A DNA stretch of 24,255 bases from a virus. Below the pieces are notes generated by a model. The model ran no database searches. It had not been told where the DNA came from and saw only the letters and a program-made list of their open reading frames with translations. The stretch is taken from UHGV virus genome UHGV-0262927. The stretch is one strand, 5' to 3'. The translations under genes and the position numbers were made by a program. Shown piece by piece: positions 1 through 24,255 of this stretch. Each line of letters starts with the position of its first letter. Position 1 is the first letter of the stretch.

Positions 1-7821: not shown

Positions 7822-7974
7822 ATGACATGCAAATATACTATTTTATGTGATGGCAAAATATATGATGCCTTACAATTAGCAAGAGAATGCATTCAACTTT
7901 GGGACTCTTATATTCCAGAGCTTGATGCTTTGAAAGCAACAGTGGTTGATAATGACCCGACGAAAACTATATAA
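7822..7974 (+). CDS. small hypothetical ORF (50 aa), begins 5 nt after the previous stop
   Basis: ATG 7822, TAA 7972-7974; below the track length threshold; weak support. Confidence 0.2.
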   Translation: MTCKYTILCDGKIYDALQLARECIQLWDSYIPELDALKATVVDNDPTKTI

Positions 7975-7979
7975 GAACA

Positions 7980-8387
7980 TTATTTTAGTTTTGAAATTAA
8001 CTTTTCCCATAAAGATTGTTTTTTACCAACTGGTGATGAATTCGCCCATGAAGGATTCATCAGGTCACTTGGTAGCGAATATTTATGATCATCCTCATCA
8101 ACGACTACAGCATGTAGCTTCTCAGCTATCTGCAACATTTTACAGTAAAGGGTTTCGTCAGGATGCTTTGTTGAAATCCTTCCATCACTCCAGTCAAGCC
8201 AAGGTTCATCGAGTTCACTTTGACCACTCCATAGAGCAAAAAAATCACCATTCTTGTTATCTATGGAGAGTTCTTTATCATCATTAACAAGCTGGAGCCA
8301 TTCTTCACTACTGATTGGAACACTTGCGCTATCGAACCAATGTTCCGTTCTTACTATGTGAAGCTCCCAGCCCATAACCACCTCCAT
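7980..8387 (-). CDS. hypothetical protein (135 aa), acidic and Trp-rich
   Basis: ORF in track; overlapping plus ORF 7946-8287 judged the artefact because this one sits in the minus-strand gene run downstream of alpA. Confidence 0.45.
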   Translation of the reverse strand: MEVVMGWELHIVRTEHWFDSASVPISSEEWLQLVNDDKELSIDNKNGDFFALWSGQSELDEPWLDWSDGRISTKHPDETLYCKMLQIAEKLHAVVVDEDDHKYSLPSDLMNPSWANSSPVGKKQSLWEKLISKLK

Positions 8388-8424
8388 GTTTTTGATATAG
8401 ATACGTTATTATACAGAACACTTA

Positions 8425-8667
8425 TCAGTCAATGAGATCTTCTGGCGAAACCCGGTCACATGCCATTTTCTCAAGTAATCTTTGTAATCTTTTCATTTTC
8501 AACTTATGTGCTTTTTTCTCACCAATCTCCTGATAGTATTCTTCACGACGTTCGTTGACCACGCTCCTGAACTTTTTCAAAAGCTGTTCAAGTGTTTTGA
8601 TGTCAGTAGTTGCGGCTTCCGCTTGGATTTTTTTATACATATACATCACATGAAATTCATCAATCAT
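8425..8667 (-). CDS. hypothetical protein (80 aa)
   Basis: ORF in track; part of the co-directional small-gene run downstream of alpA. Confidence 0.4.
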   Translation of the reverse strand: MIDEFHVMYMYKKIQAEAATTDIKTLEQLLKKFRSVVNERREEYYQEIGEKKAHKLKMKRLQRLLEKMACDRVSPEDLID

Positions 8668-8740
8668 TTTTTTGCTCCTTGGACAGACAAATAAGATTTG
8701 TTATCAGCCCCAAGAAGGGGCCGATAGACATCAGAATATA

Positions 8741-9037
8741 TCAGCATATTGATTCCGCCAGAACAGTGTAGTGCATTTTGGCTAATGCCTGCCTAACCTC
8801 TTTAAAATCCACCTCAGATAGTTTTTCAGCCGCGTTCTTTTTCCATGCTTTTTTCAGAAGATGCTTCTCAGCATTTCTCATCGCCAAATCGATTAGCTTA
8901 CAAACAAACTCATGATCCATTACATGCGTTATAATCATATTGCTGGTCGTTTTATCCTTTGAGTTAAAAATCTCAGCGTAGACATGCAAGGACACAACAT
9001 AAAAGATTTCAGTATTTTTATTTTTAAATGTATTCAT
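8741..9037 (-). CDS. hypothetical protein (98 aa)
   Basis: ORF in track; same co-directional run. Confidence 0.4.
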   Translation of the reverse strand: MNTFKNKNTEIFYVVSLHVYAEIFNSKDKTTSNMIITHVMDHEFVCKLIDLAMRNAEKHLLKKAWKKNAAEKLSEVDFKEVRQALAKMHYTVLAESIC

Positions 9038-9089
9038 TTTTATTTCCTCTTTAGTTTAATATTGGAATAGCAAAATATTTGTATGAGCA

Positions 9090-9392
9090 TTAGCGGTATA
9101 CACACTTATAGACAATCCAAAGCTGACGAAGGTGTTGCTTTACCTTACAGTGGTTTACTTCTCCATAAATCCGATTCCTTTTGCCTTCTTCTGTGTCATC
9201 GTAAAAATGATATCGCGTTTTTTTAATGATACTTTCCATAATGTCATTCATATTGTATTTATTGTTGAGAAAATAATAAAAATCATCTGGTGCATTCCGC
9301 CGTAATCCGTCCATATAGTTCCTGAAATAACATTCGGCTTGTTCAATAAACTCTTTTATCGTAATAAGTTCTATCTTCATATTTTTCTCCAT
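9090..9392 (-). CDS. hypothetical protein (100 aa)
   Basis: ORF in track; immediately downstream of alpA on the same strand. Confidence 0.4.
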   Translation of the reverse strand: MEKNMKIELITIKEFIEQAECYFRNYMDGLRRNAPDDFYYFLNNKYNMNDIMESIIKKTRYHFYDDTEEGKRNRIYGEVNHCKVKQHLRQLWIVYKCVYR

Positions 9393-9461
9393 TATTGTTT
9401 AGGGTAATAAGATGCCCTGTGCGAACAGATATTTGTTCGACACGAGATCTTGTTTCTTTTT

Positions 9462-9680
9462 TTATGCAGCGTTCTGGCGTGAGTTTCGAATAGTCGTCTC
9501 AATCCATTCATCAATCTCACTTTCGACAAAGGCGACACATCTTGGCTCTATTTTTACTCTGTCTGGAAAGTTTCCTTCCTTAATACGTTCATATAAAGTC
9601 GTGCGACTAAATCCCACTCGATTTAAAACATCAGGAACGCGGATAAATCGTTTTACGCTGGTTTCACTATTTTCTTTCAT
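9462..9680 (-). CDS. alpA: AlpA-family phage/island transcriptional regulator (72 aa)
   Basis: Characteristic sequence ...IRVPDVLNRVGFSRTTLYERIKEGNFPDRVKIEPRCVAFVESEIDEWI... matching the AlpA pattern as I recall it. Confidence 0.8.
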   Translation of the reverse strand: MKENSETSVKRFIRVPDVLNRVGFSRTTLYERIKEGNFPDRVKIEPRCVAFVESEIDEWIETTIRNSRQNAA

Positions 9681-9857
9681 TGTCTGTCCTCTATTATTGT
9701 AAGTAATCTCTATGAGATTTCGTTTTCTCTATGTTGTTTCGACGTGAACAATGATAGCGATTTTGCTTATGGTAATTTAGGGACGTTCAAAGAAGTTTTT
9801 TTTGAAAAATTCGAAGGGGCACGGATGGAAAGATAACGGTTAACACTGGATGCGATC

Positions 9858-9888
9858 ACGTTCGCACGGAGCGAACGTAACCCTTTTT
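9858..9888 (+). terminator. Hairpin ACGTTCGC-acgga-GCGAACGT followed by T-run (plus-strand sense); terminator-like
   Basis: 8-bp perfect stem then AACCCTTTTTAC; sits between the 297-aa gene and alpA; no plus-strand gene upstream, so function is uncertain. Confidence 0.3.
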
Positions 9889-9895
9889 ACTTGGC

Positions 9896-10789
9896 TTATT
9901 TTTTCTTATTCCTGTCGTCTTCTACATGCTTTTCAACAGGGGAGTCTTTCAAGTGGTTGTTTTCCATCATGTAATCTTCAAGCGACTTCAGATAGCTCGC
10001 ATCCGTCAGAAAAGCCATTGCTAACGGGTAATCTGTAGCCTTGAGCATTCCTTCATCACGATCGTTGTCGCTGTCCTCGTGAAGCAGCGAGGAAATCAGT
10101 GAAAGCGGGATTTTAATGCCGTTATCTTCTCCCCAGAAGATCAGGTCCATCATCGGGATAAGATGATATTCAATAATTTTTCTGAACGTGCTTTTGCCGA
10201 AACGATACTCTCTTGGAGCTGGAGACGTCATCTTAAGCTGCCTCTTCCATTGAGGGATCAGCACTTTCAGATGTTCAATGATCTCTTCGGTTGATGCTTC
10301 TTCCAGATGAATATCGACAGTAATACGTGAAAGATTATTAAGGGATGTCTCTTTTAGATACTCGGACAGAAATTCGGATTCACTTAACGCGGAAAGCTCA
10401 GGCGTGGCTTCGGTTAATGCCAGCGTTTTCGCATAAAATTGCGCGTGGCGTCGTGTCGTAGGATTTACCGCGTAGGTTCTGGCAAGCTCATGTCCAAGGG
10501 TAGCGGTATCACCACTGAAAAAGATTTCACCGCTGAGGATCTTGTTGCGGTAATCATCCAGCATTAATCGGTTAAAGGTAGGTATGGTGTTCCGGCTCAA
10601 CAACATTCTGTAAGCCAAGATGCGCCGCTCAACCTCAACATAAAACTGCTGTAAGGAGAGTTTCTCTATCGCCTCATAGCGTTCAACATTAAACCATGCT
10701 TCCAGTGCTTTCCTGATTTCACTTCTTTTCATCCATCCTCCAACAACCCATTTCCTTTGATATATCTTCACAGGATCCGTTTGGAACAA
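9896..10789 (-). CDS. hypothetical protein (297 aa), upstream of alpA
   Basis: ORF in track with moderate GC; not integrase-like by eye. Confidence 0.5.
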   Translation of the reverse strand: MFQTDPVKIYQRKWVVGGWMKRSEIRKALEAWFNVERYEAIEKLSLQQFYVEVERRILAYRMLLSRNTIPTFNRLMLDDYRNKILSGEIFFSGDTATLGHELARTYAVNPTTRRHAQFYAKTLALTEATPELSALSESEFLSEYLKETSLNNLSRITVDIHLEEASTEEIIEHLKVLIPQWKRQLKMTSPAPREYRFGKSTFRKIIEYHLIPMMDLIFWGEDNGIKIPLSLISSLLHEDSDNDRDEGMLKATDYPLAMAFLTDASYLKSLEDYMMENNHLKDSPVEKHVEDDRNKKK

Positions 10790-11010
10790 TTGAAGTTCAA
10801 CTGTTTTGTCATCAGAGACGAAGGAATGGCTAAGTTGTTGTTAAGAGTGTGAACTCGAGAGCATAAAAGTGGATGCCCAACGCGCAGCAAAATGGTAAAA
10901 AACAGCATCAGTAGTAAGAAAAATTGAACGAGAGAAAGGAATTTTAATGCAGGGATTTATGCATGACAAAATCAAAAATGCTTTGTAAGTGATTGATTTT
11001 GTTGAATGAT

Positions 11011-11072
11011 TGGCGGAGAGAGGGGGATTTGAACCCCCGGTGGAGTTGCCCCCACTCCGGTTTTCGAGACCG
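11011..11072 (-). tRNA. Truncated tRNA-Ser(CGA) 3' segment (anticodon stem to CCA, ~62 nt); att-site direct repeat, not a functional gene
   Basis: Minus-strand reading GGTCTCGAAAACCGGAGTGGGGGCAACTCCACCGGGGGTTCAAATCCCCCTCTCTCCGCCA shows anticodon loop CUCGAAA, long variable arm, T-arm GGGGG-TTCAAAT-CCCCC and acceptor 3' strand with CCA; no D-arm or 5' acceptor strand upstream. Confidence 0.8.
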
Positions 11073-11563
11073 ATGATACAGAGTCGAAAAATCAAAGAGT
11101 TAAAAATTTTTCTTGGAATAAATGTCTTAAAATCGTACACGAAAAATCAATAAATTACATAACATTAAAGAAGAATATTCCAAGCCTTCTTGAGGCCACC
11201 ACCTGTTTTCAGGTGTCATTCAGATGTGATTTACCCCAGATTGGGAAAGCACGCTTTTTTTTTCTCAGCTTATTCCGTTTTGCCTGTGTGTTGAATAATT
11301 CCACTGCAGTTATATAAAATCGGTAACGGCTGGAAATCATTCAATACTCGCACTATCGAAAGTTCACCAGCCAACCGCAGCACGTCCTGCATACGTCGTG
11401 TCTGCGGTTTTTCTTTTTCGCTTACATTGTGTCTGGTTCTTCCAGCCACTCAATATCAGGTGCAGTTGATGTATCAACACGGTTCAGCAACACCCGATAC
11501 TTTTTCCAGGCTTCCAGCAACGGGGTTTCTTCCTCCGCCGTTGCATATACAGCTCACCTTTTT

Positions 11564-11857
11564 TCACCCACGATTAACCAACAGCCAGACCAGCAGACAC
11601 GCCACCACCGGCACAGCAAAATCCATCAGGCTTGCCACATCCCACGCGCGCGGATCAAAACCGCCCCACCACGGCATATTCATACGCTTGCCATGCACGA
11701 ACATTTCAATCCAGCGATATTCTGCCTGGGTGTGTTCACGCGCAATGAAGAACGTACAACCGGCTATCGCCCCGTAAGCCCAGTTTCCGGTAAAAAGACC
11801 AGCCAGTACCTGCACCGCTACGGCACAAAGCGCATGAAGTATCGACGTGATATCCAT
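11564..11857 (-). CDS. small membrane protein (97 aa, two predicted hydrophobic helices); prophage terminal cargo
   Basis: Hydrophobic stretches ILHALCAVAVQVLAGLF and FAVPVVACLLVWLLV; the overlapping 352-aa plus ORF is judged an artefact. Confidence 0.45.
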   Translation of the reverse strand: MDITSILHALCAVAVQVLAGLFTGNWAYGAIAGCTFFIAREHTQAEYRWIEMFVHGKRMNMPWWGGFDPRAWDVASLMDFAVPVVACLLVWLLVNRG

Positions 11858-11866
11858 CTGCTATCC

Positions 11867-12145
11867 TTAAAACCACTCCCTGAGCGGGCGCTCTGGTGTA
11901 ACCACCCACTCACGGAACACGGAATCATCAAATCCATCGTCAAGAAGACGGATATTAACAAAGTACCCTTCGTCTCGCGTGTATTCTGGTTCTCCGTCAT
12001 CAGGAACATCTGTCTCCCTGAACGTAAAACCAATCTCATCAACCAGAACGGCATTCTGCAGCTCTTCGTCCTCTTCCCAGTTAAGTTTCCTGAGAAATGC
12101 CCTGAAATCTGCTTTATCACTGAAACGCAACGTGAAATCTCTCAC
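11867..12145 (-). CDS. small highly acidic protein (92 aa); prophage terminal cargo
   Basis: About 25 of 92 residues are Asp/Glu by count of the translation; directly downstream of the tail-fibre gene. Confidence 0.5.
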   Translation of the reverse strand: MRDFTLRFSDKADFRAFLRKLNWEEDEELQNAVLVDEIGFTFRETDVPDDGEPEYTRDEGYFVNIRLLDDGFDDSVFREWVVTPERPLREWF

Positions 12146-14214
12146 TCCACAACCTCCCCAAGCTGCGCATCTGTTAGCTCTTTATGCCAGAGACGAAAAT
12201 TCCTCACATGCCCAAATAAATGGCGTAATCCTGCTGTAGTTTGTCCACCAATGCGAATGGTTGCTGTACTCCGGATATATTCCCATTTGGTTTTAGTTTC
12301 GCTGCTTAACTTACCGTTACTGACTACACATGTGGACCGTTCGGACTTTACCCGCATACCAATAAGCATTTTTTCCAGCCCGGCATTTTCATTTATTCGT
12401 CGGTTTGAACCACCTATATCACAATACGGAAAACCGTCGTACCCACCTGATGAACCAAACCCCATTACGATCCCCGCATCTGCCTGATGCCGGTATGTGT
12501 CAAAAACACGCGGTGCTGCATTTGGCGTTTTATACCAGTTCTTATGTACCTCACAAAGAACCGTAAAAGGAAGATTATAAAGATTATTCTTAATCGGAAC
12601 TGTAACCATATCGCTTGCCCGCGTTACCGGTGCCGTCCCCGTAACAATAAAAGATGATGCGCCTGTACCAGCCTCAATCTGTGGAGTGGTTACATCGAGA
12701 TAATCCCCTGATGCAACCATCTGCCCTGTATCCGGAGAATACTGGACAAAACCACCAACCGTATTTTCTGTTGTATCTGCTTTTAATGTAGCCTCAAAAA
12801 ATATCCAGCCAGTTGCATCATCCTTAACAGACCTTGCTGTAACACGGCTTGTCTGACCTGTCTTGCTAATTATGCGGGTGGTAAGGTTCAGGTTTGCTGC
12901 TCCTATTGATGTCCTTACCTCCCCATCATAATGTTCAAATAAAATACGAACGGCGATATTATCAACTTCACTTTTTACCCGACAGGATATAGTTACATGC
13001 TTTTCGTCCCCTGAAGTATCAACCCCTCCGGTACTCGAATACAGTCCGATAATGGTATGCGCTTTACTTGTACCAACAATCGAATCCTGTACGACAAACC
13101 GGCCATAATTAAACCCGAAACTATCTGTGCCTGTTTCTGTAACGTCCAGTGAAGTTGACTTATTCCACTTCGAAGGGTCTGTACTGTTCTGGAAGAAGTT
13201 CGTTCTTTGTCCCTCAATAAGCAGGCCATCACACTCAAATCGCGGCTCATTAATTTCCGCCGTTTTCAGTTCGCCAGATTTGTTGATATATGTTGCCGTT
13301 GATGCGCGACTGAAATTAACCTGTTTATCACTGGCAACCTGAACCACATTATCGCCAATCTTCACTTTTTTATAACCCGGAGAATAGCCCGTAATCATAT
13401 CCAGCGAATCATTAAAGGGTATCCACACATCCGGCAGCGGCTGTAAAACATATCTGTACGGCTCTGCTGTCTGGTTTGCGTATTCTCTGGCAGCATCTTC
13501 ACTTGCTTTTGCTGCCGTCTGGCTTGCTGCCGATGCTTTCGCCGAGTTCGCCGCCGCTGTTTCGCTCACCTTTGCGTTGGCTTCACTGTCTTTGGCATTC
13601 GTCTCACTGGTTTTCGCTGCCGTCTGGCTGGATTTTGCGTTTTTTTCGCTGGCCTTTGTGGCTGTCTCGCTATTTTTCGCGTTGGTTTCTGATTTTTTGG
13701 CTGCTGTCGCGGAGTTTGCCGATGCAGTCTGCGAGGCCGCTGCCGCCTGTGCGCTGTTAGCTGCATTCGTTTCTGAGGTTTTCGCCGCATTCTTCGATGA
13801 GGCTGCTGCCGTTTCGGATTTCTTTGCCGCCGCTGCACTCTGTGATGACGCTCCGGCATGACGTGCCACTTCATTCACCATCAGCTCAAAACGGCGCAGT
13901 GCCTCCGGACGGGCATCATCCTCCGTCATGGCACCGAGAAAATCATTCAGCGTACCTGGTCTGGAACCTTCATAGACGGTAATGGTCCCGGCATGTGAAG
14001 GTGGAAAACCTTCAACCAGCAGGGTGACGCTGTACTGGCCATACTCAACATCCATGCTGTAACGCCCGGCTTCATCCGGATTTTCAGAGGCCACCGTGTT
14101 CACCAGTACCGTGGTGCTGTTACGCTTTGCCTTCAGTTGAATAGTGCAGTTCTGTATTGGTTTTCCCGCACCATCTTTCAGCACACCTGAGATTTTTACT
14201 GCTGCCATATCCAC
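12142..14214 (-). CDS. stf: Side tail fibre protein, lambda Stf-like N-terminus (690 aa)
   Basis: N-terminus MAAVKISGVLKDGAGKPIQNCTIQLKA resembles lambda-family tail-fibre N-termini as I recall them; long Ala/Ser/Thr/Lys-rich repeat tract (KxSETNA-like units). Confidence 0.8.
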   Translation of the reverse strand: MDMAAVKISGVLKDGAGKPIQNCTIQLKAKRNSTTVLVNTVASENPDEAGRYSMDVEYGQYSVTLLVEGFPPSHAGTITVYEGSRPGTLNDFLGAMTEDDARPEALRRFELMVNEVARHAGASSQSAAAAKKSETAAASSKNAAKTSETNAANSAQAAAASQTASANSATAAKKSETNAKNSETATKASEKNAKSSQTAAKTSETNAKDSEANAKVSETAAANSAKASAASQTAAKASEDAAREYANQTAEPYRYVLQPLPDVWIPFNDSLDMITGYSPGYKKVKIGDNVVQVASDKQVNFSRASTATYINKSGELKTAEINEPRFECDGLLIEGQRTNFFQNSTDPSKWNKSTSLDVTETGTDSFGFNYGRFVVQDSIVGTSKAHTIIGLYSSTGGVDTSGDEKHVTISCRVKSEVDNIAVRILFEHYDGEVRTSIGAANLNLTTRIISKTGQTSRVTARSVKDDATGWIFFEATLKADTTENTVGGFVQYSPDTGQMVASGDYLDVTTPQIEAGTGASSFIVTGTAPVTRASDMVTVPIKNNLYNLPFTVLCEVHKNWYKTPNAAPRVFDTYRHQADAGIVMGFGSSGGYDGFPYCDIGGSNRRINENAGLEKMLIGMRVKSERSTCVVSNGKLSSETKTKWEYIRSTATIRIGGQTTAGLRHLFGHVRNFRLWHKELTDAQLGEVVE
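13480..13860. repeat. In-gene imperfect tandem repeats encoding the low-complexity tract of the tail fibre
   Basis: Periodic DNA pattern generating overlapping artefactual ORFs on both strands (13476-13760, 13577-13861, 13566-13874). Confidence 0.5.
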
Positions 14215-14220
14215 TCCACA

Positions 14221-14245
14221 AAAAAGCCCGCCTGAACCGGCGGGC
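14221..14245 (-). terminator. Rho-independent terminator downstream of lom
   Basis: Minus strand: GCCCGCC-ggttca-GGCGGGC followed by TTTTT. Confidence 0.6.
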
Positions 14246-14272
14246 TGTCATAACACTGTGTTACCTGGCTAA

Positions 14273-14872
14273 TCAGAACTTATAACCGACACCCACGATG
14301 AAACCGTCAGTGCGCCAGTCGCCACTGCCGGAGCCTTCATAAGCAATATCAATGGCCACGGATTCGGTCGGGTTAAACTGCACGCCAGCTCCCCACGCCA
14401 GAGACGTGTTGCTGTGGCGACCGTCATCACTTCCGGTCAGCACATCGTGCGTTTTCCCCTTGTTGTCAGTTACGCGGAGATAATCCCCGGAGAACGTCGA
14501 CACACGGCTGTAAGCCACACCTGCCATCGCATAAGCACTGAACCATTCATTCACGCGTACAGATGGCCCCGCCATCACGCTGAACCAGCGGTTACGCACG
14601 GAATCTTCATGCCAGCGGGTATCGCTGTAGTGCGTTTTTTGCTCATCCTCAGCATTGGCATAACTGAAGGACGTAATCAGCCCCAGCGCGTCCGTAAACT
14701 CATAACGGTATTTCACGTTAATCCCGTTCAGATTATCGCTGCCGGGAGCGTTCGTACGGGCATGAAGATACCCCGCGCTCAGTGTGGACTGATGTTCAGA
14801 CGCCCATGCAGGCGCACCGGATACGGACAGACAGATGGCTGCGGACAAAATGGCTGCACATAATTTACGCAT
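14273..14872 (-). CDS. lom: Outer-membrane protein Lom (Ail/Lom family, 199 aa)
   Basis: Signal-peptide-like N-terminus MRKLCAAILSAAICLSVSGAPAWA, beta-barrel-like alternating pattern, C-terminal ...GVGYKF; position between J and stf as in lambda. Confidence 0.85.
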   Translation of the reverse strand: MRKLCAAILSAAICLSVSGAPAWASEHQSTLSAGYLHARTNAPGSDNLNGINVKYRYEFTDALGLITSFSYANAEDEQKTHYSDTRWHEDSVRNRWFSVMAGPSVRVNEWFSAYAMAGVAYSRVSTFSGDYLRVTDNKGKTHDVLTGSDDGRHSNTSLAWGAGVQFNPTESVAIDIAYEGSGSGDWRTDGFIVGVGYKF

Positions 14873-14895
14873 AATTACCTCTCGCTTTTCTGCAA

Positions 14896-14920
14896 TAAAA
14901 AAGGCGCCATTTCTGGCGCC
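14896..14920 (-). terminator. Rho-independent terminator downstream of J and upstream of lom
   Basis: Minus strand: GGCGCC-agaaat-GGCGCC followed by TTTTTTAT. Confidence 0.6.
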
Positions 14921-14939
14921 CGTATTGGGGTTATAAAAT

Positions 14940-24255: not shown

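What the first reader, a model, noticed from the sequence alone, without database searches (positions are those of the whole stretch)
7980..9680. AlpA regulator followed by four small same-strand ORFs, with no integrase in sight
alpA (9462-9680) heads a run of 100-, 98-, 80- and 135-aa ORFs on the minus strand. AlpA-family proteins normally act beside an integrase/excisionase in P4-like or phage-inducible islands, but none is present within 11 kb. The small ORFs have no recognisable motifs and could be AlpA-controlled accessory, interference or anti-defence factors.
Basis: partly seen in the sequence, partly recalled or inferred. Interest (0 to 1): 0.4.

Follow-up and report, generated by a model that had tools for sequence, protein, structure and literature searches.

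The report
Right end of serU genomic island
The AlpA gene and its small neighbours are the well-known right-hand end of the E. coli "serU" genomic island, whose integrase sits at the opposite end about 19 kb away (outside the window), and one of the small genes is the known H-NS antagonist H-NST, so the finding is ordinary.

Summary
The ORFs exist as described and are real genes (dN/dS 0.06-0.37), and the window holds no integrase. The puzzle comes from where the window ends and how the island is built. Window 1-11072 is 99.97% identical to the right half of a ~22-kb island inserted at the 3' end of tRNA-Ser serU in E. coli. In complete genomes the island's P4-type integrase lies at the far end, about 19 kb from alpA and about 9.5-10.8 kb left of the window start.

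This is the published serU island, a relative of the ROD21-like (EARL) islands. Their hallmark is an integrase at one att site and, at the other, an AlpA-type directionality factor (SEN1998) plus an ~840-bp unknown gene (DUF6387).

- The 80-aa ORF is H-NST, a truncated H-NS antagonist, with the functional residues A16, L30, R60 and R63.
- The 96/100- and 98-aa ORFs match ROD21 SEN1997 and SEN1996, conserved island genes of unknown function.
- The 131/135-aa ORF is variable cargo with an unannotated but widespread domain.

After excision, alpA/DUF6387 and int flank attP about 1.5 kb apart. In the window a lambdoid prophage has inserted in tandem at serU, leaving a 62-nt tRNA fragment. Nothing links the small ORFs to anti-defence. 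Novelty: already known. Interest is low.

The parts
11011..11024 (.). Right att repeat of the island: TGGCGGAGAGAGGG, the last 14 nt of tRNA-Ser (serU) read on the + strand.
   Evidence: It occurs once in the window, against 0.01 expected by chance. The same 14-mer lies 165 bp upstream of the integrase at the left end of the island in L001. Joining the two outer flanks across one copy gives a sequence that matches in one piece at 100% coverage and 99.5% identity in the best records, and at >=80% coverage in 3855 of 5426 E. coli genomes.
11011..11072 (-). 62-nt 3' fragment of tRNA-Ser(CGA) serU, left behind by a second, tandem insertion of a lambdoid prophage.
   Evidence: Identity to L001 stops at L001 23173, inside the 90-nt tRNA gene. 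ARAGORN and Rfam find no complete tRNA in the window. In strain CU37RT-2 the same tandem layout has the intact serU beyond the prophage integrase.
10935..11010 (-). Conserved att-proximal arm. It holds the inverted repeat AAAATCAA/TTGATTTT and a promoter-like site, TTGTCA-17-TAAAAT (10969-10941), that faces into DUF6387. It is a candidate binding region for integrase arm domains and the RDF, and a candidate outward promoter.
   Evidence: This block is conserved in an alignment of seven tRNA-Ser-linked loci from five genera, while the sequence downstream of it diverges. The promoter scan scored the site 10 of 12. Its function is inferred; in ROD21 the RDF binds close to the direct repeats (PMC8844411).
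9896..10732 (-). DUF6387 gene (278 aa from the RefSeq start; the ORF extends to 10789). It is the 'conserved ~843-bp gene of unknown function' that accompanies the RDF in EARL islands (SEN1999-like).
   Evidence: Pfam PF19924, E 5e-53. It lies next to alpA in every related locus that has enough flank. dN/dS is 0.07-0.11. Literature: PMC6035254, PMC10763509.
9858..9878 (.). Hairpin of 8-12 bp directly after the DUF6387 stop codon. It looks like a terminator only when read on the + strand.
   Evidence: fold z-score -2.35.
9462..9680 (-). alpA: a 72-aa winged-helix AlpA/Xis-type protein, homologue of the ROD21 recombination directionality factor SEN1998.
   Evidence: Pfam PF05930, E 3e-17. PHROG 'excisionase and transcriptional regulator', E 2e-12. 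PDB matches are an AlpA-family protein, 8c3t (E 3e-6), and weakly TorI, 1z4h (E 0.14, not significant). It is 58-67% identical to the S. Enteritidis protein of the same length. F24, Y30, P39 and R47, highlighted for RDF activity in PMC8844411, are all present at the same positions (read from the sequence).
9409..9451 (-). Stem-loop in the alpA-p96 spacer, with no U-tract after it.
   Evidence: RNA fold gives -16.9 kcal/mol, z-score -2.95. Its function is unknown.
9090..9380 (-). p96, a 96-aa predicted helical-bundle protein (100 aa from the outer ATG at 9392). It is the conserved gene after the RDF and corresponds to ROD21 SEN1997.
8741..9037 (-). p98, a 98-aa protein of unknown function. It corresponds to ROD21 SEN1996.
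   Evidence: 88% identical to the next gene in S. Enteritidis. 48 homologues, Enterobacterales only, with no Pfam match. PHROG 19730, unknown function. dN/dS 0.09-0.17. Profile comparison shows no relation to p96.
8702..8726 (-). Conserved GC-rich hairpin (GGCCCC-N5-GGGGCT) just after the p98 stop. It marks the end of the conserved alpA-p96-p98 unit and the start of variable cargo, and is a probable terminator or stabiliser.
   Evidence: Fold z-score -3.18, with 0 of 200 shuffles folding as well. It is conserved in L004 and in ROD21 (L012), where different genes follow it, and in L007, L008 and L010. DNA homology to ROD21 ends at window 8700.
8425..8667 (-). hnsT: H-NST, an 80-aa truncated H-NS homologue with the oligomerisation domain only. 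It is a known antagonist of H-NS silencing.
   Evidence: Pfam PF22470 (H-NS N-terminal domain) E 1e-11, with no C-terminal DNA-binding domain. NCBIfam H-NS/StpA matches cover the N-terminal part only. RefSeq names it 'H-NS family histone-like protein'. The 80-aa length, the serU location and residues A16, L30, R60 and R63 match published H-NST (PMC3897749, PMC7074111).
7980..8375 (-). p131, an acidic (pI 4.7) alpha/beta protein (135 aa from the outer ATG at 8387). It is variable cargo, not part of the island core.

Best explanation
The region is the tRNA-proximal (right) end of the E. coli serU genomic island. This is a ~22-kb, AT-rich, integrative and mobilisable island related to the ROD21-like (EARL) islands. 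It sits at the 3' end of tRNA-Ser serU between 14-bp direct repeats.

Shown here:
- The P4-type tyrosine integrase lies at the far end of the island, about 19 kb from alpA and outside the window.
- DUF6387 and alpA lie just inside the near att site.
- The window has lost the rest of serU to a lambdoid prophage that inserted in tandem.

Inferred from the ROD21 homologue SEN1998 and from the AlpA/Xis/TorI family: AlpA acts as the recombination directionality factor. It would bind the att arms and help the integrase excise the island. In the excised circle, alpA/DUF6387 and int flank attP and are only about 1.5 kb apart, so the missing-integrase puzzle disappears.

alpA, p96 and p98 form a conserved unit that ends at a conserved hairpin. 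p96 and p98 are island core genes of unknown function, the equivalents of SEN1997 and SEN1996.

Downstream lies variable cargo. One gene is hnsT, whose product forms heteromers with H-NS and relieves silencing of AT-rich DNA; this was shown for H-NST of EPEC and is inferred here from the shared functional residues. The other is p131, a member of a widespread uncharacterised domain family.
For: - Window 1-11072 is 99.97% identical to L001 12103-23173.
- The L001 annotation reads zinT, integrase, pilV, pilin, TraD, MobQ..., RepL, DUF4756, p131, H-NS-like, p98, p96, HTH/AlpA, DUF6387, tRNA-Ser.
- Pfam confirms the integrase domains (Arm-DNA-bind_3, Phage_int_M, Phage_integrase), MobA/MobL and TraD.
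- A 14-bp direct repeat bounds the island, and the reconstructed empty site is present in 3855 of 5426 genomes.
- The same island-plus-prophage tandem, with both integrases, occurs in CU37RT-2.
- The gene order DUF6387, AlpA (72 aa), 96 aa, 85 aa and then cargo recurs in S. Enteritidis ROD21 and in ICEKp258.2 (PMC10763509).
- The literature describes the integrase and the RDF at opposite att sites, with an 843-bp unknown gene beside the RDF (PMC6035254). SEN1998 binds attL and attR (PMC8844411). H-NST and the 22.5-kb serU island are described in PMC7074111 and PMC3897749.
- Mosaic pattern against ROD21: p96 is 95% identical, RepL 98% and DUF4756 92%. The AlpA N-terminal winged helix is only about 50% identical (estimated by eye), while its last 22 residues match at 20 of 22, and DUF6387 is 40% identical. 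The att-proximal genes therefore vary with integrase/att specificity (Asn versus Ser tRNA), as expected for a directionality factor.
- dN/dS is well below 1 for all five genes tested.
Against: - The left half of the island, including the integrase, is not in the window. No complete genome in the collection has exactly this island variant next to this prophage (best coverage 71%), so an intact integrase in the source strain is an inference.
- No experiment addresses excision of the serU island or its AlpA.
- In ROD21, deleting SEN1998 lowers excision only slightly and does not change integrase expression (PMC8844411), so the RDF role is modest even in the model island.
- IE3 excises although its homologue has a mutated start codon (PMC8844411).
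- One paper describes the serU island as having no mobilisation genes (PMC5521745). The CFT073-type variant has its relaxase gene broken by an IS66-family element.
- The functions of p96, p98, p131 and DUF6387 remain unknown.
Confidence: 0.85

Rival explanations
1. AlpA acts mainly as a transcription factor, an activator or processive antiterminator, for the small genes downstream of it. On this view the cluster is an AlpA-controlled accessory operon. This is not exclusive of an RDF role.
For: The genes are tightly spaced on one strand, with 49-81 bp gaps. Stable hairpins without U-tracts follow DUF6387, alpA and p98. From my own knowledge, not tested here: K-12 AlpA activates intA transcription, and Pseudomonas aeruginosa AlpA is an antiterminator.
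Against: Between this island and ROD21, the AlpA DNA-binding half and DUF6387 diverge together with integrase/att specificity. The alpA 3' end, the alpA-p96 spacer, p96 and p98 stay 87-95% identical. A regulator whose target lay in that conserved spacer would be expected to keep its recognition helix. SEN1998 binds the att regions specifically (PMC8844411). No consensus promoter or terminator lies between alpA and p96.
Confidence: 0.15
2. The small ORFs are phage-interference or anti-defence factors of a P4-like or phage-inducible satellite.
For: The slot downstream of alpA-p96-p98 is a variable cargo site. It holds a SMODS/SLATT conflict system in ROD21 (PMC10655114). The island also carries a Septu defence pair. 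The proteins are small and lack annotation. A lambdoid prophage lies next door.
Against: PADLOC, Pfam and NCBIfam gave no significant match to any defence or anti-defence family for p96, p98 or p131. The module has no DNA match among 50,697 phage records, and the DUF6387 protein gave only one weak match to a mis-filed genome contig. The island encodes a relaxase, TraD and type IV pilin rather than capsid-redirecting or primase genes, and ROD21 transfers by conjugation (PMC3976249, title and abstract). p96 and p98 are under purifying selection, not diversifying selection. One of the four ORFs is H-NST, whose function is known.
Confidence: 0.08
3. The cluster is an orphan remnant. On this view the island in the source strain has lost its integrase end, and alpA is a decaying leftover.
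For: The window does not show the left end. serU islands vary, with IS insertions and a broken relaxase gene in the CFT073 type. The region is described as a recombination hotspot (PMC5521745).
Against: All six genes are intact. The 11 kb present is 99.97% identical to an island whose integrase and both att repeats are intact. The tandem-prophage genome also keeps the island integrase.
Confidence: 0.05

Closest known systems
serU island of pathogenic E. coli (CFT073, 536; the H-NST/Hfp/TcpC island described by Williamson & Free 2005, as reviewed in PMC7074111)
   Same: Same insertion site (3' end of serU, between zinT and mtfA), same ~22-kb size, same backbone (integrase, pilV/pilin, TraD, MobQ, RepL-like, DUF4756, H-NST, AlpA, DUF6387) and 95-100% DNA identity to many sequenced E. 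coli.
   Different: The cargo differs. This variant carries a Septu pair and p131. It lacks tcpC and the full-length H-NS homologue Hfp seen in the CFT073-type variant. Its H-NST has Ala16, the active EPEC-like form, whereas CFT073 H-NST is reported to have Val16 and to be inactive (PMC3897749). A prophage has inserted in tandem.
[quoted passage not shown]
   Same: Integrase at one att site, and a 72-aa AlpA-type RDF plus the DUF6387 gene at the other. Two to four small hypothetical ORFs follow the RDF. They share H-NS/H-NST homologues, DUF4756, a RepL-like gene, MobQ, TraD and type IV pilin genes. p96, p98, RepL and DUF4756 are 88-98% identical to their ROD21 counterparts (PMC6035254, PMC10763509).
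   Different: EARL islands use Asn-tRNA genes and a different integrase. Here the site is Ser-tRNA. The att-proximal genes are divergent: DUF6387 is 40% identical and AlpA 58-67%. The review PMC7074111 treats the serU island as a derivative, not a member.
AlpA/Xis/TorI/Vis-type recombination directionality factors (Pfam PF05930), including AlpA of prophage CP4-57
   Same: Small size, the winged-helix family match and the conserved residues F24, Y30, P39 and R47 (PMC8844411).
   Different: In P4, CP4-57 and many other islands the gene lies next to the integrase. Here it lies at the opposite end of the integrated element. Its pI is near neutral (7.9), against 10.2 reported for SEN1998.
H-NST of EPEC E2348/69 (island IE3)
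   Same: 80 aa, H-NS oligomerisation domain only, and A16, L30, R60 and R63 all present (PMC3897749, PMC7074111).
   Different: It is encoded at serU rather than asnW. Its activity has not been tested for this allele, and I did not align it directly to the E2348/69 sequence.

Membership tests
serU island / ROD21-like (EARL-related) integrative mobilisable islands | Insertion at the 3' end of a tRNA gene, flanked by direct repeats. | tested here: met
   The 14-bp repeat TGGCGGAGAGAGGG lies at the serU 3' end (window 11011-11024) and at the left end of the island in L001. The reconstructed empty site is found intact in 3855 genomes.
serU island / ROD21-like (EARL-related) integrative mobilisable islands | P4-type tyrosine integrase next to one att site. 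| tested here: met
   This is met in the reference genomes that carry the same DNA, not in the window itself. L001 1340-2602 has Arm-DNA-bind_3, Phage_int_M and Phage_integrase domains. CU37RT-2 also has it. The window starts about 9.5 kb to the right of it.
serU island / ROD21-like (EARL-related) integrative mobilisable islands | Putative RDF (SEN1998-like, 60-72 aa) at the opposite att site, accompanied by a conserved ~840-bp gene of unknown function. | tested here: met
   alpA (72 aa) and DUF6387 (837 bp from the RefSeq start) lie within 1.6 kb of the att repeat. The linkage holds in the related loci that have enough flank beyond DUF6387. Definition taken from PMC6035254 and PMC10763509.
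serU island / ROD21-like (EARL-related) integrative mobilisable islands | MobA/MobL (MOBQ) relaxase, TraD and type IV pilin genes. | tested here: met
   They are present in L001, outside the window. In the CFT073-type variant the relaxase gene is interrupted by an IS66-family element.
EARL family in the strict sense | Integration at an Asn-tRNA gene by the EARL-type integrase, with the conserved 24-37-bp repeat. | tested here: not met
   The site is tRNA-Ser(CGA) and the repeat is 14 bp. DUF6387 is only 40% identical to its ROD21 counterpart. PMC7074111 states that the serU island has a different integrase and integration site.
AlpA/Xis-type recombination directionality factor | Small winged-helix protein of the PF05930 family with the residues important for TorI RDF activity. 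| tested here: met
   PF05930 E 3e-17. F24, Y30, P39 and R47 are present (sequence; positions from PMC8844411). PDB match 8c3t, E 3e-6.
AlpA/Xis-type recombination directionality factor | Binds the att arms and stimulates integrase-mediated excision. | not testable with these tools
   The support is indirect only. The ROD21 homologue binds attL and attR (PMC8844411). The DNA-binding half co-varies with att/integrase type. A conserved arm block lies next to the att repeat.
H-NST (truncated H-NS antagonist) | About 80 aa, with the H-NS N-terminal oligomerisation domain only and no C-terminal DNA-binding domain. | tested here: met
   PF22470 covers residues 1-78, and PF00816 is absent. NCBIfam H-NS/StpA matches cover N-terminal positions only.
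H-NST (truncated H-NS antagonist) | Residues needed for activity: A16, L30, R60 and also R63. | tested here: met
   All four are read directly from the translation. Their roles are described in PMC3897749 and PMC7074111.
H-NST (truncated H-NS antagonist) | Forms heteromers with H-NS and derepresses H-NS-silenced promoters. | not testable with these tools
   This was shown for the EPEC protein only (PMC3897749, PMC7074111).
P4-like satellites / phage-inducible chromosomal islands | Satellite functions such as a primase-helicase or pri-rep gene, capsid-size redirection or packaging genes, and a helper-responsive regulator next to the integrase. | tested here: not met
   None is annotated in the full island. 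The module is essentially absent from phage records. The island has conjugative mobilisation genes instead. This is a check of the annotation, not an exhaustive search.

The most novel reading that the evidence does not exclude
Two readings are not excluded. First, DUF6387, AlpA, p96 and p98 form a conserved core of the serU/EARL islands whose function has never been assigned. DUF6387 and the DNA-binding half of AlpA swap together with the integrase when att specificity changes. DUF6387 could therefore be a third, unrecognised component of the excision/integration machinery. p96 and p98, which stay nearly invariant across integrase types, could be regulators of excision, transfer or H-NS/H-NST activity. 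Second, and separately, p131 has a SirA/ZipA-like fold and belongs to a large unannotated family whose members often carry transmembrane tails. It could be a new kind of host-protein-binding adaptor.
Probability: 0.2. Interest if true: 0.45.

Novelty: already known. Interest (0 to 1): 0.13.

Why it matters
As a discovery it matters little. The island, its split excision module and H-NST are all published, and these exact protein sequences occur on hundreds of public contigs. The practical lesson concerns scanning. An AlpA gene without an integrase can simply be one end of an island whose integrase lies at the other att site, and a tandem prophage insertion can hide the tRNA landmark. The open points are modest. 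DUF6387, SEN1997-like p96 and SEN1996-like p98 are conserved across a clinically relevant island family (ROD21, ICEKp258.2, the serU island) and still have no function. The way DUF6387 changes together with the integrase type gives a testable hint.

Tried and rejected
- Pfam, NCBIfam, PHROGs and PADLOC scans of p96, p98 and p131 gave nothing above noise. PHROG families 38005 and 19730 are of unknown function.
- PDB sequence searches with single sequences and with profiles gave no credible match. The cytochrome c555 match for p98 had no passing stretch.
- Ten longer relatives of p131 had no Pfam domain.
- I looked for shared motifs between the attL and attR arms. Only the 14-bp repeat stands out; the shared 8-mers such as TTTATGCA are within what chance would give.
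- The promoter and terminator scan found fewer sites than in shuffled sequence. No clear alpA promoter was found.
- Rfam found no RNA family in the window.
- Searches of the plasmid and phage collections show that the module is chromosomal. The six plasmid 'hits' include mis-filed chromosomes.
- The phage-satellite idea was rejected, as set out under the rival explanations.
Full report
**Observation**

| ORF | Coordinates | Length |
|---|---|---|
| alpA | 9462-9680 | 72 aa |
| p96 | 9090-9392 | 100 aa |
| p98 | 8741-9037 | 98 aa |
| hnsT | 8425-8667 | 80 aa |
| p131 | 7980-8387 | 135 aa |

Good ribosome-binding sites and the RefSeq annotation of identical DNA favour inner start codons for two of them. 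These are 9380, giving 96 aa ('p96'), and 8375, giving 131 aa ('p131'). Gaps between the genes are 49-81 bp.

They are real genes. Each has conserved homologues in several genera of Enterobacterales. Pairwise dN/dS is 0.06-0.37 for alpA, p96, p98, the 80-aa gene and the upstream DUF6387 gene; p131 was not tested.

No integrase is encoded anywhere in the window (Pfam scans; annotation of the equivalent DNA).

Two points in the observation need correcting. First, the same-strand run starts one gene earlier, with a DUF6387 gene at 9896-10732. Second, the 80-aa ORF does have a recognisable motif, the H-NS N-terminal domain (PF22470, E 1e-11).

**Where the window comes from**

G+C content is 30-39% up to about 9.5 kb and rises to 55-60% beyond 13 kb.

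Window 1-11072 is 99.97% identical to one stretch of E. coli FDAARGOS_1372 (locus L001). There the DNA is the right half of an island between zinT and tRNA-Ser serU. From left to right the island carries:

- a tyrosine integrase
- pilV and a type IV pilin gene
- traD
- a MobQ relaxase gene
- lipoprotein genes
- an HNH/AAA-ATPase pair
- a RepL-like gene
- DUF4756
- then, on the other strand, p131, the H-NS-like 80-aa gene, p98, p96, alpA and DUF6387
- tRNA-Ser

Pfam confirms a P4-type integrase architecture (Arm-DNA-bind_3, Phage_int_M, Phage_integrase), a MobA/MobL relaxase and TraD.

The island is bounded by a 14-bp direct repeat, TGGCGGAGAGAGGG, which is the 3' end of serU. One copy lies 165 bp upstream of the integrase gene. 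The other lies at the tRNA, at window 11011-11024.

I joined the two outer flanks across a single copy of the repeat and searched with the result. It matched in one piece at 100% coverage and 99.5% identity in the best records, and at >=80% coverage in 3855 of 5426 complete E. coli genomes. The boundaries are therefore exact, and the island is 21,964 bp in L001.

The integrase is 18.96 kb from alpA. In window terms that is about 9.5-10.8 kb left of position 1.

**Right of the island**

In the window, identity to L001 stops 62 nt into the tRNA gene, at window 11072. This explains why ARAGORN and Rfam find no tRNA.

What follows is the tail end of a lambdoid prophage, all on the minus strand: tail-fibre, Lom, J, I, K, L, M and tape-measure genes.

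Strain CU37RT-2 has the same tandem layout: zinT, island integrase, island, DUF6387, a ~48-kb prophage, the prophage's own integrase, intact serU, mtfA, asnT and the yersiniabactin island.

**What it is**

This is the published serU island. The review PMC7074111 describes it as a 22.5-kb island of pathogenic E. coli that encodes H-NST and Hfp. It calls the island related to the ROD21-like (EARL) islands but with a different integrase and integration site.

The EARL papers give the family's signature. [quoted passage not shown] That signature is alpA plus DUF6387.

A S. Enteritidis contig carrying ROD21 shows the same gene order: DUF6387 (291 aa), AlpA (72 aa), a 96-aa gene and an 85-aa gene, followed by SMODS and SLATT genes. 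On the opposite strand come H-NS, DUF4756, a 263-aa gene and a RepL-like gene. With the published gene numbers (SEN1998 is the RDF, SEN1995/SEN1994 the SMODS/SLATT pair, SEN1993 the H-NS homologue; PMC10655114), p96 corresponds to SEN1997 and p98 to SEN1996.

ICEKp258.2 of Klebsiella ST258 likewise has DUF6387, AlpA and then four small hypothetical genes before its H-NS homologue (PMC10763509). 'AlpA followed by four small same-strand ORFs' is thus the normal look of this end of the family.

The 3-kb module occurs in 540 of 5426 complete E. coli genomes, always on the chromosome. It is essentially absent from plasmid and phage collections.

**The individual genes**

*AlpA.* It matches PF05930 (E 3e-17), PHROG 'excisionase and transcriptional regulator' families and an AlpA-family structure, 8c3t; the TorI (1z4h) hit at E 0.14 is not significant. 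It has the same length as SEN1998. It carries F24, Y30, P39 and R47 at the positions that PMC8844411 highlights as important for RDF activity.

*The 80-aa protein.* This is H-NST. It has the H-NS oligomerisation domain only, is 80 residues long and is encoded at serU. It has A16, L30, R60 and R63, the residues needed for anti-silencing and DNA binding in the EPEC protein (PMC3897749, PMC7074111). The CFT073 allele is reported to carry the inactivating Val16; this allele has Ala16.

**Sub-structure of the cluster**

DNA homology to ROD21 runs from inside alpA (window 9652) to window 8700 at 87% identity and then stops. It ends just past a GC-rich hairpin (8702-8726; z-score -3.18).

That hairpin is conserved in loci where different cargo follows it. 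I therefore read alpA-p96-p98 as one conserved unit that ends at this hairpin. On that reading hnsT-p131 occupies a variable cargo slot, the slot that holds SMODS/SLATT in ROD21. This transcript structure is inferred, not shown.

**How it most likely works**

The following are shown here: the island's boundaries, the position of its integrase, the gene order, and the homologies.

The rest is inferred. AlpA would act as the directionality factor. It would bind the att arms with the integrase and promote excision, as the ROD21 homologue's specific binding to attL and attR suggests (PMC8844411).

In the excised circle, the alpA start is about 1.3 kb from the att repeat and the int start is 165 bp from it. 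The two halves of the excision module therefore face each other across attP.

A comparison with ROD21 supports the RDF reading.

| Protein | Identity to ROD21 counterpart |
|---|---|
| p96 | 95% |
| p98 | 88% |
| DUF4756 | 92% |
| RepL-like | 98% |
| AlpA, last 22 residues | 20 of 22 |
| AlpA, winged-helix half | about 50% (estimated by eye) |
| DUF6387 | 40% |

The att-proximal genes therefore change together with the integrase and tRNA target (Asn versus Ser), while everything downstream stays the same. This is what one expects if AlpA recognises att-arm DNA. It is the opposite of what one expects if its target were the conserved spacer before p96.

A 75-bp block next to the att repeat (10935-11010) is conserved among seven Ser-tRNA-linked loci from five genera. 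It contains an inverted repeat and the only good promoter-like site on this strand. It is a candidate arm-site and promoter region.

H-NST would counter H-NS silencing of this very AT-rich island and of other loci, by forming heteromers with H-NS (shown for EPEC H-NST; inferred here).

**Caveats**

- The integrase end is not in the window, so its presence in the source strain is inferred.
- The RDF effect in ROD21 is small, and IE3 excises without an intact homologue (PMC8844411).
- The functions of DUF6387, p96, p98 and p131 are unknown.

**Rivals**

- AlpA as regulator or antiterminator of the small genes. This is possible alongside an RDF role, but the mosaic argument disfavours it.
- Anti-defence or satellite factors. 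I found no support in defence, phage or structure searches. The island has conjugative rather than satellite functions, and p96 and p98 are under purifying selection.
- An orphan remnant. This is unlikely given intact genes and near-identity to a complete island.

**Verdict**

One ORF is the known H-NST. The finding is already known and of low interest. The only residual novelty is the unassigned function of the conserved DUF6387, p96 and p98 genes and of the cargo protein p131.

Noticed in passing
window 2070-4004 (- strand): A Septu anti-phage defence pair: PtuA, an AAA ATPase (2739-4004; PADLOC E 9e-147), and PtuB, an HNH nuclease (2070-2735; E 1e-85). The cassette is absent from ROD21, where the flanking sequences are contiguous, so it appears to be cargo inserted between repeat copies.
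   Followed up: partly
window 1462-1749, 4156-4321, 4658-4943 and 5067-5155: A repeat-rich region lies upstream of the RepL-like gene (5214-6011). There are 166-265-bp direct repeats on both sides of the Septu cassette. The palindrome GTGATTGTTGCCAACAATCAC occurs five times. Four tandem 21-23-bp units each contain CTATGTTCGAACATAG, just before repL. These look like iterons or operators and could be an origin or a regulatory array. PMC10655114 reports that the ROD21 RepL-like protein SEN1990 is not involved in replication.
   Followed up: partly
window 11011-24255: A lambdoid prophage (tail fibre, Lom, J, I, K, L, M, tape measure) is inserted at serU in tandem with the island. It leaves a 62-nt tRNA fragment between the two elements. 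The fragment differs from the L001 serU sequence at one base. Whether the two elements can excise together, or whether their integrases cross-react, was not examined.
   Followed up: partly
window 9462-10732 compared with L012 6340-7584: There is a mosaic breakpoint inside alpA. DUF6387 and the N-terminal winged-helix half of AlpA are divergent from ROD21 (40% and about 50%), while the AlpA C-terminus and everything downstream are 88-98% identical. DUF6387 thus co-varies with integrase/att type, which hints at a role in integration or excision.
   Followed up: partly
window 9090-9146 (C-terminus of p96): The last 18 residues of p96 (KVKQHLRQLWIVYKCVYR) are almost invariant across homologues that are otherwise only 50-55% identical. 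This could be a binding motif or an overlapping nucleotide signal. I did not check conservation at synonymous sites.
   Followed up: no
L008 8161-9935 (Citrobacter youngae), also L007 and L010: In tRNA-Ser(UGA)-linked relatives, AlpA is followed by a different set of four small, mostly acidic ORFs before H-NST. The first is a remote homologue of p96 (hhalign probability 82%, E 1e-5). The second shares only 16% identity with p98 but sits at the same position. The small genes therefore evolve fast while keeping their position.
   Followed up: partly
window 7980-8375 and proteins P0315-P0459: The N-terminal ~100 residues of p131 (motifs MGW/Y-E/D-L-HITR, PWLDW, TKxPD, GDDGE) define a large family with no Pfam entry: 1293 cluster representatives at E<=1e-3. 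Several of the longer members read have hydrophobic, probably transmembrane C-terminal extensions.
   Followed up: partly
L002 2916-6958 (E. coli CU37RT-2): In the tcpC-carrying (CFT073-type) variant of the island, the MobA/MobL relaxase gene is split by an IS66-family element (ISEc23). This may explain why one paper describes the serU island as lacking mobilisation genes (PMC5521745). The variant identical to the window has an intact relaxase gene.
   Followed up: no

What the first reader, a model, noticed from the sequence alone, without database searches (positions are those of the whole stretch)
11011..11072. Partial tRNA-Ser(CGA) copy marks the junction of the lambda-like prophage with the AT-rich island
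Only the 3' ~62 nt of a tRNA-Ser is present, beginning inside the anticodon stem. That is the footprint of anticodon-loop-type site-specific integration. The prophage lies on the 5' side of the fragment, as expected for the distal att repeat, so the intact tRNA and the integrase should be beyond the right edge. The AT-rich island on the 3' side suggests an older element at the same tRNA-Ser locus later displaced by the phage, leaving a tandem array. Composition changes sharply across this point.
Basis: partly seen in the sequence, partly recalled or inferred. Interest (0 to 1): 0.6.

Follow-up and report, generated by a model that had tools for sequence, protein, structure and literature searches.

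The report
Prophage–island junction marked by tRNA-Ser fragment
The 62-base piece of a serine tRNA gene is real and is the scar left when a lambda-like phage inserted into the serU tRNA gene of an E. coli strain that also carries the known serU genomic island; it is a clean textbook case, not a new mechanism.

Summary
Confirmed and ordinary. Window 11011-11072 (minus strand) is an exact copy of the last 62 nt of tRNA-Ser(CGA) serU, starting at the second base of the anticodon stem. No complete tRNA lies in the window.

Left of the fragment, window 1-11072 differs by one base from a phage-free E. coli genome (FDAARGOS_1253) in which serU is intact. The identity ends exactly at the fragment's 5' edge.

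Right of it lie an att arm and lambda-like tail genes. In two complete genomes with the same junction (AR_0017, AF26) the prophage runs 41-48 kb to an integrase sitting 27 bp from an intact serU.

A two-base allele difference in AF26 and in O157:H7 shows that the phage supplies the new tRNA 3' part. It places the crossover in the anticodon stem-loop. Eight viral contigs carry the matching contiguous attP.

The AT-rich side is a variant of the known serU island (PAI-serU of CFT073/536). In relatives this island is bounded by a 14-nt repeat of the tRNA 3' end, next to its own integrase beside zinT.

Two caveats. "Island first" is likely but is not proven by the layout. The far end of the prophage could not be checked in the window's own genome.

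The parts
11011..11072 (-). Displaced 3' 62 nt of tRNA-Ser(CGA) serU. It is the core of the prophage attR.
   Evidence: 62/62 to intact serU of four genomes. Identity with the phage-free genome FDAARGOS_1253 stops exactly at 11072.
11011..11024 (-). Last 14 nt of the tRNA (CCCTCTCTCCGCCA). This is the tRNA-proximal copy of the direct repeat that bounds the serU island.
   Evidence: The same 14 nt recur next to the island integrase beside zinT in AR_0017 (L002 11513-11526) and CFT073 (L005 1835-1848), followed by the native serU downstream flank.
11073..11270 (-). Phage-side att arm (P arm). Candidate arm-type integrase sites CTTGGAATAW lie at 11112-11121 (+) and 11175-11184 (-).
   Evidence: The motif occurs only twice in the 24-kb window, both here (expected 0.15). 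In L003 it occurs only twice in 46 kb, both in the arm next to intact serU. The blocks GCTTGGAATATTCT, ATTTATTCCAA and TTGATTTT are invariant, at the same spacing, in the otherwise diverged O157 arm. The arm is contiguous with the int-side arm in 8 IMG/VR contigs. The binding role is inferred.
11564..12145 (-). Two small phage ORFs (97 and 92 aa) downstream of the tail fibre gene.
   Evidence: Called as genes in related loci. No Pfam match.
12142..14208 (-). Prophage side tail fibre gene (688 aa).
   Evidence: Pfam phage_tail_N, E 7e-67. The exact protein is on 24 contigs, most with the same island junction.
14273..24255 (-). Lambda-like tail module: Lom, J, I, K, L, M, tape measure, T/G. It continues beyond the right edge.
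   Evidence: Pfam Ail_Lom. Pfam families of the called genes in the colinear locus L017, 99.6% identical. Annotation of relatives.
1..11010 (.). Right-hand about 11 kb of a PAI-serU-type genomic island (GC 0.35). It continues beyond the left edge.
   Evidence: 99.991% identical to the island of FDAARGOS_1253. Window 6846-7393 and 8435-11072 are 94-97% identical to PAI-CFT073-serU.
9896..10789 (-). DUF6387 gene, the island gene nearest the tRNA.
   Evidence: Pfam DUF6387, E 5e-53. Same position in CFT073, AR_0017, AF26 and FDAARGOS_1253.
9462..9680 (-). AlpA-family small DNA-binding protein. Probable excisionase or regulator of the island.
   Evidence: Pfam Phage_AlpA, E 3e-17. The role is inferred.
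2070..4004 (-). Septu anti-phage defence pair PtuA (2739-4004) and PtuB (2070-2735). This is island cargo, not part of the att site.
   Evidence: PADLOC PtuA E 9e-147 and PtuB E 1e-85. Pfam AAA_21/AAA_15 and HNH.

Best explanation
The fragment is the distal attachment-site scar (attR core) of a lambda-like prophage. The phage's tyrosine integrase recombines its attP with the anticodon stem-loop of the chromosomal serU tRNA-Ser(CGA) gene. The phage attP carries its own copy of the last 62 nt of serU. Integration therefore rebuilds an intact tRNA from the host 5' half and the phage 3' part, next to the phage int gene. The host's original 3' 62 nt is pushed to the far (tail-fibre) end of the prophage, together with whatever lay downstream of it. 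Here what lay downstream is a PAI-serU-type genomic island. That island uses a different sublocation of the same gene, the last 14 nt at the 3' end. It is bounded by a 14-nt repeat beside its own P4-like integrase next to zinT. So the 62-nt fragment serves at once as the phage attR core and, in its last 14 nt, as the tRNA-proximal boundary of the island. Shown: the identity, the exact breakpoints, the phage-free and island-free comparators, the allele swap, and a contiguous attP. Inferred: integrase activity, the arm-site function, the order of arrival, and the far end in this particular genome.
For: The fragment matches the serU 3' end 62/62. Window 1-11072 has one mismatch against FDAARGOS_1253, where serU is intact and no phage is present; the identity ends exactly at the fragment's 5' edge. 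AR_0017 and AF26 carry the same junction, with the order mtfA, intact serU, integrase 27 bp away, DUF4224 gene, exonuclease, 41-48 kb of prophage, tail fibre, fragment, island. In AF26 and in O157:H7 (phage only) the displaced fragment keeps the common host allele (A/T), while the rebuilt tRNA has the G/C allele joined to the phage flank. This places the crossover within the first 19 nt of the block, the anticodon stem-loop. The O157 Sp14-like integrase and the integrase of the serU prophage record vB_EcoS-689R5, whose int region is 97.6% identical in DNA to that of AR_0017, are 97% identical. Eight IMG/VR contigs hold a contiguous attP, for example L023 with tail fibre, P arm, 62 nt, P' arm and int. 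Motifs conserved in both arms support working att arms. The island boundary is the 14-nt repeat plus the native flank beside zinT; homology to empty-site genomes ends exactly there. Among 5426 complete E. coli genomes, 340 have the island-only junction, 44 the tandem junction, and 382 the island integrase next to zinT. Published background: PAI-serU (PMC5521745, PMC7545054) and the use of displaced tDNA fragments and tandem arrays as island markers (PMC4383910).
Against: The window holds neither integrase, nor the intact tRNA, nor the island's distal repeat, so these parts rest on relatives that are 89-99.99% identical. The closest assemblies (L016-L018) could not be followed to the far end of the prophage. 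In APEC IMT5155 the prophage that abuts the fragment ends at icd, not serU, so the predicted far end is not guaranteed. The phage integrase is annotated as frameshifted in both AR_0017 and AF26, so the site may no longer be active. The window's fragment carries the G/C allele, so the window itself does not show the allele swap. No isolated, sequenced phage genome with this exact attP was found in the phage collection. The IMG/VR attP contigs could in principle be assembly joins across the 62-nt repeat.
Confidence: 0.9

Rival explanations
1. Same structure, opposite history. The phage integrated first into a naive serU. The island later integrated into the 3' end of the already displaced 62-nt fragment, which still carries the island's 14-nt target and the native downstream flank.
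For: Phage-only genomes exist, with the fragment followed by the native flank next to yodB (O157:H7). The fragment contains the whole 14-nt island repeat. The observed layout is the only tandem order in which both elements keep intact att arms, whichever came first (inference).
Against: Island-only genomes are about eight times commoner than tandem ones (340 against 44). An island-only genome is 99.991% identical to the window's island. The island is described as largely lineage-bound in phylogroup B2 (PMC5521745), whereas the phages next to it vary. None of this is decisive, because phage excision from a tandem array would also regenerate the island-only state.
Confidence: 0.15
2. The fragment is a dead fossil carried inside a phage genome, not the current prophage boundary.
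For: The phage genome records ev099, mEp332 and PhiR70_1 contain the same P arm and the 62-nt fragment. In ev099 and mEp332 these are followed by E. coli chromosomal flank, 278 bp of it in ev099, well inside the genome and about 2.4 kb from ev099's integrase gene.
Against: In the window the fragment is followed by island DNA that in 340 genomes directly follows an intact serU. Identity with the phage-free genome ends exactly at the fragment edge. The island has its own integrase and repeat and is not phage cargo.
Confidence: 0.03
3. Recombination between this prophage and another lambdoid prophage has inverted or reshuffled the chromosome.
For: In APEC IMT5155 the prophage abutting the fragment ends with an integrase next to icd; strains DE17 and VTB96815v gave near-identical matches to the window but were not inspected. 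Contig L021 has the identical tail fibre gene next to a metal ABC-transporter operon (ABC-3 and ZnuA families) instead of the island.
Against: Two complete genomes with this junction have the canonical far end. The window's phage part is colinear with them as far as it goes.
Confidence: 0.2
4. The fragment is a tRNA pseudogene truncated by a deletion or an IS event and has nothing to do with site-specific recombination.
For: None specific.
Against: The breakpoint is the same to within one base in independent lineages carrying different phages (positions 28 and 29). Conserved arm motifs flank it. A matching attP exists. No IS lies at the junction.
Confidence: 0.01

Closest known systems
Sp14 / CP-933U-type lambdoid prophage of E. 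coli O157:H7, integrated at serU
   Same: Same target gene and sublocation. It leaves a 61-nt displaced fragment, against 62 nt here. The int-side flank after the rebuilt tRNA is identical. Its integrase is 97% identical to that of a serU prophage record whose int region matches AR_0017 at 97.6% in DNA. The int, DUF4224, ExoVIII and dicB early-region order is the same. Arm motifs are conserved.
   Different: The P arm is otherwise diverged. The cargo next to attR differs: espJ and tccP in O157, two small ORFs here. In O157 the fragment is followed by the native flank and yodB, here by a genomic island. That this O157 prophage is the one named Sp14/CP-933U is from my own knowledge; the paper I read (PMC2669165) describes Sp14 and reports weak detection of its circular form, but in the passages read it does not state the integration site.
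PAI-serU (PAI VII of strain 536, PAI-CFT073-serU; the tcpC island of uropathogenic E. coli)
   Same: Same insertion at the serU 3' end. Same backbone genes nearest the tRNA (DUF6387, AlpA-like, H-NS-like, DUF4756, RepL-like), 94-97% identical in DNA over window 6846-7393 and 8435-11072. GC is 35-38% (PMC7545054, PMC5521745).
   Different: The window's variant carries a Septu defence pair. Its phage-free twin FDAARGOS_1253 has a DUF2971 gene where CFT073 has tcpC, a TIR gene and a macro-domain gene. A prophage now separates it from the functional serU.
Tandem island arrays at tRNA genes, as catalogued by Islander (Hudson, Lau and Williams 2015), with the three tRNA sublocations of Williams 2002
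   Same: A regenerated tRNA plus displaced fragments mark the element ends. Each element has its own integrase and fragment. One element uses the anticodon-centred site and the other the 3'-end/T-stem region (PMC4383910; 10.1101/2020.11.02.365908).
   Different: Nothing in principle. Here the island's integrase sits at the tRNA-distal end of the island.
Escherichia phages ev099, mEp332 and PhiR70_1
   Same: They share the P arm and the 62-nt serU segment at 95-97.6% identity.
   Different: In ev099 and mEp332 the segment is followed by bacterial chromosomal flank (278 bp in ev099) and lies away from the integrase gene. It is a fossil attR, not a working attP.

Membership tests
Displaced tDNA fragment (attR) of an anticodon-loop-integrating tyrosine-integrase prophage | The fragment is identical to the 3' part of a tRNA gene and starts in or near the anticodon stem-loop. 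| tested here: met
   62/62 to serU, starting at tRNA position 28.
Displaced tDNA fragment (attR) of an anticodon-loop-integrating tyrosine-integrase prophage | An intact cognate tRNA in the same orientation, with an adjacent integrase, lies at the other end of the element. | tested here: inconclusive
   Met in AR_0017 and AF26, which share the junction. Not met in IMT5155, where the far end is at icd. It lies outside the window, and the closest assemblies could not be followed that far.
Displaced tDNA fragment (attR) of an anticodon-loop-integrating tyrosine-integrase prophage | An unoccupied site exists, and homology to it breaks exactly at the fragment boundary. | tested here: met
   FDAARGOS_1253 differs by one base over window 1-11072 and the alignment ends at 11072, inside its intact serU.
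Displaced tDNA fragment (attR) of an anticodon-loop-integrating tyrosine-integrase prophage | The element's attP carries the same tRNA segment and donates it to the regenerated gene. | tested here: met
   Allele swap in AF26 and O157: the fragment is A/T, the rebuilt gene is G/C with the phage flank. Eight IMG/VR contigs have a contiguous attP. No isolated phage genome with this attP was found.
Displaced tDNA fragment (attR) of an anticodon-loop-integrating tyrosine-integrase prophage | Integrase-dependent integration and excision at this site. | not testable with these tools
   Only indirect evidence. PMC2669165 reports weak detection of circular Sp14. The integrase is frameshifted in AR_0017 and AF26.
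PAI-serU (tcpC island) of extraintestinal pathogenic E. coli | Inserted at the serU 3' end, bounded by a direct repeat, with a P4-like integrase. | tested here: inconclusive
   The proximal boundary is met in the window: its flank is near-identical (2 differences in the first 90 nt) to the DNA that follows the CCA end of intact serU in CFT073. The distal 14-nt repeat and the integrase (Arm-DNA-bind_3, Phage_int_M and Phage_integrase domains) were seen only in relatives and lie beyond the left edge.
PAI-serU (tcpC island) of extraintestinal pathogenic E. coli | Shared backbone gene set and low GC. | tested here: met
   Window 6846-7393 and 8435-11072 are 94-97% identical to CFT073. GC is 0.348. 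Pfam finds DUF6387, AlpA, an H-NS N-terminal domain, DUF4756 and RepL.
PAI-serU (tcpC island) of extraintestinal pathogenic E. coli | Carries tcpC. | tested here: not met
   No tcpC in the window part. In the near-identical island of FDAARGOS_1253 the tcpC, TIR and macro-domain slot holds a DUF2971 gene. The window carries Septu PtuA/PtuB instead. It is therefore a tcpC-less variant of the island family.
Lambda-like (lambdoid) prophage | Lambda-type tail gene order ending in J, lom and side tail fibre next to att. | tested here: met
   Pfam families and gene order. Annotation of relatives.

The most novel reading that the evidence does not exclude
Lysogeny by this phage family rewrites the host's serU gene. 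The phage-borne 3' part carries a compensatory G:C pair in the variable arm in place of the common A:U. The same allele occurs in a minority of phage-free, island-only genomes: 16 of 340 match exactly, and 7 more differ by one base. These might be scars of past lysogeny, fixed by recombination or gene conversion within the 62-nt repeat, rather than an old host polymorphism. Separately, the island may be able to enter or leave through the displaced fragment, so a dead tRNA piece could act as a live landing pad.
Probability: 0.2. Interest if true: 0.3.

Novelty: already known. Interest (0 to 1): 0.12.

Why it matters
The main value is for annotation. The fragment fixes the prophage's right end to the base (11072/11073) and the island's tRNA-proximal end (11010/11011). 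It also shows that two unrelated integrases share one tRNA gene by using different sublocations. The mechanism, the island family and the phage integration module have all been described, so nothing here changes current understanding. The side observations are more useful for strain-level comparative genomics: a defence-system variant of a virulence island, phage-borne tRNA alleles, and fossil att sites inside phage genome records.

Tried and rejected
1. ARAGORN and Rfam at gathering score on the whole window found no tRNA. A permissive Rfam search of 10900-11200 gave only sub-threshold hits. Among them was an antisense match to a plastid 3'UTR family; I suspect from memory, untested, that this family overlaps a tRNA-Ser gene.

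2. Folding the 62 nt as RNA gave no stability beyond shuffles (z = -0.49). There is no sign of a function as an RNA.

3. I looked for an isolated phage genome with this attP in the phage collection. The two full-length hits, vB_EcoS-689R5 and vB_EcoM-606R7, are prophage cut-outs that include mtfA and asnT, so I did not count them as attP evidence. ev099 and mEp332 turned out to hold a fossil attR with host flank.

4. I tried to reach the far end of the prophage in the window's own genome type. The J and tape-measure proteins are not on record. The tail-fibre look-up found colinear contigs 99.3-99.8% identical (L016-L018). These either break inside the phage or cannot be walked, because only window proteins may be looked up.

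5. No complete E. coli genome holds 80% or more of the window, so the exact source strain is not in that collection.

6. I first read the G/C allele in the window's fragment as evidence against "host-derived fragment". I rejected that because the phage-free twin genome already has G/C in its intact serU.

Full report
**1. The observation**

Window 11011-11072, read on the minus strand, is CGGTCTCGAAAACCGGAGTGGGGGCAACTCCACCGGGGGTTCAAATCCCCCTCTCTCCGCCA. It is identical over all 62 nt to the 3' end of the intact 90-nt serU tRNA-Ser(CGA) gene of E. coli AR_0017, FDAARGOS_1253, AF26 and O157:H7 YB14-1.

It differs at two positions from the K-12 and CFT073 gene. Those two positions form one base pair of the variable arm (A:U to G:C). 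Identity begins at tRNA position 28, the second base of the anticodon stem. The preceding bases (..TGTATCAT) are unrelated to the tRNA.

ARAGORN and Rfam at gathering score find no complete tRNA anywhere in the window. The fragment lies on the minus strand, so its "5' side" is the higher-coordinate side.

**2. What lies on each side**

To the right are about 200 bp of non-coding DNA and two small ORFs. Then comes a lambda-type tail module: side tail fibre, Lom, J, I, K, L, M, tape measure and T/G. All are on the minus strand and run off the right edge.

To the left is AT-rich DNA (GC 0.348, against 0.548 on the right). It encodes a DUF6387 protein, an AlpA-family protein, an H-NS-like fragment, DUF4756, a RepL-like protein and a Septu defence pair.

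The GC shift is real at the 10-kb scale but gradual within 2 kb of the junction.

**3. The phage-free comparator**

Window 1-11072 aligns with one mismatch in 11,072 bases to E. coli FDAARGOS_1253. There the same island directly follows an intact serU and no prophage is present. The alignment ends at window 11072, which corresponds to position 29 of that tRNA gene.

The DNA right of 11072 is therefore an insertion into serU, and its breakpoint lies inside the anticodon stem.

**4. The other end of the prophage**

Two complete genomes share the junction of phage arm, fragment and island flank.

- In AR_0017 the order is zinT, 14-nt repeat, island integrase, island (mobQ, tcpC and others), DUF6387, 62-nt fragment, tail fibre, about 48 kb of prophage, integrase, intact serU, mtfA, asnT, then the yersiniabactin island.
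- AF26 has the same order with a 41-kb prophage.

In both, the phage integrase gene is 27 bp from the tRNA 3' end and is annotated as frameshifted.

It cannot be checked in the window's own genome. The nearest assemblies (L016-L018, 99.3-99.8% identical and colinear) either break inside the phage or cannot be walked with the tools.

One caution applies. In APEC IMT5155 the prophage that abuts the fragment ends with an integrase next to icd. This implies recombination between two lambdoid prophages.

**5. Direct evidence for the mechanism**

- **Allele swap.** In AF26 (island plus phage) and in O157:H7 (phage only), the displaced fragment keeps the common host allele (A/T). The regenerated tRNA has the G/C allele, joined to the phage flank AAATTCAATCACTTACACATC. 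So the phage supplies the tRNA 3' part. The crossover lies between position 28 and the first polymorphic base, which are the first 19 nt of the block: the anticodon stem-loop.
- **Integrase module.** The O157 integrase and the integrase of the serU prophage record vB_EcoS-689R5 are 97% identical. That record's int region is 97.6% identical in DNA to AR_0017's.
- **Contiguous attP.** An exact search of IMG/VR found eight viral contigs in which the window's phage-side arm, the 62 nt and the int-side arm are contiguous. In L023 the order is tail fibre, attP, int, DUF4224 gene, exonuclease.
- **Arm motifs.** CTTGGAATAW occurs only twice in the window, both within 112 bp of the fragment. In the 46-kb locus L003 it occurs only twice, both within 78 bp of the intact tRNA. 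It sits in blocks that are invariant and equally spaced in the otherwise diverged O157 arm. I interpret these as arm-type integrase sites; that is an inference.

**6. The island**

The AT-rich element is a member of the published serU island family: PAI VII of strain 536 and PAI-CFT073-serU, 22-27 kb, 38% GC, carrying tcpC (PMC5521745, PMC7545054).

In CFT073 the island follows an intact serU. Its far end is a 14-nt repeat of the tRNA 3' end (CCCTCTCTCCGCCA), followed by the native serU downstream flank and zinT. Homology between island-bearing and empty-site genomes ends exactly at that repeat. The island integrase has Arm-DNA-bind_3, Phage_int_M and Phage_integrase domains.

The two elements therefore use different sublocations of one tRNA gene. 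This is the pattern described by Williams and used by Islander to define tandem arrays (PMC4383910; 10.1101/2020.11.02.365908).

The window's island is a variant. Only the 2.6 kb nearest the tRNA and one 0.5-kb segment match CFT073 at 94-97%. The rest differs and includes Septu PtuA/PtuB. The phage-free twin genome has a DUF2971 gene where CFT073 has tcpC, a TIR gene and a macro-domain gene.

**7. Order of events**

The phage's target, the anticodon stem-loop, exists only in the intact gene. The island's target, the 3' end, exists both in the intact gene and in the displaced fragment. The observed map (tRNA, phage, fragment, island, 14-nt repeat) would therefore arise whichever element arrived first.

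Among 5426 complete E. coli genomes:

| Configuration | Genomes |
|---|---|
| Island-only junction | 340 |
| Tandem junction | 44 |
| Island integrase next to zinT | 382 |

Island-first is the more economical reading, but it is not proven.

**8. Rivals considered**

- **Fossil att site inside a phage.** This really occurs: ev099 and mEp332 carry the arm, the 62 nt and E. coli chromosomal flank, 278 bp of it in ev099. It is excluded here.
- **Random truncation of the tRNA.** Excluded by the recurrent breakpoint, the arm motifs and the attP.

**9. Verdict**

The finding is correct and well interpreted, and it is a standard example of a known mechanism involving two known element families. Novelty: already known. 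Interest is low.

Noticed in passing
window 2070-4004 (minus strand): A Septu anti-phage defence pair sits in this serU-island variant: PtuA 2739-4004 (PADLOC E 9e-147) and PtuB 2070-2735 (E 1e-85). No tcpC lies in the window part. The near-identical island of FDAARGOS_1253 has a DUF2971 gene where CFT073 has tcpC, a TIR gene and a macro-domain gene.
   Followed up: partly
window 1462-1749 and 4658-4943, with a weaker copy at 4156-4321: Direct repeats of about 285 bp (83-86% identical) flank the Septu genes. Each contains a hairpin-like GTGATTGTT..AACAATCAC element. CFT073 has a single matching region, so the defence module looks like an insertion between duplicated copies, just upstream of the RepL-like gene.
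   Followed up: partly
window 11026 and 11036 (variable-arm pair of the fragment); L011, L012, L014, L015: Two serU alleles differ by a compensatory variable-arm pair (A:U against G:C). The G:C allele is the one carried by the phage attP. It also occurs in phage-free island-only genomes: 16 of 340 match exactly and 7 more differ by one base, mostly genomes of 4.6-4.8 Mb. In AR_0017 both the intact gene and the fragment are G:C. Whether this is an old polymorphism or a scar of past lysogeny is open.
   Followed up: partly
L007 (phage ev099) 4008-4535; L008 (mEp332) 3001-3540: Phage genome records contain the serU-phage P arm and the 62-nt fragment followed by E. coli chromosomal DNA from downstream of serU (278 bp in ev099). 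Next come an AraC-family gene and transposase remnants, and in ev099 the integrase gene lies about 2.4 kb away. This looks like a fossil of an aberrant excision or recombination that captured host DNA.
   Followed up: partly
L013 (APEC IMT5155, NZ_CP005930.1 4098000-4140000); L021: In IMT5155 the prophage whose tail end abuts the serU fragment and island begins with an integrase next to icd. It carries iss and an ompC-like porin gene, which implies recombination or inversion between the icd and serU prophages. Contig L021 has the identical tail fibre gene next to a metal ABC-transporter operon.
   Followed up: partly
L002 11513-12911; L005 1835-3233: The island's P4-like integrase sits at the tRNA-distal end of the island, about 165 bp from the 14-nt repeat and transcribed away from it. 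The AlpA-like gene sits near the tRNA-proximal end. From memory, this is the reverse of the usual tRNA-then-int layout of P4-like islands.
   Followed up: no
window 10984-11010; L003 34417-34433; L004 3450-3468: The trailer just after the tRNA CCA end is similar in all three contexts. The native flank reads CTTTATCAATGACTTAT, the island flank AAAATCAATCACTTACA (after a 10-nt insert), and the phage flank AAATTCAATCACTTACA. Both elements seem to carry a copy of the serU 3' trailer as well as the gene end.
   Followed up: no
L003 33356-34406; L014 13334-14384: The phage integrase is annotated as frameshifted in both complete genomes that share the tandem junction (AR_0017 and AF26). It is intact in O157:H7 YB14-1. 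The prophage may be immobilised in the tandem lineages.
   Followed up: no

What the first reader, a model, noticed from the sequence alone, without database searches (positions are those of the whole stretch)
11564..11857. Small two-helix membrane protein at the prophage terminus
A 97-aa protein with two hydrophobic segments and an aromatic-rich loop (WWGGFDPRAW) is the last gene before the att repeat. The position and size are typical of lysogenic-conversion or superinfection-exclusion factors.
Basis: inference. Interest (0 to 1): 0.35.

Follow-up and report, generated by a model that had tools for sequence, protein, structure and literature searches.

The report
Small membrane protein travelling with tail-fibre genes
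The 97-residue gene is real and encodes a strongly conserved small membrane protein of unknown function that, in many unrelated phages, sits directly after the gene for the receptor-binding tail fibre or spike; related genes also lie in ordinary chromosomal positions in some bacteria, so it is a good uncharacterised candidate, not a proven exclusion factor.

Summary
The ORF at 11564-11857 (- strand, 97 aa) is a real gene under purifying selection (dN/dS about 0.15; no premature stop in 143 loci). It is the last intact gene before a 62-nt serU fragment (11011-11072) that marks the end of a lambda-like prophage.

The AlphaFold2 model (pLDDT 92) has three helices, not two. Charge counts place the conserved loop, including WWGGFDPRAW, on the cytoplasmic side.

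It belongs to PHROG 1443 (unknown function). It has no match in Pfam, NCBIfam, PADLOC or PDB sequences, and no similarity to P22 SieA, HK97 gp15 or two holins tested.

It occurs in 38% of complete E. coli genomes. In every phage context examined it lies next to a tail-fibre or tail-spike gene, nearly always immediately 3' of it with short or overlapping junctions, across lambda-like, P2/HP1-like, multi-tailspike and jumbo phages. Here it is tightly linked to the stf-orf92 genes, and no promoter of its own was detected.

Homologues also sit in conserved non-phage loci in Aeromonas and Sphingomonas, and probably Leclercia.

A role in superinfection exclusion or lysogenic conversion is plausible but untested. 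Function remains unknown. Interest is moderate.

The parts
11564..11857 (-). The 97-aa ORF, called t97 here. A predicted three-helix inner-membrane protein and member of PHROG 1443. Invariant or near-invariant residues: H8, R40, E41, Q44, A45, E46, W72, P83.
11858..11866 (-). 9-nt junction between the orf92 stop and the t97 ATG. An AAGGA Shine-Dalgarno overlaps the orf92 stop codon. There is no room for a promoter.
   Evidence: sequence read directly
11867..12145 (-). orf92, a 92-aa acidic soluble protein (PHROG 1361). Its GTG start overlaps the tail-fibre stop codon (GTGA). It is restricted to Escherichia and follows fibres of the GTA-spike type.
12142..14214 (-). Side tail fibre, 690 aa: N-terminal prophage tail-fibre domain plus a C-terminal GTA-spike-fibre-like domain. 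This is the receptor-binding protein that t97 follows.
14225..14246 (-). Intrinsic-terminator-like hairpin after lom, upstream of stf-orf92-t97.
11422..11535 (-). Remnant of the C-terminus of a tail-fibre-assembly (tfa) gene. RefSeq annotates it as a pseudogene. It is 85% identical to the end of lambda tfa, and the same remnant follows t97 in other Escherichia prophages and in phage 21.
11011..11072 (-). The 3' 62 nt of tRNA-Ser(CGA) serU. This is the att core and the prophage boundary. It is not a complete tRNA.

Best explanation
Shown here:
- t97 is a non-structural accessory gene encoding a roughly 95-residue, three-helix integral membrane protein of a large uncharacterised family (PHROG 1443).
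- In phages it sits beside the receptor-binding-protein gene (tail fibre or tail spike). In all but one examined context it is immediately 3' of it, co-oriented, usually with overlapping or very short junctions. In this prophage it is the last cistron of stf-orf92-t97.
- The same family has ordinary chromosomal members in several Proteobacteria.

Inferred:
- It is made together with the tail fibre from the late transcript and inserts into the inner membrane of the infected cell.
- Its orientation is N-terminus in, C-terminus out. This puts the conserved polar cluster (H8, R40/E41, Q44, E46, W72, D79) and the WWGGFD loop at the cytoplasmic face.
- Because sequence conservation is very high across distant hosts and is independent of fibre type, the loop most likely engages a conserved host inner-membrane component, not a phage protein or a specific surface receptor.
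- The most likely benefit to the phage is exclusion-type protection of the infected or lysogenic cell, for example by blocking genome entry at the inner membrane or the display of envelope receptors. This would be analogous to other small phage-borne inner-membrane proteins, without being related to them.
For: - Gene reality and constraint: 564 homologues; 439 clusters at 50% identity, all stand-alone proteins of about 60-146 aa; dN/dS about 0.15 and no premature stop in 143 loci.
- Fold: AlphaFold2 pLDDT 92.4, three helices.
- Topology: across 58 diverse members, the N-tail plus loop carry 6.1 K/R on average, against 0.5 for the hairpin turn plus C-tail.
- Conserved residues.
- Accessory status: absent from lambda, present in phage 21 at the syntenic site.
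- Adjacency to receptor-binding genes, by context:
  - lambda-like stf (window, phage 21);
  - after tfa and before the sheath gene in phiHAP-1;
  - after a Peptidase_S74 fibre and before baseplate genes in an HP1/P2-like Leclercia prophage;
  - after a gpJ-like protein in Comamonas;
  - between two tailspikes in Salmonella;
  - after lipase/esterase-domain (GDSL) tailspikes;
  - after tail genes and before a complete lysis cassette;
  - after a Peptidase_S74 tailspike in Desulfovibrio.
  - In a further sample of nine viral contigs and one genomic prophage locus, all 10 upstream genes were tail fibre or spike genes, with gaps of -22 to +23 nt.
- Coupling in this window: GTGA overlap of stf and orf92, then a 9-nt gap before t97; no promoter detected and a terminator upstream of stf.
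- Abundance: 2068 of 5426 complete E. coli genomes, up to 8 copies per genome; 434 IMG/VR contigs.
Against: - No functional data of any kind exist. All sources name it 'hypothetical', and no paper describing it was found.
- Known exclusion proteins evolve fast; for example, the three SieA types are under 30% identical (PMC10883804). This family keeps about 55-60% identity from E. coli to Comamonas and Aeromonas, which fits a housekeeping-like activity better than an arms-race protein.
- Chromosomal orthologues in conserved non-phage loci show that the family's ancestral role is cellular.
- Late co-expression would not protect a lysogen unless a weak internal promoter exists.
- A full-length homologue in an Aeromonas jumbo phage suggests the benefit is not tied to lysogeny. 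That this phage is virulent is my assumption from prior knowledge.
- The topology rests on a charge count. The GenBank annotation of phage 21 cites a TMHMM prediction of two membrane spans with both ends inside, which would put the loop outside.
Confidence: 0.33

Rival explanations
1. It is a very small membrane enzyme or ion/metal-binding protein with a general envelope function, acquired by phages from bacteria. The buried His/Glu/Asp/Arg cluster would be an active or binding site. Phage copies would alter a lipid-linked envelope precursor or the membrane state during infection. That would be lysogenic conversion in a broad sense, independent of receptor type.
For: - Sequence constraint is extreme for a phage gene: E41, W72 and P83 are invariant, and H8, R40, Q44, A45 and E46 are at least 90% conserved across 58 members sharing 28-53% identity.
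- Orthologues sit in conserved chromosomal loci: polB-pirin-[gene]-RIO1-lpxL-lpxM in five Aeromonas genomes from four species, ligA-[gene]-prmA in Sphingomonas with ligA directly upstream in three further lineages, and a conserved locus in Leclercia.
- The gene is independent of fibre type.
- Very small three-helix membrane enzymes exist, for example DgkA (from prior knowledge).
Against: - No similarity to any enzyme or transporter family in Pfam, NCBIfam or PDB sequences.
- Fold searches give only generic helical bundles.
- No conserved partner gene appears in the chromosomal loci.
- The polar cluster could simply hold the three helices together.
Confidence: 0.25
2. It is a lysis-timing accessory (antiholin or holin modulator) made late with the tail fibre.
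For: - It is a small late membrane protein.
- In several phages it lies directly upstream of the lysis cassette: two holin-family genes, an endolysin and a spanin in L079; two putative holins, a GH108 endolysin and spanins in L082/L083.
- T4 holin t also follows the fibre gene 38 (from prior knowledge).
Against: - There is no charged C-terminal tail: the C-tail averages 4 residues with 0.5 K/R.
- hhalign probability against the two neighbouring holins is 0.5% or less.
- Those cassettes are complete without it.
- In lambda-like phages the lysis genes are far away, and in P2/HP1-like phages it sits between tail genes.
- Conserved single-copy chromosomal orthologues fit poorly with a lethal or lysis-linked protein.
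Confidence: 0.1
3. It helps the receptor-binding protein itself, for example as a membrane-anchored factor for fibre or spike maturation, or to prevent progeny virions from sticking to producer-cell debris.
For: Strict adjacency and co-orientation with fibre or spike genes in every phage context examined, often with overlapping stop and start codons.
Against: - It follows fibres that carry their own chaperone: Peptidase_S74 domains or a separate tfa.
- Lambda assembles fibres without it.
- Tail fibres fold in the cytoplasm, and no membrane-bound fibre chaperone is known (from prior knowledge).
- Chromosomal orthologues have no fibre gene nearby.
Confidence: 0.1
4. It is a classical moron with its own promoter, expressed from the repressed prophage as a dedicated superinfection-exclusion or serum/virulence factor.
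For: - It lies at the tail-fibre/att end, where lambdoid cargo genes cluster (sitABCD follows it in phage 21).
- Its G+C is 55%, against 45-47% for orf92 and the 3' part of stf.
- It shows presence/absence polymorphism among lambdoid phages.
Against: - No promoter-like or terminator-like site flanks it, and its junctions are too short to hold a promoter.
- The association is with the fibre gene, not with the prophage end.
- A homologue is present in an Aeromonas jumbo phage that I assume to be virulent.
Confidence: 0.12

Closest known systems
P22 SieA (inner-membrane superinfection-exclusion protein; PMC10883804)
   Same: It is a phage-encoded integral inner-membrane protein with three predicted membrane spans. 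It needs no other phage protein and acts at the inner membrane. In P22 it is encoded in the region between the ejection-protein genes and the tailspike gene.
   Different: SieA is 162-164 aa, has its own promoter and is on the opposite strand to the late genes. It diverges fast. No sequence relationship was found (hhalign probability 0.3%). t97 is co-oriented with and coupled to the fibre gene and is highly conserved.
HK97 gp15 (moron-encoded exclusion protein in the tail gene cluster)
   Same: It is a small membrane protein inserted among tail genes and absent from related phages. It has chromosomal relatives (the YebO family, recalled from the literature).
   Different: gp15 is 62 aa and is flanked by its own terminator. 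No similarity was found (hhalign probability 0.3%). t97 has no detectable signals of its own.
Cor (phi80/N15/HK022) and T5 Llp: exclusion proteins encoded next to receptor-binding genes
   Same: The gene position is next to the receptor-binding or tail-fibre genes. The logic would be to protect the infected cell or progeny from the phage's own adsorption apparatus.
   Different: Cor and Llp are outer-membrane lipoproteins specific for one receptor, FhuA (from prior knowledge). t97 has no lipobox or signal peptide: its N-terminus is MDITS, with no positive charge. It is found next to many unrelated fibre and spike types. Sequence comparison with Cor and Llp was not run.
PHROG 1443 (phage protein family of unknown function)
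   Same: Full-length match, E = 1.2e-56. This is the family it belongs to.
   Different: The family carries no functional annotation, so membership explains nothing about mechanism.
Cargo hotspot after the tail-fibre genes of P2-like phages (the Z/fun position)
   Same: In phiHAP-1 the homologue lies between tfa and the sheath gene. In P2 that position carries anti-phage cargo (from prior knowledge).
   Different: No match to any PADLOC defence model. It is a single small membrane protein, not a known defence system.

Membership tests
PHROG 1443 | Significant full-length match to the family profile | tested here: met
   E = 1.2e-56, residues 1-96 against profile positions 1-96 of 97
Phage moron (accessory gene inserted in a conserved module) | Present in some and absent from other syntenic relatives | tested here: met
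   Lambda's J-to-att region has no match; phage 21 has it after stf
Phage moron (accessory gene inserted in a conserved module) | Own promoter and terminator flanking the gene | tested here: not met
   The simple consensus scan finds neither on the - strand. The gap to orf92 is 9 nt, and orf92 overlaps the stf stop codon. The scan is crude, so weak promoters are not excluded.
Phage moron (accessory gene inserted in a conserved module) | Base composition different from its neighbours | tested here: met
   G+C 0.55 over the gene, against 0.45-0.47 for orf92 and the 3' part of stf
Superinfection-exclusion inner-membrane proteins (SieA, HK97 gp15, T4 Imm) | Sequence relationship to a characterised member | tested here: not met
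   hhalign probability 0.3% against P22 SieA and against HK97 gp15. T4 Imm was not compared.
Superinfection-exclusion inner-membrane proteins (SieA, HK97 gp15, T4 Imm) | Inner-membrane location | tested here: inconclusive
   Prediction only: three helices in the AlphaFold2 model, hydropathy and charge bias
Superinfection-exclusion inner-membrane proteins (SieA, HK97 gp15, T4 Imm) | Blocks infection or DNA entry when expressed alone | not testable with these tools
   Needs plating, adsorption and K+ efflux assays
Known anti-phage defence systems (PADLOC-DB) | Match to a defence protein model | tested here: not met
   No hit at E <= 0.1 for t97, orf92 or three distant homologues
Holins | Charged hydrophilic C-terminal tail after the last membrane span | tested here: not met
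   The protein ends NRG, three residues after helix 3. The family's C-tail averages 4.2 residues with 0.47 K/R.
Holins | Adjacent to an endolysin gene, and the only holin candidate there | tested here: not met
   No lysis gene lies nearby in this window. Where a lysis cassette follows (L079, L082), separate holin genes are present.
Holins | Similarity to a holin family | tested here: not met
   No Pfam holin hit for the window protein. One of 58 relatives gave E = 0.0036 to Phage_holin_8. hhalign probability is 0.5% or less against two holins.
Tail-fibre assembly proteins (Tfa) | Similarity to Tfa, and a soluble protein | tested here: not met
   No Pfam or PHROG tail-assembly hit. The protein is hydrophobic. 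It coexists with tfa in phiHAP-1.
O-antigen conversion proteins (GtrA/B/C, Oac) | Match to the GtrA, glycosyltransferase or acyltransferase families | tested here: not met
   No Pfam family at E <= 0.1; none among 58 relatives

The most novel reading that the evidence does not exclude
PHROG 1443 is a previously unrecognised family of very small (about 95 aa) three-helix inner-membrane proteins with a conserved His/Glu/Arg/Asp site. It would be ancestral in Proteobacteria and repeatedly captured by phages as a generic companion of receptor-binding proteins. It would perform a receptor-independent step at the inner membrane: a catalytic or ion-dependent modification of a lipid-linked envelope precursor, or closure of the genome-entry route. 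On this reading, carrying it next to the fibre or spike gene would be an advantage for any phage, temperate or virulent.
Probability: 0.2. Interest if true: 0.7.

Novelty: new variant of a known kind. Interest (0 to 1): 0.42.

Why it matters
The gene is one of the commonest unexplained prophage genes in E. coli: 38% of complete genomes carry it, often in several copies. Its relatives sit beside the receptor-binding gene in many unrelated phage types. A small, highly constrained membrane protein that travels with host-range determinants could affect phage-phage competition, lysogen surface properties or the success of phage therapy cocktails. It is short, has clear candidate residues for mutagenesis (H8, E41, E46, W72), and occurs in a classical, tractable phage (phage 21 gene 24), so it can be tested cheaply. 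If it turns out to be only a structural-looking cargo gene with a weak phenotype, the finding is ordinary.

Tried and rejected
- Family libraries: Pfam and NCBIfam on the protein gave nothing. Pfam on 58 diverse relatives gave only scattered sub-threshold hits. PADLOC gave none. A PDB sequence-profile search gave none.
- The exhaustive HMM search found no domain fusions that could hint at function.
- Direct profile comparisons were negative: P22 SieA, HK97 gp15 and two holins.
- Literature: searches on phage 21 and lambdoid phages, on exclusion proteins near tail fibres, and on the UniRef name 'Ybl63' found no characterisation.
- The IMG/VR scan with the very diverse alignment failed because no stretch was conserved enough. 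It was repeated with closer alignments.
- orf92: the structure model was poor (pLDDT 60), so no fold search was run on it.
- A cleavable signal peptide, as noted in the phage 21 GenBank record, was considered and rejected. The N-terminus MDITS has no positive charge, and H8 and Q16 inside the putative signal are conserved.
- A chance ORF on the strand opposite the 352-aa + strand ORF (11429-12487) was considered and rejected on homology and dN/dS.

Full report
**1. The observation**

The ORF is at exactly 11564..11857 on the - strand, with an ATG start, and encodes 97 aa. RefSeq annotates the identical gene in E. coli LC-1302-2020 as a hypothetical protein.

On the coding strand the order is tape-measure, L, K, I, J, lom, a 690-aa side tail fibre (12142-14214), a 92-aa ORF (11867-12145), then the target. 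The motif WWGGFDPRAW is at residues 63-72.

The gene is under purifying selection. Among 37 distinct Escherichia-type alleles, mean dN is 0.024 and mean dS is 0.147, giving a ratio of about 0.15-0.16. None of 143 loci has a premature stop.

**2. Position relative to the prophage end**

ARAGORN finds no tRNA in the window. However, 11011-11072 is a 62-nt copy of the 3' end of serU (tRNA-Ser CGA) of K-12.

Homology between the window and a second lysogen starts exactly at the tRNA 3' end. To the left, that lysogen continues with native chromosome next to zinT, while the window continues with a different island. To the right of "GAGACCG" the tRNA sequence is replaced by phage DNA. The prophage therefore ends at about 11072.

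The target is the last intact gene before that point. Between them lie a 37-codon remnant of the C-terminus of tfa (11422-11535; a RefSeq pseudogene; 85% identical to lambda tfa) and about 350 nt with no annotated feature. Only one copy of the att core is in the window.

**3. The protein**

AlphaFold2, run with a 32-sequence alignment, gives pLDDT 92.4 and three helices: 4-23, 26-53 and 74-96. The N-terminal hydrophobic block is a hairpin with its turn at T23-G24-N25. One distant relative has an insertion at exactly this turn.

Residue conservation:

| Alignment | Invariant | At least 90% conserved |
|---|---|---|
| 32 gamma/beta-proteobacterial sequences, 53-91% identity | D2, H8, Q16, G29, R40, E41, T43-W49, G56, R58, M61, P62, W64-D68, W72, D79, P83, C87 | not listed here |
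| 58 diverse members, 28-53% identity | E41, W72, P83 | H8, R40, Q44, A45, E46 |

In an antiparallel hairpin, H8 faces R40/E41, and D79 sits at the same depth in helix 3. That is a buried polar cluster at one membrane boundary. This is an inference from the helix boundaries; the model coordinates could not be inspected.

Lysine and arginine counts over the 58 sequences average 6.1 on the N-tail plus loop side and 0.5 on the turn plus C-tail side. By the positive-inside rule, the conserved loop is cytoplasmic (N-terminus in, C-terminus out).

The GenBank annotation of phage 21 instead cites TMHMM (two spans, both ends inside) and a SignalP signal peptide. The signal peptide is unlikely, because the N-terminus has no positive charge and carries conserved residues.

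**4. What family it is**

- It belongs to PHROG 1443, of unknown function (E = 1.2e-56).
- Pfam, NCBIfam, PADLOC and PDB sequences give no match.
- Fold searches give only generic helical bundles.
- The exhaustive profile search finds 439 clusters at 50% identity. The 150 best listed are all stand-alone proteins of about 60-146 aa with no added domains.
- Every source names it 'hypothetical' or the uninformative 'Ybl63'.
- No paper describing it was found.

**5. Distribution**

- E. coli: 2068 of 5426 complete genomes carry it. The median is 2 copies and the maximum is 8; 65 places are on plasmids.
- Deposited phage genomes: 70 records match at E <= 1e-5 and 75 at E <= 1e-3, including phage 21.
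- IMG/VR: 434 viral contigs.
- Species-representative genomes: relatives occur in Escherichia, Leclercia, Silvania, Pantoea, Aeromonas, Comamonas, Acidovorax, Halomonas, many Sphingomonadales and Desulfovibrio.

**6. Context in phages**

The recurring feature is adjacency to a receptor-binding-protein gene, not the prophage terminus.

| Phage or locus | What t97 follows or lies between |
|---|---|
| Window and phage 21 (lambda-like) | stf, then orf92, then t97 |
| Other Escherichia prophages | stf, orf93, a second fibre fragment (234 or 346 aa), then t97 |
| Halomonas phage phiHAP-1 | tfa, then t97 (ATGA overlap), then sheath |
| HP1/P2-like Leclercia prophage | a 939-aa fibre with a Peptidase_S74 domain, then t97 (1-nt gap), then baseplate genes |
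| Comamonas prophage | a gpJ-like giant protein and a 72-aa ORF, then t97 |
| Salmonella locus | between two pectate-lyase tailspikes |
| E. coli and metagenomic contigs | tailspikes with a lipase/esterase (GDSL) domain, then t97 |
| L082/L083 | a 405-aa fibre like the GTA-spike domain of stf and its 174-aa partner, then t97, then a complete lysis cassette |
| Desulfovibrio | a Peptidase_S74 tailspike, then t97 |
| Aeromonas jumbo phage AVP1 | a full-length homologue just upstream of a 758-aa protein with a weak tail-fibre match (E = 1.9e-4) |

In a further sample of nine diverse viral contigs and one genomic prophage locus, all 10 upstream genes were tail fibre or spike proteins, with junctions of -22 to +23 nt.

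The fibre and spike domains differ widely, while t97 stays 55-65% identical. In tblastn of the window's tail proteins against 70 genomic loci, t97 was usually the only gene that matched.

orf92 is not a constant partner. It is confined to Escherichia, with 25 clusters.

**7. Context outside phages**

- In five Aeromonas genomes from four species the gene sits in the same locus: polB, a 220-aa gene, pirin, [gene], RIO1 kinase, lpxL, lpxM. No phage genes are present.
- In Sphingomonas arvum it lies between a full-length cellular ligA and prmA. Homologues of that upstream gene lie directly upstream in three further lineages, and the Pfam tally found NAD-dependent ligase domains in three of the sampled upstream neighbours.
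- Five Leclercia genomes share the downstream chromosomal genes.
- The family is therefore not phage-specific.

**8. Expression signals in the window**

- stf ends ...GAGTGA, and the orf92 GTG overlaps that stop codon (GTGA), with GGGGAGG just upstream.
- The t97 ATG is 9 nt after the orf92 TAA, with AAGGA as its Shine-Dalgarno.
- A strong terminator-like hairpin follows lom (14246-14225).
- No sigma-70-like promoter was found on the - strand between that hairpin and the ORF, and no terminator after the ORF (a simple scan).
- By analogy with lambda (established knowledge), these genes would be read by Q-modified polymerase from the late promoter. That is an inference.
- G+C is 0.55 over the gene, against 0.45-0.47 over orf92 and the 3' part of stf.
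- Lambda lacks t97 and orf92 but keeps an intact tfa. Phage 21 has both, plus the tfa remnant. The gene is therefore accessory and appears to have arrived with a fibre cassette that replaced most of tfa.

**9. Interpretation**

Shown: t97 is an accessory, highly constrained, predicted membrane protein. It is co-located with receptor-binding genes across phage types and tightly linked to them, and it has cellular orthologues.

Inferred: it is expressed late, sits in the inner membrane, and acts through a cytoplasm-proximal conserved site.

My best reading (about one in three) is a host-directed inner-membrane function that gives exclusion-type protection. It would be analogous to SieA, HK97 gp15 or Imm but unrelated to them.

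The main rival (about one in four) is a very small enzyme or ion-binding protein with a general envelope role, captured from bacteria. The very high conservation and the chromosomal orthologues favour this.

The other readings are less likely, for the reasons listed under the rival explanations:
- a lysis-timing accessory;
- a fibre maturation helper;
- a classical moron with its own promoter.

**10. Verdict**

The family is uncharacterised, abundant and easy to test in phage 21 (gene 24). Interest is moderate (0.42). It is a new, unrelated variant of a known kind: small membrane accessory proteins carried by phages.

Noticed in passing
window 2070-4004 (- strand): A type I Septu anti-phage system lies in the neighbouring island. 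PtuA is at 2739-4004 (PADLOC E = 8.8e-147) and PtuB, an HNH protein, is at 2070-2735 (E = 1.3e-85).
   Followed up: partly
window 5067-5155 and 5214-6011: Four tandem copies (plus one distant copy at 1470-1490) of a 21-nt repeat, TCCTATGTTCGAACATAGCAA, at about 23-nt spacing lie directly upstream of an ORF with weak HTH_36/RepL similarity. This looks like an iteron-type replication origin plus initiator. Together with AlpA (9462-9680) and DUF6387 (9896-10789), it suggests a satellite- or PICI-like island in tandem with the prophage at serU.
   Followed up: partly
window 1462-1749 versus 4156-4321 and 4658-4943: Direct repeats of 63-166 nt at 69-86% identity bracket the Septu gene pair, as if the pair were a cassette exchanged between conserved flanks.
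   Followed up: no
window 11040 and 11050 (within the serU fragment 11011-11072): The window's copy of the serU 3' end differs from K-12 and from the other lysogen at two positions (A to G and T to C). By my reading these pair with each other in the variable-arm stem, which would make the changes compensatory. This suggests the copy was supplied by a mobile element and is not the original chromosomal tRNA.
   Followed up: partly
window 11465-11566 (- strand): A partial, sub-threshold Rfam match to IS009 (68 bits against a gathering score of 117; E = 2.5e-15) covers the tfa remnant. It probably reflects the conserved 3' end of tfa genes on which that candidate RNA family was built.
   Followed up: no
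window 11867-12145 (- strand): orf92 (PHROG 1361) is an acidic 92-aa protein whose start overlaps the fibre stop codon. It is confined to Escherichia. Larger, possibly analogous partners (174-188 aa) follow the related fibre in Comamonas-type prophages. Its AlphaFold2 model was poor (pLDDT 60).
   Followed up: partly
loci L092, L097, L101 and many others (IMG/VR): Many automated prophage calls in IMG/VR end 3 nt after the stop codon of this gene. In practice it often marks the called prophage boundary.
   Followed up: no
L073 8001-8309 (Aeromonas rivipollensis) and L006, L008, L009, L014: The chromosomal orthologue in Aeromonas lies next to a RIO1-type kinase and two lipid A late acyltransferase genes on the opposite strand. 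This could be coincidence or a hint of an envelope-lipid link.
   Followed up: partly
window 13484-13671: The middle of the side tail fibre contains 41-nt direct repeats encoding an Ala/Ser/Thr/Lys/Glu-rich periodic segment (AAKKSETNAKNSE...). From prior knowledge, this is typical of fibre shafts.
   Followed up: no

What the first reader, a model, noticed from the sequence alone, without database searches (positions are those of the whole stretch)
11867..12145. Highly acidic 92-aa cargo protein between the tail fibre and the att site: DNA-mimic or anti-defence candidate
Roughly 25 of 92 residues are Asp or Glu, giving a strongly negative net charge. It sits where lambda-family phages carry non-essential accessory genes. 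Small, very acidic phage proteins in such positions are often DNA mimics that inhibit restriction or other nucleic-acid-binding defences. There is no separate tail-fibre assembly gene of typical size downstream of stf, so a chaperone role is an alternative.
Basis: inference. Interest (0 to 1): 0.5.

Follow-up and report, generated by a model that had tools for sequence, protein, structure and literature searches.

The report
Small acidic partner of tail-fibre lectin domain
The very acidic 92-residue protein is real, but it is not free-standing prophage cargo: it is an uncharacterised small protein that is always encoded right behind, and translated together with, one type of sugar-binding tail-fibre (or head-fibre) tip domain, so it most likely helps that domain fold, assemble or function.

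Summary
There is a 92-aa ORF at 11867-12145 on the minus strand, with a GTG start, 25 Asp+Glu, pI 4.2 and net charge about -13.

The DNA-mimic/cargo interpretation is not supported. The start codon overlaps the stop of the 690-aa side tail fibre gene (GTGA), behind a strong Shine-Dalgarno sequence, and the scan found no promoter or terminator in between.

Across 148 distinct loci the homologue sits directly 3' of a gene that ends in the same LamG-like domain. 146 of these have a 1- or 4-nt overlap, and the exceptions are damaged genes. The pairing holds in lambdoid prophages and in virulent T5-like, T1-like, Queuovirinae and rV5-like phages. It also holds in a Mu-like baseplate region and in head-gene modules of environmental phages.

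In 50,697 phage records, 204 carry this fibre end and 202 carry the small protein. A confident AlphaFold model (pLDDT 89.7) is a small alpha/beta sandwich with no significant match to Ocr, ArdA, other mimics or known fibre chaperones. Only 4 of the 25 acidic positions are conserved as acidic.

A 3' remnant of tfa lies just downstream, so this cassette occupies the usual tfa slot. The best reading is a new family of fibre-tip partner: a chaperone or an accessory subunit.

The parts
11867..12145 (-). ORF92: a 92-aa acidic protein (pI 4.2) of the uncharacterised family phrog_1361. Predicted topology is b1-a1-a2-b2-b3-b4-b5-a3, an alpha/beta sandwich with a conserved C-terminal PxxPxR(V/E)W(A/F) tail.
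12142..12145 (-). GTGA start/stop overlap. The GTG start of ORF92 shares bases with the TGA stop of stf, which indicates translational coupling.
   Evidence: junction sequence. The same 4-nt or 1-nt overlap occurs in 146 of 148 distinct loci.
12153..12159 (-). Shine-Dalgarno sequence GGGGAGG, 7 nt upstream of the GTG and inside the 3' end of stf.
   Evidence: read directly from the sequence
12142..14214 (-). Side tail fibre gene (690 aa). It has an N-terminal prophage tail-fibre anchor (PF08400), an Ala/Ser/Thr-rich repeat shaft and a C-terminal sugar-binding-type domain.
12616..13221 (-). GTA_spike_fiber domain (NF048003) of stf, residues 332-533. It is homologous to the RcGTA head spike fibre Rcc01080.
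   Evidence: E=4e-19; PDB 6tb9, E=5e-4
12145..12564 (-). C-terminal LamG / concanavalin-A-like end of stf. It finishes in the family-wide signature ...GGQTxxGxRHLFGHVRNFRLWHKELTDAQL. This is the invariant neighbour of the small protein.
11564..11857 (-). ORF97, a small 2-TM membrane protein (phrog_1443) that starts 10 nt after ORF92. It follows the small ORF in 123 of the 250 loci collected (not de-duplicated; lambdoid prophage setting). It evolves independently of the stf-C/ORF92 pair.
11423..11536 (-). 3'-terminal remnant of a lambda-type tail fibre assembly gene (tfa). It reads ...[22 protein letters not shown]... and marks the slot that the stf-C/ORF92/ORF97 cassette replaced.
   Evidence: a PGAP pseudogene in a 97.5% identical genome; translation.

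Best explanation
ORF92 is the second gene of a portable two-gene module.
- Gene 1 ends in a GTA-head-spike-fibre-type plus LamG-like (concanavalin-A-like) carbohydrate-binding domain. Here that domain is the distal 390 residues of the lambdoid side tail fibre.
- Gene 2 is the small acidic protein.

ORF92 is made late, from the fibre transcript. Translation is probably by re-initiation at the GTGA stop/start overlap, which would produce it next to the newly made fibre C-terminus.

Most likely it binds that C-terminal domain and acts as a dedicated folding/assembly factor. In that reading it takes the place that Tfa holds in lambda, possibly staying bound as a small accessory subunit.

Shown: the gene is real; the coupling signals exist; the physical link to this domain type is near-absolute and reciprocal across unrelated phage groups; there is a tfa remnant downstream; there is no similarity to DNA mimics.

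Inferred: physical binding to the domain and the chaperone activity itself.
For: 1. Junction: GTGA overlap plus a GGGGAGG SD. The scan found no promoter-like or terminator-like site between stf and ORF92, whereas terminator-like hairpins follow J and lom.

2. Synteny: of 148 distinct loci, 146 have a 1- or 4-nt overlap with an upstream gene ending in the [RK][NDK][FLI][RK][IVLM]W signature. The non-conforming loci are an IS66 insertion (L074, which has no intact upstream ORF), a frameshift (L089) and a deletion (L247).

3. The same pairing appears in four unrelated settings:
- lambdoid stf (window, phage 21, ev243);
- lateral fibres of the virulent phages IrisVonRoten (T5-like), SECphi27 (Drexlerviridae), VogelGryff (Queuovirinae) and nimi (rV5-like);
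- a stand-alone 498-aa Laminin_G_3 protein between Mu gp43-like and gp44-like genes;
- stand-alone 411-625-aa proteins in head modules.
All 8 upstream proteins tested, plus stf, pass the NF048003 cut-off.

4. Reciprocity: 204 phage records carry the fibre end and 202 carry the small protein, out of 50,697, with the same genus breakdown.

5. Co-variation among lambdoids (Spearman on pairwise identity): 0.89 with the fibre's last 40 aa and 0.67-0.80 with the rest of the fibre, but 0.22 with the downstream ORF97. DNA-level mosaic breakpoints fall at the ORF92/ORF97 boundary.

6. A tfa 3' remnant lies immediately downstream and there is no intact tfa. The stf has no intramolecular chaperone domain.

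7. The fibre's last 60 aa are basic (median pI 10.5) while the partner is acidic (median net charge -10).
Against: - There is no experimental or structural evidence of binding; a complex could not be modelled here.
- Tight linkage and co-variation are also what simple physical adjacency would give.
- The stand-alone LamG proteins may be monomeric, as in RcGTA. A trimer-registration role like that of classical fibre chaperones therefore cannot be the universal function.
- In about half of the loci a distal fibre gene follows, which would also fit an adaptor role.
Confidence: 0.5

Rival explanations
1. Structural accessory subunit or adaptor. The small protein stays on the virion, bound to the LamG-like tip. 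There it either forms the docking site for a distal fibre or modulates or extends receptor binding.
For: In 114 of 250 loci collected (89+25, not de-duplicated) a distal fibre-like gene starts 7-13 nt after the small ORF (examples). The BASEL II paper models IrisVonRoten Gp24 attaching to the proximal fibre Gp22, whose galectin-like C-terminal domain protrudes (PMC11990801). The strictly conserved, extended C-terminal tail PxxPxRVWA looks like a docking peptide. All the linkage evidence listed for the best explanation fits this reading equally well.
Against: Lambdoid loci such as this window, the Mu-like loci and the head-module loci have no distal fibre gene. Docking a second fibre therefore cannot be the common function. 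No virion proteomics or cryo-EM density for this protein was found in the literature searched.
Confidence: 0.27
2. DNA mimic or anti-defence cargo. An acidic protein that imitates DNA and blocks restriction or another nucleic-acid-binding defence, carried as a non-essential accessory gene next to att.
For: It is strongly acidic (pI 4.2, net charge -13) and the whole family is acidic (pI 4.05-5.6). It is small, and in this prophage it lies in the region between the tail genes and the prophage end. Known DNA mimics have diverse folds, so a fold mismatch does not exclude the idea outright.
Against: - It is coupled to a late structural gene, and the scan found no promoter of its own. Anti-restriction mimics act at entry and are early genes.
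- It is always next to one fibre-domain type, including in virulent phages, inside Mu-like baseplate operons and in head modules.
- It has a near 1:1 record count with that domain.
- There is no structural match to Ocr, ArdA or any other solved protein at a significant level, and no PADLOC or Pfam hit.
- Only 4 of 25 acidic positions are conserved as acidic. The conserved residues are a mixed hydrophobic/polar core plus a Pro/Arg/Trp tail.
Confidence: 0.05
3. Masking factor for the lectin-like domain. The small protein temporarily occupies or shields the carbohydrate-binding (or possibly glycan-cleaving) site inside the producing cell or at release. This would stop progeny being trapped on the producer's own glycans.
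Against: This is purely speculative and no precedent is known for phage fibres. The conserved part of the partner domain is its last beta-strand, not the hypervariable putative binding loops.
Confidence: 0.08

Closest known systems
Lambda Tfa / Mu U / P2 G tail fibre assembly proteins (Pfam PF02413 Caudo_TAP)
   Same: It is encoded immediately 3' of the fibre gene and co-varies with the fibre's C-terminal receptor-binding end. It occupies the same genomic slot: a tfa 3' remnant lies just downstream at 11423-11536.
   Different: There is no sequence similarity (no Pfam or NCBIfam hit). It is half the size (92 aa against about 175-195 aa). The predicted fold differs, and its partner is a LamG-like domain rather than a Tfa-dependent fibre tip. 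In Mu-like prophages it coexists with a genuine Caudo_TAP gene that serves a different fibre.
T4 gp57A and gp38 (small general and specific fibre chaperones / adhesins)
   Same: They are small proteins dedicated to fibre maturation, and gp38-type proteins can remain at the tip.
   Different: From my own knowledge, gp57A is an all-alpha coiled coil and gp38 is larger. No sequence or structural match was found.
RcGTA head spike (Rcc01079 base + Rcc01080 fibre)
   Same: The partner domain in stf is homologous to Rcc01080. Stand-alone relatives sit in head modules and start with a similar hydrophobic-Gly repeat (PMC7296036).
   Different: Rcc01080 aligns only to stf residues 301-548 (its own residues 45-286 of 325), so the last ~140 residues of stf have no counterpart in it. 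No small downstream partner is described for Rcc01080. Rcc01079 is a jelly-roll base protein encoded upstream and is not this fold (PMC7296036).
Ocr / ArdA / Arn-type DNA mimics
   Same: It is small and strongly acidic.
   Different: There is no fold match. The acidic positions are not conserved. It is late and translationally coupled rather than early, and it is tied to a structural gene in every genome examined.
PHROG phrog_1361 (unknown function)
   Same: Full-length match, E=1.4e-40; this is the family it belongs to.
   Different: The family carries no annotation. The link to the LamG-type fibre end is worked out here.

Membership tests
DNA-mimic anti-restriction proteins (Ocr, ArdA and similar) | Strong net negative charge | tested here: met
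   pI 4.22, net charge about -13. The family has pI 4.05-5.6.
DNA-mimic anti-restriction proteins (Ocr, ArdA and similar) | Fold or sequence related to a known mimic | tested here: not met
DNA-mimic anti-restriction proteins (Ocr, ArdA and similar) | Conserved spatial array of carboxylates imitating the DNA backbone | tested here: not met
   Only D3, D10, D36 and E59 out of 25 acidic positions are acidic in at least 60% of 85 family members. The rest sit in variable loops. A 3-D charge map was not computed.
DNA-mimic anti-restriction proteins (Ocr, ArdA and similar) | Early or entry-time expression, or an independent accessory locus | tested here: not met
   GTGA overlap with the late fibre gene, with no promoter-like site in between. 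The same coupling is seen in 146/148 distinct loci.
DNA-mimic anti-restriction proteins (Ocr, ArdA and similar) | Inhibits restriction or another defence in vivo | not testable with these tools
   This needs plaque assays on R-M or defence-carrying hosts.
Tail fibre assembly proteins (Tfa, Caudo_TAP PF02413) | Sequence match to PF02413 | tested here: not met
   No Pfam hit at E<=0.1 other than two chance-level ones.
Tail fibre assembly proteins (Tfa, Caudo_TAP PF02413) | Gene directly downstream of the fibre gene and co-varying with the fibre's C-terminus | tested here: met
Tail fibre assembly proteins (Tfa, Caudo_TAP PF02413) | Required for fibre folding or trimerisation | not testable with these tools
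   This needs genetics or co-expression.
phrog_1361 / the family delineated here (DLYLKF...IDxIG...GWHVNxR...PxxPxRVWA) | Full-length profile match and the conserved motifs | tested here: met
   phrog_1361 E=1.4e-40 over 1-92. Motifs are present, with F for H at position 62 and F for A at position 92.
phrog_1361 / the family delineated here (DLYLKF...IDxIG...GWHVNxR...PxxPxRVWA) | Located directly 3' of a GTA_spike_fiber + LamG-like domain gene | tested here: met
   Window stf matches NF048003 at E=4e-19, and its last 52 aa match the Laminin_G_3 end at E=0.003. It is homologous over 390 aa to a Laminin_G_3 protein, E=3e-23.
Intramolecular chaperone fibres (Peptidase_S74 / pfam13884) | C-terminal autocleaving chaperone domain in the fibre itself, which would make a separate chaperone unnecessary | tested here: not met
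   No such domain in the 690-aa stf.

The most novel reading that the evidence does not exclude
The small acidic protein defines a new, structurally unrelated class of obligate partner for concanavalin-A/LamG-type receptor-binding domains of phages. It would form a portable two-gene host-range cassette that plugs into side tail fibres, lateral fibres, baseplates and even head fibres. The partner would stay on the virion as part of the receptor-binding tip rather than acting only as a transient chaperone.
Probability: 0.3. Interest if true: 0.6.

Novelty: new variant of a known kind. Interest (0 to 1): 0.42.

Why it matters
Lateral and side tail fibres with this LamG-like tip are the O-antigen/glycan-recognition devices of many coliphages. 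These include phage 21, T5-like, T1-like, Queuovirinae and rV5-like phages used in therapy and in the BASEL reference collection. This allele alone occurs in prophages of about 7% of complete E. coli genomes.

If the 92-aa protein is needed to make or operate this tip, any attempt to swap such receptor-binding domains between phages must move the small gene with it. Structural models of these fibres that leave it out would also be incomplete.

The finding also gives a testable function to a conserved "hypothetical protein" family and removes a false lead: it is unlikely to be an anti-restriction DNA mimic.

Tried and rejected
1. DNA mimic: rejected for the reasons given under rivals.
2. Known families: Pfam, NCBIfam and PADLOC gave no significant hit for ORF92. 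PHROGs gave only an unannotated family.
3. The first AlphaFold run, with 5 near-identical sequences, was poor (pLDDT 59) and was not used. The second run, with 85 sequences, was used.
5. The long multi-stretch hits in the representative search (P0046, P0052, P0067) are repeat proteins and spurious.
6. A search for Rosetta-stone fusions found none. The longer family members (129-165 aa) only carry acidic loop insertions.
7. RcGTA Rcc01079 was considered as a counterpart and rejected: it is a jelly-roll base protein encoded upstream of the fibre (PMC7296036).
8. Literature searches for a described role found nothing about the small gene. They covered the LtfA/LtfB papers, BASEL I and II, LamG + tail fibre + chaperone, and phage 21.
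9. A complex prediction (fibre tip + ORF92) could not be run with the tools allowed.
10. The alignment-based locus search with the most diverse alignment failed for lack of a conserved stretch. Narrower alignments were used instead.

Full report
**Observation.** The finding's coordinates hold a minus-strand ORF, 11867..12145, with a GTG start and 92 codons.
- It has 13 Asp and 12 Glu against 2 Lys and 10 Arg, pI 4.22, and charge about -13.5 at pH 7.
- It is the most acidic of the 127 stop-free stretches of at least 60 aa in the window.
- It is a real gene. It gives a full-length match to PHROG phrog_1361, annotated "unknown function", E=1.4e-40.
- Nearly identical copies occur in 365 of 5426 complete E. 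coli genomes, always annotated "hypothetical protein".
- Homologues occur in 202 phage GenBank records.
- dN/dS is about 0.36 against close alleles.

**Anatomy of the locus.**
- The GTG start shares bases with the TGA stop of the 690-aa side tail fibre gene (12142..14214, minus strand), forming GTGA.
- A GGGGAGG Shine-Dalgarno sequence lies 7 nt upstream, inside the fibre gene.
- A simple scan finds terminator-like hairpins after J and after lom. It finds no promoter-like or terminator-like site between stf and ORF92, or between ORF92 and the next gene.
- Ten nucleotides after ORF92 comes a 97-aa membrane protein (11564..11857, phrog_1443), which the phage 21 record annotates with 2 TMDs.
- After that comes a 3'-terminal fragment of a lambda-type tail fibre assembly gene, at about 11423-11536. 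NCBI's annotation pipeline (PGAP) marks it as an N-terminally truncated pseudogene in a 97.5% identical genome.
- The stf / ORF92 / ORF97 segment therefore sits where lambda has stf-C / tfa, and no intact tfa remains.

**The fibre.**
- stf has the prophage tail-fibre N-terminal anchor (PF08400) and a repeat-rich shaft.
- Its residues 332-533 match the NCBIfam domain GTA_spike_fiber (NF048003, E=4e-19), which is related to the RcGTA head spike fibre Rcc01080.
- Its last ~50 residues match the C-terminal end of Pfam Laminin_G_3, the concanavalin-A-like superfamily, at sub-threshold E=0.003.
- The whole distal 390 residues align with a 498-aa Laminin_G_3 protein from a Mu-like prophage, E=3e-23.
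- stf has no intramolecular chaperone domain.

**Where the small protein occurs.** tblastn against 50,697 phage records finds it in lambdoid temperate phages and also in strictly virulent phages.
- Lambdoid temperate phages: phage 21, mEp460, ev243 and many "lambda-like" gut isolates.
- Virulent phages: Drexlerviridae (SECphi27), Queuovirinae (VogelGryff), T5-like (IrisVonRoten) and rV5-like myoviruses (nimi).
- In every record inspected, the gene is the next gene after a lateral or side tail fibre gene, with a 1- or 4-nt start/stop overlap.
- Those fibres share the C-terminal signature ...GGQTxxGxRHLFGH[IV]RNFR[IV]WHKxLTDxQ....

I collected 250 loci from the window, phage records, IMG/VR (a viral contig collection) and GTDB species representatives.
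- 242 of 244 testable loci have a long upstream ORF ending at the small gene's start.
- After de-duplication, 146 of 148 distinct loci have a 1- or 4-nt overlap and the C-terminal signature.
- Apart from these, L074 has no intact upstream ORF because of an IS66-family insertion in the fibre gene. The 2 of 148 that fail are a frameshift (L089) and a deletion (L247).

**Distant relatives.** Relatives from metagenomes and other Enterobacteriaceae were found with a profile search. They keep the pairing in quite different settings.
- One setting is a stand-alone Laminin_G_3 protein between the Mu gp43-like and gp44-like baseplate genes of Leclercia/Atlantibacter prophages. Those prophages have their own fibre and a genuine Caudo_TAP chaperone elsewhere.
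- The other is stand-alone 411-625-aa proteins in the head-gene modules of sipho- and podovirus contigs.
- All eight upstream proteins tested pass the curated cut-off of NF048003.

**Reciprocity.** The last 140 residues of stf find 204 phage records and the small protein finds 202, with an almost identical genus and host breakdown. Among 185,579 species-representative genomes, the close family is found only in Escherichia, plus one misbinned MAG.

**Which module it belongs to.**
- Many lambdoid phages share the ORF97 region at 92-96% DNA identity, but their similarity stops exactly at the ORF92 stop codon.
- In 45 of the 59 distinct lambdoid loci (random subsample), I correlated pairwise identity of the small protein with that of its neighbours (Spearman). 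The values are 0.89 with the fibre's last 40 residues, 0.80 with the fibre middle and 0.67 with the LamG body, but only 0.22 with ORF97.
- ORF92 is therefore part of the fibre's evolutionary unit and not of the downstream accessory region. Adjacency alone contributes to such correlations, so this supports the link but does not prove an interaction.

**The protein itself.**
- With an 85-sequence alignment, AlphaFold gives a confident model, pLDDT 89.7 and pTM 0.78. The topology is b1(2-8) a1(11-20) a2(27-32) b2(33-39) b3(42-45) b4(54-57) b5(61-67) a3(74-80), followed by an extended tail.
- Foldseek against the whole PDB gives nothing below E=0.03.
- BFVD (predicted viral protein structures) returns only uncharacterised phage proteins.
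- A PDB sequence-profile search gives nothing.
- The fold is thus neither a known DNA mimic nor a known fibre chaperone.
- The most conserved positions are D3, L6, F8, L18, D36, G39, G60, H/F62, V63, N64, R66, P84, P87, R89, W91 and A/F92. They lie on b1, b2, b5 and the very C-terminus.
- Only 4 of the 25 acidic positions are acidic in at least 60% of the family. The rest lie in variable, often gapped loops.
- Acidity is nevertheless a family-wide compositional trait, with pI 4.05-5.6 and a median net charge of about -10 to -11.
- The last 60 residues of the partner fibres are basic, median pI 10.5. This is a modest hint of charge complementarity.

**Interpretation.** What is shown is a near-obligate, reciprocal, translationally coupled pairing of this small protein with one type of carbohydrate-binding domain, whatever virion structure carries that domain. 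What is inferred is the activity.

The most economical reading is a dedicated assembly/folding factor for the LamG-like tip, filling the role of the missing tfa. I put this at about 0.5. A retained accessory subunit or adaptor is the main rival, at about 0.27. That rival is attractive because a distal fibre gene follows in about half of the loci. In addition, the BASEL II paper models a distal T-shaped fibre attaching to IrisVonRoten's proximal fibre, whose galectin-like domain protrudes (PMC11990801). However, the lambdoid, Mu-like and head-module loci have no distal fibre, so that cannot be the common function.

The DNA-mimic/anti-defence proposal keeps only the acidity in its favour. It conflicts with the gene's position, its coupling, its distribution in virulent phages, the fold and the conservation pattern. 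I give it about 0.05.

**Comparison with known systems.** The protein works like a Tfa-type or gp38-type partner in its genomic logic but is not a member of those families. There is no PF02413 match, it is half the size, and the predicted fold is different. It is a member of phrog_1361, which has no annotated function. No paper I could search describes it.

**Verdict.** The interest is moderate: the family is conserved, easy to test and practically relevant, but it is uncharacterised and its biochemical role remains inferred.

Noticed in passing
window 11564-11857 (-): A 97-aa, 2-TM membrane protein (phrog_1443) follows ORF92 by 10 nt. It follows the small ORF in 123 of the 250 loci collected (not de-duplicated; lambdoid prophage setting). 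It is much more conserved than the stf-C/ORF92 pair and evolves independently of it. Its function is unknown; it could be a moron or an exclusion protein.
   Followed up: partly
window 11423-11536 (-): A 3'-terminal remnant of a lambda-type tfa gene (...[22 protein letters not shown]...), annotated as a truncated pseudogene in a near-identical genome. A sub-threshold Rfam IS009 hit (11465-11566, 68 bits against a gathering score of 117) overlaps it.
   Followed up: partly
window 11011-11065: A fragment resembling a tRNA/tmRNA 3' end, while ARAGORN finds no whole tRNA in the window. It is probably the prophage att core. To its left is a second integrative island with an AlpA-type regulator (9462-9680) and a DUF6387 protein (9896-10789). 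In a 97.5% identical genome (H122/L256) that island continues with H-NS-like genes.
   Followed up: no
window 14902-14921 and 14225-14246 (-): Terminator-like GC hairpins with T-runs lie right after J and right after lom. stf, ORF92 and ORF97 therefore lie behind two terminators and would depend on anti-terminated late transcription or on an unrecognised promoter.
   Followed up: no
phage records MG065635, MG065652-MG065655, MG065666, MG065676: GenBank records named 'Campylobacter phage' carry rV5-like coliphage lateral fibre loci that are 99-100% identical to Escherichia phages. They are probably mislabelled or contaminated.
   Followed up: no
L253 938-2251, L259 2430-3728: Stand-alone GTA_spike_fiber/LamG proteins in head modules begin MSFGFGFSLP.... 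This recalls the hydrophobic-Gly repeat by which RcGTA Rcc01080 binds its pentameric base, and suggests they are head fibres.
   Followed up: partly
L002 4267-5433, L003 5289-7013, L006 4286-4993 and 111 further loci: In about half of the loci a distal fibre-like gene starts 7-13 nt after the small ORF. There are two N-terminal types, MAKTITNIPKDITNLKNGKLDKSANLSDL... and MANRKDSITLTTAEISDLGTAAKKDVG....
   Followed up: partly
L074 / L198 (same IMG/VR contig): An IS66-family transposase is inserted in the side tail fibre gene. Only the last ~55 codons of the LamG end remain in front of an intact small ORF.
   Followed up: yes
PMC11990801 (BASEL II), text on IrisVonRoten: The paper calls the proximal fibre Gp22 in one place and Gp23 in another. 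Gene bas32_0023 is the 92-aa homologue of ORF92 and is annotated 'tail fiber protein' in RefSeq.
   Followed up: partly
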